64,000 bases of DNA, from the NCBI GenBank assembly GCA_013202295.1, contig JABMRT010000088.1, positions 1,357-65,356 on the forward strand, read 5' to 3'. The DNA comes from Candidatus Zhuqueibacterota bacterium. GTDB lineage: Bacteria; Zhuqueibacterota; QNDG01; JABMRT01. This document shows positions 1 through 64,000 of this stretch, one piece after another. A program made the position numbers and the translations under genes. The notes under the pieces were generated by a model. The model searched no databases. It worked only from the letters and a program-made list of their open reading frames with translations, and was not told where the DNA came from. How positions within the stretch are numbered: the first letter of the stretch is position 1; every line of letters starts with the position of its first letter.

Positions 1-796
1 ATTTACCCATTTCCACATTCGGGTCGCTTATTTTATATTCAGAAGCTTCAGATGTATTGCCACGCCCTTCAAGCTCGGGATGAGTCAGATATGACGCGAT
101 CTCTACCCAATCTGAAAGCAAATTTCCTTCGCCATCCATGTCGCAGCGTTCGAGCGCGAAACCCAGATTATCAACCTCGCTTTGCGTGGTCCAGGCCAGA
201 ACCACGGCATCGGATTCCACAGCCGCAGTGAAACCGGTGAGCGCGACAGACAACGATACTTGTGATCCAGCTTGTATGAACCGCCCTGGAACATCTTCCC
301 AGGCCCAGTCATGAAGAATTATATCATTGGGATATGGAGGTGTATATACAGTCACACCAACCCATCCATAATGGACACCCAGGCTACTATTAAATTCAAC
401 ACCGATATATTTCTTTCCTATTCCTGCAAACAGGGGACTTAATGGTATGTAACTTTGCCAGAAATTCTCATCATCTCCGATAACTTCAAGCGAGTTAAAA
501 GGTTTCACACCCAGACTGGTATAAGCATTGCCAAGATTAAAGCTCCATGAACCTCGAACACGGGCATAATATGTACTAAGGTTGGTAATATACTCCCATC
601 CGGAACTAGCAGGTCCAAAATCGAAATAAACGAAATACCCGGGATATAAATGGAGATCGAAAATGCCAGAGTATTGCACTTCCGCATGCGTTTCACCACC
701 GGCCAGTATAACCCCTGCTGCAAGTGAATAACCGATCAGCTTTTTGTCTAAAATATTTAACTTTTGGTGAGTTGGATTCATATTATCTTTTTGCAT
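1..796 (-). CDS. Partial (runs off left edge) secreted protein with the Ig-like pre-CTD domain typical of T9SS-type cargo; not in ORF track
   Basis: Manual translation: AAGGAGG RBS, ATG at 796, open to window edge: MQKDNMN...LIGYSLAAGVILAGGETHAEV...KYIGVEF...HYGWVGV...LSVALTGFTAAVESDAVVLAWTTQSEVDNLGFALER, matching the 'LPVELxSFTA..V.L.WxTxSE.xN.GF.xER' domain. Confidence 0.8.
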   Translation of the reverse strand, partial: MQKDNMNPTHQKLNILDKKLIGYSLAAGVILAGGETHAEVQYSGIFDLHLYPGYFVYFDFGPASSGWEYITNLSTYYARVRGSWSFNLGNAYTSLGVKPFNSLEVIGDDENFWQSYIPLSPLFAGIGKKYIGVEFNSSLGVHYGWVGVTVYTPPYPNDIILHDWAWEDVPGRFIQAGSQVSLSVALTGFTAAVESDAVVLAWTTQSEVDNLGFALERCDMDGEGNLLSDWVEIASYLTHPELEGRGNTSEASEYKISDPNVEMGK

Positions 797-1127
797 CGGG
801 CAACCTCCTTATCAATATGAATAGCCATTCTGCAACGAACAATCTGACATTCGGAGCAGTTTTAAATTAAACGAATATTGAACCCTAAGGACGGATAGTG
901 CTGTTATTTTCTAAATTGTTTACAGTCTAATAAAACGAGCCGTTTTATGCAAGGATATTCTGGTGGTATTATGCATAAACATCCACCTGAATCCTCTATC
1001 ACAGGCACATTACCATAGGCACTTCCTACGGTCGCCTACAATTTAAACCTCTTTTTTATTTGTCCGTTTTAAAAATTCTATTATATTGATGAACGATAAC
1101 TGAATCCGAATTAACTTGGAAGCCCAA

Positions 1128-2612
1128 ATGTTTCAGGACACTTGGTACATTGCCATCCCCTTCATCGGCTACATCCTCTTCATGCTCGGCATAGGAGTGT
1201 ATCAGTACCGACGCACAAAGAATATCGACGATTACATTCTCGGCAGCCGCGGGCTCGGTCGCTGGGTGGCATCGCTGAGTGCGCAGGCCTCGGATATGAG
1301 CGGCTGGCTCCTGCTCGGGCTGCCAGGCTATGCCTACCTCGCCGGTCTTGAAGCCGGATGGATCGCCCTCGGACTCTTGATTGGAACCTATCTGAATTGG
1401 CGATTCGTGGCATACCGCCTTCGGCTTTTTACAGAAATCGCGGGAAACGCCATTACACTGCCTGACTATTTCGAGAATCGCTTCGCGGTTCGATCCAGGC
1501 GGCTGCGCGTGATTGCTGCGCTATTTATCCTGATTTTCTTCCTCATCTATACCGCCTCCGGATTCGTGGCAGGCGCCAAACTCTTCAGCACAGTCTTTGG
1601 TCTGCCCTACATTCTCGCGCTCGGTATAGGGATATTCGTAATCATCAGCTATACCTTTTTAGGTGGATTTTTAGCCGTGTGCTGGACCGATTTTTTTCAG
1701 GGCATCATCATGTTTCTGGCCATTCTCATTGTGCCGATACTTGCCTTGCGAGAGGGGGGCGGGATGGTCTGGTCTCAACTCCGGGACTTTAATCCACACA
1801 CTTTGAATCCGTTTACGAATGCGTCTGGTGATTCACTTGGATTTTTTGGCATCCTCTCCCTCATGGCCTGGGGATTGGGCTATTTCGGCCAGCCGCATAT
1901 CCTCGCGCGCTTTATGGCAATCAAACGCCCCGATCATATCCCGTATGCCCGCCGGATTGCCATGATCTGGGTCATGCTGAGTCTAACCGCAGCACTCTTC
2001 GTTGGTTTGACAGCACATGGTGTTTTGTTGGAGAACTTGGATGCCAGTACTTCTGAAACCGTATTCATGGTTCTGGTGGGGCAATTGGTCACACCGCTTC
2101 TGGCCGGATTTCTTTTAGCGGCCGTACTCGCCGCGATCATGAGTACAGCGGATTCCCAACTGTTGGTTGCATCTTCGGCAATAGCGGAGGATCTGTACGG
2201 GAAATTGTTTCGGAAACAGGCAAGTCAATCCGAACTGGTATGGATCAGCCGCTTCGCAGTAATCGGGATTGCGATCATCGCGGGTGGAATTGCTCTGAAT
2301 CCCGAATCGAGCGTGCTTTCGCTCGTGGCCTATGCCTGGGCCGGATTCGGTGCAACATTCGGCCCGCTCATTCTGTTCTCATTATTCTGGAAACGCATGA
2401 CAGAAAAGGGTGCCTTCTTCGGCATCATTGGCGGAGGGTTGACTGTACTCATCTGGAAACAACTATCCGGCGGCCTGTTTGATCTGTATGAAATCGTTCC
2501 CGGATTTCTCATCTCATGTATCCTCATTATCATTTGTAGTCTTGCGGACAAGCCTCCCGCGCAATCCGTGCACAGCCAATTCGATCGCATGCATGACGCA
2601 CTTCATCCTTAA
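1128..2612 (+). CDS. putP: Sodium/proline symporter (SSS family)
   Basis: ALSAQASDMSGWLLLGLPG, WGLGYFGQPHILARFMA, AAIMSTADSQLL, AYAWAGFGA motifs and many TM helices; start ATG 1128 (track uses TTG 1116). Confidence 0.95.
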   Translation: MFQDTWYIAIPFIGYILFMLGIGVYQYRRTKNIDDYILGSRGLGRWVASLSAQASDMSGWLLLGLPGYAYLAGLEAGWIALGLLIGTYLNWRFVAYRLRLFTEIAGNAITLPDYFENRFAVRSRRLRVIAALFILIFFLIYTASGFVAGAKLFSTVFGLPYILALGIGIFVIISYTFLGGFLAVCWTDFFQGIIMFLAILIVPILALREGGGMVWSQLRDFNPHTLNPFTNASGDSLGFFGILSLMAWGLGYFGQPHILARFMAIKRPDHIPYARRIAMIWVMLSLTAALFVGLTAHGVLLENLDASTSETVFMVLVGQLVTPLLAGFLLAAVLAAIMSTADSQLLVASSAIAEDLYGKLFRKQASQSELVWISRFAVIGIAIIAGGIALNPESSVLSLVAYAWAGFGATFGPLILFSLFWKRMTEKGAFFGIIGGGLTVLIWKQLSGGLFDLYEIVPGFLISCILIIICSLADKPPAQSVHSQFDRMHDALHP

Positions 2613-2620
2613 TTTGGAAG

Positions 2621-3550
2621 ATGCAGAATATGACTTTTATAAATAAAATTCGTTTCACCCTTCTGATTTGCGCAGGATTCTTTGGAGCTTCAGGATTAAT
2701 TCACGCCCAAAATTATGATATCCAGCAGGTGGGTACGATAACCAGCCCCGCGTTGGAGGAGATCAGCGGGATCGCTCCCTCCCTTCAATACGACAATCGG
2801 TTATGGGGTATCAATGACAGTGGAAACAGCCCTTCACTCTATTCAATCGGCGTGGATGGAATCCTGGATGAAACCTGGACCGTGGAAGGTGTGGTCAATG
2901 ATGATTGGGAGGAAATTGGCTGGGTGCATCGTAAGGGTGAATCCTTCCTCTTTATCGCGGATGTGGGCGACAATGCCAGCACCAGGTCATTTGTTCGAAT
3001 TCACCTGATTCGCTCCACGGATTTGATTTCGAATGGATCATTGAAAGTCACACCCGCGTATTCATTTGCATTCCAATATTCGGATGGCCCCAGAGATTGT
3101 GAGGCCGTGTCGTATGATCCTGTGGAAGACCGCTTTCTTTTCATCAGCAAACAATCCAAACCGCCTGTGCTGTACGAACTTCCACTCCATCCCATCAAGT
3201 CGCGGGTACTCCGTAAAGCGACCCGCGTTACAGACGTGACAGGATTTCCAAAGCCCGCTGAGGGAGACAACCTGATAAAATCAAAACTCATTGATAAAGC
3301 TTACCAATCCACTGCCATGGATTTTTCACCCATTCAGGATCGTGCAGCTCTACTCACTTATGGCCCGCTGCTGATATATAAAAAATCTCCCAGCATGGAT
3401 TGGCCCACTGCATTCCAGATGAAACCCACGGAGATTCCACTGCCTATCATGCGCCAGGTGGAAAGTGTCTGTTTTTCAAAGGATGGAAAATCCATTTATA
3501 TTACATCGGAAAAAGTACCTGCTCCAATTTTCCGGGTTGACCTGAAATAA
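2621..3550 (+). CDS. Secreted hypothetical beta-propeller-like protein (SdiA-regulated/phytase-like repeats)
   Basis: Signal peptide (..IHA/Q); EISGIA, WGINDSGN, DWEEI, IADVGDN, DCEAV, QVESVCF motifs. Confidence 0.65.
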   Translation: MQNMTFINKIRFTLLICAGFFGASGLIHAQNYDIQQVGTITSPALEEISGIAPSLQYDNRLWGINDSGNSPSLYSIGVDGILDETWTVEGVVNDDWEEIGWVHRKGESFLFIADVGDNASTRSFVRIHLIRSTDLISNGSLKVTPAYSFAFQYSDGPRDCEAVSYDPVEDRFLFISKQSKPPVLYELPLHPIKSRVLRKATRVTDVTGFPKPAEGDNLIKSKLIDKAYQSTAMDFSPIQDRAALLTYGPLLIYKKSPSMDWPTAFQMKPTEIPLPIMRQVESVCFSKDGKSIYITSEKVPAPIFRVDLK

Positions 3551-3655
3551 GGTTCACTTTATTCATTTATTTATATTCTCTTAGATCATTCATTTGTATC
3601 ATAACATACTGATTATTAATTACCTAAGTAATTTAGTATTAGGCAGTATAATTAT

Positions 3656-3672
3656 ATGGTACTATTTTTGAT
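3656..3672 (+). promoter_or_regulatory. Possible sigma-54 (-24/-12) promoter of the HAD gene
   Basis: TGGTACTATTTTTGA = GG-N10-GA (GC->GA variant), ~45 bp before the start. Confidence 0.35.
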
Positions 3673-3716
3673 GTATACTAAAACCTGTTTGGGAATAATT
3701 GTAAAAGAGGTCTGAT

Positions 3717-4109
3717 TTGGAAGTTGCTACAATTGCTGTAAAGAAACCTATATTCAAACGATTGACAAAAACTGCTCTCGTATTTGCTGTAGATTTTGAC
3801 GGAACAATCGTCGAGCACGACTTCCCGGAAATCGGGTCTGAAAAACCGGACGCCCTTCGCACATTAAAGGCCCTGCAAAAGGATGGACACAAGATCATCA
3901 TCTATACCTGCAGGCGTCCGCCCTATATCGGACCTATTATTGAATGGATGATTGACAGAGGATTCAAACCAAACGCGATCAACAAAAATCTCTCTTACTT
4001 GCCCACGAACCACCCTTCAAAAATCCTGGCGCACGTCTATATCGATGATCGCAGCTTCCCGCCGTTTACAGACTGGTCCGATGTTCAGAAAACATATCTA
4101 AATAATTAA
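3717..4109 (+). CDS. Small capless HAD-superfamily phosphatase (BT0820-like)
   Basis: FAVDFDGTIV motif I, IIYTCR motif II, K..A.VYIDDR motif IV; AAGAGG RBS before TTG. Confidence 0.85.
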   Translation: MEVATIAVKKPIFKRLTKTALVFAVDFDGTIVEHDFPEIGSEKPDALRTLKALQKDGHKIIIYTCRRPPYIGPIIEWMIDRGFKPNAINKNLSYLPTNHPSKILAHVYIDDRSFPPFTDWSDVQKTYLNN

Positions 4110-4127
4110 TTCACCCTCTCTTCTTCT

Positions 4128-4165
4128 AAAAAAACACTCCGTTCAACAGAACGGAGTGTTTTTTT
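4128..4165. terminator. Bidirectional intrinsic terminator
   Basis: AAAAAAACACTCCGTTC-aaca-GAACGGAGTGTTTTTTT between convergent genes. Confidence 0.9.
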
Positions 4166-4188
4166 AATTATATCCACATTCATTTACT

Positions 4189-7100
4189 TTATCGCATCAA
4201 GGTAATCTTTTCAACCGCGTGAAAATCATCTGTCTGCAATCTGAGCATATAGATGCCGGATGAAACCTTGCTGCCCTGCTCATTCCTGCCATCCCATTTA
4301 TCCGTATAAGAACCAGCTTTTCTTCGCCCATCAACAAGCGTTCGAACACGCTCGCCCAGTGTATTATATATGAAAATGGACACATGATTATCTTTTGGAA
4401 TTTCATAATTGATTGTGATTGTAGGATTAAACGGATTCGGATAGGGTTGATACAGCCTGTATTCCTTTGGGATTTTAGATGTTGCTTGAACCGTACTGTT
4501 TATGTCGATGTTCAGCAAATAATCCTCAACCTCTCCGTCAATTGCAAATCCATGAAACCATAATCCCGGCTGTGTGCTGAGTCGAACCCGGAACATATAT
4601 TCTTTAGGTTCGAGCAATTCAATATCTGGGATATCCAGCACATGCACACCTGCCGGTAAAAAGTGATCATTGATTACATGATCTTCAGGTTCATAGAAGT
4701 GACCATTCATCCCGCGATCCATCCAGATGCTCAGGAAACCTTCACGTGAGGTTATAACCTCCAATTGGGGCTGTGAATCAACACCCAATGCATACAGGAT
4801 GGACAATCCGTCCTCATCATCACTGCCGTCCTCATCATCCCCTTCTGCGGTTGGATGAGGCTGACCATCAGGATCGGAATCCACAAATGCACCGAGGAAC
4901 ACATCTTTGCCAAGGAGATGATAGGGACCATTGCTCTCAATGGTCGTGCCATATGCAATATCAGGAGCATCCCCGAAATCATATTCAGGATATATCTCGA
5001 CCGTGCCGAGGATAAAGGCCATATCCCAGTTATGTTCCATGTTTTCACCAGCCAGATACTTATCGCCTGGTCTCGGTTCCGGCGGCAGCCAAATACGATG
5101 CGCATCATTCTTGAAATGATGTTCACGCGAGAGCCAACCCCATTGATGCTCGTGAGGAATCGTGTCGTAAACTGCTGCTACATGAAGCCAGTATGAGGTG
5201 GAATCCCCATCCTGGTAGAAAATAGTGTCATTCGGAATATGATAGGTATATTGATAACACGTCCAGGGGGGTTCCGGCCGTTCTGGGAAGAAATGCATCT
5301 TTTCCGGTGTTTCCTGCACCTGTCCCCGACTGACGATCCACTCATGTATAAGACGCTGAGGTCGGCTGATGTTCGGCCCCTCATCGGTTACAGATACGGT
5401 ATCGGACCAGATCCCGATATGGAACGCATCGGGCGCTTCCAAAGGAGTATGCAGGGAATCCCAGTCTGTGTACGTGCCCCACCAGCGCACCCAGGTTACA
5501 GGCCGTGGATCAAAGCAGAACCAGTCATCTGCCACATAGGATTCCAGCAAATTGGACGGTTCATGCCAGCCCCAATAAACAGTGGTATCTTCACTCATCG
5601 GATCATAGAGAGGCGGCTGGCTCCACTTCAGAGCGCCAATCCCCGGATCTTCTCCTTCCAGACGATTGCCGAAAAGTACTCCTGCACTTGGCTGTGTTGG
5701 ATCTGCCGTCACTGTATGGGTTCCTCCACCTCCGGGCCATGTCTGCATCCAGCCGGTCTGTATCTCTTCGCCAACCATATAGTTCCCAGTGGCCAATCCG
5801 TTAAATAGAAATTGTCCCGACGCATCCGTTTGCTCATAGGCATCGCCTGCGTCCTCAACACCATTCTGATTGGCATCCAGCCATATGGTCCAACCTTGAA
5901 TGGGTGGTTCATTCATATCCCACATGGAGTTGCCATTCATATCATTCCATTTAGCGCCGTATATTGTTCCACCCGGTGGATGTTCAGGGCCTTCAGGCTT
6001 GATCTCAACCTCATAATCACAGATTTCGCCGTAACAATCGGAACCTGATGGCGACATCTGAATGCCTTCACCATGCACAATACGAAAACGTGCAAATGTA
6101 TTCCCGACTTGAGCACCGGCCGGTACCTGAACGGTCCAGGTTGTCGCGTAGGTTCCAAGTGGTAGTTTACCATCACTCAATGCCAGGGCCTCGCCCGTGT
6201 CATCCCAATCCTGATCGCCATTCCAGTCGATCCACGCGCAAATGGAATATCCATCCGAGCCGATAATCGTAAAATAATGCCCGATCAACGCGGTTTGACC
6301 TGGGACCAGATCTGTCAATAGAATCAAGCCGTTCTCATCATCGTTGCCATCCTGATCATCACCCAAACCTGCGGGAGTGCGCTGCATGCCGGTTTCCACA
6401 TCCGGCCCGTCTCCGAGCTTTCCGAGATAACTCTGATCTTTAATGATATGATTCGCTTCCGGATAATTAAGCGGCGCGTCTCCATAATCCAGCTCATCTT
6501 CCGGGTATTCATGGATGGTGATTTTGTAATCCTCCACTTCGCCATCTTTTGCCAGATGTCTCTTTGGATTTTGCAGAGAGACATAAAGTTGGTTCGTAGA
6601 GAACCGGAACCGCATAAAGGTATCTCCCGTGTTCGCGGTTCCCGGAACCAAATAGGACAAGCCATTTACTCCCGCAACGACTGGTGTTTGCTGAATCACC
6701 CACTCACCCGTATCATCCCAATCCCCGTCTTGATTCAGATCGATATAAGCGTTCAAATATCCTGCTGTGGAGACTGTGACACTCACAGTCCCGACCAGTC
6801 CTGCCATGGGCTGGGAATTATACACAACACCATCCTCATCATCATTGCCGTTGTTGTCATCTCCCAAAGCGTTTGAGTCTGGCTGACCGTCTGATTCAGC
6901 GTCCACATCGGAACCCAAAGAAACACCCTGGACAATGGGATGCCTTCCCCCGTCATCGGGAATGGGACCCGTGATAAGTTTAACCGGATATTGAGACGGC
7001 GCGTCTCCGTAATCATAGGTGATATCTTCAGATCCGGTGTACACCCACTGATAATCCTCCACTTCACCAGGTCCGCCATACCCAGTTGCCCGAGGCGGAT

Positions 7101-10100
7101 TGGCATAGGTTGAATCTCCGTAAAGACGCCAGCGGACATTAATAATCCCCTGGGTAATTGGAAGATTGAATGTTATGAGACCCAACTGAACAGTCGCACT
7201 AAATGGGGAGTCATTGTAAATTGTAAAATTAAATGATTCATTATTCCAGCTGTTGTCCTGATTCATATCGATGGATAGGCCCATTGTTCTGCTTTGGTAC
7301 GCGCCGATTATCAGATCGGATGGACCAGTTAATATGCTGCCGGCATTGATTATTGGTGTACCCTCTTCATCATCATTTCCATCGTTATCATCTCCAAGTG
7401 CATTGGCATCCGGTTGACCGTCCGTCTCTGCATCCACAGAAGCACCGAATTTATAATTTGAATCGATTAAATGATAGGCACCATTATCCGCATGCAATGT
7501 AGGATACGGCGACGGCGCATCTCCGAAATCATATCCTTCGAATTCGGTACTGTCAATAATTATAACCTCATGATCCTCGATTTCTCCATAGGGGCTTCCG
7601 TTTGGCGGAACGGGACCCGAGTCGACTATCTGGAATCTCGCAAAGGTCATCCCAGGCTGTGCATTGGCAGGCACCTGAACCGACACACTATTCTTAATTC
7701 CCTGAGTCAGTGAGATTCCTGAAAATTGCTCTCCTGTGTCATTCCAATCTCCGTTTCCGTTAAAATCGATGTACATCCAGGCCACCGGCGGATCAGGCAT
7801 GACCGAGTGTGTGAGATCTATTTCAATCTGGCCTGTTTGCCCCGGAAACAGCGGACTCAGTATCTTGATGCCGTCTTCGTCATCCTGGCCGTTCTGATCA
7901 TCCCCCAAAGCATGGGCGTCGGGCTGGGCGGCTGATTCTGAATCGATCAATTGCCCCATCTTGAAAGATTGATTGACACTACAATAGCGAGGCTGGGGGT
8001 AAGCCAAATAGGAAGCAGGAGCATCACCGAAATCGTATTGATCATCAACACCTGTTTTAATATTTTTAAACGTGATGACAATATTTTCACCCGGATCAAA
8101 ATCCACTGATACATCACTTCCATTAATTACAGAACCATTGTCTGCATCTCCTATTATATTAATGGATTGAAGTGTCCAACCGTTTGGTGTGTTTTCTGAA
8201 ACAAGAAGAGTGTCTAAATCGCCAGGATTAAGGATGGTCCAGCTATTATTTGATGGATCCATCAAGGTAAAAGGCCCACTCACGGATATATACATATTAG
8301 GATAATGAATTCTATAATACCAATTAAATTGGAATGGTGTATCATCTTTTGGAGTTGCATCTTTAATAATAATGACCGATCCATCCCCCGGCTCATTTAT
8401 TTTTACCACATAATCTTCCACTTCGCCATCCGGAGCCTGCCCATTATAGCTCAGTTGCCGTACCGAACTGAAGCGGAAACGAGCATGCGTCAGTCCAAGG
8501 CTTGCCCCAGCCGGGACATTAAGCGTGAATGCATTAGTGCCCGGAACAACCGGTTGCGCAGCAATAAAATGTTCACCGGCATCAGCCCAGTCACCATCGA
8601 TATTGAAATCGAGCCAGGCATTAATTACACCCGAATCAGATGCGACAACCGTGATCGGTACAGCTTGCCCGGGAGCGATAAATGGGGACATCGTGACGCC
8701 GTCTTCATCATCAATTCCTCCCGAAGGATTTGTATCATCTCCATCTGACAGAGGTGTACTCCACCCATCAGATTCCGCATCAATGCTGGAGCCGAGATAG
8801 TAGTTGGGTTTTATGATGTGCCGAGCCCCATTATTAGCCAGCAGCGTCGGGTAGGCCGGGCTTTCCAGGCTATCCGGTGCATCACCGAAATCCATTTCCT
8901 GATCACATTGACTAACGAGTATGTAATCAGCGACAAATATCGAATCAACATAGCCATATTCACACGTTATTTTTAGAAAAACGCCATAAGAACCGGGACT
9001 TTGATATATAACTGTTGGATGTTGTTGTGTACTCGTTGTCGGACTACCTCCTGGAAACATCCAATACCAAGTCTGGGGATTAGCTGATAGATCCGCAAAA
9101 TTGACAGTGAGTGGAGCGCAACCATTCCCCGGACTTGCATCAAAAGCCGCCTGGCACTCTCCTACTGTTGTTATTGTCACAATCGTATTATCCGTATCTG
9201 TTTCTCCGAATGAATCCGTCACTCGAAGACCAATTGTTCCACTGTACACGCTATACCAGGTATTCTGAACCGTTACACCCGTAGCGTCATCGTATTGCCC
9301 ATCATTGTCGAGGTCCCATTCATAACTCACAATACTGTCACCTGAATCAGGATCATAACTCGCGGAACCATCCAATGTGATGGATTGCCCGACGGTCCCT
9401 GTATAAGGTCCATTGGCGTCAGCGACCGGCGGGTTGTTTGCCGGTGCGGAGGTTCCTGTCCCCTGTATCGCGAATGTGTAGGGATTTTCATTCGAATCAT
9501 TGTTCGGGATGGACACGGTTGCCTGCCGCAAACCGGTAGCCGAAGGATTGAATGTGATTCCCAGCGTGGATGAACCACCTGAACTGATCGAACTGGATGG
9601 TGTTGTAGTGACTGAGAAATCAGCGGAATGGGTGCCGGAGATTGTAATCGTTCCGATGGTGAGATTAGTAGTTCCTGTATTTTGAACGGTATAATTCTTA
9701 ACCACCGTTCCACTGGCAACATCAGCACTGCCAAAATCTGTGCCATCTGAAGTGGAAGGTGTGGTATCTCCATCCGGGATATCCGTACCTGATCCCTGAA
9801 TATTGATTTCAGGAGCAAGTAACTTGATCCAAAACTTGTTTCCGGTGAGGGTTTGATCTGAAAGAGGCTCGCTAACAACGGAATATCGTATCTGAGTTGG
9901 TGTCAGAACCGTTCCATCCACCGATGCAGCAGCTGCCGAAGTATATCCGGAGGGAACCGTCTCAACAATGGTATAATATTCATACCCTGAATAAGCCTGG
10001 AGTTGATACCACCCGGTTCCATTTGTTGTTGTCTGATCGATTTGCGATCCCAATGATCCTGCATTACCTGATCCATACAATGTGAGCGTCACGCCTGACT

Positions 10101-10236
10101 TGGGTGTTGTTTCATCCCACTTGTTTCCGATATAAACACGCCCGGATAGGTAATCCTGTGCTAAGGCAGAAATTGATAGGCCCAGAATCAATATAAATAT
10201 TGTAAAGAATGCGACAGATGAATTATTCAGCTTCAT
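4189..10236 (-). CDS. 2015-aa secreted multidomain surface protein: Ig/choice-of-anchor-D-like, 2 PKD, 6 GEVED repeats, SdrD-B-like, C-terminal T9SS/FlgD sorting domain
   Basis: Signal peptide; [13 protein letters not shown]; six D(F/Y)GDAP...GDD...DDE...GE(V/I)(E/C)D(Y/H) units; [10 protein letters not shown] SdrD-like; YPNPFNP...[17 protein letters not shown]-terminus. Confidence 0.88.
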
Positions 10237-10334
10237 GTTGCCCCCTGCTCAAATTTTATCAAATAGAGTTCGAATTTCGTTCAAGTATTCGAATGACAGG
10301 ATTCTTCTACTGAGGTAGACAAACTTCTATTTTG

Positions 10335-10363
10335 ATTATACTATACTAAAATTAGAATTGCAA
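10335..10363 (-). promoter_or_regulatory. Sigma-70-type promoter for the GEVED gene
   Basis: Minus strand TTGCAA-N17-TATAAT ~100 bp upstream of ATG 10236. Confidence 0.6.
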
Positions 10364-10548
10364 GTAAGAAATTCAGTATATTTGTGCAGAAATATCAAAT
10401 TCATAATTGAGCAACACATTTTGATTAAATATACCAGATCATGTTTACTTTAATAGTTATAGTATCACAATGTTCAATGACTGGATGAATGTGCATAGAG
10501 TATATTTGAATAATTGGATACTATTATACTCTCGTTTATTTTATCTCA

Positions 10549-12063
10549 TTATCTCACTAACATCATTTTTCTGACTTCTGACTTTGTTTGGGAATTCATG
10601 CTGTAAAAATATATCCCTGTGGGAAGATTATCCGCTTGAAACGAGGCCTGATAGTGACCCTGTTGAAAAGTATCATCCACCAAAGTCTGGATCTCTCGGC
10701 CCAACACATCAAAAACCTTCAAAACAATGCGGCCCGTTTGATTCACCTGAAATGGAATGATTGTCTCAGGATTAAACGGATTGGGGTAATTCTGCATAAG
10801 TTCACACGTCTGTGGAAGTTGATTCGAATCCTCATCTACATGGGTCGCAGGATCACCGAGCTCATTTTCAAACGCGCCAATATCTGGCACCGATCCGGCA
10901 GGATTAGGTCTTGGATTATCTTCAAAATCCATGGAAGGAGCATAATACCATTTCAACCCCAATTGAATAGAATCTGCAGCGGCGCTTATACAGGGAGATG
11001 AATCCGAAAGATGATAATCATCATTGGCCTCATCAATAAATAATGGATCTGAATCCAAGCAATCCTGATACGTACCCGTAAAGGAGGCACCTGAAAATCC
11101 GCTCTCTCCACCTTCAATCAGACAATTGTAAAAATCCAGCCCGGATGCGGTTTCAAGTCTTACCTGTGCAGGACTGTTACCAACGATAATATTGTTGATA
11201 AACAACGGCGTTTTTCCATGATTTACAAATATCGCGCCTCCCTGACCACTGCACGTATTGTTTACGATGGTGTTGTTTATGAGTACAGCCCTCCCACCAG
11301 CGTCAGCAAAATGTAAAATACCATGCACAGTAGAGTGGTTGTGTTCAATTAAATTGTTTATAAGTATTGGGGATGCACCACCACCAATATTAAGTAAACC
11401 ATGGCCATTATTATCATGGAAATGATTGTTGCGGATAAGAGGATCTGTTGAGCTACCATTAATTACCATTGCTGCACCATATACACTTTCATTTTCTCTA
11501 AATTCACTATCTTCAATTATAGGACCTCCTCCACCAATGGCAATTGCTCCACCCGCACTTTCTAATATATTAGTAGAAAAAGTCATGTTATTCTGGAACA
11601 GGCAGTGTGAGATTCTAAGCATATTTATATTCGTACTGATGGCTCCTCCGGCTCTATTCTCTATTCCACTACTGGTATTTGCTTTTCCGTATTGGAATAT
11701 ACAATGTTCAAAAATCGTACTGTCGTTTGAACTGGAAATATTTCTCACTTTTATCCCATGCCAGCCCGCTTCATTATCCTGCGCTGTAAAAAAGATACTG
11801 TCCTGTTCAGTACCGATTGCAAGCAGCCTTCCCTGCACTTTGAATTTGTAATTCCCTGTAAAAACGATCTGTACACCCGGCTCGATGATCAATGTGGAGT
11901 CATTGGGGATGGTTATCTCACCATTAATGGAATAGGGTGAATTGACCAGACTCCATGTCCCGGATACCTCTCCTTCAGAAATATCTGTTTGAGCATATCC
12001 ATGGGTGCCAATAAAACCCATGAGTAATACCAGAAAATATCGCACTAATTTGGATTGATACAT
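10549..12063 (-). CDS. Secreted right-handed parallel beta-helix (pectin-lyase fold) protein with T9SS-type CTD
   Basis: Signal peptide; GGAI repeats, NNTIVNN, DPLF...DYHL...SPCI...PDIGAFE, YPNPFNP CTD. Confidence 0.85.
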   Translation of the reverse strand: MYQSKLVRYFLVLLMGFIGTHGYAQTDISEGEVSGTWSLVNSPYSINGEITIPNDSTLIIEPGVQIVFTGNYKFKVQGRLLAIGTEQDSIFFTAQDNEAGWHGIKVRNISSSNDSTIFEHCIFQYGKANTSSGIENRAGGAISTNINMLRISHCLFQNNMTFSTNILESAGGAIAIGGGGPIIEDSEFRENESVYGAAMVINGSSTDPLIRNNHFHDNNGHGLLNIGGGASPILINNLIEHNHSTVHGILHFADAGGRAVLINNTIVNNTCSGQGGAIFVNHGKTPLFINNIIVGNSPAQVRLETASGLDFYNCLIEGGESGFSGASFTGTYQDCLDSDPLFIDEANDDYHLSDSSPCISAAADSIQLGLKWYYAPSMDFEDNPRPNPAGSVPDIGAFENELGDPATHVDEDSNQLPQTCELMQNYPNPFNPETIIPFQVNQTGRIVLKVFDVLGREIQTLVDDTFQQGHYQASFQADNLPTGIYFYSMNSQTKSEVRKMMLVR

Positions 12064-12112
12064 GACTACCCTCCGTACTATTCGTTTATTAGATGGAATA
12101 GTTGGAGTATAC

Positions 12113-12128
12113 TCAAAAAAAATGCCAA
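12113..12128 (-). promoter_or_regulatory. Possible sigma-54 promoter of the beta-helix gene
   Basis: Minus strand TTGGCATTTTTTTTGA (GG-N10-GA) 50 bp upstream of ATG, directly downstream of a sigma-54 activator gene. Confidence 0.5.
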
Positions 12129-12281
12129 ACTAAATTGGCAGGATTTAATCACAATAATAACTTTGACTTAAGGATGTTGGGATAATTTTTAAATTAAGTG
12201 AAAAAGGGAGGTGTTTTTTGAAAATATCTGCGGACAATAATACGTGAGTTGTTTTTTAAGGCTTTAGGTTCGCTAATAATC

Positions 12282-13784
12282 TCAGGACTTCTCAATGCCC
12301 AGCTTCTGCATCTTGTATCGGATGGTTTGTTCTGAAATTCCAAGCGCACGTGCGGCTTTTGACTGGTTCCAGTTATTGTCTCCAAGCGCCTGCCGGATGA
12401 GTGTTTCCTCATAATCGGCCAAGCTTTCGTTCAATGGTTTGTTTAATTCCGTGGATTGTCTTAACTCTTCTATTTCTTTCTTGAATTCCGGGGGAATGAG
12501 TTTAATATCAATTTGTTTCTTTCCCTTTGGTACCAAAGTCACCATGCGTTCCACAAAATTTTCCAACTCCCGGATGTTTCCAGGCCAGGAATGCGCTTTC
12601 ATGAAATCGATCACCTCTTCATGGAAATTTTCAATTTCTTTATTCTGCTGTTTTGAGAAGATGCGCATGAAATGGGTGGCCAGTAAAGGAATGTCTTCGC
12701 TTCTTTCTTCCAATGAAGGGATGTGAATGGGATACACCATGAGGCGATAGAACAGATCTTCCCTGAACTGCTTGTCCTGCACCATTTCTTTCAATGAGCT
12801 ACTTGCAGCGGTGATCACACGGACATTAACTTTGCGTGTTGTATTGCTACCAAGAGGGCGAATCTCACCTTCCTGCAGGACGCGGAGTAGTTTAGCTTGC
12901 AGATCAATCGGAAGGTTGGTAATTTCATCCATAAACAGAGTGCCGGTGTGTGCTTCTTCAAACAATCCTTTACGGGTAGTTGCTGCACCAGTGAACGCGC
13001 CTTTCATATGGCCGAACAATTCGCTTTCCATCAAATGTTCGGGAATCGCACCGCAATCAATCGTTATGAATGGACAGCTGAATCTGTCGCTTGATTGATG
13101 TATGGCTTTGGCAATGAGTTCCTTGCCAGTGCCGCTTTTCCCCTCCAGAAGCACTCGCACATCACAATGTGCTGCGGCTTCGATACTGTGGAGAAGTTCA
13201 ATAAATTCCTTGCTCTTACCCAGCAAACCATGGGCTTCATATTTACTTCGAAGGTTTTCTCTCAATATTGGTGAAGTAAAATATTGTTCAATACGCTGTA
13301 CATTTCTCAAGAATGGCGAGACAATCGCAGCCAACTTTTCCAGATTTGTCAGATTTTCATCTGAAAAAACCGATTCATCCTCGGAGATCAGCAAGAGAGT
13401 TCCAATAATGATGCACTCCGTTTTTAAGGGAACGCAAACAACGGAGTGAATGGAAGATTTCTTGAAAAGTTCTCTACGAAACCGTTTGTCTTTCAGAAGA
13501 TTCGGAGTGATAAAGGAAGATTTATTGTCAATCACCCATCCACTGATATTGGTATGGATGAAATGAGTCATTTGTTCGTCAGCGTTTTGCCCCTCCCTGT
13601 GGATTGTTTTTATCGTATGCCGCGTCTGCGGATTAATCATCAGAATGGAAGCCGACTCAGCCTTCATCATATCCGCGGCTTTTTTTGTTGTGAGACGAAG
13701 AATTTCCTGAAAGTCGTTTTGCTGAGCTAAAAGTGTGGCTAGCTCAATAATCGATTCCAATTCAATTGAATGGGCGTCTTTCAT
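12282..13784 (-). CDS. Sigma-54-dependent transcriptional activator (GAF-AAA+-Fis HTH)
   Basis: GKSGTGKE Walker A, ESELFGH.KGAFTGA, LFMDEI, WPGNIRELEN, NQSKAARALGIS HTH; N-terminal GAF. Confidence 0.95.
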   Translation of the reverse strand: MKDAHSIELESIIELATLLAQQNDFQEILRLTTKKAADMMKAESASILMINPQTRHTIKTIHREGQNADEQMTHFIHTNISGWVIDNKSSFITPNLLKDKRFRRELFKKSSIHSVVCVPLKTECIIIGTLLLISEDESVFSDENLTNLEKLAAIVSPFLRNVQRIEQYFTSPILRENLRSKYEAHGLLGKSKEFIELLHSIEAAAHCDVRVLLEGKSGTGKELIAKAIHQSSDRFSCPFITIDCGAIPEHLMESELFGHMKGAFTGAATTRKGLFEEAHTGTLFMDEITNLPIDLQAKLLRVLQEGEIRPLGSNTTRKVNVRVITAASSSLKEMVQDKQFREDLFYRLMVYPIHIPSLEERSEDIPLLATHFMRIFSKQQNKEIENFHEEVIDFMKAHSWPGNIRELENFVERMVTLVPKGKKQIDIKLIPPEFKKEIEELRQSTELNKPLNESLADYEETLIRQALGDNNWNQSKAARALGISEQTIRYKMQKLGIEKS

Positions 13785-13799
13785 TATATGTTTCTCTCA

Positions 13800-16118
13800 C
13801 TATTGTTCATCATTTTCAGGGAATCCTATTCGATGGAGTAAATCCTGAAATCTAGGATGGGTATGTAATTCATCAAATGCTGGCATGGCTTTTATATGTA
13901 AAATATATGGCTGGCGGAACTGATAAGCTGTCTCAAGCCAGACCAGAGCAGAATCCATTTTGCCTGCATGAGCATAAAGCCGGGCTATGGCCATATAATC
14001 ATTGAACTTGGGAACCCGTTTAGATAGTGCTTCAGCAAGATAATAAGGTACACCTTGATAACCCAACTCTGAATACCCTTTTTCTATAGCATTCAAAAGT
14101 TCTTTGTCTTTTCCCCATGATTTTTTATATGCGTTTAATGCCTCTTCGTACAATCCATTAAGCCACAAAGCCTCTCGGTAATTCGAAAGATACTCTATCA
14201 CATCTGGATTATTTGCAATAGCTTTCCTGCCGCCTTCAATAACCTCATCATATTGACGGCAGAGAATTCGATGAAAATCTAAAATTGTGCTCACCATATC
14301 AGAGAGCGGATCGTATAAATGACCAATTTCTACTTGTTTCAGACTTCCTTCTAAATCACCCATGATCATCAAGTAATCAGCATAAGCATGCCGGATGAGA
14401 GCATCATTGGGATTGAGTTCCAGAGCCTTCAATAAGTTTTTTCGGGCCGATTCCCAATCCCAATCATAATACATCTGGATGTAGCCAAGAGTTGTGTACG
14501 CTCCAGGAATATTGTCATCAAGGGCCATTGCTTTAATTGCATATTCGCGGGCTTTTGGAATCATATCAGATGCTGGTGCCCGTCCAAAGAATCCCATGAC
14601 GAGATAGGATGCAGACATGCCGACGTAAGCGGGGGCAAATTCTTCATCTAGATCGATTGCTTGTTGATAGTATTTGAGACTTTGATCAAACTGAAAACGA
14701 TCAAGATAATAACGGCCCTGAAGAACAAGTTCATGAACTTTTATATCCACAGGTTCTGCTTTTTCTAAGCGTTTTAATTCATGGGGATCGACAGCAATAT
14801 TAATCTCATCGACAATTAATCTGGCGATCTCACTGATCAAAGGTAAAGTGTGAAGCAAGTCACGATCAAAACTTTTAGCCCAGAGATGTTCGTCTGTTGA
14901 ACCGTATATAAGCTGTGCTGTAATTCGAACCTGATTTTCTTCACGTAAAACGGAACCTTCAAGTACCGCATCAACGTTAAGTATATGCGCAATCTCAGGG
15001 ATAGTCATCCTTGTTTCATCAAATTGCATAGTAGATGTTTTGGATATAACACGCAAAGCACTTATTTGAGACAATTGAGTAATTAAAGCATCCTGCATGC
15101 CTTCTACAAAATAAACTTGATCAGGATTTCCGGATAGATTTTCCAATGGAAGGACAGCGATTGAATGGATATCGTGATCGCGATGGATAAAAAAGTGCAA
15201 ACCATACACTATGATAATGATAAGGATAAGCCACTTACCCACAATACTTCGCCAGTTAAGGAACGCCCTCACTCCTCTTCGGTTTCGGGAAAACCGGAAA
15301 GCCGAAACATCTTTATTTATTTGTTCCAGATCTTTCTTCAAATCTGTCGTATGCTGATACCGTTCTTTCGGATCCTTTTCCAATGCCCTGCTTATGATAT
15401 GCTCCAGTGGTTTCGGAATTTTCTGATTTGTATCAGTAATGGACGATGGCTCTTTATTTAAAATGGAATAGATGATGACCTGATCCACTTCACCGGGGAA
15501 TGGCAGTTTCCCTGTGATCATTTCATACAGGATGACGCCCAATGACCAGATATCAGTGCGATGATCAACCTCATTACCGGATGCCTGTTCAAAGGACATG
15601 TATGCAACCGTCCCAATGCTGGTACTCTCTTTGGTAAGACGGGTCTGCCCTAATGACCTGGCCAGTCCAAAATCCATTATCTTGACCTGACCATCACTCG
15701 TGATCATGATATTTGCGCTCTTTACATCACGGTGGATGATACCATGCTGATGCGCTTCCTGCAATCCAGCGCAGATTTGAGTTCCAATCCGGATTATCTC
15801 ATCGATAGGAAGGGAAGCAGATTTTATTTTATCCTGTAAAGTTTGCCCCTGGATGTACTCCATAACAATAAAGAGATGGTCATCCACTTCGTCTATTTCA
15901 TGAATCGTACATATGTTGGGATGATTGAGTTTTGCTGCGGCTTGAGCTTCTTGAATGAATCGTTGTTTAGCTTCTAAATCAAGAATAAAAACTGGAGATA
16001 ATAATTTTATTGCGACTCGTCGGTGCAGTTTTTGGTCCTCAGCGAGATAGACTTCTCCCATACCTCCCTGACCCAATTTATCAAGTATTTTATAATGTGA
16101 GAGTATCTTTCCAATCAT
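13800..16118 (-). CDS. Hanks-type Ser/Thr protein kinase with TM helix, TolB-like (IAVLP) domain and TPR repeats
   Basis: LGQGGMGEVY, VAIK, HRDVKSANIM, DFGLAR, DIWSLG; SIAVLPLENLS; helical TPR C-terminus. Start likely ATG 16118 (track TTG 16124). Confidence 0.92.
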   Translation of the reverse strand: MIGKILSHYKILDKLGQGGMGEVYLAEDQKLHRRVAIKLLSPVFILDLEAKQRFIQEAQAAAKLNHPNICTIHEIDEVDDHLFIVMEYIQGQTLQDKIKSASLPIDEIIRIGTQICAGLQEAHQHGIIHRDVKSANIMITSDGQVKIMDFGLARSLGQTRLTKESTSIGTVAYMSFEQASGNEVDHRTDIWSLGVILYEMITGKLPFPGEVDQVIIYSILNKEPSSITDTNQKIPKPLEHIISRALEKDPKERYQHTTDLKKDLEQINKDVSAFRFSRNRRGVRAFLNWRSIVGKWLILIIIIVYGLHFFIHRDHDIHSIAVLPLENLSGNPDQVYFVEGMQDALITQLSQISALRVISKTSTMQFDETRMTIPEIAHILNVDAVLEGSVLREENQVRITAQLIYGSTDEHLWAKSFDRDLLHTLPLISEIARLIVDEINIAVDPHELKRLEKAEPVDIKVHELVLQGRYYLDRFQFDQSLKYYQQAIDLDEEFAPAYVGMSASYLVMGFFGRAPASDMIPKAREYAIKAMALDDNIPGAYTTLGYIQMYYDWDWESARKNLLKALELNPNDALIRHAYADYLMIMGDLEGSLKQVEIGHLYDPLSDMVSTILDFHRILCRQYDEVIEGGRKAIANNPDVIEYLSNYREALWLNGLYEEALNAYKKSWGKDKELLNAIEKGYSELGYQGVPYYLAEALSKRVPKFNDYMAIARLYAHAGKMDSALVWLETAYQFRQPYILHIKAMPAFDELHTHPRFQDLLHRIGFPENDEQ

Positions 16119-16233
16119 GTACAATACTCCCGGTTAGGGGATCAATTAGAGTACATTGAAGTTATAATCTGCCTGAGTCATTTTCTAATAGAATAATTAC
16201 AAGTATTTAATCAATTCATGCGAAATTGTGTTT

Positions 16234-16563
16234 TTAATCACTATTTTCTTTGCCTGTCAACCGCTCAATCTCCGCCTCAATTGCAGGAAGCACTGCTTCC
16301 ATAATAAATTGATGCATCGACTTACCGGTCTTTTTATTGATAAATTGTAGCTTAAGCATATCCGGTTCAGACAATCGGAGACTGAATAATTTCTTGACAT
16401 CCTCACGCACATAAGGAGCTTCCCATGGATAAACTTCATCCTTGATCTTTTCTGGAGTATCTTCAACCACATCTTCACCCACAATAAACCGTTGCCTGGC
16501 AGCTTCAAGTTCTTCACATGTTTTAGGAACAGGCGGCTTGCTTTTCAGATTACGCTCTTCCAT
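16234..16563 (-). CDS. Small partner of ParA (StbC/ParG-like, putative ribbon-helix-helix)
   Basis: ATG 16563 overlaps the parA 3' end; YPWE...VREDVKKLFSLRLSEP.MLKLQFI...SMHQFIMEAV resembles plasmid StbC-type proteins (from recall). Confidence 0.65.
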   Translation of the reverse strand: MEERNLKSKPPVPKTCEELEAARQRFIVGEDVVEDTPEKIKDEVYPWEAPYVREDVKKLFSLRLSEPDMLKLQFINKKTGKSMHQFIMEAVLPAIEAEIERLTGKENSD

Positions 16564-17203
16564 TATAAACCTCCTGATATAAGCGATCCATCTCATCAAC
16601 AGCCCGTGAATCTGGCGGCTGTACTTCTTCGACACTCAATCCCTGAGCTGCGGCTCGTTTATAAGCAATTCGATCACGAATTACAAGGCCGGAGAAAGCA
16701 AGTTGTTGATATTCTTTGAGGATCTGTATTGTTTCCTCTGTCTCGGTTACGATGGGATTACTTGAAGCGCGATTGATGATCACAGATGCCTTGAGTTTGG
16801 GATTCACCCTCCGCGCCTCATGCACCAGATCATTCATGCGTTGCAATGTCCATATATCAAATTGTGAAGGCTGGATGGGAATGAACAGGGAATCTGCTAT
16901 GGTCATGGTTGCGCGCAACTCCACACTGTTACGACCGCCCGCGTCAATAATTATATCTTCATATACCTGATACGGAGACTGTCCGAGCCTCAGTACACTA
17001 CCACCCAACTTGAGCGCCGTCACAATCGGCTTGTTCTCTCTGGGACTATCATTTCGAGTCAGGGACCAGAAATTAGCGCTTTCCTGCTTATCCGTATCAA
17101 TTAAAAGGACATCATGCCCCCGGATTACCCGGAGCGCCGCCAAATTGGTCGCGAGTGTGGTTTTTCCAGTCCCGCCTTTTTCTCCACCAAGAATCACTAT
17201 CAT
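16550..17203 (-). CDS. parA: ParA/StbB-family (plasmid type Ib) ATPase
   Basis: GGEKGGTGKTT deviant Walker A, IDTDKQ, IIDAGG, IPIQPSQFD, RDRIAY; short, no N-terminal HTH. Confidence 0.9.
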   Translation of the reverse strand: MIVILGGEKGGTGKTTLATNLAALRVIRGHDVLLIDTDKQESANFWSLTRNDSPRENKPIVTALKLGGSVLRLGQSPYQVYEDIIIDAGGRNSVELRATMTIADSLFIPIQPSQFDIWTLQRMNDLVHEARRVNPKLKASVIINRASSNPIVTETEETIQILKEYQQLAFSGLVIRDRIAYKRAAAQGLSVEEVQPPDSRAVDEMDRLYQEVYNGRA

Positions 17204-17441
17204 CGTGTTGTAAAATATGCAATTGCGGACAAAAATGCAAGCAATTTATGTGAAATGATGTGACTTGACATCAAATCAGTATCTGTGCATTGGGAACATA
17301 ACAACATTGACACCGTTTTACATGCAAATTTAAACTTAAATTTGGACACTTGGGATAGACAGAGCACATTTTTATAAATAACTATTTTGCATAGTCCGGA
17401 TTTTAGTTATATTGCACTCAATGATAGAATAAGGAGGAATC

Positions 17442-17828
17442 ATGATTGAGAAAAAAGCAGTTTATCGTTGCGAACATTGCGGAAACCTTGTAGAATCACT
17501 CTGGAACGGCCAGCCCGATATTACCTGTTGCGGTCACACCATGGTGAAGCTGAACCCCAATACAACGGATGCAGCCACTGAAAAGCATGTCCCTGTAATC
17601 GAGAGAAGCGGAAATAAAGTCACCATCAAGGTGGGCGAAGTGGCCCATCCCATGACACCTGAGCATTACATCCTTTTTGTGGAGCTCCTCGCTGGGGATA
17701 AAGTCTACCGTCACGACTTCAATGAAAACGATACTGTAGCTGAAGCCACGTTTCTCGTGGATGAATCCGTGACCGGCCTTGTGGCGCGTGAATTCTGCAA
17801 CAAACACGGATTCTGGGCAAGCAAGTAA
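17442..17828 (+). CDS. dfx: Desulfoferrodoxin (2Fe superoxide reductase)
   Basis: YRCEHCGN...CCG centre I; EKHVP, HPM...HYI, CNKHG centre II; AAGGAGG RBS. Confidence 0.95.
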   Translation: MIEKKAVYRCEHCGNLVESLWNGQPDITCCGHTMVKLNPNTTDAATEKHVPVIERSGNKVTIKVGEVAHPMTPEHYILFVELLAGDKVYRHDFNENDTVAEATFLVDESVTGLVAREFCNKHGFWASK

Positions 17829-17850
17829 TTACATAATCTAAACGTAATTT

Positions 17851-17889
17851 TGGAAAAGCCTCCTGTGTATGCCGGAGGCTTCCATTTTT
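17851..17889 (+). terminator. Intrinsic terminator after dfx
   Basis: AAGCCTCC...GGAGGCTT stem followed by CCATTTTTC. Confidence 0.65.
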
Positions 17890-17911
17890 CATATCCGATA
17901 AAGGTGAATGG

Positions 17912-19099
17912 ATGCATCCCTCCTATCCGATCCTCACACTAAAACGAAATCGTGAGTATGCAATACTCAAAGGCCATCCCTGGATCTTTTCAGGAGCCAT
18001 TGCGAATTTAGATGTGGATATTCAGCCAGGAACGGTTGTGCAGGTGCGCTCATATGATAATCAGGATTTGGGATTGGGGTTTTTCAATTCAAAATCTGAT
18101 ATCACAATTCGCATGATCTCCCGAACTTGTGATCAACCAGTCAATCAGAATTTTTGGAGGAACCCGATTCAGTCCGCTGTTCAAATGCGGAAACGAGTCG
18201 TCTCATCGGACACAAATGCATTCCGCCTGATCAATGCAGAGGGCGATGGCATGCCCGGCCTGATCGTGGATCAATATCATGACTCCCTTGCAATCTCTTT
18301 TCAAACTGCAGGCATGGAATCCTTCCGTGACATGATTCTTGATATCCTGATTGAGGTCGTATCTCCCTCAGCAATATACGAACGCAGCGACAGCCGCTCA
18401 CGCCGCAGAGAGGGCCTGCAAGATCGAAGTGGATGGCTCAAAGAACCGCAATCCATAGACCCGTTGATCATTCTGGAGAATGGACTAAAGTTCGAAGTGG
18501 ATATCGTATCCGGCCAGAAAACGGGATTCTTCCTTGATCAACGCCCAAACCGTCAGATATGCCGTGAGGTTAGTCAGGGATTGCGGGTGCTGAATTGTTT
18601 TTCCTATACTGGAGGTTTTTCGATTTACGGTGCGGCAGGAGGGGCAAATCAAGTTGTCTCTCTGGAATCCTCTAAAACGGCCAATGAAACAGCGGTTCGT
18701 AATTTGGAATCGAACGGATTCTCGTCGAACATCCATCCGGTGATCACAGGGGATGTGTTTGATTATCTGAAAAATGCGGAGGAAACATTTGACCTGATCA
18801 TACTCGATCCGCCCGCCTTCGCCAAATCGCACAGGGATGTGCAACGCGCATCTCGTGGTTATAATGAGATCAACCGACAGGCCATGCTGCGTCTCCAATC
18901 AGGCGGATTGCTCATGACTTTTTCCTGTTCCAATCCGCTTTCGGATGAAATGTTCCATAAAATCATCCTCAATGCAGCCGCTGATGCAGGAAAATCTGTT
19001 CAACTACTTCAGCCATTGGGTCCCGGGCCCGATCATCCAGTGCTACTCGCACATTCTGAGGGACATTACCTGAAAGGCCTCCTTTTAAGAATTATTTAA
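17912..19099 (+). CDS. rlmI: 23S rRNA m5C1962 methyltransferase RlmI family
   Basis: GHPWIFSGAI (PUA), EGDGMPGLIVD, GQKTGFFLDQR, LNCFSYTGGF, ILDPPAF, TFSCS, EGHYLK. Confidence 0.9.
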   Translation: MHPSYPILTLKRNREYAILKGHPWIFSGAIANLDVDIQPGTVVQVRSYDNQDLGLGFFNSKSDITIRMISRTCDQPVNQNFWRNPIQSAVQMRKRVVSSDTNAFRLINAEGDGMPGLIVDQYHDSLAISFQTAGMESFRDMILDILIEVVSPSAIYERSDSRSRRREGLQDRSGWLKEPQSIDPLIILENGLKFEVDIVSGQKTGFFLDQRPNRQICREVSQGLRVLNCFSYTGGFSIYGAAGGANQVVSLESSKTANETAVRNLESNGFSSNIHPVITGDVFDYLKNAEETFDLIILDPPAFAKSHRDVQRASRGYNEINRQAMLRLQSGGLLMTFSCSNPLSDEMFHKIILNAAADAGKSVQLLQPLGPGPDHPVLLAHSEGHYLKGLLLRII

Positions 19100-19187
19100 T
19101 CACAGTCCGACATTTCCCCGCTTGACTTTTTCATACATCTTTTTAAATTGAGAAATATCACATTGAAGCACAAAGGGAGGCACATCT

Positions 19188-20552
19188 TTGAAAAATCAAG
19201 ACAAGGCAGATCAATCTTTATCAAGACGTCAGTTCCTGGGAGGGCTGACAGCTGCAGCAGCACTAACCATTGTGCCACGACATGTACTTGGAGGTCCGGG
19301 GTACACTGCGCCTAGCGACAAAATGAACATTGCTTGCGTGGGTATCGGCGGCATGGGCGCTACCAATCTCAGTGCTCTGGAGGGAGAGAACATCGTCGCA
19401 CTCTGCGATGTGGATGATGATTATGCTTCAAAAATCTATTTGAAATATCCTGGAGCAAAACGTTATCATGACTATCGAGTCATGCTGGATAAGCAAAGGA
19501 ATATCGATGGTGTGGTTGTGGCCACACCCGATCATATGCATACAGTCGTTACATTGGCTGCCATGCAATCAGGATTGCATGTCTACACACAAAAGCCGCT
19601 CACCCGATTGGTTTCTGAAGCGCGGGCGCTTACAGATGCCGCCAAGAAATATAATGTGGTCACACAAATGGGCAATCAAGGGCATAGCGGTGAAGACCTT
19701 CGCCTGATTTGCGAGTGGATTTGGGATGGCGCGATCGGCACAGTTCAGGAAGTACATGCATGGACCAACCGACCTGTTTGGCCTCAGGGCATTGCCAAAC
19801 GACCCGAAACACAACCTGTTCCCGAAACATTAAATTGGGATCTCTATCTGGGTCCTGTGAAAGAACGTGGATACAATCCAATCTATCATCCGTTCCAATG
19901 GCGCGGCTGGTGGGATTTTGGCACAGGCGCACTTGGTGATATGGGATGTCACATCATAGATTCCGCCTTTGCTGCACTGGATTTACAGGATCCAACCAGT
20001 GTGGAAGCCAGTGTGGCCATGATCGTGAATCCGGATAACATTTGGGAAAAATTGGAAAATTTCGAGACCTTTCCCCATACATCCATCGTGCATTTTCAAT
20101 TTCCTGAGAAAAACGGACGACCAGCTTTGAAACTGACATGGTATGATGGAGGTCTTTTCCCGCCCCGCCCGGATGAACTGGAACCAGAGCGTCGTATGCC
20201 TGAGAGTGGATTGCTATTTGTGGGAGATAAAGGCAAGCTCATGAGCGGCGATGGAAGCACGCGTTTAATTCCTGAAACCTTCATGCAGAGCTATGAGCGG
20301 CCCGAGAAAACCCTCCCGCGAATCACAACATCGCACGAAGAGAATTGGGTGCAAGCCTGTAAAACCGGACAGAATGCCTCATCTCATTTTGGCATTGCTG
20401 GACCGCTAACTGAGACTGTTTTACTCGGCAATCTGGCGGTTCGTTTCCCGCAACAGAAACTGGAGTGGGATACGAAATCCATGCAAGTGACCAACCACAA
20501 CGAAGCCAATGCCTACGTACAACCCGATTTTCAGGAAGGGTGGTCATTGTAA
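19188..20552 (+). CDS. Tat-exported Gfo/Idh/MocA-family oxidoreductase
   Basis: SRRQFLG twin-arginine motif; GIGGMG, VATPDHMH, QKPLT, WRGWWDFGTGALGDMGCH. Confidence 0.92.
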   Translation: MKNQDKADQSLSRRQFLGGLTAAAALTIVPRHVLGGPGYTAPSDKMNIACVGIGGMGATNLSALEGENIVALCDVDDDYASKIYLKYPGAKRYHDYRVMLDKQRNIDGVVVATPDHMHTVVTLAAMQSGLHVYTQKPLTRLVSEARALTDAAKKYNVVTQMGNQGHSGEDLRLICEWIWDGAIGTVQEVHAWTNRPVWPQGIAKRPETQPVPETLNWDLYLGPVKERGYNPIYHPFQWRGWWDFGTGALGDMGCHIIDSAFAALDLQDPTSVEASVAMIVNPDNIWEKLENFETFPHTSIVHFQFPEKNGRPALKLTWYDGGLFPPRPDELEPERRMPESGLLFVGDKGKLMSGDGSTRLIPETFMQSYERPEKTLPRITTSHEENWVQACKTGQNASSHFGIAGPLTETVLLGNLAVRFPQQKLEWDTKSMQVTNHNEANAYVQPDFQEGWSL

Positions 20553-20563
20553 TAGATTCAGAT

Positions 20564-20597
20564 AAAAAAAGCCCTCCATTTTCCGGAGGGCTTTTTT
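20564..20597. terminator. Bidirectional intrinsic terminator
   Basis: AAAAAAAGCCCTCC-attttcc-GGAGGGCTTTTTT between convergent genes. Confidence 0.88.
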
Positions 20598-20639
20598 ATT
20601 GTTTCCCCTTTACTGTCTCCCGCCTCAATCCTCTCGCAC

Positions 20640-21653
20640 CTACCCCTTCACCTCCTCCACAATCTCACTCCATTTTCCAGACTGATACACCTTACGTCTC
20701 GGATTAGTTTCTTCACATTCCCATTTGATGAGGCGAATGGTATCGTTCTCAATCTCAAGCGTGGTTAGACCATCAGAGTAAATCCCGCAGCCAGTATTGA
20801 AATAACAGGGTAATGGATCGCCGGATGGATCGATAGTTAGAATGTCCCGCTTGTTCTTTTGCTCCTTCTTTATCGCAAGGTTGATGCTCTCTCGTTCATC
20901 ATCACTTTTTGTGAATTTTAGCTTTTTTCTCAGTCGATCATAATATGATTCGGAGGCAAATATCGCACGATGTGAATGTCCGCATAATAGGATGACACGG
21001 TGCTTTTTCGCCCAGCCATAGAGGATGTGTTCATAATCCTTCACAATACTGGCCTTGAGCATTTTACCCGTTACTTTGAACCCAAACTTCCTGGCAACCG
21101 GCTCAACATATCTATACAGACGGACCACAAACCTGCTGAACCATTTGCATTTGTCCGCGTCCAGGCTGCCCTGGTGGCCATGTACAAGCAGTGCACAGGG
21201 GCGTCCATTAGAGTCCTCAAATTTTATCGCTTCGGATGCAGCCACTGTAACCGGCGGATTGTTCTTGCCCGGATCCGATGGAGCTTCCCAATCCTGATCA
21301 TGATTTCCAAACACGCGCACAATACGGTCGTCACCAAACGCGCGCATGGCTTTATAGACCGATTCATTGTAGCGTTTGCACACCTCATCAAGATCAAATT
21401 GCCAGAACTCTTCAATATCACCCAGAAGAATCAAACTGTATCCGTTTTTCGCGTAGAATCTGAGCGCCTCACACAAAGCATTCTCATTGATATGGAAATC
21501 ATCCGCTGCACTCCCGTCGCCAAAATGCATATCGCTCATCATGACAATGGATTGATTTTGCGGTTTCAGTACAGGATATCGCGGATCGGCCCACAGTGCA
21601 TTCAAACGTTTTTCCGTTAAAGCAGGATCTTGTGACATATCCAATCCCTCCAA
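20640..21653 (-). CDS. Calcineurin-like metallophosphoesterase (LpxH-related)
   Basis: SDMHFG, LLGD, FGNHD, VHGH, CGHSH motifs. Confidence 0.88.
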   Translation of the reverse strand: MEGLDMSQDPALTEKRLNALWADPRYPVLKPQNQSIVMMSDMHFGDGSAADDFHINENALCEALRFYAKNGYSLILLGDIEEFWQFDLDEVCKRYNESVYKAMRAFGDDRIVRVFGNHDQDWEAPSDPGKNNPPVTVAASEAIKFEDSNGRPCALLVHGHQGSLDADKCKWFSRFVVRLYRYVEPVARKFGFKVTGKMLKASIVKDYEHILYGWAKKHRVILLCGHSHRAIFASESYYDRLRKKLKFTKSDDERESINLAIKKEQKNKRDILTIDPSGDPLPCYFNTGCGIYSDGLTTLEIENDTIRLIKWECEETNPRRKVYQSGKWSEIVEEVKG

Positions 21654-21857
21654 CTTTTAAATGGGATAAAAACCAAACGATGAGAAACATAAGCTACAGA
21701 ATAGCGGAAAGATAGACAAGGAAAGCGGAAATTTCAAGAAGATTTTTTATACTTAAAAATTTACTCTGAACTTGGTGACCGAATTAGGAGGAACTCCAAC
21801 AAAGGATTTGAAATCGGGAAAAGTCCACAGTGTTGATAATTTTTCAGGAATCTGAAA

Positions 21858-23078
21858 TCACTTCAACAGCAACATCTTTTGTGAACCATGGAAAGTGTCG
21901 GTGATCACCCGGCATGTATACACGCCAGAAGGCAATCCACTGGCGTTAAAGGAAAAAATATGCGGCCCGGCTTCGTATGCGCCATCTGCCAGGACGGACA
22001 CAACCCGGCCAAGCAGATCATAGACTTCAATTTTTATTGGACCGGACTCCTGGAGCGAAACAGGAATCGTAGTCATGCTATTGAAGGGATTGGGATAGTT
22101 CGATTCAAGCTGGAATGTGTTCACCTCAGCAATCGGTTCATCCACAGTGGAGTCGGGTTCAAGCCCGGCTATAACACCTGCAATGCCGACCATCAGCTGG
22201 GTTATTTTCTGAAAATAATCAGCATTGAAATGTGTAATCACATCCTCTGGCTCATGATAAAAGTCATTGGTATCGCCAAAAAAGTTTTCATGTAAACCGA
22301 TCGCCGTTTGATCTGCGTCATGAAAGGTCGTTTGATCACTATTAATGCGAATCGATGTCTCGGTTAGAGCCAACCCAATCTTATACTCCAGATTCACATC
22401 CTGAGCAATATCTGAAATTATTTTTGAAGAACCTTTCCCTCCTGTGCCGACCAGTACTACATTATCATCATCTGAATCCCAGGCAATCATATCCAGATTG
22501 ATTACTGAGACAATCTCCTTTTGATCAATGGGAAAACTTTGCATATAGGCCTGGCTTCCCCAATACCCGTATTCTTCCTCATCCCACAATGCGAAGACAA
22601 TTGAATAATCGCATGTCCAATTTGTGAGAATCCGGGCAGCCTCAAGCACAGCCACTACTCCCGAGGCGTTGTCATCCGCACCTGGCGCAACTGCTGCTTG
22701 CGGCATGCTGTCATAATGGGCACACAAGATGATCACCTTATTCGTGTCTACGCTTCCAGGAAGTGTCGCGATTACATTGCGACCTGTGGTACTGTAATCC
22801 TGTAACACAACTGTATATCCCCACTCTTCAAAACATTGCCGTATATAGTCTGCCGCCAATTCATTTCCCGGAAAATTTCTGTTTCGGCTAAGAATCTGCA
22901 CTTGTTCTCCATCAACAATCACATTCACTTCGCCCGTTAACTCACGTGCATATTGCATCATTGAATCAAGATTCACATCATTTATTAATTTCTGAATCGT
23001 AACATCAATTGCGAAAAGCCGTATGGATAACATACAGATGGAGATAGTGGTTAGGAGTGTTTTCTTCAGGATTTTCAT
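21858..23078 (-). CDS. Secreted M28 aminopeptidase with T9SS-type CTD
   Basis: AHYDS, GADDNASG, DEEEYG, NLDMI, SD, YH motifs; YPNPFNS CTD. Confidence 0.9.
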   Translation of the reverse strand: MKILKKTLLTTISICMLSIRLFAIDVTIQKLINDVNLDSMMQYARELTGEVNVIVDGEQVQILSRNRNFPGNELAADYIRQCFEEWGYTVVLQDYSTTGRNVIATLPGSVDTNKVIILCAHYDSMPQAAVAPGADDNASGVVAVLEAARILTNWTCDYSIVFALWDEEEYGYWGSQAYMQSFPIDQKEIVSVINLDMIAWDSDDDNVVLVGTGGKGSSKIISDIAQDVNLEYKIGLALTETSIRINSDQTTFHDADQTAIGLHENFFGDTNDFYHEPEDVITHFNADYFQKITQLMVGIAGVIAGLEPDSTVDEPIAEVNTFQLESNYPNPFNSMTTIPVSLQESGPIKIEVYDLLGRVVSVLADGAYEAGPHIFSFNASGLPSGVYTCRVITDTFHGSQKMLLLK

Positions 23079-23139
23079 TGGCTATTCCATAACTCAATTA
23101 TTAATTGACACCTGCATGTCACAATATAAAAGATTGAAA

Positions 23140-26100
23140 TTAGAATTGCCACAGTAAATGTCCTTCACATCGCACACGGCCTCTTGCATCACCATTGATT
23201 AATATCCCCGGCGTGACGAGGCGACCAGATTGCCTTAGGATGATTTCATATGCGTGCCATATACCGAACCTGTCCCATAATCCAGTAGTATATAGAATCA
23301 GACGTTCCCGCTGACCCAATCCAAAACCGGCCACACCCGTGATACCAGTCAAGGACTCCCCGTCCTCCTCAGTGAAACGGATCTCCCCTCCAATTCGGGA
23401 TATCCGCCGATAATATAATCCGAAGGCCTTCTCCTCCAGCTCGGAATTTCGGATTGATCCGCACAACCGGAACAGTGTGGACCATGCCGGAGACACATGC
23501 CACGAGGTTTGTACTGATCCGCGTTTTCCCTGCAGGATTCGCGTCTCCCAGGATAACTTTCGTGAACGATGAGAAACCGCAAAATCACCGGACAGGATGG
23601 TGCCATATCGACCGTGGGACTCAAATCGCCATTTATCTACATAATAAACTCCGCTGCAGAATCCGGATGGAGAAGATTGTTCATCCCAGCGGGATTGAAC
23701 CGAAGCATATAACGATTTGCTGCTCCAAAATAAGGAGGAGCTGAATTGGGCTGGATTCTCTTGCTTATTCCAGCTTTTATCCAAAGTTGTGTGAATTAGA
23801 AGTTGTGATAAAGCTCGCCAGGACTGGCTCCAGTTCAGACTGGTCAATCCTACAATCTCTTCAGTAATAATACGAAGGGTGGATGCAAATCGCGCGGATC
23901 GAAACATGCCCTGTGTTCGCATCGCCAGAGGTGTCTGTGAATCCGATCTGGAAAAGGCCGTTTCACCAGACCAGTGTGAAGTGACAAATCCAATCATGCC
24001 CGCCTTGTGCCCTGTTTCCTTGTTCCCTGAAATATCCACCCAGGTCCGGCCGTTTTCTTGCATCCGGGTTAAACGCATCTGTGCGGAATGATCATCTTTC
24101 CATTGTTCCACTGTGCCTTGAACATTATAATTGGAATGATTCACTTCAACCGTCGTCAGATGATGTGAATCAAATAGATTTTCATGCATCAGCCAGAGCT
24201 GATCTTCCACAGCCACGCGATGGCGCCGGGCATTGAACTGTCCGTCGCGAAATTCACCCTCCTCATCATAACGAACGGAATGCCCGCCCATATCTTCAGT
24301 CCATGAAAATTGTTGAGGCAGATTGAATCCGGGTTTGCCAGTCTGATTAAACACGCTGTTCATGATGCCTGAAGTTACACCATACAAGTCAGCCGTCCGG
24401 CCGGAGGATCCAAGCTTTTGATCTGTCGCATGGATCGCGGATTGCCCCATCACCTGTACGATTTCATTGCGAAGCTGAGTAAGTTCATCCTGTGATAAAT
24501 TTTGAATAATGGGATCCGGATCATGCAAATTGCCAAGCCGTGTCAAAATCGGCAGATTCTCATAAATCGCTTCATCAGTGCGAACCCGTCCGGATAATAC
24601 ACCCATTTCAAGAATCCCGCCTTGCAAGAAGGAAAAGGAAAGGACACCTTCATTCCATTGATAAGGCGCGTCTTTTTTATTCAGAAGGACAATACCTGGA
24701 TCGGTTGGCAATGTCAAGAATACTTTAATTGAATCCTGAATGAGTAATCCGGATTGTGCAACATCTAAAAATCCATACCAACCGGCTGGATCGAATATCA
24801 GTGTTAAATCCACAGGTATATCGGACTGAAAAACCTTCTCACCATTTATGTTGAGGAAAGTCAAATGTGTGCCGGAAAAGAATCCTTCATCCATTTGCAT
24901 TGGACGGAACACGGCTTCATCTGCATCGCTGGCAAGTTCGGAGCATTCCCACGCACCTTCCGCTGTGATTAAATAATCCGTCCATCCTTTTTGGATTGAA
25001 ACGATCTGCCGTGCCTGCGCTGGACTGTCTGAATGCACCGGGAAAGAGATTGATTCCAATTCGTCTTCACCCGGTTTTTGCGGCAGAAAAACAGTCATCA
25101 TCTTTCTTGTGGCCTCTTGGGAGAAAGTCACGGTGGCGGCAGTGTGTATGCCCTCTTGATCCGGAAGAGTATGCAAACCCTCCTGGAGAGATATAAACGG
25201 GGGTTCGTCTGGATGGAGAAATTCGGCTTCCAGAGCAGCTTGATCAGAACGCCAAATCACGCTGTTGGATTCCACTTGTTCACAAGTTCCCAATCCATGC
25301 CAAGGCAGGGTTACATGAGCGTTCGGATCTGCGTCAATCCGATCCGAGACCACAAAATATCGCTGTCCCACAAATCGCACCTGCCGATGAAACCGGGATG
25401 CCCGGTATTCAGCCAATACGGAGGCATTGGAAATCACAGGAGTCTCAAAATAATCTAAGAGCTGTCCGCCGGATTCGTCACGAACAAGCGGATTTAAATT
25501 GGGACCTTGTCCATTAATCAACGGAATATTATGTGCCTCACCAGACACAAACCATGCCCGGTTATTGGATTTCACACCCTGACGACCATATCCCGCGTCG
25601 ATCAGAAATTTCTGTCCGAAAGCCTGAAGTGTAAACGCCAGCGGTTCGGCATGATCATGACCCGATAAAAAAGGCCTTCCGGGTTCGCCCAGAAACAGAC
25701 CGTAGAGATCAGAATCCTTTCGAAAAATAGCCATGCCTCCATGCGGATAAAATACGGCGCCGTTTCGATTTGGTGTAATCGACAGAACATGATCATCAAA
25801 TCCGCAATAGGTCTCGATCCAGTTTGGGTCGGAAGGATTATAGCGGTCGGCATGGAGCTCGAATCGCGCACGAACTTCGCCGGACTCATCGAGCGATCCG
25901 ACACCGATCGGTAGAAAAAGAAAGCGTTCGGGAAATGCGTCGTCAAAATCGGGAACCGATCCATCGGCATGTTCCAAATCCGCAAGCCATCGCACAAGCC
26001 GTCCCACACGCTTATGCGCAAACAAATTGATATTCGATGTGTTTTGTAAATAATGGAAAAACGGAAATATCCGGGAAGCCACAAAACGTGCATAATAAGC

Positions 26101-26925
26101 GCCTTCGCGATATGAGCCATCCGGTTCAATCTGAGACAGAGCCGCGCGGATCAGATCGAGTGCTGTGTCAAGCCACATCTGTGCCCGGGCATGGCTGGTC
26201 ACAAGAGCGAACGTGCCCAGTCCCGCGCCAATTGCCGCCGCGTGATTGTTCTTGGGAACAAGAATTAAATATCTGTGAATCTGATTCGCTTGAGAAACCA
26301 GCTTCCTTTCGATGGATGCAATTTGGCTGGAAGACAAATGTTCATAAAGTAAATCCAGCGTCACGGCGTATTGCGCCAAGGCATCCGCCGCCTGCATCCA
26401 GTCTCCCCATCCTGTGGAATAAGTGCCTCCTTCAATCGAACGAACCGGATCGGGTTCTGAAATGTGGGACAGCGCGGTGGCTGCGTCCTGCAAATTGGAC
26501 TCAGATCCAGTTAGGAAATAAGCAAACGCGGATCGCTTGGCCATGGAGCTGCGTTCGTATTCTGTGAGTAATGGAGAGGATGGGTCCCGATGATTCGTGT
26601 CAGCACTGCGCAGGATCTGATCTGCCCAATCCGAATAGGGTGTCCGGAATTGACGATCCCGAATTCTCATCGCCTCCGATTGCCTGAATAATAACGCGGG
26701 ATGCCCAATGGATTGTGTTCGATATATTTTCGGAATGGCAAGATGTGTCAGAGGAAGAATTTCATTCAGAGGAATTTCACGATAATTGGCCTGAATCACA
26801 CCATCGATCAGCGCATTGCCCAATCGCTCTATTCGGGAGGATTCCGAAGCCACAGAATCACTGTGGGATAGAATACCCATCCCTATAATCATGCAAAAGA
26901 ATGTGACTCTTTGCTTCACACGCAC
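23140..26925 (-). CDS. Heparinase II/III-like polysaccharide lyase with long beta-rich C-terminal extension
   Basis: KNNHA, PDGSYREGAYY, GHDHAEPLAF, LIDAGY, AHNIPLING motifs; C-terminal ~400 aa of amphipathic strands ending in WQF. Confidence 0.75.
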   Translation of the reverse strand: MRVKQRVTFFCMIIGMGILSHSDSVASESSRIERLGNALIDGVIQANYREIPLNEILPLTHLAIPKIYRTQSIGHPALLFRQSEAMRIRDRQFRTPYSDWADQILRSADTNHRDPSSPLLTEYERSSMAKRSAFAYFLTGSESNLQDAATALSHISEPDPVRSIEGGTYSTGWGDWMQAADALAQYAVTLDLLYEHLSSSQIASIERKLVSQANQIHRYLILVPKNNHAAAIGAGLGTFALVTSHARAQMWLDTALDLIRAALSQIEPDGSYREGAYYARFVASRIFPFFHYLQNTSNINLFAHKRVGRLVRWLADLEHADGSVPDFDDAFPERFLFLPIGVGSLDESGEVRARFELHADRYNPSDPNWIETYCGFDDHVLSITPNRNGAVFYPHGGMAIFRKDSDLYGLFLGEPGRPFLSGHDHAEPLAFTLQAFGQKFLIDAGYGRQGVKSNNRAWFVSGEAHNIPLINGQGPNLNPLVRDESGGQLLDYFETPVISNASVLAEYRASRFHRQVRFVGQRYFVVSDRIDADPNAHVTLPWHGLGTCEQVESNSVIWRSDQAALEAEFLHPDEPPFISLQEGLHTLPDQEGIHTAATVTFSQEATRKMMTVFLPQKPGEDELESISFPVHSDSPAQARQIVSIQKGWTDYLITAEGAWECSELASDADEAVFRPMQMDEGFFSGTHLTFLNINGEKVFQSDIPVDLTLIFDPAGWYGFLDVAQSGLLIQDSIKVFLTLPTDPGIVLLNKKDAPYQWNEGVLSFSFLQGGILEMGVLSGRVRTDEAIYENLPILTRLGNLHDPDPIIQNLSQDELTQLRNEIVQVMGQSAIHATDQKLGSSGRTADLYGVTSGIMNSVFNQTGKPGFNLPQQFSWTEDMGGHSVRYDEEGEFRDGQFNARRHRVAVEDQLWLMHENLFDSHHLTTVEVNHSNYNVQGTVEQWKDDHSAQMRLTRMQENGRTWVDISGNKETGHKAGMIGFVTSHWSGETAFSRSDSQTPLAMRTQGMFRSARFASTLRIITEEIVGLTSLNWSQSWRALSQLLIHTTLDKSWNKQENPAQFSSSLFWSSKSLYASVQSRWDEQSSPSGFCSGVYYVDKWRFESHGRYGTILSGDFAVSHRSRKLSWETRILQGKRGSVQTSWHVSPAWSTLFRLCGSIRNSELEEKAFGLYYRRISRIGGEIRFTEEDGESLTGITGVAGFGLGQRERLILYTTGLWDRFGIWHAYEIILRQSGRLVTPGILINGDARGRVRCEGHLLWQF

Positions 26926-27014
26926 TCAGATGAAAATTTAAGAGTGGGAAAATCAGTCTGCATTTTTAAAACTTGGAAAACCGGGTTATATCTGACAAAT
27001 AACAGGTTTACGAG

Positions 27015-27070
27015 AATGGCCGATGGCCAATCACCAACAGTCACTAACCTCTCACCACTTACCTCTTACC
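27015..27070. repeat. Degenerate heptamer tandem repeat (8 units)
   Basis: AATGGCC GATGGCC AATCACC AACAGTC ACTAACC TCTCACC ACTTACC TCTTACC. Confidence 0.6.
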
Positions 27071-27108
27071 TTGTTCAGATCCGGAATTAAGGAAACGTCA
27101 ACAATAAT

Positions 27109-28176
27109 CTATGGAGCAATATACTTCACATACGATTGTCGCATGCCCTCAAAACAATTCCGGCACATCGGAAACAAGGCACGATCCTGCATGATTTGGA
27201 TTTGAAATTTCCGGCGTTTGTCTCCATCCCACACATCTTTGAAAGAGGATTGGGATTGAAAAGCGTTCCCATACACAAATTCCCCATCCTTGTCAAAACA
27301 GCAAGGAGCAATGAATCCGTCCCAATTGAGCACTGCACCATACCACAGAAATTTACACCAGTTGGGCAAGGTGCTTTTTATACACCGCGACATGCCATTG
27401 AAATCATAGCGCCTGAACGATTTATCCTCAGGGAGGTAAACCTCTGCTTGCTGATCTGAATAAACCTGTGCGCTTTTCAATGAAATAAGATCCACTTCCA
27501 ATTGTCGTCCGAGCTCTAACACATTGTGGATCTGGCCCTCATTATGCTTGAAAACAAGAAATTGCAAATGCACAAGTGGAGACTTTGAGCGGGCTTTCTT
27601 TTTGGCTGAGATAAGATTCCGGATTCCATCCAGGACTGTTTGAAACTGTCCACCCACACGATACTTTTCATACGTTTCCTGATCCATGCCGTCAAGGGAA
27701 ATAATGATCTCATCCAAGCCGGATTCGACCACAGTGCGAGCTTGTTCATCCGTTGTCAGAAAATGACCATTTGTACTTGTCATCGTGGCAATCTGTTTGG
27801 ATTTGGCATACGCCACCATCTCCAGAAACTCAGTATGAATAAATGGCTCACCCTGATTCCAAAATTGAATCAGTAATAGACGATCTCCGATCTGATCAAT
27901 TATTTTTTTGTATTGCGCAACATCCATCCGTCCTCTTGCTCGTGTCATCTCACCCGCACCGGAGGGACACATCGGACATTTCAGGTTGCAGATATTGGTG
28001 GGTTCAACCATCAGCAATGCCGGATCACCCCAGACAATGGGCCGTTTCAGTAAACGACTGACTCCCATGGAAAGTGCGATTCGAAAGAGATTCGTTAGGC
28101 GCTTGATTGTGAAACGAAAGCGATAGATCCTGAATGTGCGCCATAGCATTTTTATCGGATATTGAAACATCTTCAT
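27109..28176 (-). CDS. Radical SAM protein with SPASM/twitch domain
   Basis: CNLKCPMC motif, GEP, STNG, SLDG; C-terminal C..W...G...PCC...GN...C..C. Confidence 0.92.
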   Translation of the reverse strand: MKMFQYPIKMLWRTFRIYRFRFTIKRLTNLFRIALSMGVSRLLKRPIVWGDPALLMVEPTNICNLKCPMCPSGAGEMTRARGRMDVAQYKKIIDQIGDRLLLIQFWNQGEPFIHTEFLEMVAYAKSKQIATMTSTNGHFLTTDEQARTVVESGLDEIIISLDGMDQETYEKYRVGGQFQTVLDGIRNLISAKKKARSKSPLVHLQFLVFKHNEGQIHNVLELGRQLEVDLISLKSAQVYSDQQAEVYLPEDKSFRRYDFNGMSRCIKSTLPNWCKFLWYGAVLNWDGFIAPCCFDKDGEFVYGNAFQSQSSFKDVWDGDKRRKFQIQIMQDRALFPMCRNCFEGMRQSYVKYIAP

Positions 28177-28489
28177 GTGGCCGTATTAATAATTACAGAT
28201 TCTGATAAAAATAAAATACAGGATTTTTTCAATATTATCCAGAGTATTTTTTGGATATGTTATAATTTAAAAAGAGTCTATTAAAGGTTGACTTGCATGA
28301 TGAGGCGTCAAGTATCTCTTGAAAAATATTAGTAGTTTCACCGTGGGACGAAATTTCTATCCTTGATGTCAAAATGACTAATTGTTTCAATTCAGAAAAT
28401 CATAGAGCCCAACTTGGGCACACGGAAAATTATTGATACGATGCAATTAATTAAATACAGACTCGAACCTAATGGTATTCCAATTTCAT

Positions 28490-28966
28490 TTAGAATTTTT
28501 TAATTGCAAACTTCACTTCAATGGAACCCAATCGCGATTGCATGTTAGCAGATAATGTAGCTTGATTCAGTAGATGCATTTCAAATTGGTTTCCTGCAAT
28601 TAGTGAAGGAGTTGTAATAGAAACATCAATATTATTATCAGCAAATTTTTTCATGGTATTTCCTGAAATAATATTCACCAGTTCTCCCAAACCGTCATAG
28701 AGTAAATCATCAAAATCCACAAAGTCTGGAACCCAACTTTGAATCAACTGTTTTGCTGTATCAGATCTCATGCTGTATACAATTATGCCTGTACGGTTAT
28801 AACCAGTAACTCCTGTGATTATTGCAATATCATTATCCGACATTGAATTATTCCAAACAGATATGGTTTGGCGGGTTATATCACAATGAAACATTTTCAA
28901 AAAAACATCCTGGAGTGACTCCAGAAACAGCTCAATAAAATTAGCGTCCACATCTTTTAATTGCAT
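28490..28966 (-). CDS. cheX: Chemotaxis phosphatase CheX (copy 2)
   Basis: DGLGELVNIISG (ExxN), ITTPSLI; start ATG 28966 with AAAGGA RBS. Confidence 0.85.
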   Translation of the reverse strand: MQLKDVDANFIELFLESLQDVFLKMFHCDITRQTISVWNNSMSDNDIAIITGVTGYNRTGIIVYSMRSDTAKQLIQSWVPDFVDFDDLLYDGLGELVNIISGNTMKKFADNNIDVSITTPSLIAGNQFEMHLLNQATLSANMQSRLGSIEVKFAIKKF

Positions 28967-30105
28967 TTGAGATATCCTTTGCAAACTGGTAGAAATATTT
29001 CAAAAGTAGTCCCTTCACCAAAATCGCTATGAACAAATATATATCCGTGAAATCGCTCTATGGCTTCACATGTAAGTGAGAGTCCCATTCCTGATCCTTT
29101 ATCCTCACCCTTGGTTGTGAAGAATGGATTAAATATATTCTTTTGAGTTTCTTCATCCATGCCAATACCATTATCGGTAATGGATAACATAATATATTCT
29201 CCTGGGCGGGGATTTTTCTGTTCAGTACAAGAGTCACTGATTGAAACAATCCGAGATCTTATATTTAACTCACCCACATCCGGCATGGCAGCTTTGGCAT
29301 TCATGCATATATTGTAAATAATTTGTTCAAATGTATATTCATCCATCTCAATGAGACCCTGAGGGGTATGCAAGTCTGTAGTTAAGCGAATCGTATGACC
29401 CATTATGAATGGTAACACAGAGAGTTGATTCATAAGAGTATTTTGGACGTTTGTCTTTTTTGACTCAGAACCTCTGTTCCTTTTTACAACCATGAGAAGC
29501 CGATTTGTTAATTCTGAAGCACGCTGACTCACTTTAAGAACTGTCTGAAGATCTTCATACCCTTGTTGATTTTTGTCCATATCATGGTTCATTAATGCAG
29601 CACATCCCTCAATCACGCTGTGTAAATTATTTAAGTCATGTATTATTCCTCCTGACATTTTACCCAATGTTTTCCAGGAGGATGCACGTAATAATTGATC
29701 TTCAAGATGATATTGTCTTGTTAAATCTTCTAAAAATCCATGAAATCTCGGTAAATGATCATCACTATTAACCATACGTCCGGTCAGTCTGAAAAAGAGT
29801 TTATCCTTTGGATCTCTGGTAATACAGATCTTATAATCATGTATCTCATCTTGCTGAGTGATGTAGTTTAGGAACTCTTGACGTTCAGTTTGATCGGATA
29901 TGATATATTGCCAAATTGAAATATCAATACCTGCCTCGCCTTGTACCAATCCGGTATTTTGCCAGAATGCGGGATTGGCATCGATTCGTTTCCCATATAG
30001 ATTGCATGAGAAGAATGGAATAGGACAGACTTCAGTAAACATACTATCCCACTGAGACATTCTCGGTATAATTGACTTTATTGGCATTCGTACATTCGCG
30101 ATCAC
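28957..30105 (-). CDS. PAS-domain sensor histidine kinase (NtrB-like HisKA/HATPase)
   Basis: HDLNN H-box, NICMNA, DNGIGM, FNPFFTTK, GSGMGL. Confidence 0.9.
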   Translation of the reverse strand: MIANVRMPIKSIIPRMSQWDSMFTEVCPIPFFSCNLYGKRIDANPAFWQNTGLVQGEAGIDISIWQYIISDQTERQEFLNYITQQDEIHDYKICITRDPKDKLFFRLTGRMVNSDDHLPRFHGFLEDLTRQYHLEDQLLRASSWKTLGKMSGGIIHDLNNLHSVIEGCAALMNHDMDKNQQGYEDLQTVLKVSQRASELTNRLLMVVKRNRGSESKKTNVQNTLMNQLSVLPFIMGHTIRLTTDLHTPQGLIEMDEYTFEQIIYNICMNAKAAMPDVGELNIRSRIVSISDSCTEQKNPRPGEYIMLSITDNGIGMDEETQKNIFNPFFTTKGEDKGSGMGLSLTCEAIERFHGYIFVHSDFGEGTTFEIFLPVCKGYLKCN

Positions 30106-30108
30106 GTT

Positions 30109-30519
30109 TTACCAAACCCTTGAACAGGATTCAAGACTCTTTAAAATGGCTGAGCGGACGCGTTCTTTAGTAAATGGTTTGATAATATAATCCTTTGCTC
30201 CAGCAGCAAGGCATTGCTTGAATAGTTTTTCCTGTCTGAGAGATGTAACCACAATAATGACAGCATATGGATCGTAGGCAATGATGGCCCTGGTGGCTTC
30301 GACACCATTCATTTCATCCATCGTGATATCCATGGTTACCACATCAGGCTGGAACTCTTTATAACATTCAACAGCTTGCTGTCCGTTCCTTGCTTCAATT
30401 ATTTCAACATCCCCTTCATTGACAAGCACACTTTTAATGATATTTCTCATCAACCGTGCATCATCTACAATCAGTATCTTGGACACTTTGTTGTTTCCTT
30501 TCATGTTTATTGTGCTCAT
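30109..30519 (-). CDS. cheY: CheY-like response regulator (copy 2)
   Basis: ILIVDD, VTMDITM, VTS, IKPF; start uncertain (ATGA overlap at 30519, or 30504/30486). Confidence 0.88.
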   Translation of the reverse strand: MSTINMKGNNKVSKILIVDDARLMRNIIKSVLVNEGDVEIIEARNGQQAVECYKEFQPDVVTMDITMDEMNGVEATRAIIAYDPYAVIIVVTSLRQEKLFKQCLAAGAKDYIIKPFTKERVRSAILKSLESCSRVW

Positions 30520-30878
30520 TGGTTCACGGTATTTTCTACGCTGGATATTATCCGCTCCTTTGTGAACGGTTTGACAATGTAATCGCTTACACCAGCTTCG
30601 ATACATTCCTGAAGCAGTTTTTCTTGTCCCAAGGATGTAACCATGATAATTTTGGCATTTGAATCATATTCCAGGATTTCTTTGGCCGCTTCAACCCCAT
30701 TCTTTTCTTCCATGGTGATATCCATTGTCACAATGTCCGGTTTTTCTTTTTTATACAACTCGACAGCCTGATGGCCGTTTTCTGCTTCCAATATTCGGTG
30801 ATCACTATCTTCCTGAATTGAATTCTTAATAATATTCCGCATGAGTCGAGCGTCATCAACAATCATAATTGTACCCAT
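30516..30878 (-). CDS. cheY: CheY response regulator (copy 1)
   Basis: IMIVDD, VTMDITM, VTSLGQ, VKPF; GGAGG RBS. Confidence 0.92.
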   Translation of the reverse strand: MGTIMIVDDARLMRNIIKNSIQEDSDHRILEAENGHQAVELYKKEKPDIVTMDITMEEKNGVEAAKEILEYDSNAKIIMVTSLGQEKLLQECIEAGVSDYIVKPFTKERIISSVENTVNQ

Positions 30879-30889
30879 AATATGCCTCC

Positions 30890-31399
30890 TTAGGCTGCAA
30901 TAGTTACGCTGTTTTTTCCATACCGTTTGATAGCAAGGTTGATTTCAATCGTTCCAAATTCAGATAACATATCTGCTGACAGTGTCGTTTGATTTGGTAA
31001 ATGCATTTGGAAAGCATTCCCAAATATGATAGAGGGAGTTGTGATGTCGATATTTATTTCATTCTTAGAAAAATACGTCATCGCACTTCCTGATATAATA
31101 TTGATCACCTCTCCCAGACCATCAAATAATAATTTCAATTTGGAAGATCCTGAATATGTACTATCCAGGTGTTTGATGATTCGTTCAACAGTTTGGGTTT
31201 TCATACTATACACAGCCACGCCAATGTGCTGATTACCCGTTATACCCGTTGTAACAGCCACATCATTATCTTTCAATTGATTACTCCAGGTCGAAAGATG
31301 CCCCCGTGACATATCACTGTTTAAGACCTTTGTAAATGTGGTCTCAACCGATTCCAAGAACAGGTTAATGAAGTTTGCATCTAGTTCTTTAAGACACAT
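30890..31399 (-). CDS. cheX: Chemotaxis phosphatase CheX (copy 1)
   Basis: DGLGEVINIISG, ITTPSII. Confidence 0.85.
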   Translation of the reverse strand: MCLKELDANFINLFLESVETTFTKVLNSDMSRGHLSTWSNQLKDNDVAVTTGITGNQHIGVAVYSMKTQTVERIIKHLDSTYSGSSKLKLLFDGLGEVINIISGSAMTYFSKNEINIDITTPSIIFGNAFQMHLPNQTTLSADMLSEFGTIEINLAIKRYGKNSVTIAA

Positions 31400-31414
31400 G
31401 TAATAACCTCCTGT

Positions 31415-32506
31415 CTATACTTTTATGTGATGCAATATTCTGGGTATAATTTGCTGAAGTGGCACGACTTCATCAACATATCCTGAATTGATCGCAAGCT
31501 TGTTCATTCCAAATATGGTGGATGTTTCCTCATCCTGCGCCAAGACTCGCCCCCCTTTGTTCTTAATTGCTTTTACACCCCTGACACCATCTGAACACAT
31601 CCCTGTCATAATGACGCCAATATTTCGATCCTCCATAACGTCTGCAGTTGATTGCATCAACACATCGATAGAAGGTCGGAACTGTGAGGCATGTCCATTT
31701 TGACTTAATGCAGTCATCAATTTGTTATGCTGCTGGCAGACAGACAGATGATGATCACCCCGTGCAAGATAGACATGGCCATTTTTAATTGGTTGAAGAT
31801 CAGAGGCCTCCATGACCGGAACAGATGCAATGCCATTGATCCGTTCAGCAAGCACTCTTGTAAATCCAACCGGCATATGCTGGACAATTAGAAATGCAGC
31901 TGGAATATTCGAGGGAATTTGGGGAATGATTTCCATCAATGCTTTTGGACCACCTGTTGATACGCCGATGGAAACCACATAATCAAGGTTTGGCCGGATT
32001 GCATTTTTTAGTGGGTAAGACATCTTGTTGGATTTTTCACTACAGACAAGTGAAGGCAGAGTTCGGGTTTTCGGATTTATCCTCTGGACACACACACGAC
32101 TGGCAGTTCGGATCTTGTCAATGATTTTATCCTGAATTTCCTCAACACTCTGTGAAAACATAGGATGAGGTTTTGCGATAAAGTCAACAGCCCCCATATC
32201 GAGAGCTTCAAATGTCAGATCAGCACCGGCTCTGGAATAAGAACTTAACATCACTACCGGAGTTGGCATTTCAGACATGATTCGCTGAAGGGTCTCCAGA
32301 CCGTTCATTTCAGGCATTTCTATATCAAGTGTGATGACATCCGGTTGAAATCTGGCGATTTTATCCAGAGCCATTTTTCCATTATGGGCAGTACCAACCA
32401 GTTCAAATTCAGAATATTTTGATAATATGGCTGTCATGATTTTCCGAATAAGTGGAGAATCATCGACAACCAGGACTCGTATTCTATTTTTGGAACTTGA
32501 ATTCAT
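31415..32506 (-). CDS. cheB: Chemotaxis methylesterase CheB (REC + esterase)
   Basis: VVDDS, TLDIEMP; GVSTGGP, VQHMP, RPSID, MTGMCSDG (Ser-His-Asp triad intact). Confidence 0.96.
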   Translation of the reverse strand: MNSSSKNRIRVLVVDDSPLIRKIMTAILSKYSEFELVGTAHNGKMALDKIARFQPDVITLDIEMPEMNGLETLQRIMSEMPTPVVMLSSYSRAGADLTFEALDMGAVDFIAKPHPMFSQSVEEIQDKIIDKIRTASRVCVQRINPKTRTLPSLVCSEKSNKMSYPLKNAIRPNLDYVVSIGVSTGGPKALMEIIPQIPSNIPAAFLIVQHMPVGFTRVLAERINGIASVPVMEASDLQPIKNGHVYLARGDHHLSVCQQHNKLMTALSQNGHASQFRPSIDVLMQSTADVMEDRNIGVIMTGMCSDGVRGVKAIKNKGGRVLAQDEETSTIFGMNKLAINSGYVDEVVPLQQIIPRILHHIKV

Positions 32507-32527
32507 TAATTGGCTCTATATTTTATA

Positions 32528-33001
32528 TTAATTATTCCACTGTATTCTTTGTTGTAATGTGGTTATGGTAATCGATCCATCATTACAATTCATGGAAACT
32601 TTTCGGCCCATGATGCCGCCCACTGCTTCTGTTGTAATCTCGATTCCCAGAACTTGGAGTTCTTGTTTAACTGCTTCTACGTTTCTGCTGCCAATTGATG
32701 AACCGTTTTTTCCAGATTGCATAAACATGGACGCTCCACCAATACACATGGCATGCAATCTTGAAATATTTGCCCCATTTTGAGTCATTTGCTTCAGAAG
32801 TGACCTCACCCCTGTATCTGCATACTTTCCTATTGGAGCATCAACATCTCCATTTTTTTTAGGCATGACAATATGTGCCATTCCACCAATCCGAACTTTG
32901 GGATCCCATAAGCAGAGGGCTATACAGGAACCCACAACTGTTTTTAAAACAATAGGTTCTTTTTCAACCTGAATCTCTGACATTCGAATAAAGAGTTCCA
33001 T
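32528..33001 (-). CDS. cheD: Chemoreceptor glutamine deamidase CheD
   Basis: VGSCIALCLWD, GGMAHIVMP, KYAD, GGASMF, IGSRN. Confidence 0.93.
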   Translation of the reverse strand: MELFIRMSEIQVEKEPIVLKTVVGSCIALCLWDPKVRIGGMAHIVMPKKNGDVDAPIGKYADTGVRSLLKQMTQNGANISRLHAMCIGGASMFMQSGKNGSSIGSRNVEAVKQELQVLGIEITTEAVGGIMGRKVSMNCNDGSITITTLQQRIQWNN

Positions 33002-33009
33002 AACCAGCC

Positions 33010-33642
33010 CTAAATTTGTTCTAAAGTGTGATAAAGGCGTTCTTTGTCGGACATTATGATAAGGCGTATATCATACCCTCCTAAGTGCTCTTCCCGTATT
33101 TTGGCATCAGCACAAATGATTTCACGATTCAAGAATTCCTCCTGCAGCACGATACTTTCGATAATAGCACCAAACATATCAAATGTATTGATCGGAGCTA
33201 TACCATGAATTGTAATACCCAAATGATTGGCCAGGCTGTTGATAAAAGAACTACCAAGAATATTGTTCATTTCACCAATCCCTGCTATTACGTTTTCAGA
33301 TATGACGTCACTGTTCTTTATTTGTTCACCCGAGATTAGTCTATATATATCAAGCCCCGCCTCCTCTTGTATTAAAAAGGCGATGTTGGTGTCCAAATCC
33401 TCTTCAACTTTAATGATGGATGCAAAGTACGACTGTTCAAATTGCTCTTCAACCTGAGCGGAAAATTCCTCGCTGGTTATCTGCTCAATTTTATACTGAT
33501 CAATAATCATATTTTGACCTACGAGTTGAGAGAGCGATTTGGCGGCATCATGAAATGTTTTTTGAAATATATCTCTCAAATTATCTTGATTTGAATCGTT
33601 TAACATTACTTCAGAGATCTCTTCGCTTTTATATAGTTCCAT
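33010..33642 (-). CDS. cheC: CheC-family phosphatase
   Basis: AAKSLSQLVG, GEMNNILGSSFINSLA, DMFGAII; adjacent to cheD. Confidence 0.8.
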   Translation of the reverse strand: MELYKSEEISEVMLNDSNQDNLRDIFQKTFHDAAKSLSQLVGQNMIIDQYKIEQITSEEFSAQVEEQFEQSYFASIIKVEEDLDTNIAFLIQEEAGLDIYRLISGEQIKNSDVISENVIAGIGEMNNILGSSFINSLANHLGITIHGIAPINTFDMFGAIIESIVLQEEFLNREIICADAKIREEHLGGYDIRLIIMSDKERLYHTLEQI

Positions 33643-33669
33643 CGTATCCCTCGCTTTAAAATGAACGAT

Positions 33670-35721
33670 CTATAATGCATCTTTGATTTCAATTTCTTTA
33701 AGAATATGGATGACGCCTATAATGTCCATCACCAGAATAATAGTGCCGTCTCCTAATATGGCAGCACCGGATATACCACGTACTGACTTGTAATTTTCTT
33801 CCAATGACTTAAGGACAATTTCCTGTTTCCCTATTATCCGATCTACAATCAGACCAATCTCTTTCTCTCGATATGAAACGATGACAATGCTAACCTCACC
33901 ATGTGCATCAACAGACACTCTGTCTGATGGATCATCCAATATATCATGCAGCCCAACCACAGGGATGACTTTGCCATCATGCTGAATTGCCTTAAAACAG
34001 TCACGACCCTGCAGATCTTCGATTGGCACCTTAATAGATTCTCGAATGTCTGTGATCGAAATGCCATAGAGATTTTTATTGGATTCAACCACAATCACAC
34101 TGGATATTGCAAGGGTCAATGGAAGTGTAATGATAAACTCTGTTCCATGATTGAGTTCGGATTCAATTGTGACAGATCCGTTCAGGCTGTTAATCACATT
34201 ATTCACCACATCAAGCCCAACTCCTCGTCCGGAGACAGAACTGACTTTTTCAGCCGTACTAAATCCAGGCTCAAAAAGGAGATTTAGCATCTCCACTTTG
34301 GATGTTGAATCAGCCATGGCTTCATCCAATAGATCCTTTTGGATTGCCATCTGCTTGACTTTCTCCACATCAATACCGCGTCCATCATCTTTCACTGTGA
34401 TTACAATATGATTGCCAATTTGAGCCGCTGAAAGTTCAATACGGCCTTGACTCGCCTTGTTTAATCTTTTACGTTCATCCGGCAATTCCATGCCATGATC
34501 AATGGCATTTCGCACAAGATGGGTGAGTGGATCACCAATGACATCAATGACCTTTTTATCCAACTCGGTTTCAGCCCCCTTTATAATCAGTTCAATCTCT
34601 TTATTCTCTTTTTTTGCTAAATCACGCACCACCCTTTTGAACTGACTAAACTGTGTCTGTAATGGAAGCATCCTGGTTTTCAGCACACTGCGCTGAATCC
34701 CTGAGGATATTTTCATTAACTTGTCTATGAGCTGATTCAACTCCTGACCATATAAATCATCATCAAGCGTCTTTCGAATTTTTGATTCCAGCATTTTAAA
34801 ACCTGAATTGGTTACAACCAATTCACCAACCATATGCATTAAATCATCCAGTTTCTTCACAGGAACACGGATGGAGTTGACCGAAGTGGGCCGTTGTGAG
34901 TCTGTCCCTTGTAGTTCCGTCACCTCGGTCAATTGCTCTCCACCGCTCCTTACATTTTCTTCTTTATTTAAATCATCCATCGATTTAATCAAACGAATAT
35001 CCAGATGTTTAATCAGATCAATATTTGCTGATTTTTGAATGGATGTTTTTGTCAATCTTGAATGAAGTACCAACGTGAATTTCCCTGTGAACCGATCTGT
35101 GTGAAACGATGCCTTCTCTGGATCAAGATGGATAATCTCTCCCAACTTTGAGAGATGGCTCAATAACAGTTCCGCCCTGAGCCACTTAATCGGTTCTGCA
35201 GGATCAATTTCAACATAAATCCTATATATTTTTTGCTTGGACTTGAGTGCCTTTTCTACTGCTTTATATACTGTGTCTGGTATTTGTATTTCTTGAATTA
35301 TGGATTTTTCAATATCGGCCTCGGATTTTGAGCGAGCATGAGGGGCTACATTTTCAATCTGATCCAGCAAATCATGGAAAGTCACTTTCGATTCTGTATT
35401 CTGTTTGGCTGCATTTAGAAATACCGTAATTCTATCGAATGCGATAAATAAAATATCAATGATTTCAGCGCTGATCGATTTCTTTTCATCCTTAAGATTC
35501 TGAATTAGATCTTCAGCAGCATGGGCAAATCGGCTGAGGTCATTATACCCCACAGCCGCTGCAGAACTCTTCAAAGTATGCATAACCCGGAATATACTGT
35601 CAATCCGCTTTCGATTCTGAGGATCTTTTTCAAGTGTGATCAGATCTTCATTTAAAAGCGCCAGATGCTCTTCACTTTCTTCAATAAAATTAGAGCGAAA
35701 TTCACTAAAGACATCATGCAT
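33670..35721 (-). CDS. cheA: Chemotaxis histidine kinase CheA
   Basis: IFRVMHTLKS Hpt, IRVPVKKLD, HLVRNAIDHG, DDGRG, FEPGFST, SGRGVGLDVV, LPLTLAI, CheW-like P5. Confidence 0.97.
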   Translation of the reverse strand: MHDVFSEFRSNFIEESEEHLALLNEDLITLEKDPQNRKRIDSIFRVMHTLKSSAAAVGYNDLSRFAHAAEDLIQNLKDEKKSISAEIIDILFIAFDRITVFLNAAKQNTESKVTFHDLLDQIENVAPHARSKSEADIEKSIIQEIQIPDTVYKAVEKALKSKQKIYRIYVEIDPAEPIKWLRAELLLSHLSKLGEIIHLDPEKASFHTDRFTGKFTLVLHSRLTKTSIQKSANIDLIKHLDIRLIKSMDDLNKEENVRSGGEQLTEVTELQGTDSQRPTSVNSIRVPVKKLDDLMHMVGELVVTNSGFKMLESKIRKTLDDDLYGQELNQLIDKLMKISSGIQRSVLKTRMLPLQTQFSQFKRVVRDLAKKENKEIELIIKGAETELDKKVIDVIGDPLTHLVRNAIDHGMELPDERKRLNKASQGRIELSAAQIGNHIVITVKDDGRGIDVEKVKQMAIQKDLLDEAMADSTSKVEMLNLLFEPGFSTAEKVSSVSGRGVGLDVVNNVINSLNGSVTIESELNHGTEFIITLPLTLAISSVIVVESNKNLYGISITDIRESIKVPIEDLQGRDCFKAIQHDGKVIPVVGLHDILDDPSDRVSVDAHGEVSIVIVSYREKEIGLIVDRIIGKQEIVLKSLEENYKSVRGISGAAILGDGTIILVMDIIGVIHILKEIEIKDAL

Positions 35722-35730
35722 GATGAATCC

Positions 35731-36561
35731 TTATTGATCTGCTTTTTGATAAATGGCCGGCTGAATAAATTGAAATAGATTCTGGTTGTTCAACAAGCTT
35801 TCTGCATAACCAGTGATCAGGTATCCTTGTGTTCTCAAGCCGCCATACAGATTGGTAAGTGCTCGTGATTTACTATCCTGGTTAAAATAGATCATCACAT
35901 TACGGCAGAAGATAACATCAAATTGTCCATGCCTGAAGGGCTCAAGCAAATTACTTTGATAAAACTGTACCTGATTCTGAATTGTATCAGAGAGCATAAA
36001 TAAATCTTCTACATCTGTGAAGTACTTTTTTTTATAGTCAATTGGCATGCGTTGTACAGCATATGGTTTATAAAGGCCTGCTTTTGCCTTTAGAATCATA
36101 TTGCGGTTAATATCTGAGGCTATTATTTCGATTGATTTGAGAGCATTGCAGCCCATTTTTTCACGGATCTGCATTGCTATTGAATAAGGCTCTTCTCCGG
36201 AGGAACAAGCTGCACTCCAAATCCGGATTCTTTTCTGTTTTTCCATCATTTGAGGTAAAATTATCTCAGTCAAGTATTCAATCTGTTCACTATGCCGAAA
36301 GAAAAATGTTTCATTGGTTGTCAGGCAATTCACAAACTCAGTGAGCTCTTGCTTGCCATCAGGATTCTTCGTTAGAAAATCATAATATTTCTTATAAGTA
36401 TCCATCCCGCAAGTCTCAAGACGCTTTCTTAACCGATTAGAAACCATGGATCGTTTATGATCTTTTAGATAAACGCCAGTTTCACTAAATATCAATCGCT
36501 TAATCAGCTTAAACTCCATCTCATTGATAGACTGCATGCCTGTTTCCAAAACCAGCATCAT
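35731..36561 (-). CDS. cheR: Chemotaxis methyltransferase CheR
   Basis: TTNETFFFR, WSAACSSGEEPYS, FDVIFCRNVMIYF, GYAES. Confidence 0.96.
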   Translation of the reverse strand: MMLVLETGMQSINEMEFKLIKRLIFSETGVYLKDHKRSMVSNRLRKRLETCGMDTYKKYYDFLTKNPDGKQELTEFVNCLTTNETFFFRHSEQIEYLTEIILPQMMEKQKRIRIWSAACSSGEEPYSIAMQIREKMGCNALKSIEIIASDINRNMILKAKAGLYKPYAVQRMPIDYKKKYFTDVEDLFMLSDTIQNQVQFYQSNLLEPFRHGQFDVIFCRNVMIYFNQDSKSRALTNLYGGLRTQGYLITGYAESLLNNQNLFQFIQPAIYQKADQ

Positions 36562-36567
36562 AAATCC

Positions 36568-38172
36568 TTATGCTTCAACTAGTTTAAATTGACCGACCAC
36601 CGCACGGAGTTCTTGCGTTTGTGTACTTAATTCCTGTGCAGCCGCCGACATTTGTTCGGCTCCTTCAGAAGTTTGTTTTGAAACAGCATTCATTTCTTCG
36701 ACACTGCTCGATATTTCTTCTGCTCCTGCGCTTTGTTCTTGAGAGGCTGCTGCAATTTGTTGAATCATGTCTACTGCCTGCCCCACAGTTGCTAATATAT
36801 CAGAGAGTACATTTTCTGTTTTAATTGAAGCATCTCGGCCCGTATTGACTACTGTTTTGGTTTCTTTCATCGAGTCAGAAACTTCAATAGTATCTTTCTG
36901 AATGGCATCAATCGTCTGTGCAATTTCTTTGGTCGCATCAACAGTTCTCTCTGCCAATTTGCGAACTTCATCTGCCACAACCGCAAAACCACTACCCTGT
37001 TCTCCGGCCCGTGCCGCTTCAACCGCTGCATTCAGTGCCAATAAATTGGTTTGATCAGCGATTTTGTCAATCACCTGAGTAATCTCACCAATTTGTAATG
37101 CACGATCCGTCAGAGATTTTATGATAGTCTCCATGTTTTCCGTAGACCGGACTATTTCATCCATACCTTCACGTGTGCTTAACATGGCTTCTGATCCCTG
37201 CTTCGCTTTGCTTCCAGCATCCTCAGCGATTTTCGCTGTCTGACCGGCATTCTGAGAATTTTGCATGATTGACGCACTCATCTCCTCAACACTTGCAGAA
37301 ACTTCACCGGCCTGACTGTTATGCTCTTCCGATCCAGCCGCCATTTGAGACGAAGTCGCTGTGATTGTCTCAACCGCATTTGAAACATGCTCAGTATTCT
37401 TGCTGACACGATCAATGATATCATGGATTTTATCAACAAAAATATTAAACCATTTTGCCAGATCACCAATTTCATCATTGGATTGCGCATCGATCCGTTT
37501 GGATAAGTCGCCATCTCCCTCAGCGATATCCTGCATTATACTCACAAGACCTTGTATGGATTTCCCAATGGCTCTCCCAAAAAACAATCCGATACTGAGT
37601 GCGGCCAATGTAAGAAACGTGAAAACCAAGATAACATTCATCAGCGTCTTATGACTGCTGTTTGAAGTCACAAATGCTTCACTCATATCTTCTTGTTTTT
37701 GAATTCTTAAATCACCAATGAATTGATTGATATTATTATAATCTGTTTGCATCTCTTTTAAAGAATCGAACAATGACTCATCTGTATCATCAATGATCAT
37801 CTGCAATGTAGTTTCTCTGGCAAGGACATAATAATCCTTGAATAGTCTTTCAAAATCATCCAGCTCATTAGAATTTAATGTTACATTTTTTTTGCCTTCG
37901 CTCAACCGCTGGAGGAATTTCTCCTTCAGTGCATCAGCATCATTTAGCTTATCTACATCAGCAGCCGTACTAGCATCAAGCATGCTCCGTTGAATATCTG
38001 AGAGAGTCTCTTCCAGATCACGACTCATCTCCAGTGCTGGAAAATATCCAGATTCAATGCGTGTTAACAGATTTTCTGTTCGTTTTCCCAAAAATAATGC
38101 GACGAAAAAGATAATGAGAAACAAAATCGCAGCACCAAATGGGACCAGGTTGATTTTGTACATAATTTTCAT
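36568..38172 (-). CDS. Methyl-accepting chemotaxis protein (TM-4HB-TM-HAMP-MA)
   Basis: Two TM helices, [55 protein letters not shown]. Confidence 0.96.
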
Positions 38173-38202
38173 GATGCCTCTACTCCTAACAATTAATATT
38201 CA

Positions 38203-38259
38203 GGTAAAAGTTTGTGACTATGCCTGAAAATAAATTTCAGACATAGCCACCATCTTACC
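38203..38259 (-). other. Long intergenic RNA stem-loop inside the operon
   Basis: Minus strand GTGGCTATGTCTGAAA / TTTCAGGCATAGTCAC forms 16 bp with two G-U pairs, plus a weaker outer stem; no U-tract. Confidence 0.6.
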
Positions 38260-38261
38260 CA

Positions 38262-38684
38262 TTATTCAACTTTCAGCTTTTTAACGCCAGTTGTGGATGT
38301 GCCTGCTGGAACATAGCCTACTGCTCCTGAAGTATTCTTTACAAAAGCCACCAACTCAGCTGCACTTTTGAAGGACCTAGGGGGTGTTCCTTCACCCGTG
38401 AAAATGGCCTGTTTCCAGAATGAGGAGAACTGAGAGGATGATTTCTGAACATAAGCACCCAGAAATGCCTCATGTGTATTTCCAGATTTTAAAGTGACAG
38501 GCACAATTTTCGAGCCGTCGGACCATGAATTCTTTTTGCCTAAAAAGATGAGTTTCAGAGTGGCGCTGTTAATCGAAGAAACTGAAACACTGTTATTGGC
38601 AATCACAACCACATTCCCATCCGCTGCTACTAAATTGTTTGAAAGCAGAAAGAGTACTATTAAGGAAAGAATTATTTTTTTCAT
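38262..38684 (-). CDS. Small periplasmic single-domain PBP-like protein (often annotated 'phosphate ABC substrate-binding')
   Basis: Signal peptide; VVIAN...L..IFLGK...W.DG...F...W....FTG.G.PP.......V..V....GAVGYV. Confidence 0.8.
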   Translation of the reverse strand: MKKIILSLIVLFLLSNNLVAADGNVVVIANNSVSVSSINSATLKLIFLGKKNSWSDGSKIVPVTLKSGNTHEAFLGAYVQKSSSQFSSFWKQAIFTGEGTPPRSFKSAAELVAFVKNTSGAVGYVPAGTSTTGVKKLKVE

Positions 38685-38705
38685 AATGTCTTTCTCCTTT
38701 CTTTT

Positions 38706-40010
38706 TTAAAAGTTAAATGAGCTTTTAAGTACCAGCAGAGACCAGTCTTCTTTCAATCCATCCGGATTGTGAAGTCCTTGAACCTGACCGGTTCCATTGA
38801 TCATGTGGTATTCTGCTTTAAATAACCAGTTATCATTGATATCCAGACGTCCGGTGAAACAGAGATCCTTTTGCCATGCAGAATGATCCGGTCGACCCAG
38901 TACAACCTGATCCGCTCCTTCTTTGTCATCTGAATTGGCGTAGAACACAGAATAATAAGTACTGAACGCAATCCGATGGTTTACCTGATAGGTACCCATG
39001 CCATAATACATTTCGCGAGGTGTTTTTGTATGACTTTCAGTGGTACCAATTACAATGTCGCCTTCAATATCAAATGTGCGATATTCACCGGCAACGGTCA
39101 GCTTGTTCCACTGAAATTCGCCAAAGAATATTTTCGTGCGAATATCATATGCACCCGCTATGGGTACAGCCTGAGACATTGTATAGGGGCTGGCTGGATC
39201 AGCGGTTGGGAAAACCATATCGATGTTGGCATCATAATTCCACAAGAATTCAAGCTGATTTATACTTGAACCCAGAAGCAGACCAGGAACCGGTGTATTC
39301 CAGCGAAGATCGATCCCGCGAACATTCTCAATTGTGGATAACTCATTTGAAGTTCCGGTGAGTGTTGATGAAATAATTCCCGGCATAGCCATCATACCCA
39401 TAGCAATAGGTTCAGCGGTCATATAATACTGATTCTTAAAAAAGCTGCTTTGCTGGTCAACGATATTATATCCGCCGTAGACTACTTCATAATCAAGATC
39501 GCCGAGAATACTGATCGGCCGATTGCCATAGAGACCCACGCCGTTAATGGCAAGATTCAAATCCCGTTCAGATTCAGCGTAGATACTTTGGGGAAGAAAT
39601 GCCGGAACACGGGCCATATCTACATCGCGCAGTTTAGCATATAAACCCACGGGATTCTTAAACCGACCTATACGAAAACCCATATAATCTTTCCAACGGT
39701 AGTCACCATACGCCCAATCAATGGTGACAAAGAGATTTCCATCTTCATCCATATCTCTCGCGTAGAGTTGCGTGCCGATGTTAAGGCGATCTACGGGTGA
39801 GGTCATAAAATTAATTGTTGCTTCACTGTAGGACATGCAACCTTCTTTTGAGTCGCTGGCAAGGTAGTTATTTTCAGTTGTTTTCAAATATCCCTGGCTT
39901 ACAAAGCCATGAATGTTCAGTTGGTCTGAAAATCCTTGTGAAAACAGAGGGGCAGTCAGAATTAGTCCGACCATAACCACAAGTGAAATAAATTGTTTTT
40001 GCTTTGACAT
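38706..40010 (-). CDS. Outer-membrane porin-like beta-barrel
   Basis: Signal peptide; IHGFVSQGY, IDWAYGDY, RIGRFKNPVGLY, FKAEYH, C-terminal FNF; start ATG 40010 with GGAG RBS. Confidence 0.8.
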   Translation of the reverse strand: MSKQKQFISLVVMVGLILTAPLFSQGFSDQLNIHGFVSQGYLKTTENNYLASDSKEGCMSYSEATINFMTSPVDRLNIGTQLYARDMDEDGNLFVTIDWAYGDYRWKDYMGFRIGRFKNPVGLYAKLRDVDMARVPAFLPQSIYAESERDLNLAINGVGLYGNRPISILGDLDYEVVYGGYNIVDQQSSFFKNQYYMTAEPIAMGMMAMPGIISSTLTGTSNELSTIENVRGIDLRWNTPVPGLLLGSSINQLEFLWNYDANIDMVFPTADPASPYTMSQAVPIAGAYDIRTKIFFGEFQWNKLTVAGEYRTFDIEGDIVIGTTESHTKTPREMYYGMGTYQVNHRIAFSTYYSVFYANSDDKEGADQVVLGRPDHSAWQKDLCFTGRLDINDNWLFKAEYHMINGTGQVQGLHNPDGLKEDWSLLVLKSSFNF

Positions 40011-40059
40011 TTTTTTCTCCTTCATTTTTGTTACTGAAAAGCCACTGCACATTTTTGTG

Positions 40060-40722
40060 CTATTTCTTTGGCGCCTTCGTGGTTCTCGTACTTTTTATAG
40101 CGGATGCTTTTTTTTGAGTTTGCCTCCTCTCTTTACCTGATTTTTTAATATCAATAATTCTCTCTTTCTTGATTAGTTTATCTTTTTGTTGCAGAGTTGT
40201 GTTTGAATCTGCTTTTTCTGTTTTATTAAGGACTGCTTTTTTCATCATCTCAAGGTCTTCGAGATTCACAATCTCCTCAACTGAAAACACCTTTTCCATA
40301 TTGAGCAAAATGATCATTTGGTCTTCGATCTTCCCCACACCTGTGATATATTCCTGTATCTTTCCAATACCAATGTCTGGTGGCGCCTCAATTTGATCTG
40401 TCTTGAGACGAATAACGCGTTCTACGAGATCGACAATAACACCAATCTGTTTTTCTTCGAACAGGAAAACAATAATCCTGGCCTTGTCGTCTCTCTCAAT
40501 TTCATCCAGACCCAATTTCTTTCTTAAGTCAATGACCGGGATTACATTCCCTCTTAAATTGATAACACCTGCCACTGAAGCGGGTGTTTGAGGTACTTTG
40601 GCAATCTCCTGAAGACGGACAATTTCCTTGACTTTCAGTATGTTGACACCAAACTCATCATTCCCGAATTTGAAACATACAAGCTGAATTTGTTTTTGTA
40701 GAGCAGGAGTTTTTTCAATCAT
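40060..40722 (-). CDS. cheW: Chemotaxis coupling protein CheW with Lys-rich C-terminal tail
   Basis: FGVNILKVKEIV, GVINLRGNVIPVIDLR, GVIVD.V, ITGVGK; ~60-aa basic tail. Confidence 0.93.
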   Translation of the reverse strand: MIEKTPALQKQIQLVCFKFGNDEFGVNILKVKEIVRLQEIAKVPQTPASVAGVINLRGNVIPVIDLRKKLGLDEIERDDKARIIVFLFEEKQIGVIVDLVERVIRLKTDQIEAPPDIGIGKIQEYITGVGKIEDQMIILLNMEKVFSVEEIVNLEDLEMMKKAVLNKTEKADSNTTLQQKDKLIKKERIIDIKKSGKERRQTQKKASAIKSTRTTKAPKK

Positions 40723-41030
40723 GTTTTTTATCCTATTCGCATTTTCAAAGTTTGTAGGGAATTATCCGTTTATATTTATAAATACTTTCTGCACATTGAT
40801 CATCACATCACTACCCTTTACAATGCCTGTCTCAATTACACACCAGATTAATGCAGCCATATTTAAAGAGGTATTCTGAACCTGCATTCTCACGAATACA
40901 GGTCCAGAATGTGAGAGGAATAAAGAGGGAGAGAGAGATGAATGATCAATAAATTTCATTTTTATGCCTGCAGTTCAATCATGTTCTTTATCCTATTCAA
41001 CTTTTCAAGGGTTTTGGATCATTATCCATT
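40714..41030. repeat. Imperfect ~57-bp direct repeat (40714-40770 and 40974-41030)
   Basis: TTCAATCATGTT(T/C)TTTATCCTATTC...TTTTCAA.G...ATTATCC.TT in both copies, 260 bp apart. Confidence 0.8.
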
Positions 41031-44000
41031 AGCAGCGACAGTGAAACACGTACCCTTATTTTTTTGGATCGATACCAAACCCTTCAGGTGATGCTCAGCA
41101 ATACTGATCACGAGGTTCAAACCCATTGATTCCAAAGAGTGAAGATCAAATTTTTTAGGCAAGCCCTTACCATTATCCTTTACAGAGAGTTGGACTTGAT
41201 TGTTTTCCAATCGCTTTAAAGCAATTTTAATTTTATTATTCTTTTGTTTGGTATTTTGAAAGGGATGTTCAACTGCATTGCTGATAAGTTCGTGTACAAT
41301 CAATCCCCAGTAAATTGCGCTATCTGCAACAACGCAGACTGGTTTGCAATCTGAATCAATCGTAATGTCATTCTCGTGGATCTGATAAACGTAATACAAT
41401 GAACGTACATAGGATTGAATGAACTCTGCCAGATTAATATGCGACGGATTGTCTAAGTGATAGATCCGGTCTTGGATCATATCTATGGTATGGATTCTTT
41501 GATATGCAGAATCAATGATTCGCTTTGAGTGTGGATCTTTAATACGGTTACTTTGAAGTCGCAATAAACTGCAAATGATTTGAAGATTGGTATTAATCCG
41601 GAATTTCATTTCAGTTGACAATACTTCTTTATCTTGATTTAAACGGTTGATTTCAATGTCAACAGTGCCTCGACCTTTAACAATACATTTTGTCTCATAT
41701 ATTTGTTGGAATTCTTCACCCTTCAACCGACGAATATGCATGTCTGCAATACGTGCACGATCCTGTTCATCAATATAGTTTGTGAAATCAGTTCCTAATA
41801 ATTTGGGTAAAGAAATGCCAAGAAATAAAGGCACGCGATTATTTGCAAATAATATTTTACCATCTTGCAGGATCAGAATACCATCAGTGGCCAATTCGAC
41901 AAGGTGCCTGTATTTCGCTTCACTTTCTTTTAAAGCCATTTGCGTCATCACGCGGTCTGTGATATCGTTACTCATATAAACAGTATGGGTCGTATTTCCT
42001 TCGTGGTCTTTAATTGGAAAAATGATTACATCTCTCCAAATGATTTGTTCTGAAGGTGATGGCACTTGTATCGTACCTCGCCATTCAACTCCCTTACTAA
42101 CAACCACTTCCTGGATTTCTGAAAATTTTGCCAATAACGGCGAGTCTTTTGGCACATAGGTATTCCAATGTTTTCCAATGATCATTTCAGAATCATAATG
42201 ATATAATTCAAGATATTTTGGGTTTGCGTATTCAACAATTTGATCTTTGTTTAAAACATTGATTGAACTGGTGCTCTGCTCAACAACAGATGATAATACT
42301 TTTAATTGTTTTTCCACAGCCTTCAATTCTGTAACATCTCGAGATGTACTGCTGATGCGATATCCTTTACTAGTTTTTATAGGATTCACGATTATTTGAA
42401 TCACTTTATGTTTCTGATCAGCACTGACAATCTCAAGTTCACGGACTTCATTGAACCATGTTGCTTTTCCGGTGTTGCATACATCAAGATAGACAGTTTT
42501 TAATTCCCGTAGAGAAAATTGGTGTTGTTGTTCAATGAGTGATAGTTGAGCAAGAATTTCCCATATGGGTTTATGAATCGCATCTGATCTCTTGATAGCT
42601 GTCATAGATTCTTCACCCTTGTTCCATACAATAATAATCCCCTTTTCATCAGTCAGAATGATACCATCTGAGGATTGTTCAACCACACTACGAAAGCGTT
42701 CTTCGCTGTTCCGCAAGGCTTCTTCGGCCATTCTTCTATCCGTAATATCGCTTATAAAATGAAGTGTTGCTGGTTGTCCTTCCCATTCAAAGACAATGGA
42801 ATTGTTATATACCCATTTCATTTGTCCTTTTTTATCAATGATCCGTATTTCGTTTATAAGAGGTAGATCATCGCCATTTTGTCTTCTTTGCCGATGTTCC
42901 ACGACTTTTGTAGTATCATCTGGATACAAAAACTTTTCGATTGAAGAATTTTCAATGTCATTTTTCGTATAATCCAGTAGTTCTATTGTTTTTTGATTGT
43001 AAAACATGATTTTCGAATTTTGTACGACAAGAATAGCCTCATTGGCGTTTTCAACCACCAGCCGGTATTTTTCTTCGCTCTGTTGGAGTGCAATTTCTGC
43101 TTTCTTGCGTTCAGTAATGTCGAGAGAAACATTGGCCAAATACAGCGGCTTATCCGTATCGGAATCCTTTACGGTGAATGTGGTAGAATGGACGTCAGTA
43201 AGTTCACCTGTTTTCAGGTTGCGGTATTGCAGATCACCTTCCCAGATACCCCCGCTCATTAGTGTGGGCAGCATCTCTTTCTCCACCAGATCAACCAGAT
43301 GTTCAGGAATGACCTCCATAATGTGTGTCTGTTCGACTTCTTCGGGATCTATGCCGAGCATCCTGCCGCCGGCTTCATTCAGAAAAATCATTTTTCCTTC
43401 AAGCGTACCCAGGTTGACGAGTTCACTGCTGTGTCTTATCACGGCAGCAAGCTTCTCCATTTCCTCAATAGCACGCTTTCGCTCGGTAATATCAGAGAAA
43501 ACGCCAAATGCAACACTCTTGCCCCCAATTTTCCGTGTTGTCGAGGCTCTGTCGATCAGCCATATCCATTTACCATCTTTCCGCTGAATACGATATTCGA
43601 CCTCGTATTTCTTGTTGTTCATAAACAGTTGATTAAAAGCCTTTTGGACATGAATGACATCATCTTTATGAATTCGATTAAAAAATAATTCTTCTCCATT
43701 TTCATAGATTTCTTCAGGTGTATAACCATATACATTTTTCACGTTTGGACTGATATAGGTCGTTTTCCCATCCTCATCGGTTGCCCAGATGACAGAAGGA
43801 AGGTTTTCAATAAGCAGCCTGTTGTGTTCTTCACTTTCACGTAGAGCTGCTTCAGTCGCTTTAATGTCTGAAATATCTATGGCCAGACCAATAACATATT
43901 TTTTCTCATTGACTGTTACTTGCGTACCATTAGCCAAGAAGGGGATGATTTCACCGGCTTTTGTAATAATTGAGTATTCAGCTTGAACAGACTCCCCCTG

Positions 44001-46247
44001 AAAAACTCTTGATAACTCCTTTCCAATACGTTTCTGGTCCTCAGGGATGATATGGGCCATAGAAGATTTACCTTTTAATTCCTCTGCTGTGTAACCAAGT
44101 ATCTTCTCCCGATTCTTATTCCAGCGCATAATTGAACCTGTTTCATCGATAATGAAGAAATCACCCGGTAATCCTTCAATAATGCCATTTAAGAATTGTT
44201 TCTCTTCTTGAAGAGCCAATTCCATCATTTTGCGTTCTGTGATATCTTTGGTGATACCAATGAATGCAACAGGATTCCCAGCATCATCCTTTCGAATACT
44301 TGCAGACAATTCTCCGGGGAATTCGGACCCGTCTTTTCTGACAAGATCATATTCAACATTTCTTATTGAACCCATTGTGAACGTCTGATTCGTATTCTCA
44401 ATGGCCCTTTGATGATCCCTTTTAGAAATTAATTGAAGAACATTCATTCCAATTAATTCATCAACAGAACCATACCCATGTAAAGCACACGTTGCTTCAT
44501 TGCACTGTGTGATTATTCCCTCACCATCTGTCACCGTAATAGCATCTGGAGATGAATTGATAATGTCCCTAAGTTTCTTTTCACTTTCCCTTATAGCTTT
44601 TTCAGCTTCTTTTCTTTCAGTGACATCTCGAATTGCTGTAACTCGAATCGAACGACCATCAAGCATTATCGATCTGCCACGTGCCTCAACATGAAAAATT
44701 GAACCATCTTTCCGTATGGCTTCATGTTCATAATCTTCCTCAATCGCGGTTTTGATGTTATCAATCACAATCTTGTGGGAGGAAGGCGCCACGAATTTCA
44801 TAACCTCCATGCCAATCATCTCATCCCTTGTATAACCAAGCACAGTAGCCATTTGTTGGTTTACATCAATAACTTTACCCTTATCTGTGAATGCGATTCC
44901 TTCAAAAGTGGATTCAGATAGCCTTCTGAGCCTGTTTTCACTTTCCAATATTGCCTGCTCAGCATGTTTCCGCTCTGTAATATCTCTTAAAATGGCTTGA
45001 ATGTAAGTCACTCCTTTTAAAAACAATGGATTTAAACTCACTTCAGCGTCAAAGGGTGTCTCATCATGCTTTGTGTGCTTCCATTCAAAAATCTGATGTT
45101 CTCCAGCCTCTGTTTTATAAATTTTTTCAAGCGCCTTCTCTTTAGAATTTCGATTATCTGGTTGTTTTAAAGGCGAAAAATCATGAGGTGTGCGTCCGAT
45201 AATTTGATCTTTTTTACATCCAAATATTTTAAGTGTTTGCGCATTGCAATCAATAATTTTGTCACATTTCATAATAAAAATTGCATCATTGGTCGATTCA
45301 AAAAGTAACCGATATTTTTCTTCGTTTGCCAATAGATCGGCATCTAATTTTTGTCTCTCCATTGCATTGGCAAAAATCTGGGAAACAATCTTCAATAAAA
45401 CGATCTGTTCATCCGGCCATACGATATCTTTTGAACTGGATGCCAAACCCAAAACACCAATTAATTTCTTTCCATGCTGAATTGGCACCTCTAATCCGGA
45501 TTGGATCATGGCCGTCTTCAATATCTCGATCATATATTCTTCAGTCTCTGGAATTTTATCTATATTTGAAATCGATTGAACTTTACACCTTTTTATCTTT
45601 TTTGTCCACCATGGAAGCTTATCAGTTGAAATATTTTGCATTTTTGACTTCATATCTTTCAGCCTATCCCAGTGCCACTCTGCAACACAGGAGAGCTCAC
45701 TATGATCTTCAGATAATTGCAATACATAACTTCTATCACAACCTGTTACGCTACTGATTTGTTTAAGTGAAGCTTCGAATTCGGTATAAATCTCCTCAGT
45801 ATGCAGGTTGATATATCTAGTAGAAATTTCAGCAATTAATTGTTCAAAATTTAATCGAAATTGAATTTCATTCTCTGCTTTTTTCCGATCAGTTATATCT
45901 CGGATAACTGCCAGTATGTGTTCTTTTTCACCAATCTCAGCGACACGAAGCGTCACTTCACTGTCGAACAACTCACCTGATTTTCTTTTGGAGTACCAGT
46001 TAAAAACTTGAGTTGTCTCCTTACTAGCTTCTTGAATCCAGTAGTCTATGTTCTGATCAGAATCGATCATACTACTTGCACTAAGATCATTGAAATACAT
46101 TCCAATTAACTTCTTCGGATTGTATCCGAAAATAGATTTCACGGCTTCATTGGCCTCAAGGATTTTCCCAGTATCCTTATCAAGTATTAAAATCGCTTCA
46201 CTTGCCGCGTTAAGAATTTGTTGGTACTTTAATTCCTGCTCCTGCAT
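41022..46247 (-). CDS. Multi-PAS (about 10) + GAF sensor with degenerate HisKA_2/HATPase output; 3' part of a frameshifted REC-PAS-HK gene
   Basis: Ten (R/K/S/L/I/N)D(I/V)(T/S)(D/E)-type PAC ends; EVLSTEMKFRINTNLQ replaces EIHHRVKNNLQ; ELISNA, DNGKG, SMGL retained. Confidence 0.88.
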   Translation of the reverse strand: MQEQELKYQQILNAASEAILILDKDTGKILEANEAVKSIFGYNPKKLIGMYFNDLSASSMIDSDQNIDYWIQEASKETTQVFNWYSKRKSGELFDSEVTLRVAEIGEKEHILAVIRDITDRKKAENEIQFRLNFEQLIAEISTRYINLHTEEIYTEFEASLKQISSVTGCDRSYVLQLSEDHSELSCVAEWHWDRLKDMKSKMQNISTDKLPWWTKKIKRCKVQSISNIDKIPETEEYMIEILKTAMIQSGLEVPIQHGKKLIGVLGLASSSKDIVWPDEQIVLLKIVSQIFANAMERQKLDADLLANEEKYRLLFESTNDAIFIMKCDKIIDCNAQTLKIFGCKKDQIIGRTPHDFSPLKQPDNRNSKEKALEKIYKTEAGEHQIFEWKHTKHDETPFDAEVSLNPLFLKGVTYIQAILRDITERKHAEQAILESENRLRRLSESTFEGIAFTDKGKVIDVNQQMATVLGYTRDEMIGMEVMKFVAPSSHKIVIDNIKTAIEEDYEHEAIRKDGSIFHVEARGRSIMLDGRSIRVTAIRDVTERKEAEKAIRESEKKLRDIINSSPDAITVTDGEGIITQCNEATCALHGYGSVDELIGMNVLQLISKRDHQRAIENTNQTFTMGSIRNVEYDLVRKDGSEFPGELSASIRKDDAGNPVAFIGITKDITERKMMELALQEEKQFLNGIIEGLPGDFFIIDETGSIMRWNKNREKILGYTAEELKGKSSMAHIIPEDQKRIGKELSRVFQGESVQAEYSIITKAGEIIPFLANGTQVTVNEKKYVIGLAIDISDIKATEAALRESEEHNRLLIENLPSVIWATDEDGKTTYISPNVKNVYGYTPEEIYENGEELFFNRIHKDDVIHVQKAFNQLFMNNKKYEVEYRIQRKDGKWIWLIDRASTTRKIGGKSVAFGVFSDITERKRAIEEMEKLAAVIRHSSELVNLGTLEGKMIFLNEAGGRMLGIDPEEVEQTHIMEVIPEHLVDLVEKEMLPTLMSGGIWEGDLQYRNLKTGELTDVHSTTFTVKDSDTDKPLYLANVSLDITERKKAEIALQQSEEKYRLVVENANEAILVVQNSKIMFYNQKTIELLDYTKNDIENSSIEKFLYPDDTTKVVEHRQRRQNGDDLPLINEIRIIDKKGQMKWVYNNSIVFEWEGQPATLHFISDITDRRMAEEALRNSEERFRSVVEQSSDGIILTDEKGIIIVWNKGEESMTAIKRSDAIHKPIWEILAQLSLIEQQHQFSLRELKTVYLDVCNTGKATWFNEVRELEIVSADQKHKVIQIIVNPIKTSKGYRISSTSRDVTELKAVEKQLKVLSSVVEQSTSSINVLNKDQIVEYANPKYLELYHYDSEMIIGKHWNTYVPKDSPLLAKFSEIQEVVVSKGVEWRGTIQVPSPSEQIIWRDVIIFPIKDHEGNTTHTVYMSNDITDRVMTQMALKESEAKYRHLVELATDGILILQDGKILFANNRVPLFLGISLPKLLGTDFTNYIDEQDRARIADMHIRRLKGEEFQQIYETKCIVKGRGTVDIEINRLNQDKEVLSTEMKFRINTNLQIICSLLRLQSNRIKDPHSKRIIDSAYQRIHTIDMIQDRIYHLDNPSHINLAEFIQSYVRSLYYVYQIHENDITIDSDCKPVCVVADSAIYWGLIVHELISNAVEHPFQNTKQKNNKIKIALKRLENNQVQLSVKDNGKGLPKKFDLHSLESMGLNLVISIAEHHLKGLVSIQKNKGTCFTVAANG

Positions 46248-46633
46248 CTGTTTTTGAGTTGAGTGTTTATATAGTGCGATCTCTATTTGGGCACGAAGCT
46301 CCTTAATATCATTCAGAGGTTTAGAAATATATCCATAAGGTTGTACTGTTTTTATTTCATTTAATGTTTTTTCATCCCCATAAGCAGTTATAAAAATAAC
46401 AGGTATCTTATATTTAGCAGCAATCTTCTCTGTTGTCTTGATCCATCCAATTTTCCAGATAGCATTATATCCATAAGTATTAAGTCGGGTTGAGAATTCT
46501 CAAGATATTTTAATGTGGCTTCTCCAGATGAAATTGTATCCATGATATGGTATCCAACGGTTTCAAGTTTCTGCTGAATATCCAGTGCGATGACCACATC
46601 ATCTTCAACGATTAATATTTTGGATGTTTCCAT
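46248..46633 (-). pseudogene. N-terminal receiver domain of the multi-PAS gene, split by a 1-nt deletion near 46443
   Basis: METSKILIVEDD...LILMDIMLSGKLDG continues in another frame as IKTTEKIAAKYKIPVIFITAY...YGYISKP...IEIALYKH, in frame with and open to ATG 46247. Confidence 0.85.
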
Positions 46634-46987
46634 ATTCTTTTGCCCTTCATTTTAACCTGAAGCAGAAACGGAGAAATTAGAATATGCGACACTCTTGGTG
46701 TATAAAAATTATCAACTTATTAATTATGGATATTTTTTTTGGTTAAATCAATAGGAAATTAATATTTGGATAAAATGGGATCATTTAACCGGGATATCCG
46801 GCGCTGAATAAATTTATTAAAAATGAAGACAAACTACTTTTAACATCCTCAAAAAGTAACTCCAATGCCTATGATGATGTTTAATAAATTCAAACATGGA
46901 TGTGAAAATCAATGTGGATTATCATGAAAATGTTAGGTTTGATTTCTCTTGCAAGAACGCTGCATATAACAGGTGTGATTGGATAAG

Positions 46988-47021
46988 AAAAAGGGTGACT
47001 GATAATTCAATCACCCCTTTT
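46988..47021 (-). terminator. Intrinsic terminator of the HAD paralogue
   Basis: Minus strand AAGGGGTGATTGA-atta-TCAGTCACCCTTTTT. Confidence 0.75.
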
Positions 47022-47029
47022 AAAAGTAC

Positions 47030-47377
47030 TTAACAACTGATGGACTTTTCAGGTAGAAAAGTCTGTCTCACATGATCCCAACCAGGAAATGGCGGAAAAT
47101 TACGGTCATCAATATAGACGTTGGCCATAATTTTGGAATACCCGGGTTTATGACGTCGGACCACATTCTTGTTAATCGCATCAGGCCGAAATCCTCGATT
47201 CTCAAACCATTCTATAATTGGGGCCAGCCTAGGTGCAACCCTGCATGTGTAGATGATGATTTTATGACCTTTGTTTTGTAAATCCTTAAGTGTATTTACT
47301 GCACCTGGGATCTCTGGCCCGATCTCAGGATACTCATGTTCGACGATAGTCCCGTCGAAATCGATTGCGAAAATCAT
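47030..47377 (-). CDS. Small capless HAD-superfamily phosphatase, paralogue of 3717-4109
   Basis: FAIDFDGTIVEH, GHKIIIYTCR, SKIMANVYIDDR. Confidence 0.88.
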   Translation of the reverse strand: MIFAIDFDGTIVEHEYPEIGPEIPGAVNTLKDLQNKGHKIIIYTCRVAPRLAPIIEWFENRGFRPDAINKNVVRRHKPGYSKIMANVYIDDRNFPPFPGWDHVRQTFLPEKSISC

Positions 47378-47439
47378 TTTCCCCCTCTTTCTTCGTCTCT
47401 CCTCGTTTGACAGGATGTGGCATTTGTGATATCTGAATT

Positions 47440-47456
47440 AGCAAAAACATTGCCAA
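47440..47456 (-). promoter_or_regulatory. Sigma-54 promoter
   Basis: Minus strand TTGGCAATGTTTTTGCT = GG-N10-GC consensus, ~63 bp upstream of ATG 47377. Confidence 0.7.
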
Positions 47457-47732
47457 AATGGAAATGGTGAAATTTAGCCTCAATTTGGACGGGAGATCTG
47501 ACTATAGGAGGAAGTCGCGGTTTATTTCTGACCATATTCCGGTCACATATCATCCAGCCGGAGTAAAAACCGGGAGATGCCTGTATATAACTGGAAGCCC
47601 GCAATGAACCGTTTCTCAATTGAATACGAAAATCGGTTTCCGGTGGAATAAAAATGTTGTTACACAAAAATATTTACGGAGTCGGTGCCGAGAGATTGAG
47701 GCGGAATGTTCTTTATATATTTACCAATGTTT

Positions 47733-47858
47733 TTCTAACGGCTTGACTAACTGGTTTTAAAACTAAACGAATACTTGCTTTGAAAAAACAATTCCACAAA
47801 GAGTAAAATTAAAAAAACAAACATGCTTTTTAAAATCCAGTTCAGCCAATTGATATGT
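47733..47858 (-). mobile_element. attC site (distal; R'' mutated to ACATATC)
   Basis: Minus strand ACATATC-aattggctgaactggattttaaaa...ttttaaaaccagttagtcaagcc-GTTAGAA; 126 bp, clearly homologous to 52426-52550. Confidence 0.8.
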
Positions 47859-47873
47859 GCTATATTACTTGAT

Positions 47874-48917
47874 TTAAATATCTTCATCGATATTAAATGT
47901 TGGGTATTCTCTTATTACTTTTATTGCATCATCGTATGACATTTCTCCTTTTTCGACCCCATCATAATAGTAATTCCAAATAATATATTTAAGATGAAGA
48001 GAATCTCTGCCAAACTTAAAAATATCTTCCATTGTCAGATAACCGTCTTCATGAATTGGTTCATCAACGCCATTTCTTATGTCATTTTTATGATGCTTAT
48101 ACGAACAATCTTGAACCGAGCAAAATAGTGTCAGTTTATCTTTATATTCATCATACATTGGGTAAGTCACTTTTCTCATCCAACGTCGATATGGAAGAAT
48201 ATCTGGACCACCCATAAAAATTCCGTAATAAATTATCGTATCTGCTATTTGTCGTAAATACTCATTACCATCACCCAGGAAATTTGAATACCAAAAAACA
48301 TTACTATTTGGGATGCCATTATGAAGGCCAATTAAAATTTTAATCAGTGCATCTCTGTATTTCTCGTCTGTATATTTATGTATTTCGAATCCCTCTTTAG
48401 TAACATTTAGTGAAGATTCCTGAATTGCGATACCTTCAAAGTTTGGGTGTGTATCAAATTGCTCTCCAATTGCTTTTCCTAAAGCAACAAATCGCTCAAC
48501 AACATACGGATCCCAACGAATAGGACAGTATCCTGCCTCCTTAGAATAATATTCATAATCAGATAAATATTCTGGCATAGCTCCTTTTTCTCCAAAAGAA
48601 ACATCGATAAGAAAAACAACAAGTTGCTTGTCACGTGCACTTAAGAAATCTAAGTCTTTCTCAATTTGTGAAAAATCATATACATTCTTTTCAGGCTCTA
48701 AATGTCTCCAAAGATATCTTTTATTTACTCCCTGAACTGATGGTTCATTCAAGTATTTGATGTCTTTCATTTGTTCATACGGACTAAGGGCAACATAATG
48801 GCCTGGGTTATACTTTTTTTCTAATTTTCTATTTGTACAACTAAATAAATGAATTAATAATGCTGAAAATACTATTACTCGAAATGTTGTCAAAATTTTT
48901 GTTTTATTATTTCTCAA
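47874..48917 (-). CDS. Cassette-borne lipoprotein with glycoside-hydrolase-like TIM barrel (clan GH-A-like)
   Basis: LFSC lipobox; W..LEPEKNVYDFS.I, RWDPYV.ERF, IQESS motifs. Confidence 0.6.
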   Translation of the reverse strand: MRNNKTKILTTFRVIVFSALLIHLFSCTNRKLEKKYNPGHYVALSPYEQMKDIKYLNEPSVQGVNKRYLWRHLEPEKNVYDFSQIEKDLDFLSARDKQLVVFLIDVSFGEKGAMPEYLSDYEYYSKEAGYCPIRWDPYVVERFVALGKAIGEQFDTHPNFEGIAIQESSLNVTKEGFEIHKYTDEKYRDALIKILIGLHNGIPNSNVFWYSNFLGDGNEYLRQIADTIIYYGIFMGGPDILPYRRWMRKVTYPMYDEYKDKLTLFCSVQDCSYKHHKNDIRNGVDEPIHEDGYLTMEDIFKFGRDSLHLKYIIWNYYYDGVEKGEMSYDDAIKVIREYPTFNIDEDI

Positions 48918-48956
48918 AATTCAATTCTCCATTTAGAAATGGTGTGTTACTGTTAC

Positions 48957-49087
48957 GCTTAACGATGGTTATAAGGGGACGAAAACCCTACGGCGATGTG
49001 TTTCGCGTCGCCAGCACCTGAGCCCGAATTAAAACCTGAACATGCAACCGGAACGCGTTTGCGTTCCGTTGCATGCCCGGGTTATAC
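48957..49087 (-). mobile_element. Divergent/composite attC-like site
   Basis: Minus strand starts GTATAAC 10 bp after the CocE stop and ends GTTAAGC; contains the hairpin CATGCAAC-GGAACGC-aaac-GCGTTCC-g-GTTGCATG. Confidence 0.65.
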
Positions 49088-49096
49088 GCGATTTTT

Positions 49097-50950
49097 TTAG
49101 TTACTTATAACTGGTAAAGTGATTTTCGAAGCCAATTGGCTATTTCGGTAAATTGTTATTTCAGGGACAGGTTTTTCCTCTAGTATCTCATCCCATTTTT
49201 CATTTGCGCAACTAATACTGACGCGAATTCGATGCCCTTTGTTAAATATGTTAGAGAGCGGCATTAAATCGAATTTAAGTTCAACAGGTTGGTCTTCTGG
49301 AATTGGCATTATATCTTCCTCAAAATGACGATGATACGGTAAATCCATATTATCAAAAGGTGGTTTTGCTTCCTTTCGATGTGAAGCCCGTAAACAACCA
49401 TCTGTGATTAAATAAGATTTGCCATCATTATCAATTTCTTCCAGATAAACATAAAAATTACCGTCACCAAAACTTGAAGATACAAAAAGTGTAACAACAG
49501 GACTTCCGATAACGGTCACGTCTGTATCCAGAAGAGGTGTTGTATAAGTTAAACTCTTTAGGTCGTTTGGGGTCATATCCGGAGCGTTGAGATTTTGAAT
49601 CGGCGCCCGAGGAAGGTGGATTTTACCAATACTGGTGCTGTAATCTACTTTGTAAATATCCTTGCATATTTTATCTGCTGAAATCTTTACTGACAAACCA
49701 CCATCATTAACAGATGAAACACTCTCTGATTGTCCTCCCGAAAAATAGTAGTCTGCCTGGTCAATTTTTGGGAGCGGCCACCTATTCGTGCTGTGCCAGG
49801 TATATTCACCCGGATTATTTATAACAGCGTATAAAATTGCAGGCTCCTCCATAATCCCATTAACGATGTCCTTTAGCCAATAGTCGAACCAACGCAATTG
49901 TTCAATGGTGTATAATTTATAACGCTCAGTACGTACAGTGGAGTCTAAATCGGAATGAGCCCAGGGTCCTATAACAAGTTTCTGTGGATTTTTCAGATTT
50001 CTGAAATATTGAAACACATCACGGGGAAAGCCATCAAACCAGCCAGCCCAATGATAGACAGCAATGGAAGATGAGCTTATTCGCTTGATATGGGACATCG
50101 GGTTGTCCAATGTCCAGGGTTTTGTTATTTCACCCTCGCTATCATGAAAAGGGAAATTAGCCATAAGTATTGGATCTACATTTTCTCGATGTTGTTCTCT
50201 TGCAGCAGCTGTGTAAACACCATCTACATCCTCATCCACGTGAATAAACGGCGCCTCAAAATCCTGCCATTTAAAATTTTTGCTGACCATTTCAAGAATA
50301 ATTTTACGAAGAATTCCACCTGGATAAATGAGCTGATATAGATCAAAGGCCCCCATTGAAGGAAAAATAGCTTTCAAATGCGGCGGGGAAAGAGAAGCAG
50401 TCATTAATTGGATATGTGCGCTGTATGAATGTCCGAACATACCCACATTGCTATCACACCATGATTGACTTGCCAGCCATTCAATAATATCGTAACCATC
50501 CTTTGCCTCCTCCATGGAAACCGGACCTGTTACTTGTCCGAATGAGGCGCCTCTTCCCCTACTATCTACAATAGCGATAATGTAACCGTGACGCACGAGC
50601 GTTTGCAAAGATGTGCTTCGGTCCACCATTGAGATCACTTTCCCATTTTCCATTCTTGCCCGCAAATACGAATAATAATTCAAGAGTGCTGGTAGTGGAT
50701 TTTCTTCTACTTTTCCATCTATTGTGGGGCGGATGATATCGATAGCAATTTTGACACTATCGCGCATGGTGACGTATTTTGATGTACGTTCCCAACCATT
50801 ATATTTTTCTTCCGAGTAGCCTTCGTATTTTCCAAATTCAGATATGGCGCCCGGTTTCGGGGATTTTGTTTTTTCAAAAGAAATCACACCGAATAGAAGA
50901 AGAACCAATATATATAGAAAAATCTTTTGCCATTGCTTAGACGTAATCAT
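49097..50950 (-). CDS. CocE/NonD-family hydrolase (peptidase S15-like)
   Basis: VTMRDSVKIA.D, DSRGRGASFG, DGYDIIEWLA.Q.WCDSNVGMFGHSY, GWFD, IGPWAH; jelly-roll C-terminus. Confidence 0.92.
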   Translation of the reverse strand: MITSKQWQKIFLYILVLLLFGVISFEKTKSPKPGAISEFGKYEGYSEEKYNGWERTSKYVTMRDSVKIAIDIIRPTIDGKVEENPLPALLNYYSYLRARMENGKVISMVDRSTSLQTLVRHGYIIAIVDSRGRGASFGQVTGPVSMEEAKDGYDIIEWLASQSWCDSNVGMFGHSYSAHIQLMTASLSPPHLKAIFPSMGAFDLYQLIYPGGILRKIILEMVSKNFKWQDFEAPFIHVDEDVDGVYTAAAREQHRENVDPILMANFPFHDSEGEITKPWTLDNPMSHIKRISSSSIAVYHWAGWFDGFPRDVFQYFRNLKNPQKLVIGPWAHSDLDSTVRTERYKLYTIEQLRWFDYWLKDIVNGIMEEPAILYAVINNPGEYTWHSTNRWPLPKIDQADYYFSGGQSESVSSVNDGGLSVKISADKICKDIYKVDYSTSIGKIHLPRAPIQNLNAPDMTPNDLKSLTYTTPLLDTDVTVIGSPVVTLFVSSSFGDGNFYVYLEEIDNDGKSYLITDGCLRASHRKEAKPPFDNMDLPYHRHFEEDIMPIPEDQPVELKFDLMPLSNIFNKGHRIRVSISCANEKWDEILEEKPVPEITIYRNSQLASKITLPVISN

Positions 50951-50964
50951 AAGCGCCTCCTGAT

Positions 50965-52389
50965 TTAGTGACCTTCAATCAACTTAACACGATCCAATAA
51001 CCTGCCATCTTTGATGACAGATTCTATTGTTCTGGTATTACGAATATCATCGAGTGGATTTGCGTTTAAAATGATTAGATCGGCTCGTTTTCCTTCCTCT
51101 ATCGTCCCAAACAAGTTTTCAGCGCTAAGCATTTCTGCACCTTTTCGTGTAGCTGCGACAAGTATTTCCATTGGAGATAAGCCCGCCTTTGCCAGAAGTT
51201 CCATCTCCAAATGTGAACTGTATCCTGGAAAGTTAAAAATAAATCCTGCATCAGTTCCTAATACTATTTTCACACCTGAGCGATGTGCTTCCCCGATACC
51301 TCTAATAATATTTTCCACACGAGGACGAACCCAGGCTGCTGTGCGCTGTTTATGTGCATTAAGGAATAATGGATTGTTTAAGCTTTCTATTGTATGTCTT
51401 GAAACGCCGTCTCTTAGAAATGGATCAGCAAAAAGTGTTGGATCATCGATATAACGGTAGAACCCGCAATAAAGAGCGAGAGTCGGAATATAGTAAATGT
51501 CGTTTTCTTTCATAGTTTGAATTAGTGATTCATCGAGAATTGGTTTATCCATAACGCCATGAGCTATTGCTCCGACACCTGCCTTGACAGCATCTTGCAT
51601 TTCGTCTAATGACGATATATGGGCATATACAGGTAATTTAAATTTATTGGCTTCATCGAGGATGTATTGAATTAATTCTGGAGACATTCGCGGATGGTTG
51701 TTACCCCAAGGTGGGGGACCAGATTCAATGATGATCTTTACACCATCCATGCCTAAGGCTGCATTGTTGGCAATAGCCTCACGGACTTGCCTATTATTTC
51801 TGATGATTGTGTAGCCCCTTGATTCCCAATCAATCGTTTCAAGGTCTGTACCTGGTGGTAATGACGCTGCAACAGTTGTGGCAATCGGATGGCCACCGGG
51901 TACAGTCAACATATTGCCTGTTCCATAGATACAAGGTGCAAAAACAAAACCCTCACGCTGTCGTTTATGAAGTTCAGCGATTTCGCTGGTGCTGCCGCCA
52001 TCAGCGCCTAAGTTCAATACTGTAGTTACACCATAATATAAAAATTGTCTGAATACACGCTCATTGGTGTGTGAAGCATGAGGCTCAAGACCTCCGCTAC
52101 TGAAGTGTACATGAACATCAACCAGTCCGGGCATCACATATTTACCAGTGGCATTAATGAGGATTGTACTTCCCGGAACATGTTTGATATCTTTCGATGA
52201 TATGTGAGATATAATGCCGTCTTTGATAAATATATTTACGTTTGAAACCGGTACATTTCCAGTCCCGTCAATAAGTGTCGCATTAGAAATAATAAGATCC
52301 ACGTCCTGTATATTTGGGGAAGAACATGCCGAAAACATGAGAATGGACAGGATGAATAGTATTGCAATACGGTTTTTTATAAGTTTCAT
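50965..52389 (-). CDS. Amidohydrolase-family lipoprotein (imidazolonepropionase-like)
   Basis: FSAC lipobox; MPGLVDVHVH, GVKI, YAH, AHG, LGTDAG, GTIEEGKRADL. Confidence 0.9.
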   Translation of the reverse strand: MKLIKNRIAILFILSILMFSACSSPNIQDVDLIISNATLIDGTGNVPVSNVNIFIKDGIISHISSKDIKHVPGSTILINATGKYVMPGLVDVHVHFSSGGLEPHASHTNERVFRQFLYYGVTTVLNLGADGGSTSEIAELHKRQREGFVFAPCIYGTGNMLTVPGGHPIATTVAASLPPGTDLETIDWESRGYTIIRNNRQVREAIANNAALGMDGVKIIIESGPPPWGNNHPRMSPELIQYILDEANKFKLPVYAHISSLDEMQDAVKAGVGAIAHGVMDKPILDESLIQTMKENDIYYIPTLALYCGFYRYIDDPTLFADPFLRDGVSRHTIESLNNPLFLNAHKQRTAAWVRPRVENIIRGIGEAHRSGVKIVLGTDAGFIFNFPGYSSHLEMELLAKAGLSPMEILVAATRKGAEMLSAENLFGTIEEGKRADLIILNANPLDDIRNTRTIESVIKDGRLLDRVKLIEGH

Positions 52390-52425
52390 ATTTGTTCCCT
52401 CCCCTTCTAAAGATATTTGTTTGCG

Positions 52426-52550
52426 GCCTAACGTCGTGGCTAACTGGTTTTAAAACTAAACGAACACATAAGTTGAAAAAGTAATTCCATAAAATTTAAA
52501 ACTGAAAAATAAAGGTACGTTTTAAAATCCAGTTGAGCCAGTTGTTATGT
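52426..52550 (-). mobile_element. attC site (proximal, intact)
   Basis: R'' ACATAAC, R' GTTAGGC; arms GGCT-AACTGG-TTTTAAAA and TTTTAAAA[T]CCAGTT[G]AGCC pair with extrahelical T and G on the bottom (+) strand; 125 bp. Confidence 0.88.
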
Positions 52551-53532
52551 TTTGTTTTTTATGGTTTATAGTTATAACAACATTTCCCTTTTTATGACCT
52601 TTATCAACATACCGGTGTGCTTCTGCGGTCTCTTCTAAGGGATAGCATCTATCAATGACCGGTTTGATTTTTCCCTCTTCTACAAGTTCTCTGAGCAAAT
52701 GTAAATCTTCGATCTTATTCGCTATACCATAGATGATTTTCTTTTTACTTGTCAGGGATATCCAAAGGGCCTCAAGAATCGGCCAATCCACCGTAATAAA
52801 GGCCCCTTTCTCTGTCAGAGAATTTTTACATTGGGAATATGAGGTTTTCATGACCGCATCAAAAATGATGTCATACCGTTCTCCGCTATTGGTAAAATTC
52901 TCCTTTGTGTAATCAATCACTTTGTCAGCACCAATAGATTTTACCAATTCTATATTATCTGTACTGCAAACACCGGTTACCTCCGCTCCAAAATATTTGG
53001 CCAGCTGGACTACAAAAGTACCGACACTCCCGGATGCTCCATTGATCAACACGCTCTGTCCTTTTTGGATTTTCCCTTTTCTTAACAACACCAAGGCGGT
53101 TAATCCCCCGATGGGAACAGCAGCAGCTTCTTCATAGGAACTGTTTATCGGTTTTAGTGCGACCCTGTTTTTCGGCATACATTTGTATTCAGCATTGCCG
53201 CCGCCATTGCTCACTTCCCAGACTATAGCATACACCTGATCGCCCGGTTTAAATTCTGATACATTATTTCCTATGGCCTCAATCTCACCGGCCAGTTCAT
53301 TTCCCGGCGTCGGTTTTCTCGGCCTTCGAAAACCGAACCAAATTTTCCCTGGGAGCAGGAACCAGCGGGCCCAGGTAAAGCTTCGCATTCGTACATCTCC
53401 TGCGGCTACCGTACTTGCATATACCTTAATTAACACTTCATTATCCCCGGGTGTCGGTTTTAGTACATCTTTAAGCTGAAGCACTTCGGGTGGACCGTAT
53501 TGAGTACAGACTATTGCTTTCATTTGTGTCAC
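52522..53532 (-). CDS. NAD(P)-dependent MDR-family oxidoreductase (Zn-independent, quinone-reductase-like), first cassette
   Basis: MKAIV..YGPPEVL, INGASGSVG, GAEVTGVCS, IKPVIDR.YPLE, GHKKGNVVI; ORF runs into the attC. Confidence 0.92.
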   Translation of the reverse strand: MTQMKAIVCTQYGPPEVLQLKDVLKPTPGDNEVLIKVYASTVAAGDVRMRSFTWARWFLLPGKIWFGFRRPRKPTPGNELAGEIEAIGNNVSEFKPGDQVYAIVWEVSNGGGNAEYKCMPKNRVALKPINSSYEEAAAVPIGGLTALVLLRKGKIQKGQSVLINGASGSVGTFVVQLAKYFGAEVTGVCSTDNIELVKSIGADKVIDYTKENFTNSGERYDIIFDAVMKTSYSQCKNSLTEKGAFITVDWPILEALWISLTSKKKIIYGIANKIEDLHLLRELVEEGKIKPVIDRCYPLEETAEAHRYVDKGHKKGNVVITINHKKQNITTGSTGF

Positions 53533-53562
53533 TCCGAGATGATTTTAAGCATAATATTTAAA

Positions 53563-53581
53563 ACATAACATAGTATTAACG
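53563..53581 (-). mobile_element. attI-like recombination site
   Basis: Minus strand CGTTAAT-ACTAT-GTTATGT (L box, 5-bp spacer, R box, as in attI1 CCCTAAA-ACAAA-GTTRRRY); GTTATGTTTT is the exact complement of AAAACATAAC at the first cassette's attC. Confidence 0.7.
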
Positions 53582-53585
53582 ACCC

Positions 53586-53683
53586 TATATGCATATTTTA
53601 AATGCATATAAATATAGAAACCATGTATCTATATATAGAGACTTGTATCTATTTATAGATACCTATATGCATTGTATATGCAT
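53586..53683. repeat. Array of ~9 related 9-mers (TATATGCAT / TATAGATAC-like) in mixed orientation
   Basis: TATATGCAT 53586, ATGCATATA 53602, TATAGAAAC 53613, GTATCTATA 53625, TATAGAGAC 53634, GTATCTATT 53645, TATAGATAC 53654, TATATGCAT 53664 and 53675. Confidence 0.85.
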
Positions 53684-54031
53684 CTATAACGGACCGCGCT
53701 TCACAATGCGGTCTTCTAAATCAAGTTCAAAAACAGTCGGAAGAGGGAGCTCCCAGACTTTTTGAATCGGATTCCATTTTCTACCGGCCATTTTAACATT
53801 TTGCCGTAATTCGGTCTCCTGAATGTGAATTTGAAGCCCCACTTTCTTGTCATGAACAATACCCTGATAGCATTCCAGCTTCCAGTACTGTTCATCAACA
53901 ATAATCTCCGCAGTCTTCAAGCGTCTCTTTGATATCGGATCATAACGGTACCGGACACACACGAGTTCGGCGCCGTGTGCCTGCATTTCCGATTTGGTGC
54001 CGCGTTGTCCTGGCTTCAATACCAGACGCAT
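53684..54031 (-). CDS. Small basic hypothetical protein; C-terminal half DUF5710/HARP-like
   Basis: LKPGQRGTK...LVCVRYRYD...RRLKTAEIIVDE N-half; E.ELRQ.VK.AG.KWNP..KVWEL C-half. Confidence 0.75.
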   Translation of the reverse strand: MRLVLKPGQRGTKSEMQAHGAELVCVRYRYDPISKRRLKTAEIIVDEQYWKLECYQGIVHDKKVGLQIHIQETELRQNVKMAGRKWNPIQKVWELPLPTVFELDLEDRIVKRGPL

Positions 54032-54307
54032 AGCAGCGTTTCCGTGGGTTTCTCATTTATACAGATTCATACACCTGTCTCTCCTGATCGTTCAAGGGTA
54101 AGAGTCAGGGTGCCTGTGCAGATGGTGACGATGTAGCGCTCTATTAAAATAAGTTGAATGTAATTTACAAAGCCTGATTGAAAATGCAAGTGGTTTTTAC
54201 TGAGATTGCCCCGGGGCGTGAAACAAGAAGGTTTGGCCCTTTTCAAATCGGCATTATTTATCAAGTTAATGCGAGCGAAGTTAGAAGACCATCATCCTTC
54301 TACAATT

Positions 54308-54341
54308 AAAAAATCCCGGAAACCTCTCGATCTCCGGGATT
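54308..54341 (-). terminator. Intrinsic terminator of pepF
   Basis: Minus strand AATCCCGGAGA...TTTCCGGGATTTTTT. Confidence 0.75.
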
Positions 54342-54358
54342 GAAATTTACAGTATTTA

Positions 54359-54418
54359 CTCGTTCCAATGCTCCGCGTTGGAACGTCATCCCATTCCCAC
54401 GCAGAGCGTGGGAACGAG
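54359..54418. repeat. REP/REPIN-like palindromic doublet
   Basis: CTCGTTCCAATGCTCCGCGTTGGAACG and the inverted copy CATTCCCACGCAGAGCGTGGGAACGAG, each itself a hairpin. Confidence 0.8.
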
Positions 54419-54434
54419 ATGTTTGAAAGGAATA

Positions 54435-56327
54435 TTAAATCCCCTTCTTATCCAAAATCTTCTCAATCTCATCCATAGTACGATTCATCGCCTGCATCGT
54501 CTTGTCAAACGGCTCAGAACCCGTCATGTCCACACCGGCATCCTTTAAAATATCGATTGGATATTTGGAGCCGCCTGAAGACAAGAAAGTCATCACATGA
54601 TCCACCGCACCCTTTTCATGGGCCAACACCTTCTCGGCCAGAGCGGTGGATGCGGTAAAGCTGGTGGCATACTGATATACATAAAAATTATAGTAGAAAT
54701 GAGGAATGAACGCCCACTCAACCGTCACATGATCTTCGATAAGCGTCACACCCTGTTCATGACCATAATACCGTTTCAGAATATCGGCATACAATTCAGT
54801 CAAATTGTCCCCTGTCAGAGGTTGATCCTTTTCCGCAAGTTCATGCATCCGCAGTTCAAACTCAGCGAACTGTGTCTGGCGGAACAGGGTGCCCTTGATC
54901 CCGTCGAGATATTCCATAAGAAGAGATAGCCGGACGTCATCATCCTTGATCTTCTTCATCATATAATCCTGCAGCAGTGCTTCGTTTAATGTAGACGCCA
55001 CCTCTGCCACGAAAATAGAATAATCTGAGAGCGGATAAGGTTGATTCTTGTTGGACAAATAACTGTGCATCGTGTGTCCCAATTCATGCGCAAGCGTGCT
55101 CACATCATTATACTGTCCGTTATAATTTAGCAGGATGTAGGGATGCTCATCGTAGGCGCTGCCGTTGGAATAAGCGCCGGAACGTTTGCCTGGAGTGGGA
55201 TACACATCGACCCAGCGATTTTCAAGGCCATTTTTCACAGTCTGGATATATTTCTTGCCAAGTGGTTTAAACGCCTGAAGTACCATTTCTTTGGCTTCAT
55301 TATAATCGTATTTCAGATCCACATTTTTCACGGTGGGCGCGTAAAGATCGGAGTATTTCAGGGTATCGACGCCCAACATGCGTTTCTTGATCTTGAGATA
55401 GCGATGAAACGAATCCAGGTTGTCGTTCACGTTTTTTATGAGGGAGTGATAGACTTCTACCGGGATATTGTTCTGATCCAGTTTCGAGTGCAGCGAAGAG
55501 TCATAGCCTCGGACCCGCGCATAAAAAATATCACCCTTAATATTTGAATACATGGATGCGCCCAGCGTCTGCCGGAACTGATTCATGGTGCCCCAGAACT
55601 CTTTGAAAACCAATTCACGATCATCGCGATTGGGTGAAGTGCGGTGCAATCCATACCCGGATTGATTCAGCGTCACTTTTGAACCATCGGACAATTCGAC
55701 TTCGGGATAGGGCAATTCCGCGTTCGCGAAAATATTATAAATACTGGATGGGCCGCCTGCCATGGCACCGGCCTCGGCAATGATTTTCTCTTCTTCCGCG
55801 GATAGCTTATGCGCTTTCCGGCGGAGAATATCATTGAGGTAGAATCGATGCACTTCCAGACCTGGTTCCTTCTGGATGAACTTGTCAATCGTCTCTTTAT
55901 CCAGGTTCACAAGTTCAGGTTCAATAAAGGACGCCTTGCTGTTATAATTGGTGCCGAGTTGTTGCAGTTCCTGCTTCATGGACATATTGTCCGCATTGCG
56001 AGTGTCCAAATCGGATTTCATACCCGCATAGGAGTAGAGCTTGCTGAACTCTTTGCCAAGATTGCTGTCAAATTCAAGACAGGCCAGCAAATCATTCGGG
56101 GAGGTTGCCAGTTTGCCCTGATACTCGAGAATTTGTTCCATGGACGCAACCAATTCATCTTTGGATGCACGCCATGCCGCATCGTCTGGATAAAGATCTT
56201 CGAGCTGCCACGTATCCGATTGGGGTACATCGGCTCGTTCGCGAGCCTGAGCTTGACTATCATTGACACTCATCAGCAGCCCTGTGCATAGAGTCAATGT
56301 CAAAATTATACCTGTGATTCTGGTCAT
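54435..56327 (-). CDS. pepF: Oligoendopeptidase F (M3B) with signal peptide
   Basis: TWQLEDLY, GKRSGAYS, HPYILLNY, TLAHELGHTMHS, FVAEVAST, RQTQFAEFE, IPHFYYNFYVYQYAT. Confidence 0.95.
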   Translation of the reverse strand: MTRITGIILTLTLCTGLLMSVNDSQAQARERADVPQSDTWQLEDLYPDDAAWRASKDELVASMEQILEYQGKLATSPNDLLACLEFDSNLGKEFSKLYSYAGMKSDLDTRNADNMSMKQELQQLGTNYNSKASFIEPELVNLDKETIDKFIQKEPGLEVHRFYLNDILRRKAHKLSAEEEKIIAEAGAMAGGPSSIYNIFANAELPYPEVELSDGSKVTLNQSGYGLHRTSPNRDDRELVFKEFWGTMNQFRQTLGASMYSNIKGDIFYARVRGYDSSLHSKLDQNNIPVEVYHSLIKNVNDNLDSFHRYLKIKKRMLGVDTLKYSDLYAPTVKNVDLKYDYNEAKEMVLQAFKPLGKKYIQTVKNGLENRWVDVYPTPGKRSGAYSNGSAYDEHPYILLNYNGQYNDVSTLAHELGHTMHSYLSNKNQPYPLSDYSIFVAEVASTLNEALLQDYMMKKIKDDDVRLSLLMEYLDGIKGTLFRQTQFAEFELRMHELAEKDQPLTGDNLTELYADILKRYYGHEQGVTLIEDHVTVEWAFIPHFYYNFYVYQYATSFTASTALAEKVLAHEKGAVDHVMTFLSSGGSKYPIDILKDAGVDMTGSEPFDKTMQAMNRTMDEIEKILDKKGI

Positions 56328-56504
56328 AATCCTTCTCCTTTGAGTTAATTGTTTTCAATTTAAAATAAGCCTCCTTTAAATTCGGTGCCAGTTTAAATCG
56401 ATGAACGGTCATTTCATCCGATCAAATTATATTTTAACGCCTCTAAGTGAAATAAGTTCTAATAATAAAAGGTTTAATTTCATAATTTTGGACAGCTCGC
56501 CATA

Positions 56505-58967
56505 TCAGAAAAATCGGTAGCCAAATGAGAAAAACAGATTGGTTTGTACGTGATCTGTCTCATATGCGCCTTTACTGCCTCGACTCAGGATAATATTCAC
56601 CGGGCCCAGCAACGAAATCATCTTAAGACCAATACCATATCCCCAGATTTGACCAACCTCAGGGTAATGGGGGTCATCTATATATTGCAGTCGATATGTC
56701 ACATTCCCGATCAACCGCAGATAAAAGGATTCTACCAGCTTGTAATGATACTCTAAACGAATAAAGGACACACCCTGCATGGCTACCTGATGATAATCTG
56801 GACCGATTAAATGTTCAGGATCATCATTATAATAGTGTTTATAAACAGGAAGTTTGCTAGATGATTCTCGCCAGTAGTTAAGCATTCTCACTGTGTGTGT
56901 GTTATTGAATGTATGATAGAGATCTGCGAAGAAGTGAATCCATTGATAAGTCACGTCTGTTTGCAACTCATCAAAACTGCCTTCATATTGAAAATGGGCG
57001 TACAATCCATCAGTCGGTGTTAAGCGACAGTCCAAATTATCAAACGTTGCCGTGGCACGCACCTCTCGCAGTCGCTCCTTCCATGTGGGAAATAGAGTTG
57101 CATCGGATATGGCTATTTTAGGCTCAACAAACATATGCTCCTGGATTAAAGCGATATCTGCATGAAAACCATTTCCCAGCAGGAGCCCAACACCCGCACC
57201 CATTGAAATGGATTTGTCTTTATAACTGGCAACCTGATTTCCATCTCCATCATAGATTGAAACCGGTGCATTACGATAACGCGCAGCAGTGAATGGATAT
57301 ACAGGAAGATTTAATGTTTGAGACGGATAATAAAATTTTGTTTTCAGCTGGAATAATCCCGCCATTTGCATCTCGGCGTCGAATCGAAGTCCTGAAATGA
57401 GCAGATCATTTCTTTGAAATGCAATGCTGGCCACCATCTTGTGAAATGTATCATACCACAATCCCATCCGCAACTTGCGATAGGGCAGCTCTTTTACATA
57501 GATCTTTAAAAATACACGATTCTCCCCGATCGGTTCAATATCATAGCGAATGGTTTCAAAATATCCAAGACCATAAACCTTCATGATTCGGCGATTTAAC
57601 ACTTCGGTGTCCAGGATATCGCCTGGACTGATCCCAAAACAGTGGTAAAGAAATTGAAATCCAATTCTTTCATTCCCATCAATGGTGATTCCGTGAATCT
57701 GGGGACGGCGACGTTCCTTCACGCGTATTAGCAGTTTGACGTACTTATCTGAAATGGGAATCACATCAAATCCTGCAGATTCAAACTGTCCACTTGCCTT
57801 CATCTCCACCAGCCTGGTGTGAATTACATCAGGATCACATGGATCGCCTGGATGAATGCCCAGCATGTCATACAGATCAGAAAACGGGATGGTTGTATGG
57901 CCCGTGATTTGAAGATTGAAAATCTGAGGATGAGTTTCATAATGCGTCAGTTTTAAGGGATTGCGGATATTTCCCAGATTCAGTGCATGCTTAAGCATAA
58001 CCAGTTCGGTTTCAGCCTGCCTGGCTGCAACCTCCCCGTCATGGAGAATTTGAGCGATCTTCTCATCCATAAAATCACCCATGGCCAGTTCTTCCAATTC
58101 CGGATGGATTAGAAAATCAACCTGCTGTATATTCTCCTTCCACTTCTGAATACCAAGCATGTTAATAGATTGATCGAGCACTTTAAGTGCGGAATTTAAG
58201 TTTTCTTTCGGACGAAGCCGATTGCCCACATCCACGGCAATGACTATATCCGCACCCATAGAGCGCACGACATCAACAGGCAGGTTGTTCATGATGCCGC
58301 CATCCACGAGCAGAGAGTCCCCCCATTCCACGGGACTGAAGACGGACGGAATTGCCATGGTCGAACGCATGGCCCGGGCCAGAGATCCTTGATTTAGGAC
58401 AACCTCATTTCCGGTTACCAGATCTACAGCCACACAGCGGAATGGAATGGGTAGGTCATCAAAATACCGTATGTGCTCATAAGGAAAGGTCAGGCTGGAA
58501 AACAGCAGGGAGACCTTTTGCCCGAATATCAATCCGCTGGGAGGAACTGGATGGATCCCCTCCATGCTGAACACAAGCTGGAATCGTTTAGCCATCTTCT
58601 TTTCAAAATAAGGCAACTTGTTACGTGGTGGATGATCTCTGAACAGATCAATCCAGTCGGTTGACTGAACCAGATTCTCCAGTTCCAATCCATCATACCC
58701 AATGGAATAGAGTGCACCCAGAATGCCACCCATGCTGGTCCCCGCTATATAATCTATCGGGATTTCGAGAGAGTCGAGCATCTTCAGCGTGCCGATATGC
58801 GCAAAACCAAGCGCTCCCCCACCTGAAAGAACCAGACCGATCTTGGGCCGGTCTGAAACATTTGCCTGTGTCGAAGTGAAAAAACAAAGTGTTAATAAAA
58901 CACCGAGAAAGGTTCTTTTTAACAATATTCCCAATATGCATTTATCATTCAATATATATATATCCAA
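56505..58967 (-). CDS. Patatin-like phospholipase with POTRA domains and Omp85-like beta-barrel (PlpD/type Vd-like)
   Basis: LSGGGALG.AHIG, GTSMG, DGG; POTRA-like ITIDGNE...GLGYFE; C-terminal FSFGYRFF. Confidence 0.9.
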   Translation of the reverse strand: MDIYILNDKCILGILLKRTFLGVLLTLCFFTSTQANVSDRPKIGLVLSGGGALGFAHIGTLKMLDSLEIPIDYIAGTSMGGILGALYSIGYDGLELENLVQSTDWIDLFRDHPPRNKLPYFEKKMAKRFQLVFSMEGIHPVPPSGLIFGQKVSLLFSSLTFPYEHIRYFDDLPIPFRCVAVDLVTGNEVVLNQGSLARAMRSTMAIPSVFSPVEWGDSLLVDGGIMNNLPVDVVRSMGADIVIAVDVGNRLRPKENLNSALKVLDQSINMLGIQKWKENIQQVDFLIHPELEELAMGDFMDEKIAQILHDGEVAARQAETELVMLKHALNLGNIRNPLKLTHYETHPQIFNLQITGHTTIPFSDLYDMLGIHPGDPCDPDVIHTRLVEMKASGQFESAGFDVIPISDKYVKLLIRVKERRRPQIHGITIDGNERIGFQFLYHCFGISPGDILDTEVLNRRIMKVYGLGYFETIRYDIEPIGENRVFLKIYVKELPYRKLRMGLWYDTFHKMVASIAFQRNDLLISGLRFDAEMQMAGLFQLKTKFYYPSQTLNLPVYPFTAARYRNAPVSIYDGDGNQVASYKDKSISMGAGVGLLLGNGFHADIALIQEHMFVEPKIAISDATLFPTWKERLREVRATATFDNLDCRLTPTDGLYAHFQYEGSFDELQTDVTYQWIHFFADLYHTFNNTHTVRMLNYWRESSSKLPVYKHYYNDDPEHLIGPDYHQVAMQGVSFIRLEYHYKLVESFYLRLIGNVTYRLQYIDDPHYPEVGQIWGYGIGLKMISLLGPVNIILSRGSKGAYETDHVQTNLFFSFGYRFF

Positions 58968-58969
58968 AT

Positions 58970-61813
58970 TTATTCTGGATTGTGTTCAGGCATTAATACA
59001 AATTGCATATACCGATCTTTGTTGAAATACAATTCTAAAGTATTTCGGACAATTTCAGGTGTCAGCATGTCAACCTGATCAAGAAAACCAAAAAGTCGAA
59101 GTGGGTCCTCATTAAAGAACGAGGATTGATACAAATAGTCAAGCCAGAATCCATTTTCCTTGAGCTGAGTTTCATACTGACGTCTCTGTGTTTCCTGAAC
59201 CTTTGCCACAGTTAATGAATCTGGGCCGAACTGGACAAGACTGTCTAATTGGCTGAAAACAGTATTTGTCAACTCCTCCACGCGTTCCGGATTACATCCA
59301 AATGAGACAGTGAGGGAATAATCCTCTCGTGGTACGCGGGATAATCCGCCTGATACACTCACGCCATAGGTTCCGCTCATATCCTCGCGAATCACCTCCC
59401 GAAGCCGGATACGTAACACATCAATCATAGAATCCATTTCATAATTACCTGTGCGAGACCACTCAGCAGGACCTGTGAACATTAAACGGACTCGACTTTT
59501 AGGTTCAATCCCCTTTCGAATGGTCTTTTCAATCACACCATCCGGGAATGTAATTCCGATATCCTGCCAGGTTTCCTGACGTTGGATGGAGGGCAATCCG
59601 CCAAGGTAGGTCTGAACAAGGGATGCGATGGAATCCGGTTCGAAATTGCCCACAAAGAAAAAAGTAAAGTCACTTGCATCCGCAAAGCGATCTTGATAAT
59701 AGGTCAAGGATTTAGTCAGATCCATCTCATCCAGAAGGGCTTCGGACCAGGGACGTGATCTGTAATGATATTGCGCAGTCGTCACCTGAATGGTGTCGGA
59801 ATAAACTGCATTTGGATCAGCGGATCGATTCTCAATGTACCCCTTGATGCGGCTTTGAAAGGATTTATAAGCCGTGCTATCCACTTTTGGAGCGGTAAAG
59901 GAGAGATATATAAGCTGAAACATCGCTTCGATATCTTTCGGAGAAGCCGAACCGGACACCCGTTCTGTGAGTGCGGAGATTCCCGGCCGGACCCGAACTG
60001 CTTTGCCAGCTAATTGTTTTTCAAGTTCAATTTGCGTAAACGGGCCCAGGCCGCTTTCAAGGACGATGGATGTGGCTGTGATCGCGGGGAGATAAAGACT
60101 GTCAGGAATCAGTGAATGCCCGCCTGGACTGAACGAGGAGAACCGCACTTCATCATTCCTGAAATCCGTGGGTTTCATGATCACCCGCACTCCATTGGAA
60201 AGCGTCCACTCGGTAACACCTAAAGTATCAATGGTTTCTGTGTGAACAATCGTGCCCGGTTCGGGTGGATTCTCAACGAGGGGAATATCAAGTATCTGAT
60301 CGATATACGGTTCAATCTCTATCGTTTGTACAGCTTCAAATACCGCCAACAGTTCATCCTCGGTTGGAACCTGTACACCCTCCTTTTCCGGAGCGTCCAC
60401 AAGGATCACTCGATTGAAGTCTGTAATGGTCTCGGCAGTCAATGCGTTGATCTCATCCATAGTAATCTCAGGCATGAACCGTTGGGTCATGGCATATTCA
60501 AATGCAATTCCAGGCACCGGCTCCTGCACCAGATAATTTCTCGCATATTCTGACGCCAGCCGGCTCGACCTCACTTTATCCCGCTCCTCATACGCACGCT
60601 GCATGCCGCGAAGTATCTCTTTTTTCTTTCGTGCGAGTTCAGTGTGAGTAAATCCGAAACGTCGAACACGTTCAGATTCGATCAGCAGTGTTTCCAATCC
60701 ACGGGGAATCCCGTTCTCTTTCACACTGGCGGACAAGGTATACACGCCCTTGGTTCGGACAAACCGGCCGCTTCCGGCCATTCCATAGAGATACGGGGGA
60801 TCCGCCTTTTTGGTCAGTTCAATCAGCCGGTCGTTCATCATTCCGTCATACAGATTCTCGACCAGCATGCGACGGTAATCCCCAATTGTAGTCTCAGGTT
60901 TGAGCGGTTTTTTGAAATAAATGGAGATGTTATTGTATGTCGCTTCCGGATCTGTGGCAATGGCAAACCGGGTTTCTTTGTGATCAAGGATCGGATAATC
61001 AATTCTTGGTTCGGGATCGACTGGTTTGGGAAGTTTGGAAAAATAGATCTGGATCATATCTTCCATGTGCTTGGGATCAAAATCACCCACTGCGATGACA
61101 GCCATTAAATCAGGACGATACCAGGTTTCATAATATCGACGGAGTGATTCATGGCGGAACGTATCAAGTACGGTGCGGTTCCCGATTGGCAGTCTCTCGG
61201 CGTACTGAGATCCCTTGAAGAGAATGGGAAACTGTTTGTCTAACATTCGTGCGTCAGCACCTCTGCCCTGACGCCACTCCTCAATAATCACACCGCGTTC
61301 CTTCTCCACTTCAAGACTGTCGAACTGGATCGAATGGGCCCAATCCGCAAGGATCTGAAATGCTTGTTCCGTTATCTCGAGACTGTCTGCGGGTAATTCG
61401 AGAGTGTAAATCGTCTGATCGAATCCGGTCGAGGCATTGATCTCGGGTCCAAATCGCATACCGATGGATTCTAAAAAGTTGACCAGCGCCTGTTTCTCAA
61501 AATGCGCTGTACCATTAAATGCCATATGTTCCGTAAAATGAGCCAGGCCTTGCTGATCGTCTTCTTCCAGCACTGATCCCGCATTGACGACCAGACGCAA
61601 TTCTATCCGGTTCTCCGGTCGTTGATTGGGACGGATGTAATATCGCAGCCCGTTATCGAGCGTACCCACTTTGATTGATGGATCAAACGGGATTGCTTCA
61701 TCCATCTGCCAGGATTCAATCGGCTTTTGTGTGTCCTGGACGGTTTGCCGCAATGTGGGCGCACATCCGAAAATGAATAAAGGGATAATTAAAAGCCATC
61801 GGATGGATTTCAT
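58970..61813 (-). CDS. M16 zinc protease lipoprotein (PqqL-like)
   Basis: IFGC lipobox; GTLDNGLRYYI, GLAHFTEHMAFNGT (HxxEH), ERGVIIEE, YYETWYRPD. Confidence 0.93.
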   Translation of the reverse strand: MKSIRWLLIIPLFIFGCAPTLRQTVQDTQKPIESWQMDEAIPFDPSIKVGTLDNGLRYYIRPNQRPENRIELRLVVNAGSVLEEDDQQGLAHFTEHMAFNGTAHFEKQALVNFLESIGMRFGPEINASTGFDQTIYTLELPADSLEITEQAFQILADWAHSIQFDSLEVEKERGVIIEEWRQGRGADARMLDKQFPILFKGSQYAERLPIGNRTVLDTFRHESLRRYYETWYRPDLMAVIAVGDFDPKHMEDMIQIYFSKLPKPVDPEPRIDYPILDHKETRFAIATDPEATYNNISIYFKKPLKPETTIGDYRRMLVENLYDGMMNDRLIELTKKADPPYLYGMAGSGRFVRTKGVYTLSASVKENGIPRGLETLLIESERVRRFGFTHTELARKKKEILRGMQRAYEERDKVRSSRLASEYARNYLVQEPVPGIAFEYAMTQRFMPEITMDEINALTAETITDFNRVILVDAPEKEGVQVPTEDELLAVFEAVQTIEIEPYIDQILDIPLVENPPEPGTIVHTETIDTLGVTEWTLSNGVRVIMKPTDFRNDEVRFSSFSPGGHSLIPDSLYLPAITATSIVLESGLGPFTQIELEKQLAGKAVRVRPGISALTERVSGSASPKDIEAMFQLIYLSFTAPKVDSTAYKSFQSRIKGYIENRSADPNAVYSDTIQVTTAQYHYRSRPWSEALLDEMDLTKSLTYYQDRFADASDFTFFFVGNFEPDSIASLVQTYLGGLPSIQRQETWQDIGITFPDGVIEKTIRKGIEPKSRVRLMFTGPAEWSRTGNYEMDSMIDVLRIRLREVIREDMSGTYGVSVSGGLSRVPREDYSLTVSFGCNPERVEELTNTVFSQLDSLVQFGPDSLTVAKVQETQRRQYETQLKENGFWLDYLYQSSFFNEDPLRLFGFLDQVDMLTPEIVRNTLELYFNKDRYMQFVLMPEHNPE

Positions 61814-61901
61814 ATCAAAGCTCCGGTTTTATATGTTTGGCATATGTGGTCAACAATTTAATCATATCTCTGAAAATAATCGTCGTGATATTTTTTTCTG
61901 A

Positions 61902-63242
61902 TCAATAAGTGTGACCATGGACTCTTGAAGTTCTAAAGCCGAATACAGCAATAACTATAAAACAAATCAAAGGCAGTACGAATGAGGCCCGTGTGCTGGA
62001 CATGGTAATAAGCCCCAGATTGAATGCATCCATATCCATGATGGAAGCCTGAAGCGGTGGCAGGATGGATCCGCCGCCAATGGCCATGATCAATCCGGCT
62101 GCGCCAAGTTTGGCGTCATCACCCAAACCCTTCAAAGCAATTCCGTAAATAGTTGGGAACATAAGTGACATGCACGCTGATACACCGATGAGAAAATACA
62201 AACCGATCATTCCATGGATAAAAATTGTACCGAGAACCAAAGCGAAACCACCTGACGCCAAACTCAACAATAAACTCCCTGGATTGAAATATTTGAGGAG
62301 ATATGTGCAAATAAACCGGCTGCCGCAGAAAATCGCCATTGCAATAATGTTATATCCTTGTGCGGTTTCTTTTGACATGCCGAGTTCGTTCATGGCATAT
62401 TGAATGATAAAGGTCCAGCACATGATCTGTGCACCCACGTAAAAAGTCTGCGCGATAACACCTTCGGTGTATTTCTTATTGCTGAATAGACGCTTCAATG
62501 TGGGACCCACATCCAGATGCGTTGTTTCTTCACCCTTGCTCTTCGGCAGTTTGGAAAAAAGAAAAATAAAAAAGAACAGAAGGACGATCAACCCAATCGC
62601 CACATAAGGACCGCGTAAAACACTCAGATCGTGCGCTTGTAACAACTTGAACTGAGCCGGGGCACTTTCTGCCAATACCTGCCTATCGACATCTGATGTT
62701 TTATCAAGCCGTGCAAGAATGAATTGCTGGGCCACAAACATCCCGGTGAGGGATCCAATCGGATTGAACGCCTGAGCAAAGTTCAGGCGGCGGGTAGCAT
62801 TCTCTTCCGCCCCCATTGATAGAATGTAAGGATTCGAGCTTGTTTCCAGGAAGGACAATCCACAAGTCAGAATGAAATAAGAAATCAGAAATGCCCAGAA
62901 TCCCATAATCATACTGGATGGAATGAACAACAATGCGCCAAGAGAATAAAGTCCGAGACCGACGAGGATGCCGCTTTTATAAGTAAACCTTTTGATGAAC
63001 AGAGCCGCAGGAATCGCCATCACGCAATACCCACCGTAAAAGGCAAACTGGACCAACGAACTCTCAAAATGACTGGTCAGCATGATCGTTTTAAAAGCCG
63101 CCACCATAGGATTGGTAATATCATTGGCAAATCCCCACAAGGCGAAAAGACTGGTCACGAGAACAAAGGGATATAGAATCTCTTTCGAGATTACGGCTAC
63201 ATTTATCCCGTTCTCAGAGTTCATCGTTGTTGCTTTCGGCAT
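61902..63242 (-). CDS. fucP: L-fucose:H+ symporter (MFS, FHS family)
   Basis: LVTSLFALWGFA, VQFAFYGGY, LETSSNPY, RRLNFAQAFNPIG, FYVGAQI, SLMFPTIY. Confidence 0.92.
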   Translation of the reverse strand: MPKATTMNSENGINVAVISKEILYPFVLVTSLFALWGFANDITNPMVAAFKTIMLTSHFESSLVQFAFYGGYCVMAIPAALFIKRFTYKSGILVGLGLYSLGALLFIPSSMIMGFWAFLISYFILTCGLSFLETSSNPYILSMGAEENATRRLNFAQAFNPIGSLTGMFVAQQFILARLDKTSDVDRQVLAESAPAQFKLLQAHDLSVLRGPYVAIGLIVLLFFFIFLFSKLPKSKGEETTHLDVGPTLKRLFSNKKYTEGVIAQTFYVGAQIMCWTFIIQYAMNELGMSKETAQGYNIIAMAIFCGSRFICTYLLKYFNPGSLLLSLASGGFALVLGTIFIHGMIGLYFLIGVSACMSLMFPTIYGIALKGLGDDAKLGAAGLIMAIGGGSILPPLQASIMDMDAFNLGLITMSSTRASFVLPLICFIVIAVFGFRTSRVHGHTY

Positions 63243-63319
63243 AAAATGGCCCTTTCCACTTATACTTCCTTCCAGTGTTATATCCTTTTTATACCATAGC
63301 TTTACATTTCCAAATTAAC

Positions 63320-64000
63320 TTAATATGTTTCAATCTTAAGAACAACAGCCATTTCATCCATAACGGCATTGGGAATTTCAACCTTCAGCCCTGCATCATT
63401 CTGTTGCCAGTGAACATCCACTTCTGCACCAGGGATAGTGACCGCATGTATATGAATCGCTTCAGGGAGTTGGCCCTTGGCAAACGAAGTCAGCAACACT
63501 TCAGATCCTATGTCGGGTTTTCCCAGGAAAGTGGCATAAATTGTTTCACCCTTGGTAGTATACCGGATGTCTTTCTTAGAATATTTGATTTTCAAAAACG
63601 CTTCATGATTTTCAAAATGTCCTTCTGGTTCTTTAGTCGGCCCTTCACCATAAATATACCACGGACGTGTTCCATAAATCGATTCACCATATTGACTTAG
63701 CCACTCTCCCATTTTGAGCAGCACATTCTGCTGATCTTCCGGTATAGATCCATCCGCCTTGGGAGACACATTGAGAAGAAGGACACCATTTTTACTGACA
63801 ATATCAATCAGAACATGAAGCACGTCATGAGGGGATTTGATTTTTAAATCTTCAGTATAACACCAGGAGCCAGTACTGACGGTTTCATCAGTCATCCAGG
63901 ATTTTTTTTCCAGCCTGTTTTTCCGTGACTTTTCCAGATCATCCACGCTGACATCCAGTGGCAAATCATCCTGCTTTCGAACAATGACCACCTCTTTGCC
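63320..64000 (-). CDS. Alpha-L-fucosidase (GH29), C-terminal part; 5' end outside the window
   Basis: W.TD...SWCY, LIDIVSKNGVLLLNVSPKADGSIP, MGEWL..YGESIYGTRPW, DIRYT.K; adjacent to fucP. Confidence 0.9.
   Translation of the reverse strand, partial: GKEVVIVRKQDDLPLDVSVDDLEKSRKNRLEKKSWMTDETVSTGSWCYTEDLKIKSPHDVLHVLIDIVSKNGVLLLNVSPKADGSIPEDQQNVLLKMGEWLSQYGESIYGTRPWYIYGEGPTKEPEGHFENHEAFLKIKYSKKDIRYTTKGETIYATFLGKPDIGSEVLLTSFAKGQLPEAIHIHAVTIPGAEVDVHWQQNDAGLKVEIPNAVMDEMAVVLKIETY

What the first reader, a model, noticed from the sequence alone, without database searches (positions are those of the whole stretch)
47733..54085. Integrase-less integron platform headed by a small DUF5710/HARP-like gene
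Seen: an attI-like site (53563-53581) opens three co-oriented cassettes separated by attC-like sites. The first cassette's entry sequence GTTATGTTTT is exactly complementary to its own attC R'' (AAAACATAAC), as expected after site-specific insertion of a circular cassette. Where a divergent intI would normally lie, there is a co-oriented 115-aa basic gene followed by a repeat array, and beyond it only pepF and other housekeeping genes. No tyrosine recombinase was recognised anywhere in the window. Known: IntI recombines attI with folded single-stranded attC, and CALINs usually lack a recognisable platform. Inference: 'small gene + 9-mer array + attI' may be a conserved minimal cassette-capture platform served in trans by a distant integrase. 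The small protein could act as an accessory DNA-binding or annealing factor, since its C-half resembles DUF5710/HARP-like ss/dsDNA-junction binders.
Basis: partly seen in the sequence, partly recalled or inferred. Interest (0 to 1): 0.85.

Follow-up and report, generated by a model that had tools for sequence, protein, structure and literature searches.

The report
Integrase-less integron platform, conserved partner gene
This is a bacterial gene-capture site (an integron) that has no recombinase gene of its own but keeps a small unnamed protein gene and a dense array of DNA repeats beside the capture site, and the same three parts sit together in many environmental bacteria, which suggests an overlooked part of the integron machinery.

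Summary
On the minus strand the order is: 115-aa basic gene (53684-54031), a 98-nt repeat array, an attI simple site (53563-53583), one canonical cassette (ADH plus a 125-nt attC), then a 4.7-kb three-gene segment ending in a degenerate attC. The proposed middle attC (48930-49090) is not attC-like.

No integrase lies on this contig. The genome has an intact integron integrase on contig C8. That gene is followed by a 43%-identical copy of the small gene and an attI core identical to the window's over 20 nt.

The small protein belongs to a large unnamed family: 3068 clusters, no Pfam or NCBIfam name, no PDB fold match. In 80 loci from many phyla it is followed by repeats, an attI-like core and attC sites. 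28 of 80 have intI next door, 3 have intI fragments and 49 have none.

In the window's phylum the gene co-occurs with intI (odds ratio 6.2) and is mostly truncated where intI is absent. TCTA-N-TAGA palindromes accompany the small gene, not intI.

Best reading: a platform-encoded protein binds the array and assists or controls IntI at attI, here with IntI supplied in trans. Binding and function are inferred. Seven literature searches found no description.

The parts
54312..54341 (-). Intrinsic terminator of the upstream housekeeping gene pepF (54435-56327). It marks the left limit of the locus.
   Evidence: 13-bp stem followed by a T run. pepF carries Peptidase_M3 at E 5e-73.
53684..54031 (-). 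115-aa basic protein (pI 9.5), a member of a large unnamed family found on integron platforms. The model has two small beta-alpha-beta-beta halves.
   Evidence: No Pfam, NCBIfam or PHROG name. 96 relatives and 3068 clusters. AF2 pLDDT 87 with no PDB fold match. 43% identical to the copy that follows intI on C8. dN/dS 0.055 against L009.
53586..53683 (-). Repeat array between the small gene and attI. It holds four ATGCATATA 9-mers (53586-53594, 53602-53610, 53664-53672, 53675-53683), two 18-bp palindromes GT(A/C)TCTATA(A/T)ATAGATAC (53625-53642, 53645-53662) and a third degenerate unit, at 20-21-bp spacing.
   Evidence: (I25). The 117 nt from the stop codon to the crossover are 84% identical to L009, while synonymous sites of the gene are near saturation (pS 0.72). 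The array feature is general across the family.
53563..53583 (-). attI simple site. L box TCGTTAAT (about 53576-53583), R box GTTATGT (53563-53569). The inferred crossover lies between G (53569) and TT (53568-53567).
   Evidence: 20-nt identity to the attI of the complete integron on C8. Homology to L009 ends at 53563. The site fits the cross-validated consensus.
52432..53568 (-). Cassette 1: zinc-type alcohol dehydrogenase / quinone oxidoreductase gene (52522-53532) plus its attC.
   Evidence: ADH_zinc_N_2 and ADH_N domains. The cassette start is complementary to its own R'' over 10 of 10 nt.
52426..52550 (-). Canonical attC of cassette 1. R'' ACATAAC, R' GTTAGGC, unpaired spacer, L stem with two bulges (T and G on the bottom strand).
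   Evidence: Detector score 16, the only hit of 10 or more on contig C68. Fold. Family alignment with 10 of 19 covarying pairs.
47859..52425 (-). Second attC-bounded segment with three genes: amidohydrolase (50965-52389), S15/CocE-type peptidase (49097-50950) and a 347-aa weakly GH42-like protein (47874-48917). It is either one large cassette or two cassettes whose internal boundary is lost.
   Evidence: Pfam. The 48930-49090 spacer holds a strong hairpin but is not attC-like and is unique in the genome.
47733..47858 (-). Terminal, degenerate attC. R' is GTTAGAA (47733-47739). R'' reads ACATATC, so the AAC core is lost.
   Evidence: 80% identical to the good attC over 82 nt (D1). R-box pair broken in alignment A6. 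The detector finds it only in a shifted register at score 8.

Best explanation
The locus is an integron platform without its own integrase. On the minus strand, after the pepF terminator, come a 115-aa basic protein gene, a 98-nt array of about nine G(C/T)AT(A/C)TA-type half-sites (three of them paired into 18-20-bp palindromes about two helical turns apart), an attI simple site, one canonical cassette, and a second segment closed by a degenerate attC.

The small gene, the array and attI form a module that is conserved in environmental integrons of many phyla. It occurs in four layouts: intI>small>array>attI, <intI small>array>attI, small>intI>array>attI, and small>array>attI with no intI.

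Most likely mechanism (inferred):
- The small protein binds the palindromic array as a dimer or oligomer and builds a nucleoprotein structure beside the attI simple site.
- That structure assists or gates IntI-mediated attI x attC capture. It would play the part that the DR1/DR2 sites play in attI1, or that arm sites and small accessory proteins play for other tyrosine recombinases.
- In this window the IntI would come in trans from the intact integron on contig C8, whose attI core is identical.

Shown: the anatomy, the conservation, the linkage to intI, attI and attC, purifying selection on gene and array, and the co-occurrence of the palindromes with the small gene. Inferred: DNA binding, the effect on recombination, and trans action.
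For: Same genome:
- C8 carries an intact intI (451 bits against a cut-off of 265). Three bp later comes a 117-aa homologue of the small gene (43% identity, E 1e-27), then about 100 nt of AT-rich repeats, then GGTCGTTAATACTATGTTAT, identical to the window's site. The two sequences diverge right after GTTAT.

Family context (80 loci):
- intI is adjacent in 28, present as fragments in 3, and absent in 49.
- The attI-like core exceeds the 99th background percentile in 18 of 38 held-out loci, where 0.38 would be expected.
- attC-like sites: 39 in 211 kb downstream, 2 in 390 kb upstream, 0 in shuffles.
- Many contigs end 110-300 nt after the gene.

Repeats:
- An exact 7-mer or its complement occurs 3 or more times in 130 nt in 37 of 74 zones against 4.3% of 4362 background windows.
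- Two or more perfect palindromes occur in 43 of 76 zones against 10% of background windows.
- TCTA-N-TAGA palindromes occur in 37 of 76 zones against 1.7% of 2838 background windows. They occur in 0 of 11 integron loci of the same phylum that lack the small gene (22 flanks). In 3 of 3 small>intI>attI loci they sit after intI, beside attI.

Selection:
- Window against L009 (both integrase-less, in different chromosomal neighbourhoods): dN/dS is 0.055 with pS 0.72, yet the non-coding array is 84% identical. Homology stops at the crossover.

Coupling to IntI:
- In the window's phylum (167 genomes): both genes in 46, small gene only in 14, intI only in 37, neither in 70. Odds ratio 6.2.
- The best small-gene match is full length in 40 of 46 genomes with intI but in 5 of 14 without.
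- 26 of 45 genomes whose small-gene locus lacks intI have an integron integrase above cut-off elsewhere, against 0 of 14 control genomes.

Cassette pool:
- 34 attC-like sites on 24 contigs of this genome are mostly 120-133 nt and form one covarying family that includes the window's attC.
Against: - No experiment or prediction here shows DNA binding. No known DNA-binding fold or domain was recognised.
- 39 of 76 zones have no TCTA-type palindrome by my regex. The C8 copy itself scores 0, although it has other direct repeats.
- Full-length small genes persist in near-complete genomes with no intI found: G196 (99% complete), G211 (100%) and G067 (94%, holding L009 and L010), and the 9.5-Mb chromosome holding L077. 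The function therefore may not need IntI.
- Several integrase-less or integrase-poor copies elsewhere are plainly decayed integrons: L098 and L023 have fragments, L076 has a stop, L039 is split, and P0099 is an intI-small deletion fusion.
- This window has only one canonical cassette and a dead terminal attC.
- attC-like sites were found downstream in only 11 of 27 integrase-less loci with at least 1 kb downstream, against 11 of 14 intI-adjacent loci.
- Kin are not independent, so the Fisher P values overstate significance.
- The small-less comparison set is small (n=11) and comes from one phylum.
- My attC detector and attI matrix are home-made, not IntegronFinder.
Confidence: 0.5

Rival explanations
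1. The small protein is a platform-encoded transcription factor rather than a recombination cofactor. It binds the palindromes as operators or a roadblock just upstream of the insertion point. It thereby sets expression of the first cassettes, and possibly read-through from intI and its own gene. This would be the 'alternative transcription factor' proposed for soil and freshwater integrons that lack LexA control.
For: - 16-20-bp palindromes in 2-6 copies are typical operators.
- They always lie just upstream of the cassette entry point.
- Intact small genes persist in some genomes with no intI found.
- Cambray 2011 (PMC3108266, passages read) states that an alternative regulator for such integrons 'needs to be carefully explored'.
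- A weak sigma-70-like match overlaps the window attI at 53579-53551. The scan found 17 such sites where shuffles gave 21.5, so this counts for little.
Against: - In divergent layouts the palindromes lie at least 400 nt from the intI promoter region, so they cannot be a simple intI operator.
- The small gene is mostly fragmentary where intI is absent: 9 of 14 genomes, against 6 of 46 where intI is present. That ties its usefulness to IntI rather than to cassette expression alone.
- No promoter was demonstrated.
Confidence: 0.28
2. The locus is a relic. An integron lost its integrase by deletion or rearrangement, and the small gene, attI and cassettes are leftovers with no present activity.
For: - Decayed intI sits next to the small gene in other loci (L098, L023, L076, L078, L039, P0099).
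- The terminal attC is degenerate.
- There is only one canonical cassette.
- Laying contigs of three runs showed no alternative junction at this attI. These are contigs at low depth, so this is weak evidence.
Against: - dN/dS is 0.055, and the array is 84% identical between two integrase-less copies that sit in different neighbourhoods (pepF here, pyrR-pyrB-pyrC in L009).
- No intI remnant is detectable upstream.
- The attI core is identical to that of the intact C8 integron.
- attC-like sites follow 11 of 27 integrase-less platforms that have at least 1 kb downstream.
Confidence: 0.12
3. The palindromes are extra IntI binding sites, like DR1/DR2 of attI1. The small protein does something else, for example handling folded single-stranded attC DNA or annealing.
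For: - The attI L box (GTCTAAT) resembles the TCTA half-site in some loci, such as L021 and L062.
- 10 of 30 family members weakly touch DUF5710.
- The two small-less integrons I read (L103, L107) carry direct repeats of an L-box-like motif.
Against: - TCTA palindromes were found in 0 of 11 integron loci that have intI but no small gene. They were found in 37 of 76 loci with the small gene, whether or not intI is adjacent.
- The repeat sequence varies between lineages while the simple site stays conserved.
Confidence: 0.1

Closest known systems
Classical integron platform (intI, attI, Pc; for example class 1 with attI1 and its DR1/DR2 accessory sites)
   Same: An attI simple site of two inverted 7-bp boxes with a G|TT crossover. 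The cassette start is complementary to its own R''. The attCs are folded, with an unpaired spacer and extrahelical bases. Accessory repeats lie beside the simple site.
   Different: There is no intI within the 66-kb contig. An extra conserved protein gene belongs to the platform. The accessory repeats are mostly 16-20-bp palindromes that track this gene, not intI. Richard 2022 (PMC8946536, passages read) lists DR1/DR2 and host factors for attI reactions. Wu 2013 (PMC3607928, passages read) gives the platform as intI, attI and a cassette promoter. In the passages I read, neither names any other platform-encoded protein.
CALIN (cluster of attC sites lacking an integron integrase; Cury 2016, PMC4889954; search listing and abstract seen, definition recalled)
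   Same: attC sites and cassettes with no integrase nearby, in a genome that has integron integrases elsewhere.
   Different: The array still begins with a recognisable attI and a conserved platform gene, so it has a defined head. This head recurs in 49 of 80 loci without intI.
Treponema-type integrons, with intI transcribed toward attI (Wu 2013, PMC3607928, passages read)
   Same: In C8 and in most copies in the window's phylum, intI points toward attI and the cassettes.
   Different: Here a small gene sits between intI and attI, or before intI. I did not test whether Treponema integrons carry it.
Arm-site / accessory-protein systems of other tyrosine recombinases (lambda Int arm sites, Xis-type directionality factors; recalled knowledge)
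   Same: A small basic protein is encoded beside the recombinase gene, and clustered repeats lie next to the core site.
   Different: No sequence or fold relation was found. Only 2 of 30 members give a weak Arm-DNA-bind_5 hit at E 0.0068. Integron recombination uses a folded single strand and has no known directionality factor; two literature searches turned up none.
Pfam DUF5710 (PF18974)
   Same: The C-terminal motif AGGKWNxxxKVWELP resembles it. 10 of 30 relatives hit it weakly. The Atlas lists a DUF5710 cluster at rank 29 with score 0.78.
   Different: The window protein has no hit at E<=10. The N-terminal half (VRYRYD hairpin) is not covered. DUF5710 itself has no known function.

Membership tests
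Complete integron | Integron integrase (IntI, TIGR02249) adjacent to the array | tested here: not met
   No match on contig C68 at E<=0.001. No remnant in 54032-54434. Intact intI genes lie on C8, and an interrupted one on C241.
Complete integron | attI site at the head of the array | tested here: met
   20-nt identity with the attI of the C8 integron. Homology with L009 ends at the crossover. The site fits the cross-validated consensus. Recombination activity was not tested.
Complete integron | Cassette promoter Pc | tested here: inconclusive
   One weak sigma-70-like match at 53579-53551. The total number of matches does not exceed shuffles, and the organism's promoter type is unknown.
CALIN | Two or more attC sites with no integrase nearby (definition recalled from Cury 2016) | tested here: met
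   attC at 52426-52550 (score 16) and a degenerate attC at 47733-47858. No integrase on the contig. The second site has lost its AAC core.
attC recombination site | R''/R' boxes, unpaired central spacer, L stem with extrahelical bases, structure kept by compensatory change | tested here: met
   Fold of 52420-52552. On 21 genome copies RNAalifold recovers the R box, spacer and bulged L stem, with 10 of 19 pairs changed on both sides. Covariation is 0.42 against 0.118 in shuffles (0 of 500) and 0.125 or less when slid. Caveat: the copies were chosen by a detector that requires stem complementarity.
attC recombination site (proposed middle site, 48930-49090) | Same features as above | tested here: not met
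   The minimum-energy fold pairs other segments. No detector hit at threshold 8. No relative in the genome.
Pfam DUF5710 | Match to PF18974 at or above the curated threshold | tested here: not met
   The window and C8 proteins give 0 families at E<=10. 10 of 30 relatives hit weakly, best E 0.001.
HARP-like DNA-junction binder | HARP fold or sequence signature | tested here: inconclusive
   Foldseek against PDB gave best E 0.9. VIA wide search gave best Z 3.4 with no HARP entry listed. Small domains score low, so absence is weak evidence.
Excisionase / recombination directionality factor | Membership of a known Xis/RDF family; effect on directionality | tested here: inconclusive
   No Pfam, NCBIfam or PHROG family matched. 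Function is not testable with these tools.

The most novel reading that the evidence does not exclude
Many environmental integrons have a third, so far unnamed, platform component. It is a roughly 115-aa protein that binds a palindrome array next to attI and acts as a detachable 'arm-binding' subunit for IntI.

Because the protein and its sites travel with attI rather than with intI, one integrase could serve several satellite attI platforms scattered round a genome. Integrase-less arrays such as this one would then be working capture sites rather than dead CALINs.
Probability: 0.3. Interest if true: 0.9.

Novelty: new variant of a known kind. Interest (0 to 1): 0.8.

Why it matters
The integron platform is described as intI, attI and a cassette promoter (Wu 2013, PMC3607928, passage read). 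The only well-established regulator is the host's LexA (Richard 2022).

Two open questions in that literature become directly testable with this family:
- What replaces LexA control in soil and freshwater integrons? (Cambray 2011.)
- Which unknown factors do some attI x attC reactions need? (Richard 2022.)

If the protein acts at attI, four things would follow:
- It would be a new integron component.
- It would give a practical marker for finding attI sites in environmental genomes, where attI is otherwise hard to call.
- It would change how integrase-less cassette arrays are read.
- It could explain why chromosomal integrons work poorly outside their hosts.

Cultured carriers exist for bench work. 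Geomonas anaerohicana Red421 (L053) has intact intI, the small gene, four repeats, an attI-like core and an attC. Desulfonema magnum 4be13 (L039) has a split intI.

Tried and rejected
- Complex prediction on IntI (C8, alignment A4) with the small protein (alignment A5): 'no answer', score 0.00 in both runs, controls not folded. This is neither for nor against binding.
- Rfam at gathering thresholds on the window: 0 matches. No Rfam family matched either attC at gathering thresholds.
- An energy-threshold attC detector found nothing in this AT-rich DNA. I replaced it with a stem-alignment detector. That detector is specific (0 hits in shuffles) but not sensitive. It missed the attC-like end of the first L010 cassette, whose R'' GCGGTATAAC complements the cassette start.
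- A strict attI regex hit only 18 of 79 zones, about 0.75 expected. I replaced it with a two-block matrix and a held-out test.
- Fold searches: Foldseek against PDB gave no match at E<=0.001. The VIA wide search gave best Z 3.4. I did not fold the two halves separately.
- PDB sequence profile search: best E 0.51.
- Search for fused forms: 8 longer proteins. I read 6 of them: one intI-small deletion fusion, one IS110 junction, one N-terminal domain with a long unrelated tail, and three with unrelated extensions that look like over-long ORF calls. None is a functional fusion.
- RNA evidence: no RNA holder listed.
- Laying contigs of three runs confirmed the assembly. The loose ends at 52429, 52551 and 54163 fall in repeated attC or repeat elements and cannot be assigned to this locus. 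The 8125-nt 'joint' rests on 22-nt sides and was dismissed.
- The idea that the small gene is itself a cassette was rejected. It lies upstream of the crossover, no attC separates it from attI, and it holds a fixed place in 80 loci.
- Literature: seven searches (and the 'find' reads) found no paper describing a small protein gene as part of the integron platform. Elsaied 2011 (PMC3146285, passages read) reports 'first cassettes' with complete ORFs but no attC. Its table lists basic products of 234-396 bp. These might be this gene, but I could not see the sequences.
- I did not establish the organism's phylum name.

Full report
1. WHAT IS IN THE WINDOW

The window is contig C68:1357-65356 of a 5.15-Mb, 303-contig genome (95.65% complete). 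All genes of the finding lie on the minus strand. In order they are:
- pepF (54435-56327; Peptidase_M3), with a 13-bp-stem terminator at 54341-54312.
- About 280 nt holding two elements that are repeated elsewhere in the genome.
- A 115-aa gene (53684-54031).
- An AT-rich repeat array.
- The attI-like site.
- A zinc-type dehydrogenase gene (52522-53532).
- A 125-nt attC.
- An amidohydrolase (50965-52389) and an S15/CocE-type peptidase (49097-50950), only 14 nt apart.
- A 180-nt spacer.
- A 347-aa protein (47874-48917).
- A second attC-like element.

2. CHECKING THE RECOMBINATION SITES

The attC at 52426-52550 folds as expected. TAAC pairs with GTTA, an unpaired spacer follows, and then comes a long L stem. 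Two single-base bulges read T and G on the bottom strand.

An energy-threshold detector failed in this AT-rich DNA. I wrote a second detector that requires R''/R' boxes (3 of 4 degenerate positions) and scores the stem by alignment. It gives this site 16. It gave no hit in dinucleotide shuffles of about 600 kb of locus sequence.

Over the whole genome the detector finds 34 sites on 24 contigs. Most are 120-133 nt long, several form arrays, and many lie at contig ends. I aligned 21 of them, the two window sites included. On this alignment:
- RNAalifold recovers the R box, the unpaired spacer and the bulged L stem.
- 10 of 19 pairs show changes on both sides.
- 92% of cells pair, against 74% in shuffles.
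- The covariation score is 0.42, against 0.118 in shuffles (0 of 500 reach it) and 0.125 or less when the partner column is slid.
The detector selects for stems, so the pairing percentage is partly circular. The shared architecture, the fixed bulge positions and the uniform length are not.

The terminal site (47733-47858) is 80% identical to the good attC over 82 nt, but it reads TATC where TAAC should be.

It neither folds nor scores as an attC. I therefore count one canonical cassette, followed by a 4.7-kb three-gene segment closed by a degenerate attC.

The cassette begins G|TTATGTTTT and its own attC starts AAAACATAAC.

3. THE KEY RESULT FROM THE SAME GENOME

TIGR02249 finds two integron integrases above cut-off, neither on C68.

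On C8 a 331-aa intI (451 bits) is followed 3 bp later, on the same strand, by a 117-aa gene. That gene is 43% identical to the window's 115-aa gene (E 1e-27). After it come about 100 nt of AT-rich direct repeats, then GGTCGTTAATACTATGTTAT. This stretch is identical to the window's site, and similarity ends after GTTAT.

So 'small gene, repeats, attI' is the normal head of an integron in this organism. The window holds a second head without an integrase. These are the only two copies of the small gene in the genome. I found no trace of intI in the 400 nt upstream of the window's copy.

The second intI (C241) is interrupted by an 88-aa GIY-YIG gene.

4. THE PROTEIN

The protein is basic (pI 9.5; 28 of 30 aligned relatives have pI above 8). 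It has no Pfam family at E<=10, no NCBIfam family, and only noise in PHROGs.

- A word-indexed search gave 96 relatives, all unnamed or 'hypothetical'.
- A full profile search gave 3068 clusters (50% identity) at E<=0.001 and 1839 at E<=1e-10. Nearly all of the 150 listed are 100-160 aa.
- AlphaFold2 on a 30-row alignment gives pLDDT 87. The model has two small beta-alpha-beta-beta(-alpha) halves joined by a low-confidence linker.
- Invariant residues lie mainly in the N-terminal half (G11, G20, L23, V26-R-Y-R-Y-D31, T40, E42). The C half carries nearly invariant G83, W86 and W93 (motif AGGxWN...KVWELP).
- Neither Foldseek (best E 0.9) nor an all-against-all VIA search (best Z 3.4) finds a PDB fold.
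- 10 of 30 relatives touch DUF5710 weakly, and 2 of 30 touch Arm-DNA-bind_5. The protein Atlas lists only 'hypothetical protein' clusters at 0.92-0.94 and a DUF5710 cluster at 0.78.

The HARP or annealing idea is unsupported.

5. CONTEXT ACROSS BACTERIA

A scan of one genome per species found at least 584 relatives, and 80 loci were kept. They come from Acidobacteriota, Chloroflexota, Desulfobacterota, Gammaproteobacteria, Rokubacteria, Calditrichaceae and others.

I searched the 80 loci with the C8 IntI by tblastn and checked seven of the doubtful hits with NCBIfam.
- 9 loci have intI just upstream on the same strand, with a gap of 24-168 nt. One is cut by a contig end and one is a C-terminal 185-aa piece.
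- 19 have intI divergent, with a gap of 92-670 nt. One is split in two, and one scores just under cut-off as a fragment.
- 3 have only fragments or a stop-containing copy (L023, L076, L078).
- 49 have none in the up-to-6 kb held. One of these has only 114 nt upstream.

Downstream of the gene almost every locus shows repeats followed by a core like CCGTCTAAT-N-GTTAGGCG. The left box is an imperfect inverted copy of the right box, as in an attI simple site.
- A two-block matrix trained on 38 loci scores the 300 nt after the gene above the 99th percentile of 1801 background windows in 18 of 38 held-out loci.
- attC-like sites number 39 in 211 kb downstream, 2 in 390 kb upstream, and 0 in shuffles.
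- Among loci with at least 1 kb downstream, 11 of 14 intI-adjacent loci and 11 of 27 integrase-less loci have at least one attC-like site.
- Many contigs stop 110-300 nt after the gene. This is what variable cassette arrays do to assemblies.

A fourth layout, small>intI>repeats>attI, occurs in L089, L090 and L100. There the palindromes stay beside attI, not beside the small gene.

6. THE REPEATS GO WITH THE SMALL GENE

- Exact 7-mer recurrence (3 or more in 130 nt) occurs in 37 of 74 zones against 4.3% of 4362 background windows.
- Two or more perfect 6-nt-arm palindromes occur in 43 of 76 zones against 10% of background windows.
- The common form is xxTCTA-N2-8-TAGAxx, for example GTTTCTATATATAGAAAC or GCATCTACATATAGATGC. 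It is present in 37 of 76 zones against 1.7% of 2838 background windows.
- It is absent from both 400-nt flanks of intI in 11 of 11 integron loci of the window's phylum that lack the small gene.
- It is present (2-3 copies) after intI in 3 of 3 small>intI loci.
- The two small-less integrons that I read instead carry direct repeats of an L-box-like motif.

In the window the array holds four ATGCATATA 9-mers, two perfect-armed 18-bp palindromes and a third degenerate unit. They are spaced 20-21 nt apart, so they lie on one face of the helix.

7. SELECTION AND COUPLING TO IntI

The closest relative (L009, 81% amino-acid identity) is also integrase-less. It sits beside pyrR-pyrB-pyrC, not pepF, in a genome of another family of the same order. 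Homology with the window runs only from about 50 nt before the start codon to the attI crossover (54081..53563).

Between the two copies dN/dS is 0.055, with synonymous sites near saturation (pS 0.72). The 117 non-coding nt from stop codon to crossover are 84% identical. Both the gene and the array are therefore under strong constraint in integrase-less copies.

In the window's phylum (167 genomes):
- 60 genomes have the small gene and 83 have intI at E<=1e-40.
- Both are present in 46, the small gene only in 14, intI only in 37, and neither in 70. The odds ratio is 6.2 (kin are not independent).
- Several 'intI only' cases are contigs that end at intI. One holds a truncated small gene (L115).
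- The best small-gene match is full length in 40 of 46 genomes with intI but in only 5 of 14 without.

Of 45 genomes whose locus lacks intI, 26 have an integron integrase above cut-off elsewhere, and 31 have a match at E<=1e-30. The figure for control genomes is 0 of 14.

Against a strict dependence, full-length copies occur in near-complete genomes with no intI found: G196, G211, G067, and the 9.5-Mb chromosome holding L077.

8. HOW IT MOST LIKELY WORKS

Shown:
- The module and its conservation.
- Its fixed place at the head of cassette arrays.
- Its linkage with IntI.
- Constraint on the protein and on the non-coding array.
- The association of the palindromes with the protein gene rather than with intI.

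Inferred: the protein binds the palindromes as a dimer or oligomer and shapes the DNA beside the simple site, so helping or gating IntI at attI.

In the window, IntI would come from C8. The identical 20-nt core makes that plausible. The shared attC family on 24 contigs shows one cassette pool.

The main rival is a transcriptional role at the cassette entry point. The two roles are not exclusive. A relic reading fits some other loci better than this one.

A structure-prediction test of IntI-small protein contact gave no verdict. It counts neither way.

9. COMPARISON WITH WHAT IS KNOWN, AND NOVELTY

By function this is an integron head. By the usual definition the locus would be filed as a CALIN, because it has no integrase.

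It differs from both descriptions in two ways. It carries a recognisable attI, and it carries a conserved extra gene with its own site array.

Reviews and surveys that I could read in part describe the platform as intI, attI and Pc, acted on by host factors. They also pose the questions of an alternative regulator and of unknown attI x attC factors. Seven full-text searches found no description of this gene family as an integron component. Supplements and non-open papers were not visible.

I rate it a new variant of a known kind, with high interest. It is widespread (thousands of clusters), sharply defined and directly testable.

Noticed in passing
own genome, L002 (G000:C241:1-2666), 56-322 and 327-1286, minus strand: The genome's second integron integrase is cut short near its C-terminus. 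An 88-aa GIY-YIG-type gene follows directly, and the rest of intI matches at C241:1-57. This looks like an insertion of a small homing-endonuclease-like gene into intI.
   Followed up: partly
window 54354-54421: A 60-70-nt double-hairpin element (CTCGTTCCCACGC...GGAACGAG) sits right after the pepF stop. Copies occur on at least 7 other contigs, three each on C22 and C82. The C22 copies are about 1 kb apart. It is REP-like and not attC-like by eye.
   Followed up: partly
window 54152-54198: A roughly 45-nt element (…TTTCACGCCCCGGGGCAATCTCAGTAAAAACCACTTGC…) upstream of the small gene recurs on at least 10 contigs at 88-97% identity. Its nature is unknown. Loose ends of metagenome contigs at 54163 come from these copies.
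   Followed up: no
alignment A6 of 21 attC sites of the genome (columns ~66-78); window 52470-52485: Inside the supposedly variable loop of the attCs, a motif GTGGAAT(C/T)ACT is nearly invariant across cassettes. That is unusual for attC terminal structures and unexplained.
   Followed up: no
L089 4350-4590 (G195:C167): In the small>intI>attI layout, the IntI reading frame runs on for about 70 residues beyond the end of its match to the C8 IntI. I did not check whether other IntIs carry this tail.
   Followed up: no
P0099 (290 aa) and L098 3822-4292: Natural decay products. One is an in-frame deletion that fuses the N-terminal two thirds of IntI to the small protein. The other is a locus with two IntI fragments upstream of an intact small gene.
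   Followed up: partly
P0085-P0094, Chloroflexus: 69-71-aa proteins consisting only of the N-terminal half (VRYRYD hairpin) of the family. So the N domain can stand alone. Their genomic context was not examined.
   Followed up: no
window 47030-47377 and 46388-46633, minus strand: Just beyond the terminal attC lie a 115-aa HAD-like fragment-sized ORF and an 81-aa response-regulator-like ORF. The latter ends in a frame-shifted-looking tail, before the 1741-aa PAS-rich kinase. These may be gene remnants at the array's end.
   Followed up: no
L032 / L033, L067 / L071, L016 / L018: Pairs of loci from one genome share near-identical small gene, array and attI sequence up to the GTT crossover and then differ. 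Either the platforms are duplicated with different first cassettes, or strain variants were assembled as separate contigs.
   Followed up: no
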